DNA from: Desulfobacterales bacterium
Lineage (GTDB): Bacteria; Desulfobacterota; DSM-4660; Desulfatiglandales; JALVZP01
Reading direction: 5' to 3'
DNA: 38,067 bases
NCBI GenBank assembly: GCA_027064285.1
Contig: JAMOPX010000174.1
Span: 1 to 38,067, forward strand
Within the stretch, counting starts at the first letter, position 1. The number at the start of each line of letters is the position of its first letter. A program made the translations under genes and the position numbers. The notes beneath the pieces were generated by a model that made no database searches, was not told the origin of the DNA, and saw only the letters and a program-made list of their open reading frames with translations. Of the stretch, positions 1 through 38,067 are shown in pieces.

Positions 1-1476
1 ATAAATACCGAGGCAGTAGATTGGATATCTGCAAGGACAGATCTTCTGGCAGGTTTTTTTAGCCTCTTGGGATTTGCTTTTTTGATAAAGAAAAAGATCC
101 CTTATATAGCTATTTCTGCAGCCTCATTTTTGGCAGGGCTTTTATGCAAGGAGTCTGCTATAGGTTTTATTCTGTTTGCATTTATCTTTGTGTTCTTCTT
201 TTACAAAGATGAGTTTTCATTAAAGCAAAAATTATTCTTTACATCTGTTTTTACCCTTGCCTTAGCATGTTATTTTCTTATGCGCTATCCAGAACTCAGG
301 TTCTGGAATATTAAAGAAAAAGGTATTATCCCAGATAATATCTCAGCTATTATCCCAAAGGGTAAAATAACAGCGCCAATTTCTATCACATATGCAATAG
401 GGGTCTTCTTTAAGGTAATTGGATTTTATTTTAAAAAACTTTTTATACCATGGCCATTAAATTTTGCCATAATAAAAATAAACAGAACTTTTTATCTGTT
501 TTTTGGTATTTTTGTTCTGCTTTTAATAGCATATAATTTCATAAAAGAAAAAAATGGACTTAGTATGTCTTTTATATGGTCGTTTTGTTTTATGTTAGTG
601 GCTGTGATTGTCCCTTTGAAAAGACTTGCATGGACACCTCTTGCAGAAAGATATGTATATATCTCATCCTTTGGTATGGCTCTTTTTTGGGGATATATAA
701 TGTTAAAAGTTAACAAACTTGAAAGCTTAAGACTAAAAAAGATTGTCTTCAGCGCAATAGGGATATATGCATTTGTTTTTGCTATATCAACTGCTCACAG
801 GAATTATATATGGAAAGACAACTACAGGCTTTATCTTGATACTGTCAAAAAATCTCCTGACTTTGGTCCAGCTCACAATGAGCTTGCAATAGCACTTCTT
901 GCAAAAGGAAAAAAAGAAGAGGCAAAAAAGGAATTTGAAATAGCTGCTAAATTAACAAAAGGACATCACATGAGCCTTATAGCAGAAAATAATGTATTGA
1001 TAGTAGAGCAAGAAAAGGCTGAACCAGCAAAGATATTATCCCAATACGATAAGCTGATAAATAAGAGCAATGATAAAAATGTGCAATGCACTATCTTGCA
1101 CAATGCAATAAGATATATTACTCAGACACTTTTAAACAACAAAGAAATAGGGAAAAAAGAAAGATACATGCTTTATAAAAAAGAAATAGAGTATTTCAAA
1201 AAACTTGCTCCCTTAGAAGACAAAGCTTTTTGCTGGTATAGGATAGGACAGCTATATTTGGCACTTGGAGATAAGAAAAAAGCAGCTTCCTATTTTAAAA
1301 GGGCATATGAGCTGGCAGATAAAGATGCTTATTTCAAAAAACCTGCATATAAGCTTTTTAAGAAGATAACAAATGCGAAAAATAAGCTAAAACAACAAAG
1401 TTCAGCTGATGGAAAATCCCTATCCACTGAAAGAGGACACAATTTTCTTGACAAGTATTCCTGTTCCTTAATATAA
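1..1476 (+). CDS. Multi-pass membrane protein with C-terminal TPR repeats (TMTC/PMT-like family), 5' end cut by window edge
   Basis: Frame 1 is open from nt 1 (INTEAVDWISARTDLLAGFF...), so the listed TTG at 67 is not the true start. The N-terminal two thirds is a run of hydrophobic helices. The C-terminal third has TPR-like repeats (ELAIALLAKGKKEEAKKEFEIAAKL; WYRIGQLYLALGDKKKAASYFKRAYEL). Confidence 0.6.
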   Translation: MNTEAVDWISARTDLLAGFFSLLGFAFLIKKKIPYIAISAASFLAGLLCKESAIGFILFAFIFVFFFYKDEFSLKQKLFFTSVFTLALACYFLMRYPELRFWNIKEKGIIPDNISAIIPKGKITAPISITYAIGVFFKVIGFYFKKLFIPWPLNFAIIKINRTFYLFFGIFVLLLIAYNFIKEKNGLSMSFIWSFCFMLVAVIVPLKRLAWTPLAERYVYISSFGMALFWGYIMLKVNKLESLRLKKIVFSAIGIYAFVFAISTAHRNYIWKDNYRLYLDTVKKSPDFGPAHNELAIALLAKGKKEEAKKEFEIAAKLTKGHHMSLIAENNVLIVEQEKAEPAKILSQYDKLINKSNDKNVQCTILHNAIRYITQTLLNNKEIGKKERYMLYKKEIEYFKKLAPLEDKAFCWYRIGQLYLALGDKKKAASYFKRAYELADKDAYFKKPAYKLFKKITNAKNKLKQQSSADGKSLSTERGHNFLDKYSCSLI

Positions 1477-1685
1477 TCAATTTTATATGAGAAGGTAGTA
1501 TAATAGAGTTATAGCAAATTTGGAAAAATTAGTTGTTTTATACAAAAGTTATCTTGTAGTGATAAACGGGCAAGCGACAGTGAGACAGATAGATAGAATC
1601 AGAGGGAAGGTGTTTGATAATAGAGGGCACTATAGTAGGAAAGTAGTGGACAGATAAGAATAAATAAGAAGGAGGTTAGGCTATA

Positions 1686-2612
1686 ATGAATAGGAGAAAA
1701 CTTGTGAGTATGGTTTTTTTTCTTTTTTTTGTCCTTATTGGTATTTCATATGCAAAGCAGGTGATTTTATCAGAGGTTCCTGATTATGGTTGGTGGTATG
1801 GATGTGCTCCTACATCTGCTGGAATGCTTATTGGGTATTATGATATTCATGGATATAATGGCTTAAGATATAATAATTTGGTTCCTGGTGGAAAAGCAGA
1901 ACTTAGCACTTTTCCAAGTACAGCAGGAGTGTGGCAGTATAGGGCTCAATATGCTATAGCAAGCCCTGAACATGTAAAAGATTTTTATAGGGGGGGATAT
2001 GGGGCATCAGGTGATGATGTTGATCCACCATATCACGAGTTTAATAGTCTTGCTGATTTTATGGGAACAAGTCAGGATTCAGCAGGCAATTCTAATGGAA
2101 CTACAACATTTTGGTTTTATACAAATGGCTCTCCTCTTTATGTAGCAGATATATATACGCTTGGTTTGAAAGATTCATCAGGTCTTTATGGAATCTGGGA
2201 ATACATAGACTATCGTGGATATGGAACCCATGATTCACTAAATGATAAGACCATGTTTAATCAATATGTAGATACATACGTTTCTGGTGGCTTTAGCTTT
2301 AATGATTTTATGAGTGAAATTAATAGCGGAAGACCTGTTATTATTCATTTAAATGGACATGCTATGCTTGGATATGGTTATGATACAGAGGGAAATATCA
2401 TATATGTGCATGATACATGGAGTCCAGGCGATCATACAATGACATGGGGTGGCACATATGGAGGGATGGAATTTATAGGTGTAACATGTGTTCATCTTAC
2501 AGGTGGGTCTCCTGTTCCGATTCCTAATTCAATTATGCTTATTGGTTCTGGACTTTTCTTATTGCTAATATTTGTAAGAAGGAAAGACTCTGTAGAAAGA
2601 GAGACGGCTTAA
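1686..2612 (+). CDS. Secreted papain-like (peptidase C39-like) cysteine peptidase with PEP-CTERM-like C-terminal sorting tail
   Basis: AAGGAGG RBS lies 8 nt upstream and there is an N-terminal signal peptide. Candidate nucleophile context is WWYGCAPTSAGMLIGYYD, with a His in NGHAMLGYGYD. The tail VPIPNSIMLIGSGLFLLLIFVRRK has the P-x-P / hydrophobic helix / basic cluster layout of PEP-CTERM domains. Confidence 0.6.
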   Translation: MNRRKLVSMVFFLFFVLIGISYAKQVILSEVPDYGWWYGCAPTSAGMLIGYYDIHGYNGLRYNNLVPGGKAELSTFPSTAGVWQYRAQYAIASPEHVKDFYRGGYGASGDDVDPPYHEFNSLADFMGTSQDSAGNSNGTTTFWFYTNGSPLYVADIYTLGLKDSSGLYGIWEYIDYRGYGTHDSLNDKTMFNQYVDTYVSGGFSFNDFMSEINSGRPVIIHLNGHAMLGYGYDTEGNIIYVHDTWSPGDHTMTWGGTYGGMEFIGVTCVHLTGGSPVPIPNSIMLIGSGLFLLLIFVRRKDSVERETA

Positions 2613-3019
2613 TGAAAATATTTCTTTTAGGATTGATTTTAAGCTTTTTAGTAGGGCGGCAGGGTTTTTCTATCCCTCCGCCACAAATAATAAAAGACAC
2701 AAACTTGAAAGCAAAAGTTATTGCTATAGGAAAAGTGGATGAAGTCGTAAGCTTAAAAGAAAAGTCGTATTTTGAACTGAAGATACTTCATGTGATAAAA
2801 GGGTATGGTATTGTGAGAGAAGGAGAAAGGATAAAGGTGTTTTTTAGTAAAAAAGAGTGCCAGAAAGAAGGAATCGTTGCTTATAAAATGGGTGAAGTGG
2901 AAGTTAAGGTAAAAGAAGGAGATCTTGTTGTATGTTATTTAGATCCTTTAAAAGATGGTTTTAGACCAAAAATAGGCGGGCTTTCTGTTGTTAGAATAGC
3001 TTATAATGAGGCTTTATAA
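2612..3019 (+). CDS. Small secreted hypothetical protein
   Basis: The ATG overlaps the upstream stop (TAATG), suggesting translational coupling. It has an N-terminal hydrophobic signal-like segment. I recognise no family motif. Confidence 0.45.
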   Translation: MKIFLLGLILSFLVGRQGFSIPPPQIIKDTNLKAKVIAIGKVDEVVSLKEKSYFELKILHVIKGYGIVREGERIKVFFSKKECQKEGIVAYKMGEVEVKVKEGDLVVCYLDPLKDGFRPKIGGLSVVRIAYNEAL

Positions 3020-5528
3020 AGTATATTAAATTTATTCCTATAAAATACTCTGTATAGTTGGCTGATTTGCTGATTTGAGAGCTAAGTTGTGCTTCAAAAT
3101 GAGGAGTTATAAGCTTTCGTAGTAAAACTTTTATCTTATATCCTAATCCAAAAAATTCTCTTCCTCTGTATTTTTCTCCTATTTCAGGACTAAATGGATA
3201 ATGCGGTGAGTCTTTTGTTTTATAATAAAGTGCACCAGATCCAATACTTATGTCACAAAGGTATGTCCTGCATTTTTTTGTTTGTAAATGGAAAAAAGGG
3301 CCTGTTACAAGTAGAACCTTTGGGCTAAAGTATCCGCCATGTCCATATGTAAAGTAATCAGAGTTATGTTCAAAATGTTCTGCAGAAAGAAAAAGTCCTG
3401 TAGAATAATTTCCAGACTCTAACAGATATGTTTTTCCTATACTAATTCCTCCAAAATATCTGTGGTTGTCCCAGATATGTCTTCCCCAGATATAATTATA
3501 GCCACCTTTAAGAGAAAGCCACAAAGAATCGGGAAGAGAAAATGTTTTACCTGCTTCAAGACCAAGCTTTAGGACTCTACCCCATCTTTTTTCACTGTAA
3601 GGGTCTTTTAAACCAACATAGGATAAAATGCTTTCTTCTATTGGTTCTTGATAAAACTGAATATATCTATTTTTCTGTCTTATTCCAAAAAGGAATGTAA
3701 GCATTGGGTATACAGGACCATTTAAAGAAGTTGTTCCAACCTTGAGATGATAATGAGTATAGCCTTCTTTTTCCCATACTATTTCAGGATAAACTGCCCA
3801 CGTAGAAGTTATAAGATTGTGTCTTAAAGTATGCCTAAAAGCCTTTCCAACATAAGGAAAATCAGGGCTGCTTCCTGATGAAAGCCTTTTTGTTGTGAGA
3901 ATAAAATCTATTTTCTTCCCAAGAATATAAGGATAAGAGAAAGTGTAGGATGTGTAAAATTCATTTAACTGTGATGTTCCAGAGGTTCCTGCCTTGTGTC
4001 TATAATAAGTTGATATTCCAACAGAAGGAGAATCTGCATTAAAATAGCATGTGTTTTTGTCATGATATATCTGGGAAGCAGTTATTGGACATTCATGTGA
4101 AAAGAAAAAATCTGCTGAAATCTTTTTTGTCTTTTCTCTTTTGGCTACTTTCTTTGCATAATGAAATGCCTTTTTTAGATCTTTCTTAGAATAGATTCCA
4201 AGAACCATCTTTACACTTGAAGGATCATCTTGCTCTTTTATAAAAAAAGGAAGCGCATCTTTTATCTTTTTTTCTTTATAAAAAACCCACGCTAAAAATT
4301 TTTTAGCTTTCTTATTTTTTGGATCTAAAAAGAGGATCTTTTTTAGGTAAAGCTCACATTCTTTGTATTCTTTTTTGTCATAAGCTTTGCTTGCTTTTTT
4401 GAAATATAGACCTATCTTAAGTTTCTTAAATCTATCACTTTTATATCTTTCAGAAATCTTCAGTGCTTCATTATATCTTTCTAACTTCATAAGGACATAA
4501 GCTAAGGGAAAAGCTGTCTTTTCAGAAGGTCCTTTTTTATAAAGAGACAAAAAGATTTTGTATGCTTCATTATATCTTTTTCTTTTAATATACCACCATC
4601 CTAAGATATTTAATGTTGCTTCATCATTTGGATTAATTAAAAGAATCTCTTTTGCTATTTTTTCTATATTCTTAGATGAAGGAAGATATGCTTTAAGAAC
4701 ATATAACCTCAGATTTTTCAACTCATTTTTGTAAGAAGAAGAAAATTCTTTATTCTTCATGTCTTTTTTTATTATTTGATCAAGCCTTTCATATGAAATC
4801 ATGTTCTTTAGCTTGTAAAACACAGCTATTCTGAGTTTTTCATCTTTACTGCATTTAAGAAGCGCATAATATATTCTTATAGCCTCTTTTTTTTCTCCTT
4901 TTTCAGAAAGGATCTTTGCGGTCTTAAAATAAAGATAAGGAAAAATACATCTTTTTAACTCATTTCTATAGCTAAGCTTAATTAGTTCTTTTAAATCAGC
5001 TCTCTTTTGAGCATACAAAAGTCTTTCTCTTAGAATGTTTCTTTCTATTTTTTCTTTCCATATCTTTCTTTGTCCTTTATTCAGCTTAGGCAAATACAAA
5101 CGAGCTTCTTTGTATTTTTTTTCTTTCATTAAGATACCAAGAAGCATAGGAGTTGTTATTTTTAGTTGATATTTTGATCTCACAAGCTCTTTTAAAATAG
5201 GAATAGCCTTTTTTTCATTATTTTCATTGACATACGAACATGCTAATCCAAACAGTGCATTTAATTTGGTATCTTCATATTTAGAGGCCATCTTAAAAAG
5301 AATAATAGCCTTTTTGTATTTTCCTTTATTGTAGAGATTCCATGCTTCTGTTATATAAAGTTTTCCAATAGTAGGCGATATTTTTTCTTTTTTTTCTTTT
5401 TGTTTTATTGTGATCGGAGCTGTTCCCTGCTGTGGCTTTTGTTTTAATTTTATTATCTTAGCGTGTGCCAGTGCCGAAAAAATAATCAAAATAGATATAG
5501 CAAGTAATTTATTATTTATCTTTTTCAC
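2991..5528 (-). CDS. bcsC: Cellulose synthase operon protein C (TPR + outer-membrane beta-barrel)
   Basis: Signal peptide, then ~450 aa of TPR-like repeats, then a Gly/aromatic-rich beta-strand region ending in a terminal aromatic (..HYKLF). It is the last gene of the bcsA-B-Z-C order and overlaps bcsZ by 17 nt. Confidence 0.8.
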   Translation of the reverse strand: MKKINNKLLAISILIIFSALAHAKIIKLKQKPQQGTAPITIKQKEKKEKISPTIGKLYITEAWNLYNKGKYKKAIILFKMASKYEDTKLNALFGLACSYVNENNEKKAIPILKELVRSKYQLKITTPMLLGILMKEKKYKEARLYLPKLNKGQRKIWKEKIERNILRERLLYAQKRADLKELIKLSYRNELKRCIFPYLYFKTAKILSEKGEKKEAIRIYYALLKCSKDEKLRIAVFYKLKNMISYERLDQIIKKDMKNKEFSSSYKNELKNLRLYVLKAYLPSSKNIEKIAKEILLINPNDEATLNILGWWYIKRKRYNEAYKIFLSLYKKGPSEKTAFPLAYVLMKLERYNEALKISERYKSDRFKKLKIGLYFKKASKAYDKKEYKECELYLKKILFLDPKNKKAKKFLAWVFYKEKKIKDALPFFIKEQDDPSSVKMVLGIYSKKDLKKAFHYAKKVAKREKTKKISADFFFSHECPITASQIYHDKNTCYFNADSPSVGISTYYRHKAGTSGTSQLNEFYTSYTFSYPYILGKKIDFILTTKRLSSGSSPDFPYVGKAFRHTLRHNLITSTWAVYPEIVWEKEGYTHYHLKVGTTSLNGPVYPMLTFLFGIRQKNRYIQFYQEPIEESILSYVGLKDPYSEKRWGRVLKLGLEAGKTFSLPDSLWLSLKGGYNYIWGRHIWDNHRYFGGISIGKTYLLESGNYSTGLFLSAEHFEHNSDYFTYGHGGYFSPKVLLVTGPFFHLQTKKCRTYLCDISIGSGALYYKTKDSPHYPFSPEIGEKYRGREFFGLGYKIKVLLRKLITPHFEAQLSSQISKSANYTEYFIGINLIYFIKPHYKLF

Positions 5529-6564
5529 TCTTCCAATCTTTTGCTAACAAATATAAGCTAAAGAAATAATAATTTTTTTTATCTAAGGATAGTTTCTGCT
5601 CAGCAATCTTAAATAACTTTTTTGAAACAGATTCTTCACCTATGCTTTCAGCAACCCTTGCATATATGGCATAATATCCTGATGGAGCTTCTTTTAATGA
5701 AAAACTGTCATGAACAAGATCAACCCACAAAGGGATATAAGAGAATCTTTTGTAAAGGTCTATGATTCTGTTACCTATACTATTCAAGCTCTTTTCTTTT
5801 TCCATGCATAGATAGAGAGACACTCTTACTGCATTATATCCAAAGTATATGCTCTTTTCTTCATGGATAAATATCCCGTCTTCTTTTAGAAGAATCCAAT
5901 CTGAAGGAAGTTTAAGCAGTCCAAATCTTGCCTTTGAAAGTAACCATACTGAATCCTGATAAATTTTTTCCCAAAATTTTTTATTTTCAAATTTTGAAAA
6001 CAATTTAAATGCTGGAAGTATTAGATAGGAAGGATTCAAAATAAGAAAATCTTTATCCTTAAATCCAAAATATCCTGGCAAAAGAAACATATGGCCTTTC
6101 CAAGATATACAAAGCTCCTTTCTTATATCTTTCAAAATTTCAATAGCATATTTTTTGTAATCTTCATCTTTCCATTTTTTAAAAGCCTTAAGAAGGGCAT
6201 AAGCAATTAAGATATCACCATCACTGGCATTATTATAATCAATTACCTGCCAATTTCCATTAGGTCTTCTTCCCCAGCTCCATGCAAAAAGTTTATCTTT
6301 TCTTATCTGAAGATTATCTTTTGTCCATTTCCAGACAAGATCAAATGTTTTTTTATCATTATAGATTGTGGAAAGAAGCATTCCATATCCTTGCCCTTCT
6401 GAATGACTGATCTGACCATTTTGATAATCAATTACTCTTCCCTCATTGTTTATAAAGTTTTTTTTATATTCCTTCCATAAGGAAGGATCTAAAGGAAAAG
6501 CTGCTGACGAAAAAAGAATAGAGAATGCTATAATAAAATTAATCTTCAATATACTCTTCCACAT
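5512..6564 (-). CDS. bcsZ: Endo-1,4-beta-glucanase, glycoside hydrolase family 8
   Basis: GH8 signature SEGQGYGML and a signal peptide. It sits between bcsB and bcsC and overlaps bcsB by 26 nt. Confidence 0.85.
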   Translation of the reverse strand: MWKSILKINFIIAFSILFSSAAFPLDPSLWKEYKKNFINNEGRVIDYQNGQISHSEGQGYGMLLSTIYNDKKTFDLVWKWTKDNLQIRKDKLFAWSWGRRPNGNWQVIDYNNASDGDILIAYALLKAFKKWKDEDYKKYAIEILKDIRKELCISWKGHMFLLPGYFGFKDKDFLILNPSYLILPAFKLFSKFENKKFWEKIYQDSVWLLSKARFGLLKLPSDWILLKEDGIFIHEEKSIYFGYNAVRVSLYLCMEKEKSLNSIGNRIIDLYKRFSYIPLWVDLVHDSFSLKEAPSGYYAIYARVAESIGEESVSKKLFKIAEQKLSLDKKNYYFFSLYLLAKDWKSEKDK

Positions 6565-8791
6565 TCTTTGTCCTCTTTTTCCTGTATTTTCTAAGTATGA
6601 GCAGTATTATCAAGCTTAAAAGCGCAATTATTACAAACAAAGAGATGAAAAATAGATAGAAATGTTTTCTAAGATAGTATGTTGGCATACTTACTTTTCC
6701 TAACTCTCCTACATAGTAGACCTTACCTACTCTTACAGATGACACCTTATAAGGAGAAGTCAGTTCAATTAATGAAATATCTCCGGAACATCCTGCTTGC
6801 ACAGCAGGATTTAGAATAACTTTACTCATCTTTTCTAGAGCAGCAGAAGATCTGGCAGTAAAAATGATAATTGTTCCTCCCTTCTTAGATGGAGATTCAA
6901 ATTCCATAATTAAACCTTTTTTATCTCCAAAAGAGCTTATTTGTTTACTTAAAACAGCTATTTTTGGAGATTTATTAAGCTTCTCTTTATGAAATACTTT
7001 TTTTATTGTTTCTTTTAGCTGACTTATCTTTGATTTAACAGCGCTTCCTTTTAAAGAAATAATAGGATAATAGATTTTATTTTCAGCAAGCAATTTGAGA
7101 GGAGCACTTTCTTTAAATTCCGCTGGAATAGTATTTATTGGGCCTATAATAACAAGTTCTTTGTCTGTATCTTCTGGCTTTTTGAATTCTACATTCAGAC
7201 CTAAGAGAGGATAACCAGTTTTTTTGGTCAAAAGCCCAATTAGGTTTAAAAAAGAATTCAAAGTTCTTTTATCCTGAGTCGTGATATAGAATATACTTTT
7301 AGACGCATCTGGAAAACGGGTAAATGGAAAACCATCCTGAAAGAGGAGTTCAATTCTTGGCATATCTACAAGGTGTGGCATAGGAGGAAAGTAAAATGAT
7401 GAATCACTAAATAATGTTAAGAACAGATTTTTGGTCTGAATAAGTTCACATATCCCCGTAACAGAAGGGGTAAGCACGGGCATAAATGTAATTTTGTTAA
7501 TCCCTCTTTTAAACAAATATGCAGGTATAGCAATCTTGTAATTTTCATATACCGTACCATGAGGATTATCTAAGTGAATTGCGGTAATATGCTTTCCATT
7601 AAGCAATATGTTTAAGACAGAGTCAGATCTCATTCCTGCTCCATATGCAAAATGAAGATAAAGATTTGCATATCTATTTGGCTTTATTAAAAGATCGCTT
7701 GGAAGATAAAAAACAAGATCCTTTGGTAAAGGATAGATTCCTTTAAATGTATGGCTTAAAAGCCCTAAATCTTTAAATGTATATTTATAGCCGGGCCTAA
7801 GAATTAACTTTCCAGTATAAGGAAGAGGCTTAGGTATATCTAATTCTTTAACTATCATTCTGTCTGAGTCAGGAAAAGGAAAAGAAATAACAGCTATGCT
7901 TTTGGCAGCACATTCAAGGTCTTTTAGATTTTTTCCAGATACAACTAAAAGTGCATGTTTTGTGTCAATATAATTTTCAAGTTCTGAATCAATATAGACT
8001 TGAGTAGGGAGGTGAAAAATTTTCAAATATGTTCCTGTTATTTTTGCTTTTATTCCTCTTTTGTTTAAAAAGTCTTCTACAAATTCATTCTTTCCAATAA
8101 GGATGTTGTCTACTCCTGATTTTAACTTTTGGGAAACAGTAAAAATCACATCTCTATAGTCAAATCTTAAAGATATACCTGAGGCTATAATTCCTGCTAA
8201 TTTTAAATACTTAGGATCTGTTTTCTCTAAAACAAAATTTAGTTTTCCTTGTGGAAATATCTTTGGATCGAATAGAAAATTACACACAGAAGATAGTCTA
8301 AGTGGAACATCCTTAAGGGTATAGTCAACTTCAAAGGAACTTTTGTCAATATATAATGTTGTCCACAGTTCTGGAGAAAATGGATCTTCACATACCTTCT
8401 TTGTTTGAGAATGCTGTATTACCAAAAAAGTGAGGTCATTGTATCCAGGGAAAAAAGCAGATCCTGGAATAAGGATCTTTAGCTCTCCTTCCGTAGAAAA
8501 AGGATTTAATTTTATCTGAGCAAGGATATATCCATTTATTTTAACAACTAGTGCTGATCTTTCGGAAAGGAGAGAAGAATTCATATATTTTAACTTTAAA
8601 AAGGCTTTATTTACCCGCCATCTATTAGGAATAGGAATCTTTATTGTATAGTGAGAATAACTTCTTTTTAAAGTAATAATCTTTTTCGGTGTTAATTTAA
8701 TAAGTGGCACTTTTATAACTTCTGCTTCTGCTTTTGCTTTTAAAATAAATATTTCTGTAAGCACTGCTATTATAACCAGTAGCTTTTTCAT
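6539..8791 (-). CDS. bcsB: Cellulose synthase periplasmic regulatory subunit B
   Basis: 750 aa with a signal peptide, a large periplasmic body and a single C-terminal TM anchor (FYLFFISLFVIIALLSLIILLIL) followed by RKYRKKR. It starts 3 nt after the bcsA stop. Confidence 0.8.
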   Translation of the reverse strand: MKKLLVIIAVLTEIFILKAKAEAEVIKVPLIKLTPKKIITLKRSYSHYTIKIPIPNRWRVNKAFLKLKYMNSSLLSERSALVVKINGYILAQIKLNPFSTEGELKILIPGSAFFPGYNDLTFLVIQHSQTKKVCEDPFSPELWTTLYIDKSSFEVDYTLKDVPLRLSSVCNFLFDPKIFPQGKLNFVLEKTDPKYLKLAGIIASGISLRFDYRDVIFTVSQKLKSGVDNILIGKNEFVEDFLNKRGIKAKITGTYLKIFHLPTQVYIDSELENYIDTKHALLVVSGKNLKDLECAAKSIAVISFPFPDSDRMIVKELDIPKPLPYTGKLILRPGYKYTFKDLGLLSHTFKGIYPLPKDLVFYLPSDLLIKPNRYANLYLHFAYGAGMRSDSVLNILLNGKHITAIHLDNPHGTVYENYKIAIPAYLFKRGINKITFMPVLTPSVTGICELIQTKNLFLTLFSDSSFYFPPMPHLVDMPRIELLFQDGFPFTRFPDASKSIFYITTQDKRTLNSFLNLIGLLTKKTGYPLLGLNVEFKKPEDTDKELVIIGPINTIPAEFKESAPLKLLAENKIYYPIISLKGSAVKSKISQLKETIKKVFHKEKLNKSPKIAVLSKQISSFGDKKGLIMEFESPSKKGGTIIIFTARSSAALEKMSKVILNPAVQAGCSGDISLIELTSPYKVSSVRVGKVYYVGELGKVSMPTYYLRKHFYLFFISLFVIIALLSLIILLILRKYRKKRTKNVEEYIED

Positions 8792-8794
8792 GAA

Positions 8795-11134
8795 TTACAT
8801 ACTCCTTTCTTCCGTACTTTCACTTATTGAAGATGGTGGACGACGCCATATTGGCAAGCTAACATTAATACTCTTGTCACTTTTTCTTGCTTCAAAAGCT
8901 GTTTTAGCTTTAAACTGGTTGAATGTTTGTTCTTCCTTTTTATAATGGACTCCCTTCTTCCTATATATTATTTCAGCCACTATTCCTCTCAAATTCTCTA
9001 AGCTTCCCTCTATTCCCTTTTTTATAAGATAAAGGAATCCTCTTACAGCACTTATAGACTTTGATTTTCTCTTCCAAAACTCAATCCATCTTTGACTATC
9101 TCCATATACAAATTTAACTAAATTTTCAAATTCTACTTTATTTTTTATAATAAATTGACATCCCAAATAAACTCCTTTTCTTTTCTTTAGTGATCTAACT
9201 ATTTCTATTTCAAATTTATATCCTTTACCCAAGTTGTCTTTCATAAGAATAACAAACTTTTGCCCTTTATTAAACAAAATTTCTTCATTTGATACAACCT
9301 CAAATCCTATACCACTTAAAGAAATGTCTCTTATTTCTCCTTTTATCCTTCTCTTATCATATATTATTTCTAAATCTCCTTTTGCCCATGCCCTGCTGAA
9401 GTGTCTAAGCTGCCTTCTTTCCCAAACAATTCCTAAGCATGCTAAGATAATAAAAAAATTAAACAAACTCCAAGCAGTACATATCATAATAACATCTCTA
9501 TAGATTGGATACATATGCCATTTTACTATAGCAACAGGAAAGGTAAGCAAAGTTATGATGCAAAGAATATAAAAAGGTTTACCTAAAGGATTTAAAAAAT
9601 CCTTTTTTAAATTCATCCCTTTTGGCGTAACACGAAATGAAGGCTTTTTTGGATTTAGAATCGTAGAAATTACAGCTGGAACTAAGAATATAGATTGTGC
9701 ACTTTCATATAGTTCAGAGAAAAATGGCCATCTTACATTTCCGTAAAAGGTATTTCCAACTATAAGACCTGCAAGTACATGAGGAACAGCATAAGCTACT
9801 ACTTGTGATACAGATGCATAGTATATATGAATGCCACCAATCAGATAAGCTGCTGGAGCTAAGAGAAATATCATTCTTGAAATTCCAAAAAACCAAAAAA
9901 GGCAACAATTCAAATAACAGATTTTTTGATATAATTTTAATCCTTTTATTAATAAAGGGTTTTTGATCATAAATATTTGGATCATTCCTTGTGTCCACCT
10001 TGTCCGTTGAGTTATAAGGGAATCATATGTTTCAGGGTTTAGCCCGCATACTACAGGAATACCAACATAAGCACTATTTAAACCTTTGGCATGAAGTGCT
10101 ATAGAGGTCTCTGCATCTTCTGTGATGGTTTCTCCTTTAAGCCCACCTATTTCCTCAAGATATTTTCTTTTCAATAAAGCAGCAGACCCACAGAAAAAGC
10201 TGGAATTCCAAAAATCTAAACCTAACTGTATAGCCTGATAAAACATCTGTTGCTCTGTAGGAGCATCACTGAAAGTTCTAAGATTTTTTTCTATAGGATC
10301 AGGATTTAGAAAAAAATGAGGAGTTTGAACAAGAAAAAGCTTCTTATCTTTTAAAAACCATCCTACTGTTTTTTTTAATATATCTCTTGTAGGAACATGA
10401 TCGCAATCTAATATTAATATAAGCTCGCCATCAGTTCTTTTAAAAGCATAATTTATGTTTCCTGCTTTTGCATGCTCATTTGTTTCTCTTGTAATATAAT
10501 TTACCCCTAAGGATTCTGCCATCTTTTTAAAACGATAATATCTTTTCCATGCCTCCTTAGATGTTTTTGGGTCATTCCTTTTCTGTAAAGTAGCTCCATC
10601 ATCTAAGAGATAGATCTTTAATTTATTTTTTGGATAATCAATTGCTTTGCATCCAATAAGAGTGATTTTTACTATTTCTTCTGGCTCATTTAAGGTAGGT
10701 ATAAAAATATCTATAGTAGGAAGTTTTTCAGGATCATCAGGAAGAGGTATAGGTTTTCTTCTAATGGGCCAAATGCTTATAAAAATTCCTGTAAGATAAA
10801 GGAAAATCCCGTGTGTTTCTGCTAAATAGAGCATTATTGTTCCTATATAATCAAGAGCTCCTGTATAAATAAGGGTATCTGTTGTTCTCCATATCCAGTA
10901 TCGAAGAGTAATAAATATGGCAAGAAAAAGAAAAAAAAGCCTTCCATATTTGTTTTTTAAAAAGGAAAGCCTAACTAACAATAAAAGAAAACATAGACAA
11001 ATACTGCTGATTAAAAATTGTTGATTTAAGGTAAAGGAAATACTACAAAGATAAATAAAAAATGTCGTCAGTATTAAAACAATAAAAGAGTTTATATCTA
11101 AAAGTTTATTATACCCATATTTTCTGCTGGCCAT
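8795..11134 (-). CDS. bcsA: Cellulose synthase catalytic subunit (UDP-forming), c-di-GMP-binding PilZ domain
   Basis: GT2 processive synthase motifs LDCDH, TEDAET and QRTRWTQG (QxxRW). Multiple TM helices. C-terminal PilZ signature RRQLR ... DISLSGIGF. Confidence 0.95.
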   Translation of the reverse strand: MASRKYGYNKLLDINSFIVLILTTFFIYLCSISFTLNQQFLISSICLCFLLLLVRLSFLKNKYGRLFFLFLAIFITLRYWIWRTTDTLIYTGALDYIGTIMLYLAETHGIFLYLTGIFISIWPIRRKPIPLPDDPEKLPTIDIFIPTLNEPEEIVKITLIGCKAIDYPKNKLKIYLLDDGATLQKRNDPKTSKEAWKRYYRFKKMAESLGVNYITRETNEHAKAGNINYAFKRTDGELILILDCDHVPTRDILKKTVGWFLKDKKLFLVQTPHFFLNPDPIEKNLRTFSDAPTEQQMFYQAIQLGLDFWNSSFFCGSAALLKRKYLEEIGGLKGETITEDAETSIALHAKGLNSAYVGIPVVCGLNPETYDSLITQRTRWTQGMIQIFMIKNPLLIKGLKLYQKICYLNCCLFWFFGISRMIFLLAPAAYLIGGIHIYYASVSQVVAYAVPHVLAGLIVGNTFYGNVRWPFFSELYESAQSIFLVPAVISTILNPKKPSFRVTPKGMNLKKDFLNPLGKPFYILCIITLLTFPVAIVKWHMYPIYRDVIMICTAWSLFNFFIILACLGIVWERRQLRHFSRAWAKGDLEIIYDKRRIKGEIRDISLSGIGFEVVSNEEILFNKGQKFVILMKDNLGKGYKFEIEIVRSLKKRKGVYLGCQFIIKNKVEFENLVKFVYGDSQRWIEFWKRKSKSISAVRGFLYLIKKGIEGSLENLRGIVAEIIYRKKGVHYKKEEQTFNQFKAKTAFEARKSDKSINVSLPIWRRPPSSISESTEERSM

Positions 11135-11261
11135 CCTTTAAAATCTCTAAGTTAAAAATTTATTCAAGTTGTAGAGAGAATTAGCTGATATTTTTTTTAT
11201 CGGACTTTTTAGAAAAATTTTCGGAATGAAAAAATGAGAAAGAGAGTGCTTATATTTAGCT

Positions 11262-11274
11262 CTCATCTGTAATC
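11262..11274 (-). repeat. 13-nt motif ctcatctgtaatc, the exact inverted partner of 11553-11565
   Basis: Exact reverse complement of gattacagatgag. It has the same orientation as the downstream bcsA gene. Confidence 0.6.
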
Positions 11275-11447
11275 AAAAAATATCACGAAATAATGGTAAA
11301 GCAAAAAATGGACAGGAAAGATGCAACCTTAACTAATAAAAAATCCAGAATAAGCAAAGATTAAGAAAATTAGCTGATTATCATCTACAAGTATCCAAAT
11401 ATAGGTTTAAGACCCAAAATTTCTGCTGTGAAGCTGTTTTTTGCCTA

Positions 11448-11534
11448 ATAACTGATCTTACGCAAAAGTTTTTATCTCACGAGGGAGAGATACCAGCGAA
11501 TTAAGACAGAAACTTTTTCGTAAGGTCAGTTAAT
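11448..11534 (-). mobile_element. 87-bp ends-only (internally deleted) member of the foldback element family, inverted relative to the full copies
   Basis: The left half (atcttacgcaaaagtttttatctcacgagggagagataccagcgaat) is the reverse complement of the right end of copy A (13688-13735). The right half (taagacagaaactttttcgtaaggtcag) is the reverse complement of the left end of copies A and B. The ~310-bp core is absent. Confidence 0.75.
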
Positions 11535-11552
11535 AAAAAAAAGCTTAGTTGT

Positions 11553-11565
11553 GATTACAGATGAG
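11553..11565 (+). repeat. 13-nt motif gattacagatgag, 3 nt upstream of the sHSP -35 box
   Basis: Exact inverted partner of 11262-11274. Twelve of its 13 nt recur at 13888-13900. Confidence 0.6.
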
Positions 11566-11568
11566 CCC

Positions 11569-11596
11569 TTGACTTCCTGCGTTAAGATATTATTTT
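11569..11596 (+). promoter_or_regulatory. Sigma-70-type promoter of the sHSP operon (TTGACT-N16-TATTTT)
   Basis: TTGACT at 11569-11574, a 16-nt spacer, TATTTT at 11591-11596. The AAGGAGGG RBS is at 11613-11620. The sHSP promoter at 29874-29901 has the same architecture. Confidence 0.55.
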
Positions 11597-11627
11597 TTTT
11601 AAAAAAAACAAAAAGGAGGGATAAAAA

Positions 11628-12083
11628 ATGAGATGGAGTGCATGGCCAATTAGCCTGAGAGGGGCATTTGAAGAATTAGAGCGTATGCGTCAACAAATGG
11701 ATAGGCTTTTTGAAGACTTGTCAGAAGGAATATTAAGAGAACCTACTTTTTCTGCAGGAGTGTTTCCCTTGGTGAATGTTTCAGAAGATAAAGATAACTA
11801 CTATGTAAGAGCAGAACTTCCAGGAGTAAAACCTGAAGACTTAGACATTTCTGCTACAGTTGATAGCTTGATTATTACTGGAGAAAGGAAGATATCTGAA
11901 GAGGAAAATGTAAATTTTCATAGAAGAGAAAGAGAAGCCGGAAAATTCAGTAGAGTTATTAGTCTTCCAGGACAAATAGATCCAGATAAAGTAGAGGCAA
12001 AGTGCAAAAATGGGATCTTAACTGTGATACTACCCAAGGCTGAAACAGCTAAGACACGACAGATTGCCATAAAAACAGAATAA
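11628..12083 (+). CDS. Small heat-shock protein, Hsp20/alpha-crystallin family
   Basis: Alpha-crystallin domain with the C-terminal motif GILTVILPK. Strong RBS. Confidence 0.9.
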   Translation: MRWSAWPISLRGAFEELERMRQQMDRLFEDLSEGILREPTFSAGVFPLVNVSEDKDNYYVRAELPGVKPEDLDISATVDSLIITGERKISEEENVNFHRREREAGKFSRVISLPGQIDPDKVEAKCKNGILTVILPKAETAKTRQIAIKTE

Positions 12084-12100
12084 AAAAGGAGGTATGGGCC

Positions 12101-12508
12101 ATGACAGACAAAACTAAGACCCTAAAACCAAAAGATAAAACTCAAGTAAGTACTTATGTAGAGCAGACAAAACCAGGAAAAGTGTTCATCCCTGATGTAG
12201 ACATATATGAAACTGAAAAAGAGATAGTAGTTCTTGCAGATATGCCAGGAGTTATACCAGAAAAGTTGAATATAAGTTTAAAAGATAATATACTCATTTT
12301 GGACGGAGAAGTGGAACCTCTGAAAGGAAAAGAAGAAAGAGAAATATTTAAGGAATTTGAAACAGGAAGGTATTTTAGACAATTCAGTTTATCTCAGGTA
12401 ATTGATCAATCTAAGATAGAAGCTGAATTAAAGGATGGAGTTTTGAAGTTAATACTGCCAAAGGTGGAAAAAGCTACACCTCGTAAGATAGATGTAAAGG
12501 TAGGGTAA
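12101..12508 (+). CDS. Small heat-shock protein, Hsp20/alpha-crystallin family (second paralogue)
   Basis: Alpha-crystallin domain with the motif GVLKLILPK. AAGGAGG RBS. Confidence 0.9.
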   Translation: MTDKTKTLKPKDKTQVSTYVEQTKPGKVFIPDVDIYETEKEIVVLADMPGVIPEKLNISLKDNILILDGEVEPLKGKEEREIFKEFETGRYFRQFSLSQVIDQSKIEAELKDGVLKLILPKVEKATPRKIDVKVG

Positions 12509-12509
12509 T

Positions 12510-12707
12510 ATGACTACTATAATGCCAGAAGGAGAAAAAATAAGAAAGGCTGTGAAGTGGATTTCAGCAGAGCGGCAGTCGGGAAATAAGGAGCCTTTAA
12601 CAGTGCTTATAGAAAAAGCCGCTCTGCTTTTTAATTTATCTCCTAAGGAAGAAGAATACTTAAGAATATTTTATGAGCAAGAAGGGGATAGGATTATCTT
12701 GAAGTGA
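12510..12707 (+). CDS. 65-aa hypothetical protein coupled to the sHSP genes
   Basis: The ATG lies 1 nt after the hsp20 stop (TAATATG). The composition is charged and non-repetitive. I recognise no family. Confidence 0.4.
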   Translation: MTTIMPEGEKIRKAVKWISAERQSGNKEPLTVLIEKAALLFNLSPKEEEYLRIFYEQEGDRIILK

Positions 12708-12795
12708 ACTACGTATGACTAAAGTCATAGGCTTGTGAGGGAGTCTGACAGGTTGTTCCTATCCTCTCATATTTCGAACAAGCTTAATCAAATCT

Positions 12796-13215
12796 CTAAA
12801 TAAGTAGACAGAAAAGTACAACAACGATGACAAAAATTGTTTCTATTTGACTTCCTGTTTTAAACAGCTTCAATGCAAGCCTTTTTGATACAAAAGGAAA
12901 AATTGGGATTCCTTTTATAGTCAGTGCATCTTCAGCAAGATGAAGAAACACACCTTCAAGGAGAAATTTTATATAAAGAAGAAAAACAGAATCTTTTTTT
13001 TGGACACATATCCACCAAATAAAATATAGTACACTCCAGAACCAAATGGCATGAGAAATCCCTCTATGTTTGAGGATGCGGATATTTTCGATTTTTTCAA
13101 TCCTATCAGGAAGAATAGAACCTAATCCTACAGCTGAAAGATAAAAGGGGTTTTTTACTCCAAGGAATCTATAGACAACTGTGCACGAGACTACTATATG
13201 TGATCTCCATATCAT
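12796..13215 (-). CDS. Membrane-bound metal-dependent hydrolase, YdjM/DUF457-like
   Basis: Small protein with about 4 TM helices and a His/Asp pattern (ILPDRIE, GISHAIWFW, HLAEDALT) typical of that family. Confidence 0.5.
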   Translation of the reverse strand: MIWRSHIVVSCTVVYRFLGVKNPFYLSAVGLGSILPDRIEKIENIRILKHRGISHAIWFWSVLYFIWWICVQKKDSVFLLYIKFLLEGVFLHLAEDALTIKGIPIFPFVSKRLALKLFKTGSQIETIFVIVVVLFCLLI

Positions 13216-13270
13216 AGCCGCAGCTCTTTAACACTTCAAACACAAACAGTCAAGCCAGTATGAGCCTGTT

Positions 13271-13291
13271 CAGCAATTCTCGGTGAGAAAC
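13271..13291 (+). repeat. 21-nt direct repeat cagcaattctcggtgagaaac (partner at 14275-14295)
   Basis: The two copies match at 20 of 21 positions. Confidence 0.7.
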
Positions 13292-13347
13292 AAATTATAC
13301 AAATACCAATTAGGCGTTCACTTTATAAATTTTTTCCATAACTTTCC

Positions 13348-13750
13348 ATAACTGATCTTATGCAAAAGTTTCTATCTTATCTATATATATAGTATAGGGG
13401 TAAGACTGGAAATAGATATAGGGGCAAAAGGGTTTTTCGGATGCGACTGTCGAAAGGGCGCTGTCTCTTCATGGCTTATCTGTGGGGGAAACCGCAGCCC
13501 GTCACTCAAGTTTCTCCAAAACAAGCATATTCCTTTACCAGACATCCAAGCCCATTCATTGATAAGCATATTTGATTAACAGCTGAGTGACGGGAATGCG
13601 GAGGGGGCAGGTATCCCCCACAGATAAGTCACAGAAGAGACCAGCCCGAGAGACTCGGAGCAGAAGAAAAACCCTTTTGCCCCTATACCGCATTCGCTGG
13701 TATCTCTCTCTCGTGAGATAAAAACTTTTGTTCCATAAGGAACTATCAGT
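13348..13750 (+). repeat. ~400-bp GC-rich foldback element, copy A (unclassified structured-RNA gene or MITE-like element)
   Basis: It has terminal inverted repeats and a long imperfect central hairpin. Perfect stems are 13417-13438/13666-13687 (22 bp), 13475-13489/13614-13628 (15 bp) and 13498-13508/13584-13594 (11 bp), with a 75-nt apical region. It is closely similar along its length to 36864-37260. Element boundaries are uncertain by tens of nt. Confidence 0.8.
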
Positions 13751-13887
13751 CAGCCATTTGTTTGTTGATGATAAAATTATATAGAAATTTCTTAAAGGGG
13801 GATTTTAAACCAATAGTGGTATAATTTTCTTTACTTATCATCGGTTCATCTCCTAGAATTTTTGTCCCTGTAGAGGGATAGTTTTTT

Positions 13888-13900
13888 AATTACAGATGAG
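13888..13900 (+). repeat. Third copy of the attacagatgag motif, 13 nt upstream of the tRNA-Lys -35 box
   Basis: aattacagatgag shares 12 nt exactly with 11554-11565. Confidence 0.55.
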
Positions 13901-13913
13901 GGTTGTTGAGCTC

Positions 13914-13942
13914 TTGACAATAAGAATTTATATTGATACTTT
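13914..13942 (+). promoter_or_regulatory. Candidate promoter for tRNA-Lys (TTGACA-N17-TACTTT)
   Basis: Perfect -35 at 13914-13919 and a moderate -10 at 13937-13942. The tRNA starts at 13965. Confidence 0.4.
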
Positions 13943-13964
13943 ATAAAATAAATGAGTTCATTAT

Positions 13965-14037
13965 GGGTGTGTAGCTCAGCTGGTAGAGCAGCGGACTCTT
14001 AATCCGTTGGTCGGGGGTTCGAATCCTCCCACGCCCA
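13965..14037 (+). tRNA. tRNA-Lys (anticodon CUU)
   Basis: I folded the cloverleaf by hand. Acceptor gggtgtg/cacgccc, anticodon stem gcgga/tccgt, loop ctCTTaa, T-arm gggggttcgaatcctcc. Confidence 0.95.
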
Positions 14038-14050
14038 TTGAAAAAGTTAA

Positions 14051-14101
14051 ATAAAATAAGCCACTTAGAGATAGTTTGTAAGTGGCTTATTTTATTTTTT
14101 T
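14051..14101 (+). terminator. Rho-independent terminator of tRNA-Lys
   Basis: Perfect 17-bp stem ataaaataagccactta / taagtggcttattttat, an 11-nt loop, then a T-run at 14096-14101. Confidence 0.85.
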
Positions 14102-14192
14102 ATCATGAAATTAGCCACCTATTAGTCACCTTTTTGCGAAAGACATTATAAGGAATGTCATAATAAGGCTTTTGGATCATGCTTCTGGGTTA

Positions 14193-14236
14193 TACCAATA
14201 CCAATTAGGAGTTCACTTTATAAATTTTCCATAACT
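14193..14236 (+). repeat. Solo left-end fragment of the foldback element family
   Basis: taccaataccaattaggagttcactttataaattttccataactgacctta matches the left flank and first ~13 nt of copy A (13303-13360), then diverges. Confidence 0.65.
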
Positions 14237-14274
14237 GACCTTACCTTAACTTCTTGAAAAGATATATAGTTTAC

Positions 14275-14295
14275 CAGCAATTCTCGGTCAGAAAC
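14275..14295 (+). repeat. 21-nt direct repeat cagcaattctcggtcagaaac (partner at 13271-13291)
   Basis: The two copies match at 20 of 21 positions. Confidence 0.7.
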
Positions 14296-14327
14296 TGGTC
14301 AACTTTGGTGATAGTTTACATAATTTC

Positions 14328-14355
14328 TTGACAAAATTTAGCCCCGTATTATAAA
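14328..14355 (+). promoter_or_regulatory. Sigma-70-type promoter of the cytochrome c-rnf operon (TTGACA-N16-TATAAA)
   Basis: TTGACA at 14328-14333 and TATAAA at 14350-14355, about 30 nt upstream of the first start codon. Confidence 0.55.
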
Positions 14356-14385
14356 AACCCTCAGATACGAGGAGAGGTAAAGGAT

Positions 14386-14757
14386 ATGGGGATGAAAAGA
14401 GGAAATGTAATTGCTTTAGTAATTATGGGTATTTGTATAATCATTGGAATTATAGGTTATGCGGCATTTCCTACTAAAAATCCTGAAAAGCCTATTAGGA
14501 TAATGCTCATGACTACGGCTGGAAATGTATTATTTGATCATAAGGCTCATTTTACTGACTATGGTGCTGAGTGTATGGATTGTCATCACGATATATCTGA
14601 TGATACTGAAAGGCCTGAAGCCTGTAGTAAATGCCATCTTCCCCAAGAAAGTGAAGAAGCACCCAAGAGAGCAGTAGCTTTTCATAAACAGTGCATAGGA
14701 TGTCATGAAGATCAAGGAATGGGACCTACAGACTGCTCTGGCTGTCATCTAAGATAG
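14386..14757 (+). CDS. Membrane-anchored tetrahaem cytochrome c (class III / c3-like)
   Basis: Four CxxCH motifs (CMDCH, CSKCH, CIGCH, CSGCH) after an N-terminal TM or signal anchor (VIALVIMGICIIIGIIGYAAF). It is the first gene of the rnf operon. Confidence 0.85.
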   Translation: MGMKRGNVIALVIMGICIIIGIIGYAAFPTKNPEKPIRIMLMTTAGNVLFDHKAHFTDYGAECMDCHHDISDDTERPEACSKCHLPQESEEAPKRAVAFHKQCIGCHEDQGMGPTDCSGCHLR

Positions 14758-14769
14758 AGGGGGAAAAAT

Positions 14770-15984
14770 ATGTTCAAAAGACCTTTTTTTAAGCTGATTA
14801 AACCAAGGTTTAGATATGCTTCTTTAAAAGATGAGGTATCTGTTACTGAAATTTCTCTTCCAGACAAGGCTATCCTCTTATTAGAAAAAAGCGAAGTCAG
14901 ACCATCTGAACTACAGGGTTATATAGGTAAAAGAATTAAGACAGGCCAGATAATAAATCTTCGGGAAACAGATTTGGTTTCTCCTGTCACAGGTGTTGTT
15001 CTTAAGATTTCTCAGTATACTGGATATCTAAATGTCAGCTACTATGCCCTTCATATTCAAATAGAAGAAGATGAAATAGAAGCTCCTTCTGAGGATTATA
15101 TTCCTTATTCACTTCCTGGAATTAAAAATTTGAAGCTGCTGTTTGGTTTTAATCCTCCCATAAACCATGCTATTGTTATGGCAGTAGATACTGACCTATT
15201 AGTTACCACAAATCAGGTTTGTTTTAAAAACAGATTAGACCATATAAAAAATGGTATAAGCTTCATAACCCAAAGAGCCAAGATAGGAAATATAAGTTTT
15301 GTCCTATTTCCAGAGCTTATTAAGTATGCAGAAGAGCTTGAGTGCAAATACCATATCTTGAAATCAATATATCCTAATTCCCTGCCAAAGCTTATAGTTA
15401 AAGATATTTTAAAGAAACATATACCTGCTGGAAAAGAGCCAGAGGATATGGGTGTTGCTTTTTTGAGTTCTGAGGCGGTAGCAAATATGGGGGTTTTTTA
15501 TAGAGGAGAGTGGTCTTTTGATAAGTTCATAACTTTTATAGACAAAGATTATTCCATAACACACATCAAGGCAAGGATAGGTACTCCTATACATCATATC
15601 CTAAGTCAACTTGGTATTGAAATAGAGCAGGGGGACAGAATCATATTTGGCGGACCGATGAGAGGTAAAACTATTTATTCTCTTGATACACCTATTGATT
15701 ATGAAACAGATGCCATATTCATTCAAGATAGCTCAGAGATTATTTCTTATTCTGACACCCACTGCATAAACTGTGGAGAATGTATCAAGGTATGTCCTGT
15801 AAATGTTCCTGTAAACATGTTAGTGAGGCTCCTTGAAAATGGTCTTTTCGAAGAGGCTGCTAAACAGTATGGACTCCTTTCATGTATTGAATGTGGCCTA
15901 TGTAGTTATGTATGCATAGCACGAATCCCTGTTTTTCAGTACATTATGCTTGGAAAGTATGAGCTATCTAAGATGGGGGAATAA
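14770..15984 (+). CDS. rnfC: Rnf complex subunit C (divergent; retains 2x[4Fe-4S], NADH/FMN motifs not evident)
   Basis: GGPMRG motif and two ferredoxin-type clusters (CINCGECIKVCP, CIECGLCSYVC). It occupies the position ahead of rnfD. The canonical GGAGFP and ECEPY motifs are replaced by FGFNPP and VDTDLL. Confidence 0.8.
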   Translation: MFKRPFFKLIKPRFRYASLKDEVSVTEISLPDKAILLLEKSEVRPSELQGYIGKRIKTGQIINLRETDLVSPVTGVVLKISQYTGYLNVSYYALHIQIEEDEIEAPSEDYIPYSLPGIKNLKLLFGFNPPINHAIVMAVDTDLLVTTNQVCFKNRLDHIKNGISFITQRAKIGNISFVLFPELIKYAEELECKYHILKSIYPNSLPKLIVKDILKKHIPAGKEPEDMGVAFLSSEAVANMGVFYRGEWSFDKFITFIDKDYSITHIKARIGTPIHHILSQLGIEIEQGDRIIFGGPMRGKTIYSLDTPIDYETDAIFIQDSSEIISYSDTHCINCGECIKVCPVNVPVNMLVRLLENGLFEEAAKQYGLLSCIECGLCSYVCIARIPVFQYIMLGKYELSKMGE

Positions 15985-15985
15985 G

Positions 15986-16933
15986 ATGTCTGAACAAAAA
16001 TTGCTTATAGGTGCTCACGCCCCTTTTTGGCATACTGGGGACAGTATTACAAAAAAGAATCTGAATCTGATTATTGCTGCTCTTCCGGCAGCAATCTATG
16101 GTATATGGATGTATGGAATGCCAGCCCTAAGGGTTTTAACCCTGAGTGTTGGCTGTGCAATGCTTTGGGAATTGATAATGAATCTGATAATGAAAAGACC
16201 TATCTCCATAGGAGATGCAAGTGCTGCGTTTATAGGACTGGTTTTTGGGATGATGCTTCCTGCAACAGCTCCATTCTGGATTATACTTGTGGGCACATTT
16301 ATTGCTATAGTTGTGGGTAAACAGATATATGGTGGAATAGGATGCAATCCCTTTAATCCTGTTCTTGTGGCAATGGCAATGCTTTTGCTATCTTGGAAAG
16401 ATGTGATTGATTTTAATGCCGCTCTTGTAAACTACGACTTCGGATTTAATATGTTTTATCCTTTATCTGCAGTAAAGTCCTTTGGTGCATCAGCAGTCTC
16501 TAATTATAATCTACATTCTTTGTTTATGGGAAAGCAGGCAGGAGGAATAGGCGCTGTATTTGGAATAGGGCTTCTTATCGGCGGTGTCTATCTTATTCTT
16601 AGAGGCTATATAAAGTGGGAGATAAGTTTATCATTCCTCTTGGGCATATATATAACAGCATATCTGTTTCATATTCACAATCCTGAAAAATATGCAATTC
16701 CTCTATTTCACATTGTAACTGGCTATACATTGCTTGGGGCATTCTTTTTGGCTCCCGAAGATTCTTCTTCTCCTGTTAATCTGATACCCAAGATTATATA
16801 CGGCGCTGGTGCAGGAGTTTTGATTGTGCTTATAAGAAATATTGGGGCATTTGTGGATGGGACAGTATTTGCCATACTTATAATGAATGTGGCAAATCCT
16901 ATGTTTGATAAAATAAGGCCCAAGGTATTGTAG
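15986..16933 (+). CDS. rnfD: Rnf complex subunit D (integral membrane)
   Basis: Polytopic membrane protein in the NqrB/RnfD position. I prefer the ATG at 15986 (GGGGGA RBS, 1 nt after the rnfC stop) to the listed 15950 start. Confidence 0.85.
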   Translation: MSEQKLLIGAHAPFWHTGDSITKKNLNLIIAALPAAIYGIWMYGMPALRVLTLSVGCAMLWELIMNLIMKRPISIGDASAAFIGLVFGMMLPATAPFWIILVGTFIAIVVGKQIYGGIGCNPFNPVLVAMAMLLLSWKDVIDFNAALVNYDFGFNMFYPLSAVKSFGASAVSNYNLHSLFMGKQAGGIGAVFGIGLLIGGVYLILRGYIKWEISLSFLLGIYITAYLFHIHNPEKYAIPLFHIVTGYTLLGAFFLAPEDSSSPVNLIPKIIYGAGAGVLIVLIRNIGAFVDGTVFAILIMNVANPMFDKIRPKVL

Positions 16934-16944
16934 GGGGTTAAAAG

Positions 16945-17553
16945 ATGCGAGATATTTTAAAGCTATTCTTAGCTGTAACCATATTTAGTGCGATATCCGG
17001 TGGTCTTCTTGCGTTTGTAAGAAGTGCAACTCAGGCAAGAATAGAGTATCAGCAGCTCAAATTTGTAAAAGGCCCTACCTTAAAGGAGATAATGAAAGGG
17101 TGTCAGAATGATCCTATAGTGGATAGATTTAAAGTAAAATGTGGAAAAAAGGAGAAAACCATATTTGTTGGAGTATTTAATGGCAAACCAAAAGTAATTG
17201 CTTTAGAGGCCTTTGGAAAGGGGTTTCATGGTGATATAGGTGTTATGGTGGGAATAGATGTTACTACAGACAAGATTTTGGGTATTGGTGTTACCACACA
17301 TGGGGAGACCCCTGGGGTGGGATCCAGGGTAAAGACAGATCCAAGTTTTAGGACTCAATTTAAAGGTGTTTCTGTAAATGAATCAGTTAAGGTAAAGGCT
17401 GATGGAGGGCAGATTGATGCCGTTACAGGAGCAACCATATCATCCAGAGGTGTGTGTAAGGCTGTAAATAACGCATTGGCTTTGTATAAAAAACTAAAAC
17501 CAGAGATTTTAAAAAGACTTAAGAATTTTAAAAGCAAAAAACTAAGCTCTTAA
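16945..17553 (+). CDS. rnfG: Rnf complex subunit G (FMN-binding)
   Basis: N-terminal TM anchor and the flavinylation motif DAVTGATISSRG. Confidence 0.9.
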   Translation: MRDILKLFLAVTIFSAISGGLLAFVRSATQARIEYQQLKFVKGPTLKEIMKGCQNDPIVDRFKVKCGKKEKTIFVGVFNGKPKVIALEAFGKGFHGDIGVMVGIDVTTDKILGIGVTTHGETPGVGSRVKTDPSFRTQFKGVSVNESVKVKADGGQIDAVTGATISSRGVCKAVNNALALYKKLKPEILKRLKNFKSKKLSS

Positions 17554-17566
17554 AAGAGGGTGTGCT

Positions 17567-18160
17567 ATGGTAAAAAGGGCAGTTAATGAATTCGTAAAAG
17601 GATTGTGGGAAGAGATACCTCCTTTTAGATTAGTATTAGGGCTTTGTCCTACCTTAGCAGTAACAAAGACAGTAGAAAATGCCTTAGGGATGGGAATGGC
17701 GGTTATATTTGTGCTTACATGTTCAAATGTGATTGTTTCTGCTGTAAGGAATCTTATTCCAAAGCAGGTAAGGATTGCCTGTTTTATAGTGGTTATTGCC
17801 ACTTTTGTTACCATAGTTGAACTTGTTATGCAGGCATTTACCTATCCACTTTATTTGAAGCTTGGAATTTTTATACCTTTGATTGTGGTTAACTGTATTT
17901 TATTAGGCCGCGCAGAGGCATTTGCTTCTAAGAATGGAGTAATATACTCCCTTGCAGATGGTTTAGGAATTGGGATAGGCTATACCTTGGCCTTAAGTGC
18001 CCTTGCATCTATAAGAGAAATTTTTGGTTATGGCACCTTTTATCATATCTCTGTATTTGGTCCTTCTTTTAAGCCTTTTTCTTTCATGGTAAAGGCGCCT
18101 GGTGCATTTGTTTGCTTAGGGCTTATGCTCTGTATCATGAATATGTTCAAGAAAAAGTAA
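17567..18160 (+). CDS. rnfE: Rnf complex subunit E
   Basis: Six-TM NqrD/RnfE-type protein (LVLGLCPTLAVT, VVNCILLGRAEAFA). Confidence 0.9.
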   Translation: MVKRAVNEFVKGLWEEIPPFRLVLGLCPTLAVTKTVENALGMGMAVIFVLTCSNVIVSAVRNLIPKQVRIACFIVVIATFVTIVELVMQAFTYPLYLKLGIFIPLIVVNCILLGRAEAFASKNGVIYSLADGLGIGIGYTLALSALASIREIFGYGTFYHISVFGPSFKPFSFMVKAPGAFVCLGLMLCIMNMFKKK

Positions 18161-18173
18161 GAGGAGTAGGATC

Positions 18174-18752
18174 ATGGAAAGCTACATAGTCTTAGTAATA
18201 AGCTGTATATTTGTAAACAATATTCTTCTGATGCAATACTTGGGCAACTGCCCATTTCTTGGTGTTTCAAAGAGAATGGAAACTGCTGTTGGAATGGCAA
18301 TGGCAGTTATATTTGTACTTGTTATGGCTGGAGCTGTGACATGGGTAGTAAATTACTATATTCTCAAACCATATGATTTGGAATATCTGCGAACATTATC
18401 TTTTATTTTGGTTATTGCATCTCTTGTTCAATTAGTGGAAATGTTTCTTAAGAAAAACATTCCTGCTCTTTACGCTGGTCTTGGAATATATTTACCCCTT
18501 ATCACTACAAATTGTGCTGTCTTGGGCGTTTGTCTTATAAATATGAAAGAAGAATATGATTTTATCCATACTCTTGTTTCATCTTTCAGTTATGCAGCAG
18601 GATTTGGACTGGCACTTGTGCTTTTTGCTGCCATAAGAGAGAGAATACTTTTGGCAAGGGTTCCAAAACCTCTTCAGGATACATCTATTGGATTGGTTAC
18701 AGCAGGAATGCTTTCCTTAGCATTTTTTGGCTTCAAAGGTATGATCCATTAG
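18174..18752 (+). CDS. rnfA: Rnf complex subunit A
   Basis: Six-TM NqrE/RnfA-type protein (LGNCPFLGVS, ITTNCAVLGV). Confidence 0.9.
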   Translation: MESYIVLVISCIFVNNILLMQYLGNCPFLGVSKRMETAVGMAMAVIFVLVMAGAVTWVVNYYILKPYDLEYLRTLSFILVIASLVQLVEMFLKKNIPALYAGLGIYLPLITTNCAVLGVCLINMKEEYDFIHTLVSSFSYAAGFGLALVLFAAIRERILLARVPKPLQDTSIGLVTAGMLSLAFFGFKGMIH

Positions 18753-18772
18753 ATCAAGGGGGTGTATAAGAG

Positions 18773-20773
18773 ATGATAGAAGGCCTGTTAGTTATGGGAG
18801 GGCTTGGTGCAATATTAGGATTAGGTCTTGCTGTTGCTTCAAAGGTATTTTATGTATATGTGGACCCTAGGGTTGAGGCAGTAGAGGAGCTACTTCCCGG
18901 CGCAAACTGTGGCGGATGTGGTTTTCCTGGATGTAGCGCCAATGCAGAAGCTATTGTGGCAGGAAAGTCCTCGCCTGCATCCTGTGTTGCTGTAAGCCAA
19001 GAAGTTATTCAGCAGATAGCAGAAATTGTGGGGGCAAAGATAGAGCTAAAAGAGCCTGAAGTAGCTAAGCCCAATTGCAAGTATGGAGTTTTTGATGCAG
19101 ATAGAAAATATATATATGACGGAGTAAAAGATTGTCGAGCAGCGATTCTTATAAATGGTGGGGAAAAGGAATGTCCCATAGGATGCTTAGGGCTTGGCAC
19201 ATGTGTGAAGGCATGTCCTTTTGGCGCACTTTCCATAGGGCCTGATAGACTTCCAGTAGTAGATACAGAGCTATGTACAGGATGTGGAACATGTGAAAGG
19301 GTATGTCCAAAACAGATTATAAAACTTAGTTCAAATTCTTTGGCTATTGTTCATGAATATACTACTGAAGAGTGCACCGCACCTTGCCAAAGGGCATGTC
19401 CTGCAGGAATAGATATTCCTGGCTATATAAGAGCAATAAGAGATGGAAATTATAGCGAGGCTCTTATTATAATAAAAAGGTCAAATCCATTTCCGGGTGT
19501 ATGCGGAAGAATCTGTGTTCATCCATGCGAATATGAATGCAGAAGAAATCTTGTAGATGAAGCAGTGGCTATAAATCCTTTAAAGAGATTTGTTTCTGAT
19601 TGGGAAAGAGAAAAAGGTGTACATATACAAGTTCCAAGGGCTCCAGAGAGAGAAGAAAAAATTGCTATTATTGGAGGTGGTGTTGAAGGACTAACCTCTG
19701 CTTATCTTTTGAATCGATTAGGATATGAAACAAAGGTATATGAAGCTACTTCTAAGCTTGGTGGGATACTCTGGTTAGGTCTTCCAGAAAATAGGCTTCC
19801 AAGAGATGTTATTGAGTGGGATATAAATGGAATCTTAGATGCTGGAGTTCAAGTAGAATTGAATAAAGCATTAGGAAAAGATATTACCATAGAGTCTATT
19901 TTTAAAGAAGGATTTTCTGCGATAATGATAGCAACTGGTGGATGGGATATGAAAATGTATTTGTCAAGTTTGTTGCCCAATGGCTTCAGTCCACTTCCTG
20001 GAGTTCAACTTCTTTTAGATATTATATTGAGATCTAAAAAAGGAGAAGACATAGAATTGGGAGATTCTGTGCTGATTCTTGAAGGAGGAGAGGCCTCTTT
20101 GCAAGCAGCTGCTGTATGTAAAGAAAAAGGAGTAAAGAATGTGTATGTGATTTTTAGGGATTCAGATTTGGCAGCTACTCAAAAGGAAGGGATAGAGATC
20201 TTAAATCATACTGTTCTAACAAAGATGGGTGGAGTCGGAAATAAACTTAAGGAAGTGGAGATCTGTGAAATAACAGAAGAAGGAAAGGAAAAAGAAGGAA
20301 GTAGAAGGGTTATTCAGGTGGACACCATACTTATGGGAGCGGGTCGTTTTCCAGAATTGATATATGTTCTAAAACAAGACAGTGAAACAGAATGGGAGAC
20401 TGTGAGTCCATATGCAGGTCCTGAAGCAGAACAGGAGATCGGAATATTTAGGCCAGGTGAAGTAATAGCTGATTATAAGGCAGCAGTTGAGGCAATCGGA
20501 GCGGGTAGGAGAATGACAGCATCTATACACAATTTCCTTAGGGGTTTACCAGTTGAAGCACCAAAAAATATGCTTAAAAAGTACACCCAAGTATTGGATG
20601 TAGAGGATGTTCAAGGAGTAAAACCTGTGCCCAGAAAGAGAATGCCCAAAAGAAAAGAGAATGAGCTTGAAGATTCTTTTCTTGAGATTGAGCTTGGTTA
20701 TACAGAAGCAGAAGCAAGAGAAGAAGCGCAAAGATGTCTTCAGTGCGGGCTTATATGTTATAGAAAAAATTAA
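18773..20773 (+). CDS. rnfB: Rnf complex subunit B fused to polyferredoxin and a GltD/NfnB-like FAD/NAD(P)H oxidoreductase module
   Basis: N-terminal TM plus LPGANCGGCGFPGC (RnfB signature). 2x[4Fe-4S] (CVKACP, CTGCGTCERVCP). GltD-type Fe-S region CTAPCQRACPAGIDIPGYI...NPFPGVCGRICVHPCEYECRR. Rossmann fold KIAIIGGGVEGLTSAYLL...YEATSKLGG. 666 aa. Confidence 0.85.
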   Translation: MIEGLLVMGGLGAILGLGLAVASKVFYVYVDPRVEAVEELLPGANCGGCGFPGCSANAEAIVAGKSSPASCVAVSQEVIQQIAEIVGAKIELKEPEVAKPNCKYGVFDADRKYIYDGVKDCRAAILINGGEKECPIGCLGLGTCVKACPFGALSIGPDRLPVVDTELCTGCGTCERVCPKQIIKLSSNSLAIVHEYTTEECTAPCQRACPAGIDIPGYIRAIRDGNYSEALIIIKRSNPFPGVCGRICVHPCEYECRRNLVDEAVAINPLKRFVSDWEREKGVHIQVPRAPEREEKIAIIGGGVEGLTSAYLLNRLGYETKVYEATSKLGGILWLGLPENRLPRDVIEWDINGILDAGVQVELNKALGKDITIESIFKEGFSAIMIATGGWDMKMYLSSLLPNGFSPLPGVQLLLDIILRSKKGEDIELGDSVLILEGGEASLQAAAVCKEKGVKNVYVIFRDSDLAATQKEGIEILNHTVLTKMGGVGNKLKEVEICEITEEGKEKEGSRRVIQVDTILMGAGRFPELIYVLKQDSETEWETVSPYAGPEAEQEIGIFRPGEVIADYKAAVEAIGAGRRMTASIHNFLRGLPVEAPKNMLKKYTQVLDVEDVQGVKPVPRKRMPKRKENELEDSFLEIELGYTEAEAREEAQRCLQCGLICYRKN

Positions 20774-21213
20774 CTATTTGTAGAAAGTATTCTGGTCATA
20801 CGTATCTTGTATGCCTCTTTTTTGCGGAAGGATTTATCTATCTTTTTTAACAGATAAAAGCTAAGGATTAATAAAAAGAGTGCCCCTAATATAGAACCTA
20901 CACTTGAAGTAAGACCTATTCTGAGAGCAATCTGAGCGCCTTCATATGCTCCAAATAAAAGAGAAAAGATGGGCAATATGTAGACCAGAAATGCTATTTT
21001 TACTAATGAACCAGAAGGGACGCTTAGCTCTACTCTATCACCTACTTTTGCATTTAGAGTATTTTCCACCTCTATGAAAACTTCTTTATTTGAACCAAAA
21101 CTTACACCACATGTTCCTCGCGCAGAACAGTGTTTGCATGCAGCATCTCTTTCCACCTTAACTATTGCTTTTCCCTCTTTTATTTCTTCTACAATACCAT
21201 TTTCTGAAAGCAT
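20770..21213 (-). CDS. rseC: RseC/MucC-family protein (SoxR-reducing system component-like)
   Basis: GIVEEIKEGKAIVKVERDAACKHCSARGTCG cysteine motif followed by two TM helices. The ORF is open to 21297, but the M at 21213 (MLSENG...) gives the usual family length. The start is uncertain. Confidence 0.65.
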   Translation of the reverse strand: MLSENGIVEEIKEGKAIVKVERDAACKHCSARGTCGVSFGSNKEVFIEVENTLNAKVGDRVELSVPSGSLVKIAFLVYILPIFSLLFGAYEGAQIALRIGLTSSVGSILGALFLLILSFYLLKKIDKSFRKKEAYKIRMTRILSTNS

Positions 21214-21296
21214 GACTAAAATATATCCCTTAACTATCTCTTTTGCAAGCTCTATCTTCTTTTGCTTTCTTTTTCTTTTTGGTATCTTATAAAACA

Positions 21297-21941
21297 ATGA
21301 AAGAGAAACTTAAAGATATGTATAAAAAAATGTTATCTTTTTTTGGACCCCAGAACTGGTGGCCTGCAGATACTCCTCTTGAAGTAATGATAGGTGCTAT
21401 ATTAACCCAAAATACTAATTGGAAGAATGTAGAGAAGGCAATAAATAACTTAAAAGAAAAGGGGTTATTAGATATACTCAAAATTCATAAAATGCCTGAA
21501 CAGGAGCTTTCTCTTTTGATTAAATCTGCCGGTTATTTCAAAATAAAGGCAAAAAGGGTTAAAAATCTCATTTCACATATAGTTAAGAACTATAATGCAG
21601 ACTTGAATAAATTTTTTTCGCTTGATACTGAGTCTTTAAGACGCGAGCTTCTTTCTATAAAAGGTATAGGACCTGAGACAGCAGATAGCATTTTATTATA
21701 TGCTGCTCACAGACCTGTATTTGTAGTAGATGCCTATACTTTTAGGATAATGAAAAGACACAATATGATCTGGGATGATATTGGCTACGAGGAGCTACAA
21801 GAGCTGTTTATGAAAAACCTTCCTTGTGACGAGCAGTTATTTAATGAATTTCACGCACTAATAGTACAAACTGGTAAGCAGTTTTGTAAGAAAAAGCCGC
21901 TTTGTAAAGGTTGCCCTCTTGATGGCTGGCCAGAGCAATAG
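21297..21941 (+). CDS. Endonuclease III-related HhH-GPD superfamily protein
   Basis: ILTQNTNWKNVEKA, helix-hairpin-helix LLSIKGIGPETADSILLY, VVDAY, and a C-terminal Cys cluster CKKKPLCKGCPL. I prefer the ATG at 21297 to the listed 21243 start. Confidence 0.75.
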   Translation: MKEKLKDMYKKMLSFFGPQNWWPADTPLEVMIGAILTQNTNWKNVEKAINNLKEKGLLDILKIHKMPEQELSLLIKSAGYFKIKAKRVKNLISHIVKNYNADLNKFFSLDTESLRRELLSIKGIGPETADSILLYAAHRPVFVVDAYTFRIMKRHNMIWDDIGYEELQELFMKNLPCDEQLFNEFHALIVQTGKQFCKKKPLCKGCPLDGWPEQ

Positions 21942-21946
21942 CTTGG

Positions 21947-22492
21947 TTATACTTTCAGGATTCCCTTGACTCTCTCTGACACATCTTTTAAATCATTTTC
22001 ATTTGGTCTTCCTTTTATATTTCCCATTCGTCCAATTGTAGAGAAAGGGGTCAACTTTTTTGATCTATATTCTCCTACAAAATACCATTCAGCAATTATA
22101 GTAAATCCTAAATGATCAAAAAGTTGACCCATATATTTGACAGCGGGAATAGCTTCATTTATACCTGTATGCACTCCACCATATGTACAGTAGAGTACGG
22201 CCTTCTTGTTTGACCTTCTTGGTGCGGCAGGTTTGATTTCCCCTTTTTCAAAATACTTCCACAGCATCTTTGTGAAAAATTCTTGTATTGGTTTTCCTGG
22301 AAGCCATTGATAGACTCCTGAACCTGCAAATACAAAATCATAGCTCAGTAGTTCTATATCTATATCACTACTTTCCTTAGTAATCCTAATTGTTTCTACT
22401 TCATGCTCTTCTTTCTTTGCTGTTTCACTTATAACATTGGCTATCTTTTCTGTATTTCCTGTGGCAGAATAATAAATGTTTAAAATTTTCAT
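21947..22492 (-). CDS. Flavodoxin-family protein
   Basis: N-terminal FMN phosphate loop MKILNIYYSATGNTEKIA. AAGGAGG RBS. Confidence 0.75.
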   Translation of the reverse strand: MKILNIYYSATGNTEKIANVISETAKKEEHEVETIRITKESSDIDIELLSYDFVFAGSGVYQWLPGKPIQEFFTKMLWKYFEKGEIKPAAPRRSNKKAVLYCTYGGVHTGINEAIPAVKYMGQLFDHLGFTIIAEWYFVGEYRSKKLTPFSTIGRMGNIKGRPNENDLKDVSERVKGILKV

Positions 22493-22585
22493 CTTTTCCT
22501 CCTTGTTTGTCTTGACTTAGAATATGTTCAGATAATAATATATATTATTCTATTATGGAAGCCTAAACATGAGGAAGAAAGAGCT

Positions 22586-22867
22586 ATGAATAAGTCACAA
22601 ATTATCAAAAAGCTGGCAGAGTCTCAAGGATTGCCTGTCTCAAAGGCAGAAGAAGTGGTTAATACATTCTTTGGGGAAATAGAAAGGGCATTTTTTAATT
22701 CTGAAAGGGTAGAGATCAGAGGTTTTGGTAGTTTCAAGATAAAGTATTACAAAGGATATAAAGGCAGAAATCCCAAAACCGGCGAGACGATCGAGGTTAA
22801 GCCTAAAAAGCTACCTTTTTTTAAGGTGGGAAAAGAACTCAAAAAAAGAGTGGATAGACAAGAATGA
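22586..22867 (+). CDS. HU/IHF-family DNA-binding protein (IHF-beta-like)
   Basis: 93 aa with the characteristic arm RGFGSFKIKYYKGYKGRNPKTGETIEVKPKKLPFFKVGKELK. Confidence 0.85.
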   Translation: MNKSQIIKKLAESQGLPVSKAEEVVNTFFGEIERAFFNSERVEIRGFGSFKIKYYKGYKGRNPKTGETIEVKPKKLPFFKVGKELKKRVDRQE

Positions 22868-22872
22868 TTTTT

Positions 22873-23139
22873 TTGGCCGTGCTAGGCGGGGAGTTAGCGG
22901 TTCCCTGTACCCGAAATCCGCTTATGCGGGGCCGAATGCCCTATGAGGTCTGCCGCAGGAGATCTTTTTCTGTCTCAGGAGATGGTAGTAGCCCCATGCG
23001 ACAGGTCTCTTACGAACCCCGTCAGGCCCGGAAGGGAGCAGCGGTAAGTAAGTAGGCCTGTGCCATGGAAGGAGCTACCATTTATCCTGGGGCAGGAAAG
23101 GTCTACTGTGAGGCAGATCGAGTAGGGATGCACGGCCAA
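22873..23139 (+). ncRNA. ffs: Signal recognition particle RNA, long (Bacillus-type, Alu-domain-containing) form
   Basis: The 5' Alu-domain sequence ggccgtgctaggcggggagttagcggttccctgtacc...ggggccgaatgcc closely parallels B. subtilis scRNA. Conserved domain IV motif gtcaggcccggaagggagcagc. The 3' end gcacggccaa pairs with the 5' end. It is a GC-rich island. Confidence 0.9.
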
Positions 23140-23164
23140 TCTTCAATCTTAATGACCTTCCTTT

Positions 23165-25003
23165 ATGCTTGAATATATTCTTGGAAAAGAGATAGCCTCT
23201 TATGTAAGACCCCACAAAAAAATGATTTTTTACTCTATCTTATTTGCCTCGCTTGCTTCTCTTTTTGTGGTTATACCAGCGTATCTTCTTCAGCCTTTTA
23301 TTGATGAATGTATGAAAAAAAACACAGAGCCTGCCTCTTGGAAGATTACCTGGGTCTCATTTGATTCTGCTTTTAGATGGCAGAAAAAGGAAATTATCCT
23401 TCTAAAGGATGTCTCTCCTAATAAACTGCTTCTTATACTTGGCACAATTGCCACCATTTCTGTAATATTAAAATCTATCTTTTCTTACTTAAGTGGAATG
23501 GCAGCAGTTGCTTTTTCTAATAGAGCGGTCAGATCTCTTAGAATAGATCTTTTTAAAAAATTTGCTTCTCTTCCTTTAAGTTATTATCAAAGTAGAAAAT
23601 TAGGGGATTTGATTGGAAGAGCCACTTCTGACATAGGTATTATGCAGGCAAGCATTGCTAATATACTGATTGGTTTAATACAACATCCTCTCACCATTAT
23701 TGTATTCCTTATATATCTTTTGATGATGGACTATAAGATGACCTTGCTTATGTTCATGGTTGTCCCTGTTATTGTGTATCTTGTCAAGCTATTTGGAAGT
23801 AAAGTTAAAAGACATGCCAAGAGAATGCAAGATTCAATGGCTGAGGTAACTGCTGCTTATCAGGAGCTTCTCCAGTGTCTTAAGGTAGTTCATGGTTTTT
23901 TTAGGAGTGAGCATGAAGTAAAGAAGTTCACCCGATTGGCTGATAAATTATACAACAGGGTTATAAGGTGGAGAAAATGGCACTTAGGACTTGGACCTAT
24001 GATGGATATTACTGTATTTTTGGTAATTCCGGGTATCCTTATAATAGGGAGGCTTCATTTTCATCACTCCCTTGGGGAGCTTATATCTATGCTATATGCT
24101 TATTCTAAGATATACCAGCCTATAAAAAAGCTTACAAAACTAAACAATGACATAAAAACCCTTCATGGAGCAACAGAGAGAGTTTTTAGTATTCTCAATA
24201 CTGAACCAGACATAAAGGAAAAACCCAATGCTGTTCCTTTGCCAAGACATAAAGAATATATAGAGTTTAGGGATGTAAGTTTTGGATATAATCCCAAAAA
24301 ACTTGTGCTTAAAAATATATCATTTAAAGTAAATGCTGGAGAAATGGTAGCATTTGTGGGCTCTACAGGATCTGGAAAAAGTACATTACTTGAGCTGATC
24401 CCTCGTTTTTACGATGTAACTTCTGGAAGCATTATAATTGACGGTTATGATATAAGAGATGTGACCTTAGAATCACTAAGAAGACAGATTGGTATTGTAA
24501 GTCAAGATATAATTCTTTTTCACGATACCATTGAAAATAATATTAAGTATGGCGTGCCAGATAAAGGATTGAAAGATGTAATAGAGGTTGCAAAAGCAGC
24601 TCATGCTCATGATTTCATAATAAAACAGCCTGCTTCATATAAAACTATCATAGGAGATAAAGGGGATAGATTATCTGGGGGACAGAAGCAAAGGATTGCC
24701 ATTTCAAGAGCACTGCTAATAAATCCAAGTATTCTTATATTGGATGAAGCAGCTTCAGCTCTTGATGCGGAAAGTGAGCAATTTATTCAGAAGACCATAG
24801 ACAATTTAATAGGAAAATGCACTATACTTGTAGCAGCGCATCGGCTAAATACAGTGGTAAAAGCAAATCGCATATATGTACTGGAGGAAGGGAGAATAGT
24901 GGAACATGGAACATGGGATGAGTTAATCTCTAAGGGAGGAAGATTCCAGTTTTTATATGAGCTGCAATTTAGAAATCATACAAACAACAGGGTAAATACA
25001 TGA
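23165..25003 (+). CDS. ABC exporter, fused permease/ATPase (MsbA-like)
   Basis: Six N-terminal TM helices, Walker A GSTGSGKST, signature LSGGQKQR, Walker B ILILDEA. Confidence 0.85.
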   Translation: MLEYILGKEIASYVRPHKKMIFYSILFASLASLFVVIPAYLLQPFIDECMKKNTEPASWKITWVSFDSAFRWQKKEIILLKDVSPNKLLLILGTIATISVILKSIFSYLSGMAAVAFSNRAVRSLRIDLFKKFASLPLSYYQSRKLGDLIGRATSDIGIMQASIANILIGLIQHPLTIIVFLIYLLMMDYKMTLLMFMVVPVIVYLVKLFGSKVKRHAKRMQDSMAEVTAAYQELLQCLKVVHGFFRSEHEVKKFTRLADKLYNRVIRWRKWHLGLGPMMDITVFLVIPGILIIGRLHFHHSLGELISMLYAYSKIYQPIKKLTKLNNDIKTLHGATERVFSILNTEPDIKEKPNAVPLPRHKEYIEFRDVSFGYNPKKLVLKNISFKVNAGEMVAFVGSTGSGKSTLLELIPRFYDVTSGSIIIDGYDIRDVTLESLRRQIGIVSQDIILFHDTIENNIKYGVPDKGLKDVIEVAKAAHAHDFIIKQPASYKTIIGDKGDRLSGGQKQRIAISRALLINPSILILDEAASALDAESEQFIQKTIDNLIGKCTILVAAHRLNTVVKANRIYVLEEGRIVEHGTWDELISKGGRFQFLYELQFRNHTNNRVNT

Positions 25004-26607
25004 GCTGCATTCCTATTCTTCTTTTCTCATTTATCTTCTTTATCTTTGGTATATTTTTTTATGCCAATTATGTGGAATCCCTATTTGGGATGAATAATGA
25101 AGAAAAGACTCCTGCATATACTAAATATGATGGAGTTGACTTTGTGCCAGCAAAGAATTGGATTATTTTGTTTGGACATCATTTTTCAAGTATAGCAGGA
25201 GCTGCTCCTATAGTAGGACCTGTTATTGCTGTAAGTATATGGGGATGGGGTCCTACACTTTTGTGGATTGTTTTGGGTGCAGTATTCATAGGAGGTCTTC
25301 ATGATCTTTCAGCCCTGTGTATTTCCATAAAAAAAGAGGGAAATTCTGTTGGGGATATAGCTAAGGATGTGGTTTCTTACAAAGCAAAAATCATATTTTC
25401 CTTATTTATCCTTTCAACCCTTATCCTTATAGTAGCGGTTTTTACTTATCTATGTGCAGAAACTTTTATAGCAGATCCTCATATTGTGCTTCCTTCTGTA
25501 GGACTTATTCCTGTGGCAATACTTTCTGGTCTCCTTATCTACAGGTTTCAAAAATCTCAGACTATAGCCACGGTTTTGGCTTTGTTTTTGTTGTTAGGAT
25601 TGATTATAGCAGGAAGATCATTTCCTATTCGCATTAGCAATGATATAAATATCTGGATTTTTTTGCTTTTGGTATATGCATTCTTTGCTTCTATAACACC
25701 TGTTCACATACTCCTTCAGCCCCGTGATTATATAAGCTCTTTTTTGCTCTTTTTTGGTATTGGTATTGGATACATCAGCCTTTTACTCTCTCATCCTTCA
25801 GTTTATATTCCTTTTCACATAAGCAATAATAATGGACAAACTTCTATATGGCCTTTTCTTTTTATTACTGTAGCATGTGGAGCAGTCTCTGGTTTTCATG
25901 GTTTAATCGCCTCTGGCACAACATCTAAGCAGATTGCGAAGCAAAGTCATGCAAAGAGAATCGGTTATGGTGCAATGATATTTGAATCAGCTCTGGCTGT
26001 GCTTGCGGTTCTCTGTGTATGTTCAGGGTTAAAAAATTATGAAACCTTAAAAGAAGTTATTGATAAGGGAGGGCCAATACTTGCCTTTAGTAAAGGCTTT
26101 GGTAATATAAGTTCTGCTATCTTGGGAGGCTATGGGGCTACTATTGCTGTTATTATACTCAATGCTTTTATACTTACTACATTGGATACTGCTACCAGGA
26201 TCTGTCGTTATGTATTTTCTGAACTTGTGGGAGTGGAAAACAGATTTTTTTCTGCCTCAGTGGTAGTAATCCTATCAGGGCTTATAAGTTTTGGAGGAAA
26301 ATGGCGCCTTATATGGCCTACATTTGGGGCATCAAACCAGCTTATAGCAGCTTTTACTCTTTTGATTGTTACAAGTTGGCTTCTTATAAATGGAAGATCA
26401 GCACTTGTTACTTTTGTTGCCTCAATTTTTATGCTTGCCACTACAATATGTGCTCTTCTTTTTCAAATAATAACCTATTTCAAAAAAGCTCAATTTTTCC
26501 TCTTTTTTATTTCACTATTTTTAATCGTAATTGCTGTTTTTATGTTTCTTGAAACAATAGCCTCTTTAAAGAGATCTTGCAAAAAAGGTTATAGGATCAA
26601 GCTCTAA
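25000..26607 (+). CDS. cstA: Carbon starvation protein CstA family transporter
   Basis: GHHFSSIAGAAPIVGPVIA...WGWGPTLLWIVLGAVFIGGLHD is the CstA signature region. Polytopic. ATGA overlap with the upstream ABC gene. Confidence 0.8.
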   Translation: MSCIPILLFSFIFFIFGIFFYANYVESLFGMNNEEKTPAYTKYDGVDFVPAKNWIILFGHHFSSIAGAAPIVGPVIAVSIWGWGPTLLWIVLGAVFIGGLHDLSALCISIKKEGNSVGDIAKDVVSYKAKIIFSLFILSTLILIVAVFTYLCAETFIADPHIVLPSVGLIPVAILSGLLIYRFQKSQTIATVLALFLLLGLIIAGRSFPIRISNDINIWIFLLLVYAFFASITPVHILLQPRDYISSFLLFFGIGIGYISLLLSHPSVYIPFHISNNNGQTSIWPFLFITVACGAVSGFHGLIASGTTSKQIAKQSHAKRIGYGAMIFESALAVLAVLCVCSGLKNYETLKEVIDKGGPILAFSKGFGNISSAILGGYGATIAVIILNAFILTTLDTATRICRYVFSELVGVENRFFSASVVVILSGLISFGGKWRLIWPTFGASNQLIAAFTLLIVTSWLLINGRSALVTFVASIFMLATTICALLFQIITYFKKAQFFLFFISLFLIVIAVFMFLETIASLKRSCKKGYRIKL

Positions 26608-27192
26608 TCTTCTCCCTTCATTTTCTCCTTTTTCAAGCACCACATATACTTCATCCTTTTGTCCATACAGTACAAGTATGGAGTCACAGATATCTTTTAG
26701 TTTATCTTTTAGGCTTAAATACCTGCTCATAGGATAAGTGAGCCATACTTCCATACCGTACTCAGTAGCTATATCCTTTATACTTTGAAAGAGATCCACA
26801 TCTTCTGTTTGCAAACCGTCCAGCAACATTAAATCAAATGTGTATCCACTTTCTTTCAGATTTTCTACACTTGATCTAAGCTTTTCTGCACTAAGAGTCT
26901 GGTTTAAATACGAAAATATGGTTCTATTGCTTTCTATTTCCCCTTTATTTACTGTTTCCCCTGTGGCTTTCACTATCTCTTGCATTTTTAATTCGTAATA
27001 ATTGGATACCTGGTCTGGCATATCCTCAAGAGAAACATGTAAAACTGAATGTCCATTTAAGAGCTTTTCTATCCCTATGTTGGTAAGACATGCACTTTTA
27101 CCAGCTCCTCTTTCTCCTACCAAAAGCCCTAAGCTTCCTCTTTCAGGCTTTTTTCCTTCTAATATCCACAAAGAGCTTATATTATTTTCCAT
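26566..27192 (-). CDS. Single-domain RecA-superfamily (KaiC/RadA-like) P-loop ATPase
   Basis: Walker A GERGAGKS and Walker B-like FDLMLLDG, 208 aa. The start overlaps the EF-G stop by 11 nt. Confidence 0.55.
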
Positions 27193-29272
27193 GTCTTTTT
27201 TCTCCTTTTTTCTTGTTTTTAATTAACTCCTGTGCAATAGCTTCAGGGACTTTCTCATATCTGCTGAATTCCATTGTAAATTCTCCTTTGCCTTGGGTCA
27301 GAGATCTTAACACAGTTGCATACCCAAACATCTCTTTTAAAGGCACCTCCGCTTCTATGGTGGTGTACAGTCCATTTTCTACACAGCTTATTATTATTCC
27401 TCTTCTCTGATTTATAGAAGCCATTACTCTACCCTGAAATTCTGATGGTATCTCAATGGCTACTTTCATGATAGGTTCAAGTATTATAGGTTTTGCTTTT
27501 GTATAGGCTTGTCTAAATGCTCCTATGGCTGCATATTGAAATGCCCTTTCCGAAGAGTCCACACTGTGAGATTTTCCATCTGTCAAAACCACTTTTACTC
27601 CCTGCACAGGAGCTCCTATAAGGCTTCCTTTTTTAAGACATTCTTTAAAACCGCTGTCTACTGCCGGAATAAACTCTGTTGGAATAACCCCTCCCTTTAT
27701 TTGGTTTACAAATTCATATTCTTTGTCTGAAACAGGCTCTATATAACCTACAACTCTTCCGTACTGACCTGCACCGCCTGTCTGTTTTTTATGGGTGTAG
27801 TCAAAATCTGCTCTTTTTGTAATAGCTTCTCTGTAAGCCACTTCTGGATCTTTGGTGGTAAGTTCTATCCCAAATTCTCTTCTCATCCTTTCAATATATA
27901 CCTCCAAGTGCAGCTCTCCCATACCAGATATGATCGTGTCCCCTGTTTCTTCATCCACATGTACTCTGAATGTTGGATCTTCTTTTGTAAATCTATTCAG
28001 TGCCTTTGACATCTTTACCTGAGCATCTTTATTACTGGGAACCACTGTCAAAGATATAACCGGATCCGGAACAAATATCGAAGACATGGTACAGTTTATC
28101 TTTCCATCAGTGAATGTATCACCTGTATAACAGTCCACCCCAAAAAGCGCTACTACATCTCCTGCATATGCCTCACTAATGTCTTCCATTTTATCTGCAT
28201 GCATTTTTACTATCCTTCCAACCTTTATCTTTTTCCCTGTTCTTGCAATAAATATTTCATCTCCTTTTCTTATCTTACCTTGGTAGATTCTTACATAGGT
28301 GAGCTGGCCATAAGGAGTTACTTCCAGTTTGAATGCAAATGCTACAAGTGGTAATTCAGGATCAGTTTTAAGAGGTATTTTTTTGCTCTCATCTGTTATA
28401 TCTAAGGCAAAGTTTTGCATATCTTTTGGAGATGGAAGATAGTAAGTTACAGCATCTAATAATGGTTGAACCCCTATATTTCTATATGCAGATCCTATGA
28501 AAACAGGAACTAATGCCTTAGAAAGTGTTCCTTTTCTTAAGGCATCATGAATAAGCTCTTCTGTAATATTCTCATCAAATATAGCTTCCATCAGCTCATC
28601 AGAAAACATGGAAGCTGCATCCAAAAGCTCTTCCCGTCTTTTTTCAGCTTCACTAAGAAGCTCAGCAGGGATTTCTTCTTCTACAACTTCTCTTCCATTA
28701 GGACCTTTGAAATATATTGCTTTCATTTTTACCAGATCTACTACTCCTGAGAAACTGTCTTCCAAACCAATAGGTATCTGCATAAGAACTGCATTATAAT
28801 TTAATTTTTCTCTCATCTCATCTAATACCCTATAAGGATCTGCACCAGACCTGTCGCATTTATTTATAAATGCTATTCGAGGAATGCCATATCTATTCAT
28901 CTGCCTATCTACAGTTATGGTCTGGGATTGTACCCCTCCCACTGCACACAGGATTAAAATACCACCATCCATAACCCTAAGAGCTCTTTCTACTTCTATG
29001 GTAAAATCTACATGTCCAGGGGTATCTATTATATTGATCCTATGTTTTTTCCACTCACAATAAGTAGCAGCAGAGGTTATAGTTATCCCTCTCTCCTTTT
29101 CCAATTCCATAAAGTCCATTGTAGCACCTGCACCATCTTTGCCTTTTACTTCATGGATGGCATGGATTCTGTTGGTATAATAAAGGATCCTTTCTGTAAC
29201 AGTGGTTTTGCCTGAATCTATATGGGCACTTATACCTATGTTTCTTAAGTCTTTTACTTCCTTCTTACTCAA
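27182..29272 (-). CDS. Elongation factor G paralogue (not in an str operon context)
   Basis: G motifs [17 protein letters not shown] and NKCD, plus full EF-G domain length. The likely start is TTG at 29272, preceded by AAGGAG at an 8-nt spacing and giving [24 protein letters not shown]. The listed 29335 start adds a hydrophobic extension that overlaps a terminator hairpin. Confidence 0.9.
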
Positions 29273-29305
29273 CTTTTCTGCTCCTTTTTTGATTTTATTA
29301 AACAC

Positions 29306-29343
29306 AAAAAGAAGAGCGATGCTCATCATGAGCACCGCTCTTC
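29306..29343 (-). terminator. Rho-independent terminator after hsp20 (29367)
   Basis: On the - strand: gaagagcggtgctcat / atgagcatcgctcttc stem (one mismatch) followed by TTTTT. Confidence 0.75.
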
Positions 29344-29366
29344 TTTTAAGCCTTATTATACCTGTT

Positions 29367-29828
29367 TTAGTGTTTTATTTCAATCCTTTTAACTTTTCCT
29401 TCATGAACCTTTGGGATTACCAATCTCAAAACCCCATTCTTATAAGTAGCATCTATTTTATCCTCTTTTACTTCCTCAGGCAGACGGAAGCTTCTCTGGA
29501 AAGCACCATACTGTCTTTCCATGTAGTAGTAGTTTTCACTCCTGCTTTCTTCTTCTCTCTTTTTCTCACCTTTTATAGTGAGTACACCGTTAGCTATTGT
29601 AATTTCTATATCTTTTGGATCAATTCCTGGAAGTTCTGCTGTTACGATATATTCTTTATCATTTTCTGCTATATCAAATGCTGGAGTCCATACTTCCCTT
29701 TCCTCAAATAAGGCTGGAAGTTCCAGATCTTCAAACAGCCTTTCAAATCTGTCAAATATATCTCTACTGAATATATCTCTCCCCAGAAGTGAGCCTCTGT
29801 AGGGTACCAAATCTAACATCCTGGCCAT
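29367..29828 (-). CDS. Small heat-shock protein, Hsp20/alpha-crystallin family (third paralogue)
   Basis: Alpha-crystallin domain with the motif [10 protein letters not shown] prefer the ATG at 29828 with its AAGGAGG RBS. The listed GTG at 29837 lies inside that RBS. Confidence 0.9.
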
Positions 29829-29873
29829 ATTTATCACCTCCTTTCATAGAGGTTTGATTCTTTTTTCACTAAA

Positions 29874-29901
29874 AAAATAATCATCCCTTTTTGGTAGTCA
29901 A
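29874..29901 (-). promoter_or_regulatory. Sigma-70-type promoter of the monocistronic hsp20 (TTGACT-N16-TATTTT)
   Basis: The - strand reads TTGACT accaaaaagggatgat TATTTTTTT. The hexamers and spacing are the same as at 11569-11596. Confidence 0.55.
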
Positions 29902-29913
29902 GATATTCCTATA

Positions 29914-32900
29914 TTAAGCTGGATCATAAGAAACAGAAGAGGTAAATTCTTTCAGTACATCTCTAATTTTTGGCAGATCTTTGGGTAAGAGAATTTTTTT
30001 GGCATTTATCTTGATCTTATACTGAGAAACAAATCTAAACACTCTGGGCTTCTGAGAAACCAGCTTTGCGATCCTTTCTGGATCTACACAGCCATTATTT
30101 ACAAAAGTAATAGTCATTCCATCTGGACTTACATCTAATTTACTGATACCTGATCTTTTCAGTATTATTCTTATATTCATAATATGAAATAAGTTTTTCA
30201 CCTCTTCTGGCATATCTCCAAATCTATCTAATAGCTCGCTTTTCACTTTTGTGAGTTCGGATTCTTCTGAAAGCATGGAAAGTCTTCTGTATATATTAAG
30301 TCTTAGGTCATTATCCATTATATATGTCTCTGGTATATATGCTGGCACATTTATGTTTATTTCTGGATTCAATTCTTCATGCCATTCTTCTCCTTTTAAT
30401 TCTGCTATTGTCTGCTCAATAAGCCTTACATAAAGTTCATATCCTATTTCTGCTATATGTCCTGATTGAGCATATCCCAATATGTTCCCTCCACCTCTTA
30501 TCCTTAGGTCATGCATTGCAAGCTGTAATCCAGCACCAAGTCTTGAAAAGTCCATTAATGCTTTGAGCCTTTTTTCTCCTTCTGGGGTTATTGAAGAAGG
30601 ATCAGAGATAAGAAGATAGGCATAAGCTTTTTCCTTAGAGCGTCCAACTCTCCCTCTTAATTGATATACCTGCGCAAGTCCCATTTTCTCTACACCATCT
30701 ATTATAATAGTATTTGCAGATGGTATATCTAAACCAGATTCTATTATGCTTGTGCAAACCAAGACATCTATCTCTTTATTTAAAAAAGAAAGCATGGTTT
30801 TCTCTAACTCTGCCTCTTTCATTTGCCCATGTGCTACAGCAAGCTTTGCTTCTGGAACTAATCTCCTTATTTTCTCTGCTCTATCATATATTGTTTGTAC
30901 CCTATTGTGTACAAAGAAAACCTGTCCTTTCCTCTTTAACTCAAATCTAATCGCTTTTGCTATTAAATCTTCATCATAATACGAGATATGAGTTCTAATA
31001 GAAAGCCTATCTTGTGGCGGGGTTTCTATAATACTTATATCTCTTACCCCCAGTAGCGCCATATGCAATGTTCTTGGAATAGGAGTAGCAGCCAAAGAAA
31101 GCACATCTACAGTTGTTCTGTATCTTTTCAACAACTCCTTTTGTTTTACCCCAAATTTCTGCTCTTCATCTATAATAAGAAGCCCAAGATCTGAAAACTT
31201 TATATCTTTTTGTAAAAGCCTATGTGTTCCTATGATTATGTCTATCTTGCCAGACCTGATCTCAGCAATAATCTTTGTCTGTTCAGATCTGCTTTTAAAC
31301 CTGCTGAGCATTTCTACTCTGATGTGATATGGAGACATTCTGCTTTTAAATGTCCTATAATGTTGTTCTGCTAATAGGGTTGTAGGTACCACCATTGCCA
31401 CCTGTTTCCCATCCATTACTGCTTTAAATGCCGCCCTAATAGCCACCTCTGTTTTGCCAAAACCAACATCTCCACATATAAGCCTATCCATTGGCCTTTC
31501 AGAGCTCATATCATTAAGTACGTCTTCTATAGCTTTTATCTGGTCAGGGGTTTCTTCATGCTCAAATGTGGCTTCAAATTCACGGAATATGTGATCTGGC
31601 GGTGAAAATGCATATCCTTTTCTGGCCTGTCTTATGGCATATAACTCTACCAGATGTTTTGCGATCTTTTTGATAGAGCTTTTTGCCTTTTTCTTGGCTA
31701 TATCCCAGGACCTGCCTCCTAACTGATCCAGTTTTGGCTCTTTGTCTTCAATACCTATATATTTTTGTAATATGCTTATTCTATCTGTAGGTATATAGAG
31801 CTTTGAATTTTCCGCATATTCTATTATTGCATATTCATTTACTCTGTTATTCACCTTTATCTTTTTAAGACCTATATATCTTCCTATCCCATGCTCTTCA
31901 TGTACTACTAAATCCCCTTCCTTAAATTGGCCTATATTTATTAATTGTGCAAGCCTGCTACGTGGTTTTGTCCTTGCATCCTTTTTTCTTCCAAATATTT
32001 GATCCTCACTTATTACATAAAGCCCTGCTTCCTGCCACACAAACCCCTTTGTGATATTTCCAAGACATATAAATATCCCTGGCTCAATGGGAAGTTCTTT
32101 CCAGGAATCCAAAAATTTATTTATTTCTACGTTATAATTCTTTAATATCTCTTTTAACCTTTCAGCCTGCTCTCTTGTTCTAGTTATAATAACTACTCTT
32201 CCACCACTTTCTTTCCACTCTTCTACCTTTTCTGCCAATGGGGCTAAAGAAACCCTGCCTTTTTCGGGTATTCTTATCTCTATATCATCTGTAAGTTCAA
32301 AATATCCTGGTATGTTAATAACTTCTGTGTCTTCATCAAAAGGTCCTGAGCTTTCTAACTGTATAAGTTGAAATTTGGAGATATTAGATATAAGTTCCTC
32401 AGATCCTAAGAGTAGCTCTTCTACTTCAGGGAATGGTTCCCCTCTTTCAGCTGCTTCTTTTCTAAACCTCTCTATATCTTTCTTAAATCTTTCCTTTATT
32501 TTTTTGTGAATGGACCCTAAGCTGTGATAGGAATATACTGTAATCACAGTATCTTTTGGTAGATAATCAAATATACTACTTGGTTTTTCATAAAAGTGTG
32601 CAAGCCAGGCCTCTTTTCCTGAAAACTGAGGATTTGAGATGTCTGAAAAAGGTAATCTTCCAAAAGATCTCGCTCTTTTTAGATTTTTTTCATTTAGAAT
32701 CAGCTCAGAGCAGGGCAGTATGATCATGCTTTTTTCATCAGCAACAGACCTTTGAGTAAATGGATCAAATTGTCTTATGGATTCTACAATATCTCCCCAG
32801 AATTCTAATCTGAAAGGATTCTGATAAGAGGGGGAAAAAATATCAATTACGCTACCTCTTACTGCATAATCTCCTATGTCTTCCACGATCGGAACTCTCT

Positions 32901-33363
32901 GATACCCTCCTTGTTCCAGTTTTTTGATGAGTAATTCTCTATCCAATTCCTCTCCTTCTTCCACATAGTCCACAAATCCTACGAGTTCTTTTTTAGGAAT
33001 AGTTTTAAGGAATATAGCATCAATAGAGGTTACCACAATTGGAGCCTTTTCATTAAGCAATGCATAAAGGGAACTTATTCTTTTTGACATTACCTCTTTA
33101 TGAGGACTTAGCCCTGAAAAAGGAGAAATATCATAAGGAGCAAATTCATAGAAATTTTTATTCCCTATAAAAAAGAGAAAGTCTTTTAAAATCTTATTAA
33201 CATCTTTTTTGCTCGGAAGAATAATAAGATTTGTCTTATTCAAATCTTTTAATAGCTCAGAATAAAGATACGAAAGCGCACTTTCAGATATTCCTTCTAT
33301 TCTTATGATTTTTTTGTTCTTTATAGAAAGAAGAATCTTTTCTTTTAGTTCTACTATGTTCAT
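29914..33363 (-). CDS. mfd: Transcription-repair coupling factor
   Basis: 1149 aa. CarD-like RNAP-interaction segment (DLVVHEEHGIGRY), SF2 helicase Walker A GDVGFGKTEVA and DEEQKFG box, plus a conserved C-terminal translocase region. Confidence 0.95.
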   Translation of the reverse strand: MNIVELKEKILLSIKNKKIIRIEGISESALSYLYSELLKDLNKTNLIILPSKKDVNKILKDFLFFIGNKNFYEFAPYDISPFSGLSPHKEVMSKRISSLYALLNEKAPIVVTSIDAIFLKTIPKKELVGFVDYVEEGEELDRELLIKKLEQGGYQRVPIVEDIGDYAVRGSVIDIFSPSYQNPFRLEFWGDIVESIRQFDPFTQRSVADEKSMIILPCSELILNEKNLKRARSFGRLPFSDISNPQFSGKEAWLAHFYEKPSSIFDYLPKDTVITVYSYHSLGSIHKKIKERFKKDIERFRKEAAERGEPFPEVEELLLGSEELISNISKFQLIQLESSGPFDEDTEVINIPGYFELTDDIEIRIPEKGRVSLAPLAEKVEEWKESGGRVVIITRTREQAERLKEILKNYNVEINKFLDSWKELPIEPGIFICLGNITKGFVWQEAGLYVISEDQIFGRKKDARTKPRSRLAQLINIGQFKEGDLVVHEEHGIGRYIGLKKIKVNNRVNEYAIIEYAENSKLYIPTDRISILQKYIGIEDKEPKLDQLGGRSWDIAKKKAKSSIKKIAKHLVELYAIRQARKGYAFSPPDHIFREFEATFEHEETPDQIKAIEDVLNDMSSERPMDRLICGDVGFGKTEVAIRAAFKAVMDGKQVAMVVPTTLLAEQHYRTFKSRMSPYHIRVEMLSRFKSRSEQTKIIAEIRSGKIDIIIGTHRLLQKDIKFSDLGLLIIDEEQKFGVKQKELLKRYRTTVDVLSLAATPIPRTLHMALLGVRDISIIETPPQDRLSIRTHISYYDEDLIAKAIRFELKRKGQVFFVHNRVQTIYDRAEKIRRLVPEAKLAVAHGQMKEAELEKTMLSFLNKEIDVLVCTSIIESGLDIPSANTIIIDGVEKMGLAQVYQLRGRVGRSKEKAYAYLLISDPSSITPEGEKRLKALMDFSRLGAGLQLAMHDLRIRGGGNILGYAQSGHIAEIGYELYVRLIEQTIAELKGEEWHEELNPEININVPAYIPETYIMDNDLRLNIYRRLSMLSEESELTKVKSELLDRFGDMPEEVKNLFHIMNIRIILKRSGISKLDVSPDGMTITFVNNGCVDPERIAKLVSQKPRVFRFVSQYKIKINAKKILLPKDLPKIRDVLKEFTSSVSYDPA

Positions 33364-34277
33364 ATGAAAGGCCCTTCCAAGAATTTTAAGGTTTTCTTAT
33401 CAGTATCTAATCTTGTTTTTATACCTAAGGGTATAAGCACATTTTGATTTGAATGCCCTATAGGAAAATCAGAAAGAATAGGGAATCCCATATCTGAAAC
33501 TATATCAAGAACAATTTGGTTAATTATATCTTTTTTCCCGCAACCTTTGAACTGTCCTAACACAAGCCCAGAGACATTTTTGAAAAAGCCACTTAATCTG
33601 AGTTGAGTAAACATCCTGTCTATTCTGTAATATGGTTCGTTGATATCTTCCAAAAACAAGATTGTGTTTTCACAAATAGGTAGATAATCAGTACCTACAA
33701 GACTGGCGATTATACTCAGATTGCCTCCTAAAAGGATTCCCTCTGTTTCTCCTGAAATAAGGGTTTCTGATTTTTCTGCTTTTATTTCTTTGCATTTTCC
33801 TTGAAGCATTTCCCAAAACAGCTTTATGTATTCGCTGTCTAACTCTGTAAGATCCTTTATCATTGGTCCATGAAAAGATACAATCTTCGCTTTTTTTATT
33901 ATTGCCATAAGCAAGGCTGTTATATCGCTATAACCAATAAATATTTTTGGATTATTTCTTATTAGCTGGTAGTCAATATTCTCCAAAATTCGGATGCTAC
34001 CATATCCTCCTCGTGAACATATGATCGCTTTTATTTCATTTTTTTTGAACATCTGATGCAGGTCATCAACTCTTTCCTTAATACTACCGGCCATATACCC
34101 ATGTTTGGATACTGCAAAGGTATTTTTGCCTATTTCTACTTTTTTAAACCCAAGCTCCTTAATAAATCGAACACCTTTTTTTATCTTTTCTTTTTCTATA
34201 GGACTTGCAGGAGATAAGATTCCTATCTTGTCTTCTGTGTTTAGTGACTTAACCTTATATAAATTCTTTCTTGTCAT
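33360..34277 (-). CDS. ldcA: LD-carboxypeptidase (peptidase S66, muramoyltetrapeptide carboxypeptidase)
   Basis: IGILSPASP, nucleophile context FIGYSDITAL, and C-terminal PIGHS. ATGA overlap with the mfd start. Confidence 0.85.
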   Translation of the reverse strand: MTRKNLYKVKSLNTEDKIGILSPASPIEKEKIKKGVRFIKELGFKKVEIGKNTFAVSKHGYMAGSIKERVDDLHQMFKKNEIKAIICSRGGYGSIRILENIDYQLIRNNPKIFIGYSDITALLMAIIKKAKIVSFHGPMIKDLTELDSEYIKLFWEMLQGKCKEIKAEKSETLISGETEGILLGGNLSIIASLVGTDYLPICENTILFLEDINEPYYRIDRMFTQLRLSGFFKNVSGLVLGQFKGCGKKDIINQIVLDIVSDMGFPILSDFPIGHSNQNVLIPLGIKTRLDTDKKTLKFLEGPFI

Positions 34278-34344
34278 TGCATAACATAATCTTGTAAATT
34301 ATCTTACCAAAATTTGTCTTATTATTTCAGAGGGGTTTGTTTTT

Positions 34345-36822
34345 ATGCCAGATATTTCTTTTCCATATATACTTCCTTTAAAACCAAGTTTTCTTACACA
34401 TAAATTTCTTCATCTACTTTTTAAACACATAAACATCGACAAGGAATTTGCAGAGAAATTGAAATCTATATCAAAAGAAGGGGTAGTAATTTATGTAGCA
34501 AAATATGCTTCTTATTTTGATCTTTTACTATATCATTATTGCTTACGCAAAGCCAGACTCCCTTATCCAAGACTTTTTTTTGATATAAATTTAATGCCTT
34601 ATATCTCTATAACTGAGCTTGGTAAATTAATAGCTTCATATACAAAATTTTTTCTTAAAAATGGTTCTTTTCCTTCACCTTATGAAACAGGTTTTTATAA
34701 GCATCTTCTTAAGAAGAAGCTTACTTCTATGGTTTTTCTTATAAATCCAACTCGATTCTCTCATTATTTCGTAGAAAAAAAAACAGATCCAATAGATTAT
34801 TTAATACAATTTCAAAAAAACCTTTCTTTTCCTATATATATAGTGCCTATTATAATATTCTATAAAAGTGATCCAGAAAAATCCCCTTCTTGGATATCTA
34901 ACCTATTGTTTTCTTATAGAGATAAACCCGGATTTATAACCAAGATAGCCCTTTTTTTTAAACAGTATAGAAAAGCACTCATAGATATTGGGGAACCTAT
35001 AAATTTAAAGAATTATATACAAGACCATGATGCACAGGAGCTTTCCTATAAGCTGAGAAATGAACTTATGGATATAATAGATCGCCATAAAAGAGCTGTT
35101 TTGGGGCCAGTAGTTAAGTCAAAAGCCCAAATAAAAGAGTTGGTGTTAAGAGATATTAAAATTGAAGAAGCAATTTATAAAATGGCAAAAAATGACAAAA
35201 AAAAGATAAAAGAGTTAAAAAAGAAAGCAGAAAGCTATTTTGAAGAAATAGCTTCAGACTACAACATAACTTATATAATTATATTCTATAAGCTTTTGAC
35301 ATGGTTTTGGAAAAAAATTTTTCAAGGTATAGAGGTGCCAGAATCTGATTTCAGTCTTATAAGGAGCTGGACAAAAAAGGGATATCCTGTGGTTTATGTG
35401 CCTTCTCACAAGAGCCATGTAGATTATTTGCTTCTAAATTATCTTCTATTTGATCACCATATTCATCCTCCTCGGATTGCTGCTGGCAGAAATCTGGCTT
35501 TTTGGCCTATGGGTTATATATTTAGAAAGTGTGGAGCATTTTTTATCAGAAGATCTTTTAAGGGTGCAAAGTTATACACCCTGGTGTTTGAGCGATATAT
35601 AAAGATCCTACTCCAAGAAGGATATCCAATAGAGTTTTTTATAGAAGGAGGTAGAAGTAGAAGTGGTAAACTGGAATTTCCAAAAACTGGATTCTTATCA
35701 ATCTTATTAGAGGCATGGAAAGAAGGTTACTGTAGGGATATTGTTTTTATTCCTGTGTCAATAACCTATGATACAGTTATAGAGGAAAAGTCATATGTAA
35801 AAGAAGTAAAAGGATTAGAGAAAGAGCCGGAAAGTTTTATGCAATTACTAAAAGCCAGAAATATATTAAAAAAGAAATATGGGAAAATATATGTTAGATT
35901 TGCTAAACCAACCTTGCTCAGTGAATATTCTGCTAATCTGGATAAAAAAAATGAACTAACCAATTCTTTATCCTTTTATTTAGTAAGAGCTATTAATAAA
36001 GCAACACCGATTACTCCTATACCATTTGTATCTGTACCAATAATGACAAGACTGAGAAGTGGATTTTATATCTATGAATTAGAAGAAGCATGCAAAGCTA
36101 CTTTAGATCTTTTAAGATACTGTAATGCCCCACTAATTCCCAAGATAGAGAAAATTACTCATGTTGTACAAAATGCTATTTCTATCCTTTTAAAAAGGGA
36201 TATACTGTTTAAAATAAAAGATAAATCTCAAAACAATTTTTTATATTATTTAAATAAAAAAAAGAGTTTTGAACTTAGTTATTACAAAAATAATATAATA
36301 CATTTTTTTATACCATACTCTTTTGTGGCCATTTCTCTTCTTTCTTCTCAGGGTGAGATAACCAGTGTTAATCGAATAAAAAAGGACTACTTAATACTTA
36401 AAAAGCTTTTTAAATATGAATTTATTTATGGTAAAGAGGCGGAAGAAGAGATCGAAGAAGCATTAACCTATTTTTATGAAAAGGCTTATTTAAGCTATGA
36501 AAGTGATGGTTTTAGACTCACAGTCAAGGGTAGAAAAACAATTATAATGTGGGCGGAACTATTGAGAAATTATATAGAAGCTTATTGGATTGCTATAAGA
36601 GTATTTAATACACAGAAGAAAAGAATAAGAGAAAAAGAACTGCTAAAAAAAATGAAAACCGAAGGAGAAAACTTGTATAAACTTCATATAATAAAATGCT
36701 TAGATTCTATTTCATATCCTATGTTTAGAAATGCTCTTAAATATATAAAGAGAAATATTTCACTTGAAGAAATCCCTCATCTTTCTCAATGGTTGTTTTC
36801 TCTTTTACAGAAATTTTCATAA
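34345..36822 (+). CDS. plsB: Glycerol-3-phosphate acyltransferase
   Basis: 825 aa. Acyltransferase motif I HKSHVDYLLL (HX4D), FFIRR, and motif III FIEGGRSRSGK. Confidence 0.85.
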   Translation: MPDISFPYILPLKPSFLTHKFLHLLFKHINIDKEFAEKLKSISKEGVVIYVAKYASYFDLLLYHYCLRKARLPYPRLFFDINLMPYISITELGKLIASYTKFFLKNGSFPSPYETGFYKHLLKKKLTSMVFLINPTRFSHYFVEKKTDPIDYLIQFQKNLSFPIYIVPIIIFYKSDPEKSPSWISNLLFSYRDKPGFITKIALFFKQYRKALIDIGEPINLKNYIQDHDAQELSYKLRNELMDIIDRHKRAVLGPVVKSKAQIKELVLRDIKIEEAIYKMAKNDKKKIKELKKKAESYFEEIASDYNITYIIIFYKLLTWFWKKIFQGIEVPESDFSLIRSWTKKGYPVVYVPSHKSHVDYLLLNYLLFDHHIHPPRIAAGRNLAFWPMGYIFRKCGAFFIRRSFKGAKLYTLVFERYIKILLQEGYPIEFFIEGGRSRSGKLEFPKTGFLSILLEAWKEGYCRDIVFIPVSITYDTVIEEKSYVKEVKGLEKEPESFMQLLKARNILKKKYGKIYVRFAKPTLLSEYSANLDKKNELTNSLSFYLVRAINKATPITPIPFVSVPIMTRLRSGFYIYELEEACKATLDLLRYCNAPLIPKIEKITHVVQNAISILLKRDILFKIKDKSQNNFLYYLNKKKSFELSYYKNNIIHFFIPYSFVAISLLSSQGEITSVNRIKKDYLILKKLFKYEFIYGKEAEEEIEEALTYFYEKAYLSYESDGFRLTVKGRKTIIMWAELLRNYIEAYWIAIRVFNTQKKRIREKELLKKMKTEGENLYKLHIIKCLDSISYPMFRNALKYIKRNISLEEIPHLSQWLFSLLQKFS

Positions 36823-36863
36823 TATAGTCATCTGCATAATTGCGAATAACTATAAATGTAATA

Positions 36864-37260
36864 ATAACAGACCTTATGCAAAAGTTTCTGTCTTATCTGT
36901 ATGCAGTATAGGGGTAAGACTGGAAGTGGAATAGGGGCAAGGGGGTTTTTCGAATGCGACTGTCGGAAGGGCGCTGTCTCTTCTCTGACTTATCTGTGGG
37001 GGAAACCGCAGCCCGTCACTCAAGTTTCTCCAAAACAAGCATATTCCTTTACCAGACATCCAAGTCCATGCATGGGTAAGTATATTTGATTAACAGCTGA
37101 GTGACGGGAATGCAGAGGGGGCAGATATCCCCCGCAAATAAGTCAGAGAAGAGCCCAGCCCGAGAGACTCAGAGCAAACGAAAAACCTTTTTGACCCAAT
37201 ACCACATTCGTTGTTATTCTTCCCTTGTGAGATAAACCATTTTGCGTAAGGTCAGATAAT
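36864..37260 (+). repeat. ~400-bp GC-rich foldback element, copy B
   Basis: Collinear with copy A in the same orientation. A 76-nt block (36989-37064) is identical to 13475-13550 and there is a further 31-nt identical block. Terminal inverted repeats agaccttatgcaaaag / cttttgcgtaaggtcag. Confidence 0.8.
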
Positions 37261-37305
37261 AAATTTAGTATTTCACAAAATTTTATGTTTTGCGGAATAC
37301 TGTAA

Positions 37306-37641
37306 TTATTTTTTAAAATTTTTTAGATCTATTACTTTAGAAGAATGTTGTTCTTTAAAGGATTTTTTATTTTGTGGTTGTTGAGTATCTGCTAACTTAT
37401 CCTCTAAATTGCTTATTTCTATTTCTCCAAGTCTTAGTGGCACCCCTCCCATAGTGAATGTGGCACCATTTATATATTCTTCTTTCAATATCCATCGTAC
37501 TATCTGAGCAGGTATGCTCAAAACAAGTAAATCCACTTGATACCATCCTTCTTTTATATCAGGTTCAATCTTTTCTATTCTGGCATATACTGTAGGCTTG
37601 CCCATATAATATATCAAAACAAGATCTCCCATCTTTCTCAT
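37306..37641 (-). CDS. 111-aa hypothetical protein
   Basis: Clean ORF with a plausible RBS (GGAGGCTAAGAAATG on the - strand). I recognise no family. Confidence 0.45.
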   Translation of the reverse strand: MRKMGDLVLIYYMGKPTVYARIEKIEPDIKEGWYQVDLLVLSIPAQIVRWILKEEYINGATFTMGGVPLRLGEIEISNLEDKLADTQQPQNKKSFKEQHSSKVIDLKNFKK

Positions 37642-37770
37642 TTCTTAGCCTCCAGTTAATTGATTTTTTTATCTTTATATGTTAGTGAAACATTTATCTT
37701 TATCCAAGTAAAAAATTATGAGGCCATATGAGGCTGTTTGAAATAATTTTCGAACAGCCTCAAAATAATA

Positions 37771-37798
37771 TTGACTTTTATTGTATTTTAGTTAAAAT
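37771..37798 (+). promoter_or_regulatory. Promoter of the tRNA cluster (TTGACT-N16-TAAAAT)
   Basis: TTGACT at 37771-37776 and TAAAAT at 37793-37798. The first tRNA starts at 37810. Confidence 0.55.
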
Positions 37799-37809
37799 TT
37801 CATATGAAT

Positions 37810-37882
37810 GCCAGCGTAGCTCAGCAGGTAGAGCAACTGATTTGTAATCAGTAGGTCGGGGGTTCAATTCCCTCCGCTGGCT
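37810..37882 (+). tRNA. tRNA-Thr (anticodon UGU)
   Basis: Acceptor gccagcg/cgctggc, anticodon stem actga/tcagt, loop ttTGTaa. Confidence 0.9.
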
Positions 37883-37890
37883 TAAAGGAT

Positions 37891-37973
37891 GGAGAGGTGC
37901 CCGAGTTGGACAAAGGGGGCGGACTGTAAATCCGCTGGCTCAGCCTTCGGAGGTTCGAATCCTCCCCTCTCCA
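37891..37973 (+). tRNA. tRNA-Tyr (anticodon GUA), long variable arm
   Basis: Acceptor ggagagg/cctctcc, anticodon loop ctGTAaa, type II variable arm. Confidence 0.9.
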
Positions 37974-37980
37974 TATATAA

Positions 37981-38054
37981 GCGGGAATAGCTCAGCTGGT
38001 TAGAGCATCAGCCTTCCAAGCTGAGGGTCGCGGGTTCGAATCCCGTTTCCCGCT
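37981..38054 (+). tRNA. tRNA-Gly (anticodon UCC)
   Basis: Acceptor gcgggaa/ttcccgc, anticodon stem tcagc/gctga, loop ctTCCaa. The Thr-Tyr-Gly order matches the thrU-tyrU-glyT arrangement that precedes tuf in many bacteria. Confidence 0.9.
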
Positions 38055-38067
38055 TTATTTTTGATTT

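What the first reader, a model, noticed from the sequence alone, without database searches (positions are those of the whole stretch)
13348..13750. Unclassified ~400-bp GC-rich foldback element (copy A): candidate novel structured RNA or non-autonomous mobile element
The unit folds back on itself almost end to end. Terminal inverted repeats (ataactgatcttatgcaaaagttt... versus ...aaacttttg..taagg..tcagt) enclose a rod with three perfect stems. These are 13417-13438 with 13666-13687 (22 bp), 13475-13489 with 13614-13628 (15 bp), and 13498-13508 with 13584-13594 (11 bp). A 75-nt non-palindromic apical region (13509-13583) caps the rod. The C5 tract 13615-13619 can pair with the distant G5 at 13484-13488 or with the local G5 at 13603-13607 (ggggg-caggtat-ccccc). 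These pairings are mutually exclusive, and both options are kept in copy B. By my count the left arm 13421-13510 is 51/90 G+C, in a window that is otherwise visibly AT-rich. The only other GC-rich islands here are the tRNAs and SRP RNA, and in AT-rich thermophiles such islands are classic indicators of structured RNA. I see no resemblance to tRNA, tmRNA, RNase P, 6S, SRP, riboswitches or group I/II introns. No transposase, reverse transcriptase, Cas or TnpB/IscB gene is adjacent.
Basis: partly seen in the sequence, partly recalled or inferred. Interest (0 to 1): 0.85.

Follow-up and report, generated by a model that had tools for sequence, protein, structure and literature searches.

The report
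Nested miniature transposon, not RNA gene
The GC-rich foldback is one copy of a previously undescribed family of small non-coding transposons (MITEs) scattered through hydrothermal-vent bacterial genomes; it is an ordinary kind of selfish DNA, and nothing found here points to a structured RNA gene.

Summary
All three stems are perfect, the left-arm G+C count is exact, and the fold has a z-score of about -10 on either strand.

The element is a MITE, a small non-autonomous DNA transposon.
- One metagenome scan with the terminal motif recovered about 58 related loci.
- These include 11 full-length copies of about 383 nt, 84-91% identical to copy A.
- Many internally deleted forms of 60-300 nt were also found, all ending in the same 20-bp inverted repeats (CTGACCTTACGCAAAAGTTT).
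- Copies are flanked by 7-bp, sometimes 8-bp, AT-rich target-site duplications with consensus TTAATAA.

The window holds three copies:
- A, true span 13352-13730, with the last 11 nt of its right terminal repeat lost.
- B, 36868-37255.
- C, a 78-nt mini copy at 11452-11529.

A and C each sit inside a different short repeat, and uninterrupted paralogues of those repeats show the empty site. Two related genomes lack B at the orthologous site.

The 11 full-length copies show no covariation, no coding signal and no Rfam match. No transposase with matching ends was found, so the mobilising enzyme is unknown.

Verdict: a new member of a known kind, of low to moderate interest.

The parts
13352..13730 (+). 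Copy A of the MITE (379 nt). It is full length except that the last 11 nt of the right terminal repeat (CGTAAGGTCAG) are missing, so it is probably no longer mobile.
   Evidence: Alignment with 10 other full-length copies. The fold has z about -10.
13352..13371 (+). Left terminal inverted repeat of copy A (CTGATCTTATGCAAAAGTTT).
   Evidence: Pattern search found 5 matches in the window against 0.04 expected. The same terminus occurs in about 58 metagenome loci.
13722..13730 (+). Remnant (AAACTTTTG) of the right terminal inverted repeat of copy A.
   Evidence: Alignment A2 shows that all other copies continue with CGTAAGGTCAG.
13344..13351 (.). Target-site duplication of copy A, left copy (TTCCATAA).
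   Evidence: uninterrupted paralogues of the host repeat read TTTCCATAAGGAAC once.
13731..13738 (.). Target-site duplication of copy A, right copy (TTCCATAA).
13417..13687 (+). GC-rich rod. It comprises the 22-, 15- and 11-bp perfect stems, the 75-nt apical region 13509-13583 and the local hairpin 13603-13619. It represents the two arms of a long internal inverted repeat.
   Evidence: The consensus arms are identical at 114 of 144 aligned positions.
36868..37255 (+). Copy B of the MITE (388 nt), with both terminal repeats present.
   Evidence: The orthologous site is empty in relatives L106 and L107.
36861..36867 (.). Target-site duplication of copy B, left copy (ATAATAA).
37256..37262 (.). 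Target-site duplication of copy B, right copy (ATAATAA).
11452..11529 (-). Copy C, a 78-nt mini element in the opposite orientation. It consists of the two ends only; the equivalent of A positions 13380-13691 is deleted.
11445..11451 (.). Target-site duplication of copy C, left copy (CTAATAA).
   Evidence: uninterrupted copies of the host repeat read GCTTAATAGAGGGCTTAG.
11530..11536 (.). Target-site duplication of copy C, right copy (TTAATAA).
14236..14245 (+). Solo 10-nt fragment of the left terminal repeat (CTGACCTTAC). It lies at the same junction (…TTCCATAA|CTGA…) in a second, partial copy of the host repeat.
13295..13351 (+). Left part of the 'family 2' short repeat that hosts copy A. The complete repeat is about 134 nt, with ends TTATACCAATAC…GTATTGGTATAA.
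   Evidence: Intact copies lie at L085:7479-7612 and L021:1147-1269.
13731..13824 (+).
   Evidence: 93% identity to L085 over 92 nt.
11262..11565 (.). 'Family 3' short repeat that hosts copy C, with inverted ends CTCATCTGTAAT…ATTACAGATGAG.

Best explanation
Copy A is one copy of a family of miniature inverted-repeat transposable elements (MITEs). These are non-coding DNA transposons that carry no transposase of their own.

Shown:
- Each intact element ends in a 20-bp inverted repeat, CTGACCTTACGCAAAAGTTT … AAACTTTTGCGTAAGGTCAG.
- Each is flanked by a direct duplication of 7 (sometimes 8) bp of AT-rich target DNA, consensus TTAATAA.
- The family is dispersed over dozens of intergenic sites in related uncultured vent bacteria. 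The nearest named relatives are MAGs labelled Deltaproteobacteria.

Inferred:
- A transposase encoded elsewhere binds the two terminal repeats and cuts the element out or copies it.
- It inserts the element at a staggered 7-8-bp cut, whose repair produces the duplication.

The near end-to-end foldback exists because the element is built as one long inverted repeat (two arms of about 150 nt) around a 75-nt unique centre. It is a consequence of how the element arose, not an RNA structure maintained at each locus (inferred). The hairpin also explains the many internally deleted forms. The commonest, of about 208 nt, removes exactly the apical part of the rod at the base of a stem. That form then spread, because it kept the only parts transposition needs, the ends (inferred).

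Copy A inserted into another short repeat and later lost 11 nt of its right end, so it is probably immobile.
For: 1. Terminal repeats. The motif occurs 5 times in the window against 0.04 expected. It also terminates 28 complete elements in the metagenome loci and the window.
2. Target-site duplications. Of 28 complete elements, 9 have an exact 7-bp duplication and 14 have at most one mismatch. Mismatched-flank controls give 0.67 and 3.5. Two more have exact 8-bp duplications. The sequences vary (TGAAGAAA, TTAAGAT, TTGATAA, TAGATAA, TTATATAA), so these are not part of the element.
3. Empty sites.
   - Copy A interrupts a 134-nt repeat whose intact paralogues (L085, L021) read TTTCCATAAGGAAC once.
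   - Copy C interrupts another repeat whose intact copies (L048, L040, L085, L105, L016) read GCTTAATAGAGGGC.
   - At copy B's site, two relatives (PlsB 81% and 77% identical) have a 0-nt spacer where the window has 483 nt.
4. Family structure. There are 11 full-length copies, 84-91% identical to A, plus deletion forms of 60-300 nt that all keep both ends. The form of about 208 nt has one shared junction in at least 9 loci with different flanks.
5. Location. All of about 63 instances are intergenic.
6. No coding signal. Substitutions fall 27/46/40 and 38/33/20 over codon positions in the two recurrent ORFs.
7. No RNA signal. The covariation term is -0.48 kcal/mol. Four of 132 pairs changed on both sides, against 2.5 in shuffles (107 of 500 shuffles reach 4). 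Between A and B, 34 of 135 pairs differ and nearly all became mismatches or wobbles. There is no Rfam hit.
8. Origin of the fold. The consensus arms are 114/144 identical as an inverted repeat, and one subfamily's left arm mirrors the right arm even further out.
Against: - No autonomous partner, meaning a transposase gene flanked by the same ends, was found in the window, in the fetched loci or in plasmids.
- The master sequence is GC-rich (about 48%) in a 35% G+C genome, while individual copies decay mainly by G>A and C>T (132 of 246 substitutions). This hints that something keeps the source copy GC-rich, or that it arrived recently from elsewhere.
- All 11 copies fold 2.5-30 kcal/mol better on the + strand than on the - strand. 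The consensus arm mismatches are 9 G·T against 3 A·C. This is in the direction expected for a single-stranded + strand molecule, but it is not significant (about p = 0.15) and the copies are not independent.
- About half of the complete elements lack a clean duplication. This is expected from decay and from rearrangements at copies, for example L018 against L084.
Confidence: 0.9

Rival explanations
1. The rod is a functional structured RNA. It could be a small RNA, a ribozyme-like RNA or a transposon-encoded guide or regulator. In this reading the RNA happens to be carried between transposon ends, so the element is a mobile RNA gene rather than plain selfish DNA.
For:
- The central region is highly conserved, with 75 nt identical between A and B.
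- The local GGGGG-N7-CCCCC hairpin is kept in essentially all full-length copies.
- Every copy folds better on the + strand.
- Wobble-type changes slightly outnumber A·C-type changes, 38 against 25 among copies and 9 against 3 in the consensus.
- Paired columns vary less than unpaired ones, 5.1% against 8.0% per cell.
Against: - There is no covariation beyond shuffled controls.
- There is no Rfam match.
- No promoter-like site lies inside copy A, and no terminator follows it.
- Copies lie in both orientations relative to their neighbours.
- Forms lacking the whole apical half, or everything but the ends, have spread to many loci.
- The conservation is what recent transposition from a master copy gives without any selection at the loci.
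Confidence: 0.05
2. Individual copies have been co-opted by the host as cis-acting hairpins. Once transcribed as part of neighbouring mRNAs they would act as transcript stabilisers, RNase III targets or attenuators, as described for Correia and ERIC elements. Under this reading a transposon origin is accepted.
For: Copies sit within 10-100 nt of gene ends. Copy B lies between two convergent genes. Copy A lies between ydjM and tRNA-Lys. Copy C lies between divergent bcsA-like and hsp20 genes. The rod is extremely stable.
Against: Nothing tested here speaks to expression. Orientation appears mixed on inspection. Relatives do without copy B.
Confidence: 0.1
3. The copies are an inert local duplication or palindrome confined to this contig, with no mobility.
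For: Only three copies are visible in the window. A 66-nt stretch including the A junction is duplicated 895 nt away.
Against: About 58 loci with unrelated flanks carry the element, and target-site duplications and empty sites are documented.
Confidence: 0.01

Closest known systems
Bacterial MITEs in general, for example Correia elements of Neisseria, RUP of Streptococcus pneumoniae and ERIC/IRU of enterobacteria (from established knowledge)
   Same: All are short and non-coding, bounded by terminal inverted repeats, flanked by target duplications, multi-copy, intergenic and able to fold into a long hairpin. Size variants arise by internal deletion.
   Different: - There is no sequence similarity, and none of these families has this terminus.
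- Correia and RUP duplicate TA and are tied to IS630-like transposases, whereas this family duplicates 7-8 bp.
- At 383 nt with a rod of about 48% G+C, it is longer and more GC-rich than those examples.
- The host is an uncultured vent lineage.
IS4-family ends, the IS50/Tn5 outside end CTGACTCTTATACACAAGT (recalled from memory, so a lead only)
   Same: The terminus starts with CTGAC and aligns at about 15 of 19 positions with one gap (CTGAC-CTTACGCAAAAGT). IS4-family enzymes make staggered cuts that give long duplications.
   Different: Tn5 duplicates 9 bp, not 7-8. No IS4-type transposase was found with these ends. The similarity was not tested statistically. From memory, other families with 7-9-bp duplications (IS1595/IS1016, IS6, ISL3, IS982) are equally possible.
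IS630-family insertion sequence found beside a composite copy in locus L073
   Same: It lies adjacent to a family member. Its left end (GTGCCTACTTGCAAAAGT) shares the GCAAAAGT core.
   Different: It has its own ends, TA|GTGCC…TAAGCAC|TA, placed tight around the gene in six independent loci. It duplicates TA. It is therefore a separate element that landed in the same repeat nest.
   Same: Similar size class, GC-rich and highly structured.
   Different: There is no Rfam hit. No adjacent IscB, TnpB or IS110 gene is present in the window. The element has inverted repeats and target duplications, which those systems lack.

Membership tests
MITE (miniature inverted-repeat transposable element) | Small size (tens to a few hundred bp) | tested here: met
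   Complete elements are 60-388 nt, and the full-length form is about 383 nt.
MITE (miniature inverted-repeat transposable element) | Terminal inverted repeats shared by all copies | tested here: met
   The 20-bp repeat CTGACCTTACGCAAAAGTTT is present at both ends of 28 complete elements. In the window it gives 5 matches against 0.04 expected.
MITE (miniature inverted-repeat transposable element) | Target-site duplication of fixed length flanking each copy | tested here: met
   A 7-bp duplication is exact in 9 of 28 elements and has at most one mismatch in 14 of 28, against 0.67 and 3.5 in controls. An 8-bp duplication is exact in 2. Copy A has TTCCATAA and copy B has ATAATAA.
MITE (miniature inverted-repeat transposable element) | No coding capacity | tested here: met
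   The recurrent short ORFs show no third-position excess (27/46/40 and 38/33/20). They are absent from some copies and are removed in the short forms.
MITE (miniature inverted-repeat transposable element) | Many dispersed copies with unrelated flanks | tested here: met
   About 58 true loci were found among 93 pattern hits, and all instances are intergenic.
MITE (miniature inverted-repeat transposable element) | Presence/absence at otherwise identical sites | tested here: met
   Paralogous empty sites exist for A and C. An orthologous empty site for B is seen in L106 and L107.
MITE (miniature inverted-repeat transposable element) | An autonomous insertion sequence with the same termini that supplies the transposase | tested here: inconclusive
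   None was found among solo ends in the fetched loci, in the window or in plasmids. The collection scans were exhausted, and repeats break metagenome assemblies.
Any described RNA family (Rfam 15) | Score at or above the family gathering threshold | tested here: not met
   There is no hit over the element at gathering thresholds. The best permissive hits are 15-19 bits with E of at least 1.
Structured functional RNA (generic) | Compensatory base changes that keep the helices | tested here: not met
   Four of 132 pairs have one change on both sides each, against a shuffle mean of 2.5 (107 of 500 shuffles reach 4). The covariation term is -0.48 kcal/mol. Power is limited because the copies are about 90% alike.
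Structured functional RNA (generic) | A discrete transcript | not testable with these tools
   No expression data are available. No promoter-like site lies inside copy A.
IS630/Tc1-mariner-derived MITE | TA target duplication | tested here: not met
   The duplications are 7-8 bp, and several flanks do not end in TA, for example TGAAGAAA.
IS200/IS605 derivatives (PATEs, TnpB reRNA) | No terminal inverted repeats and no target duplication, with subterminal hairpins next to tnpA or tnpB | tested here: not met
   The element has both inverted repeats and duplications. No tnpB lies in the window.

The most novel reading that the evidence does not exclude
The GC-rich rod may not be mere filler. It could be a functional single-stranded molecule, either RNA or a + strand DNA hairpin, that the master element is selected to keep. 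It might be a transposon-borne regulatory or guide RNA, or a structure the unknown transposase needs. This would explain why the source copy stays at about 48% G+C in a 35% genome, why its arm mismatches lean towards G·T, and why every copy folds better on one strand.
Probability: 0.06. Interest if true: 0.6.

Novelty: new member of a known kind. Interest (0 to 1): 0.22.

Why it matters
- It removes a false lead. A striking 400-nt GC-rich rod in an AT-rich genome looks like a large structured RNA but is selfish DNA.
- It gives annotators of vent 'Deltaproteobacteria' MAGs a defined repeat family, with its ends, target site and size classes. The family breaks assemblies and, at several loci examined here, lies where relatives stop aligning.
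- It shows that these small genomes carry nests of at least three short transposon families inserted into one another.
- It leaves a concrete open question: which transposase recognises CTGACCTTACGCAAAAGTTT and makes 7-8-bp duplications?

Tried and rejected
1. Known RNA families. Rfam was searched at gathering and at permissive thresholds and gave nothing.
2. Genome-collection scan with the core 20-mer. It returned only a 20-nt chance match in an actinomycete MAG.
3. Viral contigs, searched with both the terminus and the core. No match.
4. Plasmids, blastn with the family consensus. No match.
5. Literature, searched for the terminus as a string and for MITEs in hydrothermal bacteria. Nothing relevant.
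6. Orthologous locus of copy A through RnfC-like relatives. Synteny ends at window 14311-14316, so those loci are uninformative for A.
7. Coding hypothesis for the recurrent 57- and 44-codon ORFs. Rejected on codon-position counts.
8. IS630-family transposase in L073 as the partner. Rejected, because six loci show its own ends tight around the gene with a TA duplication.
9. IS607-type TnpA fragment in L072 and an unassigned ORF in L016 near element fragments. Treated as neighbours in repeat nests, because IS607-type elements make neither inverted repeats nor duplications.
10. About 35 of the 93 metagenome pattern hits are chance, mostly ATGAAAAAGTTT… gene starts.
11. Strand asymmetry as evidence for RNA. 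The direction is consistent but not significant.

Full report
**Observation**

The three stems (22, 15 and 11 bp) are perfect reverse complements. The apical region is 75 nt. The G5/G5/C5 tracts lie at the stated positions. The left arm is 51/90 G+C. As a single strand, 13348-13750 folds at -167.2 kcal/mol on the + strand and -164.6 on the - strand. Shuffles give about -105 +/- 6, so z is about -10 on both strands. A second copy at 36864-37236 is 89% identical. Rfam finds only SRP RNA and four tRNAs in the window and nothing over the element, even at E up to 10.

**A third copy points to mobility**

The repeat search also found an 88-nt stretch at 11448-11535. It consists of the right end of copy A joined directly to its left end, in reverse orientation. 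The 20-nt terminus CTGAYCTTAYGCAAAAGTTT occurs five times in the window against 0.04 expected. A derivative that keeps only the two ends is what a transposon produces, not an RNA gene.

**Family in public data**

The window is a whole 38-kb contig of an uncultured bacterium with c3-type cytochrome, Rnf and cellulose-synthase genes. Its nearest named relatives are MAGs labelled Deltaproteobacteria, and one related contig comes from a hydrothermal-vent metagenome.

The single genome-collection scan, run with a core 20-mer, gave only a chance hit. The single metagenome scan used the terminal motif CTTAYGMAAAAGTTTYTRTCT and returned 93 stretches. About 35 of these are chance matches to gene starts. 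About 58 are true relatives, most from a few JGI samples.

BLAST with copy A shows 11 full-length copies of about 383 nt at 84-91% identity. It also shows many internally deleted forms of 60, 78, 145, 157, 165, 178, 208, 261, 291 and 300 nt. Every intact element ends in CTGACCTTACGCAAAAGTTT … AAACTTTTGCGTAAGGTCAG.

**Target-site duplications**

Among 28 elements with both ends and enough flank:
- the 7 bp outside the two ends are identical in 9 elements and differ at one position in 5 more;
- pairing left flanks with right flanks of other elements gives 0.67 and 3.5 respectively;
- two elements have exact 8-bp duplications.

The duplicated sequences differ between loci (TTAAGAT, TTGATAA, TAGATAA, TTATTAA, TGAAGAAA, TTATATAA). 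They follow an AT-rich target consensus, TTAATAA. Copy B has ATAATAA on both sides, and copy C has CTAATAA and TTAATAA.

**Empty sites**

Copy A initially seemed to lack a proper right end. Comparison with other loci explains why.
- A lies inside a different repeat of about 134 nt, here called family 2, with ends TTATACCAATAC…GTATTGGTATAA.
- Intact copies of that repeat (L085:7479-7612 and L021:1147-1269) read …TTTCCATAAGGAACTATCAGTCAGCC… without interruption.
- In the window this is split as …TTCCATAA|CTGATC…[A]…AAACTTTTG|TTCCATAA|GGAACTATCAG….
- A is therefore 13352-13730. It is flanked by an 8-bp duplication, TTCCATAA, and has lost the last 11 nt of its right terminal repeat.

Copy C likewise interrupts a third repeat, family 3 (11262-11565, ends CTCATCTGTAAT…ATTACAGATGAG). 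Intact copies of that repeat in five loci read GCTTAATAGAGGGCTTAGTTGTGATTACAGATGAG.

For copy B, the two closest relatives with assembled downstream DNA have PlsB-like proteins 81% and 77% identical to the window's. In both, the plsB stop codon abuts the stop of the convergent small ORF. The window has 483 nt there, containing B.

**RNA or DNA**

An alignment of the 11 full-length copies (A2) gives a consensus rod of 132 pairs.
- The covariation term is only -0.48 kcal/mol.
- Four pairs have a single sequence each with changes on both sides.
- In the explicit count, shuffles average 2.5 such pairs and 107 of 500 reach 4. The covariation score is 0.096 against 0.091.
- Between A and B, 34 of 135 pairs differ. 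Only two of the changed pairs stay Watson-Crick; one of these (13690:13697, in a small local hairpin) changed on both sides and the other changed from a wobble to a Watson-Crick pair. The rest become mismatches or wobbles.
- Substitutions among copies are dominated by G>A (70) and C>T (62) out of 246, which is AT-biased decay.
- The two arms of the consensus align as an inverted repeat at 114 of 144 positions. In one subfamily (L055, L017) the left subterminal region mirrors the right one even further out.
- The fold is therefore inherited from the element's construction as a long inverted repeat around a 75-nt centre.
- The commonest short form (about 208 nt) has one junction, GCGCTGTC|CAGCCCGAG, at the base of a stem. 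It occurs in at least 9 loci with different flanks and with both left-end subtypes. Elements without the apical half of the rod are therefore still spread.
- There is no coding signal.
- No promoter-like site lies inside copy A.
- All instances are intergenic, and they lie on either strand relative to the neighbouring ORFs.

**Residual hints for something more**

Three observations lean the other way.
- Every copy folds 2.5-30 kcal/mol better on the + strand.
- Arm mismatches in the consensus are 9 G·T against 3 A·C. Deviations among copies are 38 wobble against 25 A·C.
- The source sequence is about 48% G+C in a 35% genome although copies decay towards A+T.

None of these is significant, and the copies share ancestry. 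Together they keep a small probability for a functional single-stranded form of the master element.

**The transposase**

None of the window ORFs of at least 100 aa that were scanned is a transposase. ORFs inward of solo ends in the fetched loci look like ordinary cellular genes.

Two mobile-element genes lie next to family members.
- An IS607-type serine recombinase fragment abuts a 41-nt left end in L072.
- A DDE_3 (IS630-family) transposase lies in L073.

Relatives of the L073 protein were fetched in six loci. Homology between loci begins at TA|GTGCCTACTTGCAAAAGT about 80 nt upstream of the gene and ends at TAAGCAC|TA just past the stop. It is therefore a compact, separate IS630 element with a TA duplication, not the partner.

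The mobilising enzyme remains unknown. From memory, the terminus resembles the Tn5/IS50 outside end CTGACTCTTATACACAAGT. Also from memory, 7-9-bp duplications occur in parts of the IS4, IS1595, IS6, ISL3 and IS982 families. These are leads, not tests.

**Verdict**

The finding is a real and well-described sequence feature. It is best explained as a new family of bacterial MITEs, nested among at least two other short repeat families. It is a new member of a known kind, of modest interest. Its main value is for annotation and as a caution against reading GC-rich rods in AT-rich genomes as RNA genes.

Noticed in passing
window 13295-13351 + 13731-13824; partial second copy 14190-14235; L085:7479-7612; L021:1147-1269; L033:97-227: A second short repeat family ('family 2') of about 134 nt, with inverted ends TTATACCAATAC…GTATTGGTATAA. 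It hosts copy A. The extended -10-like TGGTATAAT at 13817-13825 is simply its right end.
   Followed up: partly
window 11262-11565 (hosting copy C); solo end at 13889-13900; L048:11575-11765; L040:6131-6319; L085, L016, L105, L010, L043, L074, L079, L090: A third short repeat family ('family 3', about 220 nt without its insert), with inverted ends CTCATCTGTAAT…ATTACAGATGAG. In the window (hsp20 and tRNA-Lys upstream regions) and in L048, L085 and L016, its right end lies 2-12 nt upstream of a -35-like CTTGAC(A). This suggests that it either targets promoters or carries part of one.
   Followed up: partly
window 13334-13351: Immediately left of copy A the target octamer is present twice in tandem, separated by CT (TTCCATAA-CT-TTCCATAA). 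Intact family 2 copies have it once. This may be a footprint of an earlier insertion and excision at the same site.
   Followed up: no
window 13270-13290 and 14277-14297; L031:1509-1545 and 2061-2088: A further repeat, CAGCAATTCTCGGTSAGAAAC. In L031 it flanks a full-length element on both sides in inverted orientation, so it is probably the end of yet another short mobile element.
   Followed up: no
window 14236-14316 compared with L003, L004, L005: Homology with three relatives upstream of the cytochrome c3/rnf operon begins only at about 14311-14316, at the operon promoter (TACATAATTTCTTGACAAA). Everything upstream differs between genomes, including the repeat nest, tRNA-Lys and copy A. L018 and L084 also share a left flank up to an element and then diverge. 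In these cases the point where relatives stop aligning lies at or next to a repeat.
   Followed up: partly
window 36823-36867 and 37263-37305; L078:5120-5157 and 5541-5615; L091:4455-4491 and 4875-4949: Copy B and the copies in L078 and L091 share about 30 nt of left flank (…ATTGCGAATAACTATAA…) and at least 10 nt of right flank. The window also has about 88 nt of spacer that relatives L106 and L107 lack. B may sit inside one more short repeat.
   Followed up: no
L073:36-1163; L099-L104: A compact IS630-family insertion sequence (356-aa DDE_3 transposase) with ends TA|GTGCCTACTTGCAAAAGT…TAAGCAC|TA. It is common as contigs of 1.1-2.2 kb in many metagenomes. In L073 it has landed in a composite of MITE fragments.
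   Followed up: yes
L072:8402-8866: A 41-nt left end of the MITE directly replaces about 25 N-terminal codons of an IS607-type serine recombinase gene (MerR HTH + Resolvase domains).
   Followed up: partly
L054:5387-5754; L073:1150-1839; L025:2222-2482; L010:833-989; L008:2190-2290: Some elements with the same terminal repeats carry a different internal module with its own inverted ends (CCAAGTTTGGCAAAAC…GGTGCCAAACTTGGG) that appears to be flanked by TA. The family is mosaic, with elements nested in and recombined with one another.
   Followed up: partly
window 13862-13887: A terminator-like hairpin with a T run on the + strand (TTGTCCCTGTAGAGGGATAG TTTTTT). It lies between the repeat nest and the tRNA-Lys promoter, and it is unclear what it terminates.
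   Followed up: no

Follow-up and report, generated by a model that had tools for sequence, protein, structure and literature searches.

The rnf operon in this window, by which we mean the whole 38,067-nucleotide stretch that was analysed, ends in a long rnfB gene, and the question it raises is what the extension of the RnfB subunit is and what it might contribute to the complex. The operon lies on the plus strand in the order cytochrome c3-rnfC-rnfD-rnfG-rnfE-rnfA-rnfB, with gaps of 12–20 nt, and belongs to an uncultured lineage from a hydrothermal vent with a 1.7-Mb genome of 36% GC. The large RnfB is encoded last, at positions 18773–20773 (plus strand), as a single ORF of 666 amino acids with no internal stop. 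As a preliminary description of the locus had proposed, an RnfB N-terminus is followed in that one frame by a flavoprotein module, and every motif quoted there is present: CGGCGFPGC at residues 46–54, CTAPCQRAC at residue 201, IIGGGVEGL at residue 299, ILEGGEASLQAA at residue 435, FRPGEV at residue 559 and CLQCGLIC at residue 655.

Since the source is a fragmented metagenome-assembled genome (MAG) of 233 contigs, we considered whether the long ORF could be an artificial join between rnfB and a separate gltD-like gene, a reading for which no support was found. The fusion occurs full-length and in a single frame in 145 of 174 genomes of the order, complete genomes among them, and in 132 of the 141 genomes of the order's two large families. 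Full-length homologues also fill more than 120 protein clusters (90% identity) from independent sources, and contigs from four metagenome runs (two studies) run across the stretch free of insertions, deletions and joints. Of the 21 strain variants in rnfB, 20 lie at third codon positions and 19 are synonymous, a pattern that holds to either side of the point where the modules join. An assembly artefact is rejected on these grounds, namely the order-wide fusion, the indel-free contigs and the mostly synonymous variants, and we consider the chance of an artificial join negligible. The worry that a frameshift or stop might separate the two modules is thereby laid to rest.

The RnfB core occupies residues 1–190 (positions 18773–19342, plus strand, as are the segments that follow) and comprises a transmembrane helix, the cluster ligated by C46/C49/C54/C71 and a ferredoxin domain with two [4Fe-4S] clusters. 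Pfam matches PF04060 (FeS) at residues 41–72 and a Fer4 dicluster at residues 137–184, while the NCBIfam rnfB model TIGR01944 covers residues 6–190 with 76.2 bits against a cutoff of 68.7. Residues 5–189 align with the solved RnfB chains 7zc6_B and 9eri_B (E 1.6e-47). In the AF2 model a helix is formed by residues 2–25, and the pLDDT falls below 50 in the ferredoxin region (residues 91–186).

Beyond the core, the body of a Fer4_20 domain (residues 199–285; 19367–19627) carries C201, C205, C209, C244, C248, C252, C256 and K271 and covers profile positions 27–112; the PF14691 match at residues 200–282 scores 85.5 bits (E 2.9e-24) against a cutoff of 25.8. It is followed by the first part of an FAD-binding Rossmann domain (residues 286–400; 19628–19972), with the motifs GGGVEGL, YE, GG and RLP, where Pfam places NAD_binding_8 (residues 299–331) and Pyr_redox (residues 296–331). 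The FAD-type fold claimed for the extension is borne out by its fingerprint, GGGVEGL at residues 301–307, in which the GxGxxG, the acidic residue at the strand end, the GG and the RLP arginine are all present; G301, G303, G306, E324, G330, G331 and R341 are invariant in 76 homologues, and the model reaches a pLDDT of 90–96 here. A second Rossmann subdomain of the NAD(P)H type (residues 401–530; 19973–20362) is divergent, and Pyr_redox_2, which together with Fer4_20 had been proposed for annotation, matches at residues 378–529. The second part of the FAD domain (residues 531–600; 20363–20572) aligns with GIFRPGE in place of GVFAAGD. The preliminary description was right that FRPGEV stands at the FAAGD position, and F559, R560, G562 and E563 are invariant among the 76 homologues. 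The protein closes with a helix and the motif C655-x2-C658-x3-C662 (20675–20761), whose CxxCxxxC is invariant family-wide in the same set.

Residues ~197–663 are a module of the GltD superfamily, of the StnC/NfnA (Bfu) subtype. NCBIfam models of the PRK12771/GltD-like kind span residues 199–663, although the module misses the curated cutoffs of PRK12771 (318 vs 516 bits), TIGR01316 (gltA; 199 vs 472 bits) and other gltA/gltD/Nfn-type models, and is thus a superfamily relative that stands outside those named families. Profile and fold searches agree on the GltD/NfnB flavoprotein superfamily, so that the C-terminal half is not that of a non-flavoprotein family. The best solved relatives are NfnA (9bov_A, 227.6 bits; 9n5u_A) and StnC (8oh5_C), with NfnB (4ylf_B) behind them. 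Fold comparison was judged by E-values and VIA Z scores with their aligned ranges and not by the Foldseek TM-score, which is low for this model (0.3–0.4, rmsd ~15 Å); the likely cause is that the target chains do not superpose on a multi-domain model and on its RnfB part. The VIA Z scores are 28–31 against NfnA/StnC over model residues 198–660/666 (30.7 over 198–660 in one alignment) and 16–20 against NfnB/GltD over residues 200–597; only for the NfnA/StnC chains does the alignment extend to residues 660–666. The earlier label of a "GltD/NfnB-like" module therefore holds at the level of the superfamily, but in sequence and fold the module is closer to the non-bifurcating StnC/NfnA proteins than to NfnB.

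The features shared with StnC of Sporomusa ovata StnABC (8OH5) and with NfnA of the Bfu-type NfnABC (9BOV, 9N5U), the best matches over residues 197–663, include a lysine where the fourth ligand to the FAD-proximal [4Fe-4S] cluster is expected and, at the C-terminus, the segment EAxRCLxCG. Mapping on Csac NfnA is gapless and equates the ligands of its A7 cluster, C108/C147/C151/K170 (PMC11829005), with C209/C248/C252/K271, all four invariant in the 76 homologues. Lys271 thus occupies the position that is held by a glutamate in bifurcating NfnB, where Glu is the fourth ligand of the FAD-proximal cluster (PMC10482914). The Fer4_20 domain itself is split, with profile positions 27–112 at residues 201–282 and positions 4–28 at residues 635–659; the latter match was obtained with residues 620–666 (E 3.6e-5), and residues 651–663 align with EASRCLECGC, residues 560–571 of 9bov_A. 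By these profile positions and the 9bov_A alignment, the domain is circularly permuted, the first ~25 profile positions, with their CxxC segment, having been displaced to the C-terminus. For the distal cluster the ligands are putative, as is the part played by the C-terminal cysteines, both being assigned by alignment only. NfnB, GltD and the N-terminal module of dihydropyrimidine dehydrogenase share the Fer4_20 domain, the two Rossmann domains, the FAD fingerprint and the RLP arginine, but their Fer4_20 is unpermuted with the CxxC segment N-terminal, and they lack the 70-residue C-terminal extension.

The kinship with StnC and NfnA is confined to the module. The large RnfB has neither the N-terminal [2Fe-2S] domain nor the NuoG/Fdh-like domains that dock the HydBC-like subunits in StnC/NfnA; its module is instead grafted on a membrane-anchored RnfB, not on a HydBC-like bifurcating core. 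Because the N-terminus is that of RnfB and the protein ends at residue 666, just past the module, it has the module in common with StnC/NfnA but not membership of their family.

Whether the FAD of this module could bifurcate electrons bears directly on its role. At an NfnB-like site, NAD(P)H would reduce the FAD; of its two electrons, the uphill one would reach ferredoxin through the RnfB clusters and the downhill one the membrane chain or cytochrome c3, with the three partners obligately coupled. The module does belong to the NfnB superfamily (4ylf_B, E 8.7e-54, VIA Z 16.5), Arg341, which by alignment corresponds to NfnB R201 and StnC R239, is invariant among the 76 homologues, and the cluster offers three potential partner sites, for ferredoxin, pyridine nucleotide and a cytochrome. 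Against this, the invariant Lys271 at the fourth-ligand position is the residue found in non-bifurcating StnC/NfnA, these are also the nearest relatives in sequence and fold, and the operon encodes no second FAD exit path such as the NfnA-type [2Fe-2S]/FAD partner of NfnB. We consider a bifurcating flavin improbable here. In StnC and NfnA the module takes in electrons from NADPH at its FAD without bifurcation and hands them on one at a time along a chain of Fe-S clusters (PMC10482914; PMC11829005).

The second dinucleotide site, which the preliminary description had read as divergent, is so in two respects. Glu437 replaces the first glycine of GxGxxA, and the clade of the window has lost a loop of 9–14 residues after the FR, the counterpart of RRxxxEMPA; the LEGGEASLQAA and FRDSD of this subdomain stand where StnC/NfnA have GGGNTAMD and YRRxxEEMPA (LEGGEASLQ for the former). 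Taken alone, the NAD(P)H subdomain gives no significant match to Nfn/GltD structures (E 0.19–0.64), while the same region of a typical homologue (P0018) matches them with E 8e-14. Matches of the isolated subdomain to designed PPR proteins among PDB sequences were set aside as spurious, low-complexity hits. Family-wide, this is the structured (non-linker) segment with the lowest mean identity, 49% compared with 59–80% for the others. The NAD(P)H subdomain is unusually eroded in this small-genome vent lineage, which makes nicotinamide binding uncertain there.

It is possible that in this lineage the subdomain no longer binds NAD(P)H at all, in which case the module would be an FAD/Fe-S relay, a structural cap or a site for a different two-electron substrate, and pyridine nucleotides would be handled by a second Rnf complex, Rnf1. 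The replaced glycine, the missing nucleotide-loop residues and the poor scores of the isolated subdomain fit such a loss, as does a complete rnf1 cluster on contig C196, whose RnfC has all three domains (Complex1_51K, RnfC_N and SLBB) and hence an intact NADH/FMN domain. The RNA 3′ of an in-frame TGA in the second rnfB forms a modest hairpin (z -1.9), an equivocal sign of a SECIS element. The subdomain is still under purifying selection, however, being 94–100% identical among the closest relatives and containing a sole strain variant, which is synonymous. The glutamate recurs at the first glycine position in 19 of 120 homologues (99 have Gly) and may therefore be tolerated, and the AF2 model keeps the beta-alpha-beta fold with a pLDDT of 86–95. 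Acidic residues at the spacing seen in FRDSD are typical of NADH-preferring Rossmann folds, and such an acidic strand end would imply a switch of specificity instead of a loss. On balance we think an outright loss of NAD(P)H binding unlikely. The remodelled nicotinamide subdomain would mark either a switch of cofactor specificity or a lost pyridine-nucleotide site.

The partner genes bear on where else a nicotinamide might bind. The RnfC-like subunit (14770–15984, plus strand, as are all genes of the operon) has 404 amino acids, two [4Fe-4S] motifs and no recognisable FMN/NADH domain; Pfam finds Fer4 families only in it, with no match to PF01512 (Complex1_51K), PF13375 (RnfC_N) or PF10531 (SLBB). 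It scores 160.8 bits with TIGR01945, under the cutoff of 245.95 and over residues 133–400 only, and it aligns with the solved RnfC chains 7zc6_C and 9eri_C over residues 182–401 only, so the suspicion of a degenerate RnfC was well founded. The first gene of the operon (14386–14757) encodes a membrane-anchored, tetrahaem cytochrome c3-like protein of 123 amino acids (Cytochrom_CIII, E 8.9e-14) that contains CxxCH four times and has a hydrophobic anchor at its N-terminus; it lies 12 nt upstream of rnfC, and 15 related loci have a homologue in this place. The remaining subunits are RnfD (15950–16933; PF03116, E 4.6e-86; TIGR01946 above cutoff), RnfG with its FMN_bind domain (16945–17553; PF04205, E 6.1e-21; NF045876 RnfG_DVU2794, 256.5 bits vs a cutoff of 205), RnfE (17567–18160; PF02508, E 2.9e-65; TIGR01948 above cutoff) and RnfA (18174–18752; PF02508, E 6.4e-57; TIGR01943 above cutoff). 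A convergent RseC/MucC-family gene on the minus strand (20770–21297; PF04246, E 5.3e-33), whose stop overlaps that of rnfB, is convergent in this place in most related loci too, and the arrangement cyt c3-rnfC′DGEAB′-rseC recurs among them.

Compared with the published description (PMC5109826; PMC11887813 supplement), these features make it very probable that the ORF is the RnfB of an Rnf2-type complex, as in Desulfobacula toluolica Tol2, from a Desulfobacterales sulfate reducer. The RnfB of Rnf2 has ~700 amino acids, an RnfB-like stretch of the first ~200 residues and ~500 more with an NAD-binding domain of the pyridine nucleotide-disulfide oxidoreductase type; the Rnf2 RnfC has no NuoF-like FMN/NADH domain and no N-terminal barrel-sandwich domain, and a cytochrome c3 gene is part of the cluster (PMC5109826; PMC11887813). 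Dörries et al. (2016; PMC5109826) cite the D. toluolica Tol2 genome paper for Rnf2, which has been placed in the core genome of the Desulfobacteraceae (PMC5109826; PMC11887813) and is reported to be produced constitutively and in abundance (PMC11887813). The present cluster shares the large RnfB, the RnfC shorn of both domains and the cytochrome gene, and it can, as here, co-occur with a canonical Rnf1 in one genome. The present RnfB is 40–63% identical to copies in the order's other families, and full-length matches are also found in MAGs titled Desulfobacteraceae. Large RnfBs include a second paralogue class (~41% identity), and some loci carry NuoEF-like genes upstream. It differs from the Tol2-type complex in coming from an uncultured vent lineage and in having a more eroded NAD(P)H subdomain than is usual.

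The large fused RnfB is accordingly already known, and this copy is an ordinary member of a described type; the window brings no new kind of system. That the pyridine-nucleotide site has moved to RnfB, with cytochrome c as a possible third partner, has likewise been proposed for Rnf2 before (PMC5109826; PMC11887813 supplement). The StnC-type assignment, Lys271, the permuted Fer4_20 and the lineage-specific erosion of the NAD(P)H subdomain are refinements added by the present analysis. A literature search turned up no study, biochemical or structural, on a large RnfB, and a term search of a 2025 Rnf/NQR review returned no "Desulfo", "sulfate-reducing" or "cytochrome c".

Overall, the best explanation is probably an Rnf2-type RnfB carrying a StnC/NfnA-type module that works as a non-bifurcating FAD converter. 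The FAD would interconvert two-electron and one-electron transfer, feeding or draining the Fe-S chain of RnfB by way of the proximal cluster (C209/C248/C252/K271) and the putative distal cluster (C201/C205/C256 with a C-terminal cysteine). If the FAD feeds the Fe-S chain of RnfB in this way, then subunit B would be the docking site for NAD(P)H as well as for ferredoxin, much as NqrF is for NADH in Na+-NQR. Electrons would next pass via RnfA/E to RnfG and RnfD, with the periplasmic cytochrome c3, the RnfC Fe-S stub or both as their exit, and this transfer would be coupled to ion translocation. For the family, we judge the odds of NAD(P)H entering at RnfB to be evenly balanced on the sequence evidence; in this lineage they are lower, because the nicotinamide subdomain is eroded.

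The comparison with NqrF would be one of analogous function, not of homology. NqrF is likewise an input subunit anchored by a transmembrane helix at the position of RnfB, with an Fe-S and an FAD/NADH domain, and NqrA, the RnfC homologue of Na+-NQR, is no longer the NADH site (PMC12174285). NqrF differs in having another fold, an FNR-type FAD domain with a [2Fe-2S] cluster, and NQR passes electrons to quinone at NqrB. We infer by analogy a functional likeness between the large RnfB and NqrF, and it is conceivable, though doubtful, that Rnf2 as a whole is a convergent, NQR-like redesign. NAD(P)H would then enter via the StnC-type FAD on subunit B, next to the site for ferredoxin, RnfC would persist as a vestige, an Fe-S stub comparable to NqrA, and the output would be the periplasmic, membrane-anchored tetrahaem cytochrome, making the pump an NAD(P)H/ferredoxin:cytochrome c3 oxidoreductase that feeds Qrc and the menaquinone pool, with the vent lineage as a version in which the nicotinamide subdomain has been remodelled. 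DsrA, AprA and QrcA are all encoded in the genome, each scoring above its curated cutoff, so that the published route from cytochrome c3 to Qrc is possible in this organism.

In marine sediments, a large part of the organic carbon is reportedly oxidised by Desulfobacteraceae. For the large RnfB, Lys271 and the permuted Fer4_20 are signatures that argue for a StnC-like, non-bifurcating flavin. The window provides a naturally occurring variant whose nicotinamide fingerprint is damaged, from a genome that has Rnf1 and Rnf2 side by side. How the Desulfobacteraceae connect the pools of ferredoxin, pyridine nucleotides and quinones, and how they conserve energy, would be settled by learning whether the large RnfB binds NADH or NADPH, whether its flavin bifurcates and whether cytochrome c3 is the way out for the electrons.

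The large RnfB is encoded by a single open frame of 666 codons (window 18773-20773, +). In Pfam, residues 41-72 match PF04060, the RnfB cluster domain, and residues 137-184 a 2x[4Fe-4S] ferredoxin domain; behind these come Fer4_20 (200-282, E 2.9e-24), the start of an FAD-type Rossmann fold (296-331) and Pyr_redox_2 (378-529). NCBIfam assigns residues 6-190 to rnfB (TIGR01944, above cutoff), and residues 199-663 match GltD-like models, the top one being PRK12771 (318 bits, under cutoff). Both resources give the RnfB N-terminus and the Fe-S flavoprotein extension of the preliminary description, whose quoted motifs all lie where it had placed them. The AF2 model has a mean pLDDT of 75.6, with the flavoprotein part mostly at 80-96.

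The uninterrupted fusion, for which a frameshift or stop had to be considered, is not an assembly or sequencing join of two genes. Full-length homologues (660-703 aa, 55-100% identity) came back from a word-indexed protein search in more than 120 clusters, and a survey of the same order gave matches at E ≤ 1e-100 in 145 of 174 genomes (by family 83/86, 49/55 and 4/4, the last being the window's own). Most matches listed in this survey run from residue 1 to 665 with the frame open; an internal stop interrupts only two of them, and a few more are truncated. Logan contigs from four runs in two studies cover window 18600-20900 with no insertion, deletion or joint across it. One of the four runs, X2, has a hydrothermal vent metagenome as its recorded source, and the other three have no recorded organism; two further runs that contain a small share of the stretch are also recorded as hydrothermal vent metagenomes. 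Strain variants in those contigs fall at the third codon position in 20 of 21 cases and are synonymous in 19, these lying both before and after the module junction. Survey, indel-free contigs and synonymous variants together rule out the artefact.

The feature is thus real, conserved and rightly interpreted, and it is also already known. D. multivorans and D. autotrophicum have both Rnf types (Dörries et al., PMC5109826), and the large-RnfB type has been named Rnf2, placed within the Desulfobacteraceae core genome and found to encode a cytochrome c3 in its gene clusters (PMC11887813, 2025); the earlier interpretation matches that of PMC11887813 almost word for word. Our literature searches turned up neither biochemistry nor a structure for the large-RnfB type, and a term search of a 2025 Rnf/NQR review did not find “Desulfo”, “sulfate-reducing” or “cytochrome c”.

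Among solved structures, residues 197-663 are closest to the GltD-like modules of Bfu-type NfnA (9bov_A, 227.6 bits; 9n5u_A) and StnC (8oh5_C), with NfnB, GltD and DPD behind. VIA on the AF2 model gave Z of 28-31 for NfnA/StnC over model residues 198-660/666, vs 16-20 for NfnB/GltD/DPD, whose alignments end near 591-627, and Foldseek ranked the chains in the same way. Residues 197-285 align to 9bov_A gap-free with an offset of 101, so that the FAD-proximal cluster ligands of Csac NfnA, Cys108, Cys147, Cys151 and Lys170 (PMC11829005), correspond to C209, C248, C252 and K271, all invariant in 76 large RnfBs. The equivalent lysine of StnC, whose flavin is demonstrated to be non-bifurcating, is strictly conserved and functionally required, whereas bifurcating NfnB has a glutamate at this position (PMC10482914). 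The invariant K271 therefore gives the large RnfB a non-bifurcating signature. The C-terminal CLQCGLIC motif, previously described as extra, is present but reads as a displaced segment. In the Fer4_20 profile, residues 201-282 cover positions 27-112 and the C-terminal 47 residues, taken alone, positions 4-28 (E 3.6e-5); in 9bov_A the same EAxRCLxCG segment ends the module (residues 560-571). From these matches, CLQCGLIC is most likely the first CxxC segment of a permuted Fer4_20, and it probably completes the distal cluster with C201, C205 and C256.

The claimed divergence of the second dinucleotide site is borne out, and is part family trait, part lineage-specific erosion. Across large RnfBs there is no variation in the FAD fingerprint, the RLP arginine or FRPGE. 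Most of them also keep GGG (99 of 120) with xA(A/S)LEAA after it, and have a normal-length loop after FRxxR. In the window's clade the motif reads LEGGEASLQAA instead, and the loop is 9-14 residues shorter and ends in FRDSD. On their own, residues 405-535 do not significantly resemble Nfn/GltD structures (E 0.19-0.64), while the equivalent region of P0018, a typical homologue, matches NfnA at E 8e-14. Inter-domain linker aside, this nicotinamide subdomain is the least conserved region family-wide (mean identity 0.49 vs 0.59-0.80), and the window's protein falls lower still (0.38). Judged from sequence, the erosion may reflect either lost NAD(P)H binding or switched specificity. The protein is otherwise an ordinary member of its type.

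The large RnfB is the final gene of a plus-strand operon that begins with an N-terminally anchored tetrahaem cytochrome c3-like protein (14386-14757, +) and a 404-aa RnfC-like protein (14770-15984, +), followed by RnfD, RnfG, RnfE, RnfA and RnfB. The RnfC is indeed degenerate: its only Pfam matches are Fer4 families, it scores 160.8 bits against an NCBIfam rnfC cutoff of 245.95, and its alignment to solved RnfC (7zc6_C, 9eri_C) is limited to residues 182-401. Related loci keep the layout cyt c3-rnfC′-D-G-E-A-B(large), then a convergent rseC-like gene; in a second group of loci the RnfC is more like a typical one, and no cytochrome gene is detectable. In the window, the RseC/MucC-family gene (20770-21297, −) overlaps rnfB by its stop codon, and since most related loci have it at this convergent position, the pairing is conserved and no local accident. 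Just downstream of the rnf operon lie an HhH-GPD DNA glycosylase ORF (21243-21941, +), whose start, listed as a TTG, falls within the 5′ end of the rseC-like gene, and a gene for a flavodoxin-like protein (21947-22492, −). Directly upstream of the cluster, on the same strand, nine related loci (L013, L015, L017, L018, L022, L023, L024, L030 and L033; e.g., L022:1231-3474, +), with and without the cytochrome gene, carry a NuoE-like and NuoF-like (HydBC/StnAB-like) pair for which the window's genome has no homologue. Given the StnC-like nature of the RnfB module, this pair might be its docking partner in organisms that carry it.

The host genome, G000 (1.72 Mb, 233 contigs, 93% complete, 36% GC), comes from a family with small genomes (G170-G173; 1.7-2.0 Mb, 91-97% completeness) in an order whose other genomes are mostly 3-8 Mb. 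A second, canonical rnf cluster on its contig C196 encodes a 451-aa RnfC with complete Complex1_51K, RnfC_N and SLBB domains, then RnfD, G, E, A, a short RnfB and ApbE. This short RnfB (L042:1311-2186, −) has an in-frame TGA at the first Cys of the conserved CGGCGxxGC motif (AGAQ-U-GGCGFAGC), which could encode a selenocysteine ligand within this Fe-S motif; SelB is encoded (388 bits, above curated cutoff), and the RNA after the TGA has only a modest fold (z −1.9). Three more long ORFs of G000 (840-1070 aa frames; C209:1526-3085, C135:5256-6719, C160:4594-5946) carry a GltD-like module whose match extends as far as the C-terminal CxxC segment (to query residues 658-662), so this small genome uses StnC-type modules several times over; C206 carries a fourth ORF, of 470 aa, that is NfnB/GltD-like. 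Many genomes of the order hold two full-length large-RnfB paralogues, one ∼55-60% and the other ∼40-42% identical to the window's protein (e.g., G073:C1:2190303-2192354 and G073:C1:4525198-4527243), which suggests at least two Rnf2 subtypes.

Domain composition, conservation, operon and signature residues are observed, and on them an electron path can be proposed. The FAD would exchange hydride with NAD(P)H, and single electrons would leave it, by way of the proximal and distal clusters, for the ferredoxin clusters and N-terminal cluster of RnfB, from which they would follow the usual route through RnfA/E, RnfG and RnfD. The far end would lie at the Fe-S stub of RnfC, at the periplasmic tetrahaem cytochrome, or at both, since this RnfC has no flavin site. 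In Na+-NQR, the NADH module is on NqrF and not NqrA. Rnf2, with a flavin/NADH module on its input subunit and the NADH site no longer on the C/A subunit, would be arranged similarly, a parallel that is analogy and not homology. G000 encodes DsrA, AprA and QrcA, each above curated cutoff, marking the organism as a sulfate reducer that could use the published cytochrome c3-to-Qrc route.

Follow-up and report, generated by a model that had tools for sequence, protein, structure and literature searches.

A probable new MITE family with 5-bp target-site duplications in uncultivated Thermodesulfobacteriota-like bacteria

Introduction

Bacterial MITEs are elements of up to ~400 bp that carry terminal inverted repeats, are flanked by target duplications, lack a transposase and form long stable stem-loops (Delihas 2011, PMC3184786). 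The MITE-like element IMU makes a 5-bp target duplication (PMC3184786). Here we analyse a 38,067-nt stretch of DNA from a Desulfobacterales bacterium (the window), which holds two long copies, A and B, of a non-coding repeat.

The repeat is like Correia/NEMIS of Neisseria, RUP of Streptococcus pneumoniae, ERIC/IRU and Nezha of cyanobacteria (PMC3184786) in being small, non-coding, multicopy and mostly intergenic. With bacterial MITEs it also shares terminal inverted repeats combined with a target-site duplication, a predicted long stable stem-loop, and nested or internally deleted variants. Unlike them, it stands at the upper size limit (385-390 nt), its complementarity runs over the whole length (about 130 pairs) and not over the termini alone, and its hosts are uncultivated Thermodesulfobacteriota-like bacteria. 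No sequence similarity to the named elements was seen within plasmid, phage and Rfam searches. Correia duplicates TA, whereas the duplication here is of 5 bp at TAWTA.

The MITE-like elements derived from the Tn3 family or ISSod9 (IMU, 'TIMEs') come close in having a 5-bp duplication and a preference for AT-rich targets. Tn3-family termini are ~38 bp long and typically begin GGGG. In contrast, the termini described here begin ACTGACC, and no Tn3-type transposase was seen; the likeness to Tn3-derived elements is one of resemblance only, not of membership.

Results

Copy B and its flanks

Copy B and the features that adjoin it are the following.

36867..37256, + strand: MITE copy B, full length 390 nt, a long imperfect foldback hairpin, delimited by end-to-end alignment with nine full-length metagenome copies
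36862..36866, no strand: left 5-bp target-site duplication of copy B, TAATA, read from the sequence and included in a duplication test over 25 copies
37257..37261, no strand: right 5-bp target-site duplication of copy B, TAATA, on the same basis
36867..36898, + strand: left terminal inverted repeat of copy B (ACAGACCTTATGCAAAAGTTTCTGTCTTATC...), an exact match to the terminus pattern
37225..37256, - strand: right terminal inverted repeat of copy B (reverse complement TCTGACCTTACGCAAAATGGTTTATCTCA...), with 3 mismatches to the terminus pattern, also found as an inverted-repeat pair
36823..36854, no strand: small palindrome hp1 (TATAGTCATCTGCATAATTGCGAATAACTATA), immediately left of copy B, missing at orthologous empty sites
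37266..37304, no strand: small palindrome hp2 (TAGTATTTCACAAAAT...ATTTTGCGGAATACTGTA-like), immediately right of copy B, missing at orthologous empty sites

The termini of copy B are inverted and carry ACTGACCTTACGCAAAAGTTT, as do both ends of the element in general; the inverted termini extend over ~21-35 bp, and the terminus can also be written ACTGACCTTACGCAAAAG. An earlier note on this DNA had placed copy B between a plsB gene and a small convergent ORF, and we confirmed this context: a PlsB-like acyltransferase gene ends at 36822 on the left and a convergent 111-aa ORF ends at 37306 on the right.

The palindromes hp1 and hp2 are related to each other and are built on TATAGTTATCCGCA and TATAGTATTCCGCA. 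Beyond the window, hp1 also adjoins MITE copies in L044, L053 and L047, which are not orthologous to the window locus, and hp2 is found in L044, L053, L056 and L039 (hp-type palindromes at L044:5121-5152 and 5576-5615, L053:4448-4479 and 4910-4950, L047:3863-3894, L056:~990 and L039:~9990). They may represent a REP-like unit that is either targeted by the MITE or travels with it.

Insertions in the window and in related genomes

The window is chromosomal, with genes for EF-G, Mfd, MsbA, cytochrome c3 and the large SRP RNA and a cellulose-synthase operon; it has a GC content of ~34% and contains at least four families of small repeats. The family of copy B contributes three copies and one remnant to these 38 kb; one unoccupied target is recognisable as well.

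13351..13730, + strand: MITE copy A, right terminal ~12 nt lost, inside an R3-family repeat (about 13295-13824), delimited by blastn against copy B and by uninterrupted paralogues of the host repeat
11451..11530, - strand: mini copy C, 80 nt, both MITE termini joined, found by repeat search and terminus pattern
14234..14244, + strand: 11-nt remnant of the MITE left end (ACTGACCTTAC), preceded by a CCATA flank as in copy A, recognised by host-repeat comparison
29295..29299, no strand: unoccupied target TTATT, filled at the orthologous site in L059

The termini of the element were defined from mini copy C, which is oriented opposite to A and B and is flanked by direct TAATA repeats (11446-11450 and 11531-11535). 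For copy A, a right end at 13743 was considered as a decayed terminus and rejected: CCATAAGGAACTATCAGTCAGCC is part of the host repeat, and A ends at 13730.

Comparison of occupied with unoccupied sites supports insertion of copies A, B and C. The window PlsB-like protein had no exact match on record; by homology search, relatives were found at 90, 81, 77 and 64% identity. Where PlsB is 81, 77 and 64% identical (L060, L061 and L062), plsB directly meets the 3' end of the convergent small ORF, and ~480 nt (36823 to 37305, including copy B, hp1 and hp2) are missing. Conversely, L059, which is 94-97% identical to the window at the nucleotide level, carries a 251-nt family member at a site that is empty in the window (29299/29300). 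Mini copy C splits an R2 repeat that is unbroken in L022, L026 and L048, with a single TAATA there (CAATA in L022). Copy A likewise splits an R3-family repeat with unbroken paralogues at L048:7478-7610 and L011:1143-1269. Insertions thus differ among genomes that are 94-97% identical, which makes them a marker of recent transposition.

The two host repeats form families in their own right. R2 is ~214 nt long with inverted termini CTCATCTGTAATC (window 11262-11565; L022:6105-6318; L026:11548-11765; L048:~425-524; a half-site at window 13888-13900) and is probably another MITE. R3 is ~135 nt long with termini TTATACCAATAC, often preceded by CAGCAATTCTCGGTGAGAAAC; in addition to the two unbroken paralogues, copies lie at window 13295-13350 plus 13731-13824, window 14190-14233 and L016:~1509-1545. 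Two window copies of R3 each carry a MITE end at one and the same CCATA inside the repeat, copy A in one case and the 11-nt remnant at 14234-14244 in the other, which suggests either a site preference or copying of a composite.

The nearest named homologues of the window PlsB are 46% identical and belong to Thermodesulfobacteriota or 'Deltaproteobacteria' MAGs. The large bacterial SRP RNA at 22877-23135 (162 bits) has 58% GC and the tRNAs have 55-59% GC; in a genome of ~34% GC such values would be consistent with a thermophilic host.

The wider family

We scanned metagenome sequences with the terminus pattern alone and obtained 57 loci; because loci were picked by this pattern, the conservation seen at the terminus is inflated. 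In the window the pattern matched 5 times against 0.00 matches expected by chance. Together, the fetched loci and the window hold 92 ends and 25 complete terminal pairs. Apart from A and B, nine full-length copies of 382-390 nt were recovered, 80-90% identical to B. The copies fall into sizes of 80, 147, 159, 167, 180-182, 210-215, 251, 263, 293-302 and 382-390 nt, and in several derivatives the deleted segment is symmetrical about the hairpin apex (for example, B positions 13-124 joined to 302-401). They are scattered over the intergenic DNA of several related uncultivated bacteria, with 64/65 copies intergenic by a crude ORF call. Besides the window's own genome, assemblies with family members are GCA_053937345.1, GCA_053988215.1, GCA_053985365.1, GCA_054001455.1, GCA_053939655.1 and GCA_053991915.1.

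A 5-bp direct duplication was perfect in 11/25 complete copies, and a further 6/25 matched at 4/5 positions. The mean match was 3.88, compared with 2.74 +/- 0.14 when flanks were shuffled among copies (permutation p<1e-4). Several duplications, among them TGATA, AGATA, TAAGA and AAAAA, repeat directly and not in inverted form, indicating a duplicated target that is no part of the terminal repeat. The 92 end flanks give an AT-rich, palindromic target consensus, T/TAWTA/A. Derivatives without the core, the smallest of 80 nt, retain the two termini and intact duplications, and they are found as widely as full-length copies. Therefore, the GC-richer core of ~250 nt, to which the 76-nt block discussed below belongs, is dispensable for movement.

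The whole element had no match in plasmid and phage collections (blastn, distant mode), neither its core 20-mer CCGCAGCCCGTCACTCAAGT nor its terminus matched viral contigs, and in a genome collection the 20-mer gave only a chance match, which lies in GC-rich coding sequence from an Actinomycetales MAG. A public protein collection of 5.8 billion clusters contained 17 derived from the element, so that the family is apparently limited to a narrow group of uncultivated bacteria.

Related contigs were seen to differ at or near some family members. The contigs of L009 and L047 are 93% identical over 2.2 kb and hold derivatives of 180 nt (L009:2201-2380) and 215 nt (L047:3616-3830) with the same left junction and different right flanks; the size difference could reflect turnover or rearrangement at a single insertion site. 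In L066-L069 the sequence is identical up to and into a truncated MITE (about 4200-4700); from within the MITE or just beyond it, the four assemblies part into four different gene neighbourhoods. The MITE repeat has probably led to broken or wrongly joined contigs there.

Structure and coding potential

Either strand of copy B is predicted to form a ~390-nt imperfect hairpin. The + strand folds at -159.8 kcal/mol (z = -9.0 versus shuffles) and the - strand at -145.9 kcal/mol (z = -6.9), the + strand being more stable by 14 kcal/mol. Such a fold and strand difference could mark a structured non-coding RNA gene, possibly mobile, with the hairpin and especially the 76-nt block as functional product. 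The element is also GC-richer than its ~34% GC surroundings, and conservation in its core exceeds that in the subterminal arms about twofold.

An alignment of eleven full-length copies (A, B and the nine from metagenomes) argues against such a gene. RNAalifold assigned -0.9 of -149 kcal/mol to the covariation term, and both sides had changed in 5/131 pairs compared with 3.3 +/- 1.5 in shuffles, which places covariation at shuffle level. The earlier note had proposed comparing G:U with A:C mismatches across the stems to infer the transcribed strand. Run per column, this comparison gave 30 versus 21 (p = 0.26), with no significant strand bias. A structure-free alignment of the two arms did show a slight excess on the + strand, with 105 G:U-compatible and 73 A:C cells, the cells being drawn from non-independent copies. 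At the gathering threshold Rfam had no hit over the element; at E<=10 it returned eight matches, all far under the gathering scores of their families, four of which overlap the element. Consensus scans for promoters and terminators inside the element found nothing over background and no promoter/terminator pair. The orientation of the copies relative to neighbouring genes (crude ORF calls) is weakly biased at most. The core-less derivatives with intact duplications are found as widely as complete copies, and the 76-nt block varies in other copies. We regard an RNA gene as distinctly unlikely.

The extended palindrome of the element and the presence of hp1 and hp2 beside several copies would fit a palindromic repeat of the REP/BIME or IS200/IS605 type, which is mobilised by a tyrosine (RAYT) or HUH transposase that works on single-stranded hairpins. 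However, elements of that type are without long terminal inverted repeats or target-site duplications, both of which are clear here. A length of 390 nt is far above the size of a REP unit (~20-40 nt), and the variety of the duplications speaks against a fixed flanking motif, making this origin very improbable.

The small ORFs that the earlier note had listed inside the elements are present (13381-13569; 36874-37059; 36901-37089), and its view that the element is non-coding and conserved at the nucleotide level was borne out. We give next to no credence to a small protein-coding gene in the - strand frame of 111-128 codons, which is open in 7/11 full-length copies and accounts for the 17 protein clusters, but is broken in A, B, L016 and L011, has substitutions spread 51/36/37 over codon positions 1/2/3 with no third-position excess, yields clusters without a Pfam domain and has lost its bulk by deletion in most family members; the frame was rejected as a gene on the substitution pattern and its breakage in A and B. 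The same frame appears as 'hypothetical protein' in NCBI MAGs (for example DRG39_00675; L008, L010, L050 and other loci; P0121-P0137), its named carriers being labelled 'MAG: Deltaproteobacteria bacterium'. These calls are almost certainly spurious.

The 76-nt block

The earlier note had read copies A and B as collinear, with a long identical block on one strand of the upper stem, and had proposed from the stronger conservation of that strand that the block is itself functional, as an RNA segment or a protein-binding site.

36989..37064, + strand: 76-nt block, left strand of the upper stem and part of the apical region, identical to 13475-13550

Most of the underlying observations held. The two copies are collinear on the + strand, with a mean column identity of 89% (blastn 87.9% over 381 nt), and the block is exactly 76 nt long. 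The right-arm difference given in the note is present, A having CCCCCACAGATAAG where B has CCCCCGCAAATAAG, and B contains a near-perfect inverted repeat of 26 nt (36978-37003 / 37128-37153). The second identical run is real and measures 32 nt (ATATTTGATTAACAGCTGAGTGACGGGAATGC) where 31 had been counted.

For a pair with 55 differences in 396 columns, the probability of the 76-nt run was P = 0.00015 if divergence is uniform and P = 0.002-0.005 under regional or per-column rates taken from the nine other copies. Since it stays low with family-derived rates, the run is not pure chance, and this improbability counts against reading the element as an ordinary MITE.

The functional interpretation of the block was not supported. 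Any two family members are 95-97% identical over the block, and 22/77 columns vary among the nine other copies. Five other pairs share unbroken identity over 70-101 nt, in some cases on the opposite arm, as in L024-L030 with an 89-nt run on the right arm; the asymmetry is therefore specific to the A-B pair. Summed over all 55 pairs it is weak, with 235 differences in the left stem and 311 in its partner, and L024-L030 reverses it (4 differences left, 0 right). Copies A and B also have derived states in common. In or beside the block these are T at columns 170 and 188 and a CAT insert at 211-213 inside a 4-column indel; further ones lie in the left arm at columns 16, 56, 63 and 77. The L059 copy, from a genome 94-97% identical, shows the general family states at the positions derived in A and B. 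These common states point to sister copies or gene conversion. The best reading of the identity would be shared descent within the family, without a special functional RNA block: the core is least diverged in every pair, and A and B would in addition be sister copies or have converted each other in this genome. The earlier note had set recent duplication or conversion, with uniform divergence elsewhere, against its own proposal; the results largely bear out that alternative, except that divergence along the element is not uniform, being about twofold lower in the core.

This central core (alignment columns ~100-320, both arms) has a pairwise diversity of 0.04-0.09 compared with 0.12-0.23 in the subterminal arms, and the contrast holds without the divergent L030/L008 subfamily. 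In a purely parasitic element such low divergence has no obvious reason, and it weighs against the MITE reading. The same is true of the 82-90% identity of copies between hosts whose Mfd is 73% and whose S66 peptidase is 54% identical, which implies that copies spread horizontally between lineages that occur together, that they are under some constraint, or both. Because of the twofold lower divergence and this identity across diverged hosts, the ~220-nt GC-richer core might be a conserved cargo or module riding on the MITE, with full-length copies kept by selection and deleted forms purely selfish. We consider this unlikely. As a stable hairpin of RNA or DNA, the core could be useful to element or host; it might, for example, stop transcription from either side where convergent genes meet in a thermophile, or offer a platform for binding.

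Candidate partner transposases

Fetched loci totalling roughly 0.45 Mb were partly checked for transposases, by Pfam analysis of genes inward of unpaired ends and by the precomputed gene annotation of selected contigs, and yielded no transposase-bearing element with MITE termini. The genes inward of unpaired ends were ordinary housekeeping genes, and the gene annotation of five more contigs listed no transposase.

At L039:8401-8866 a solo 46-nt MITE end is immediately followed by a truncated ORF with MerR-HTH and serine-recombinase domains, a remnant of an IS607-type TnpA. The IS607 family is not known to make a 5-bp duplication. For this reason, and because the ORF is truncated at both ends, the remnant was rejected as parent. 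It is not bounded by MITE termini.

At L064:5515-5715 (- strand) a 66-aa DUF4277 fragment, which we take to be the N-terminus of an IS4/IS1634-type transposase, adjoins a left-truncated MITE. IS1634/IS4-group elements, whose transposases have an N-terminal DUF4277, make 5-6-bp duplications, and in L064 and L066-L069 the fragment has a truncated family member next to it. It is, however, not bounded by the MITE termini, and CCTGACATAAATTACCTTAGAGTTT, about 75 nt upstream of its start, resembles a MITE terminus loosely. Homologues of the fragment were fragmentary only, and its occurrences amount to one locus, present in four related assemblies (L066-L069, the same locus as L064). We treat the fragment as a lead, not a link, to the partner element.

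Discussion

Copy B is very probably a full-length, non-coding member of a previously undescribed MITE family, that is, a non-autonomous DNA transposon. The family combines terminal inverted repeats, a duplication of fixed 5-bp length, members of 80-390 nt without coding capacity, and dispersed copies that differ in presence and absence between genomes.

From these features a simple course of events can be proposed. A transposase supplied in trans, probably of the DDE type, would bind the termini and make cuts with a 5-bp stagger. The foldback over the whole length would arise from two halves that are inverted copies of each other and not from selection for an RNA helix, and deletions across the hairpin apex, often symmetrical, could have generated many of the derivatives. 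At the plsB locus, where copy B lies within the ~480-nt intergenic insert, the small palindromic unit (hp1/hp2) may have been the site of its insertion, or the two may have arrived together. An effect on neighbouring genes is possible, for example through an RNA hairpin in read-through transcripts.

The family is a new one of a well-known kind of element and opens no new mechanism; its consequences are for annotation, assembly and the tracing of mobility. Its extreme fold energy means that it could pass for a new large structured RNA, and it gives rise to false 'hypothetical protein' calls in public MAGs. Assemblies of related genomes diverge at the MITE. The defined terminus and target (5 bp, TAWTA) provide a handle for finding the responsible transposase, and insertions of the family mark recent transposition in a sulfate-reducer-like lineage that is uncultivated and apparently thermophilic.
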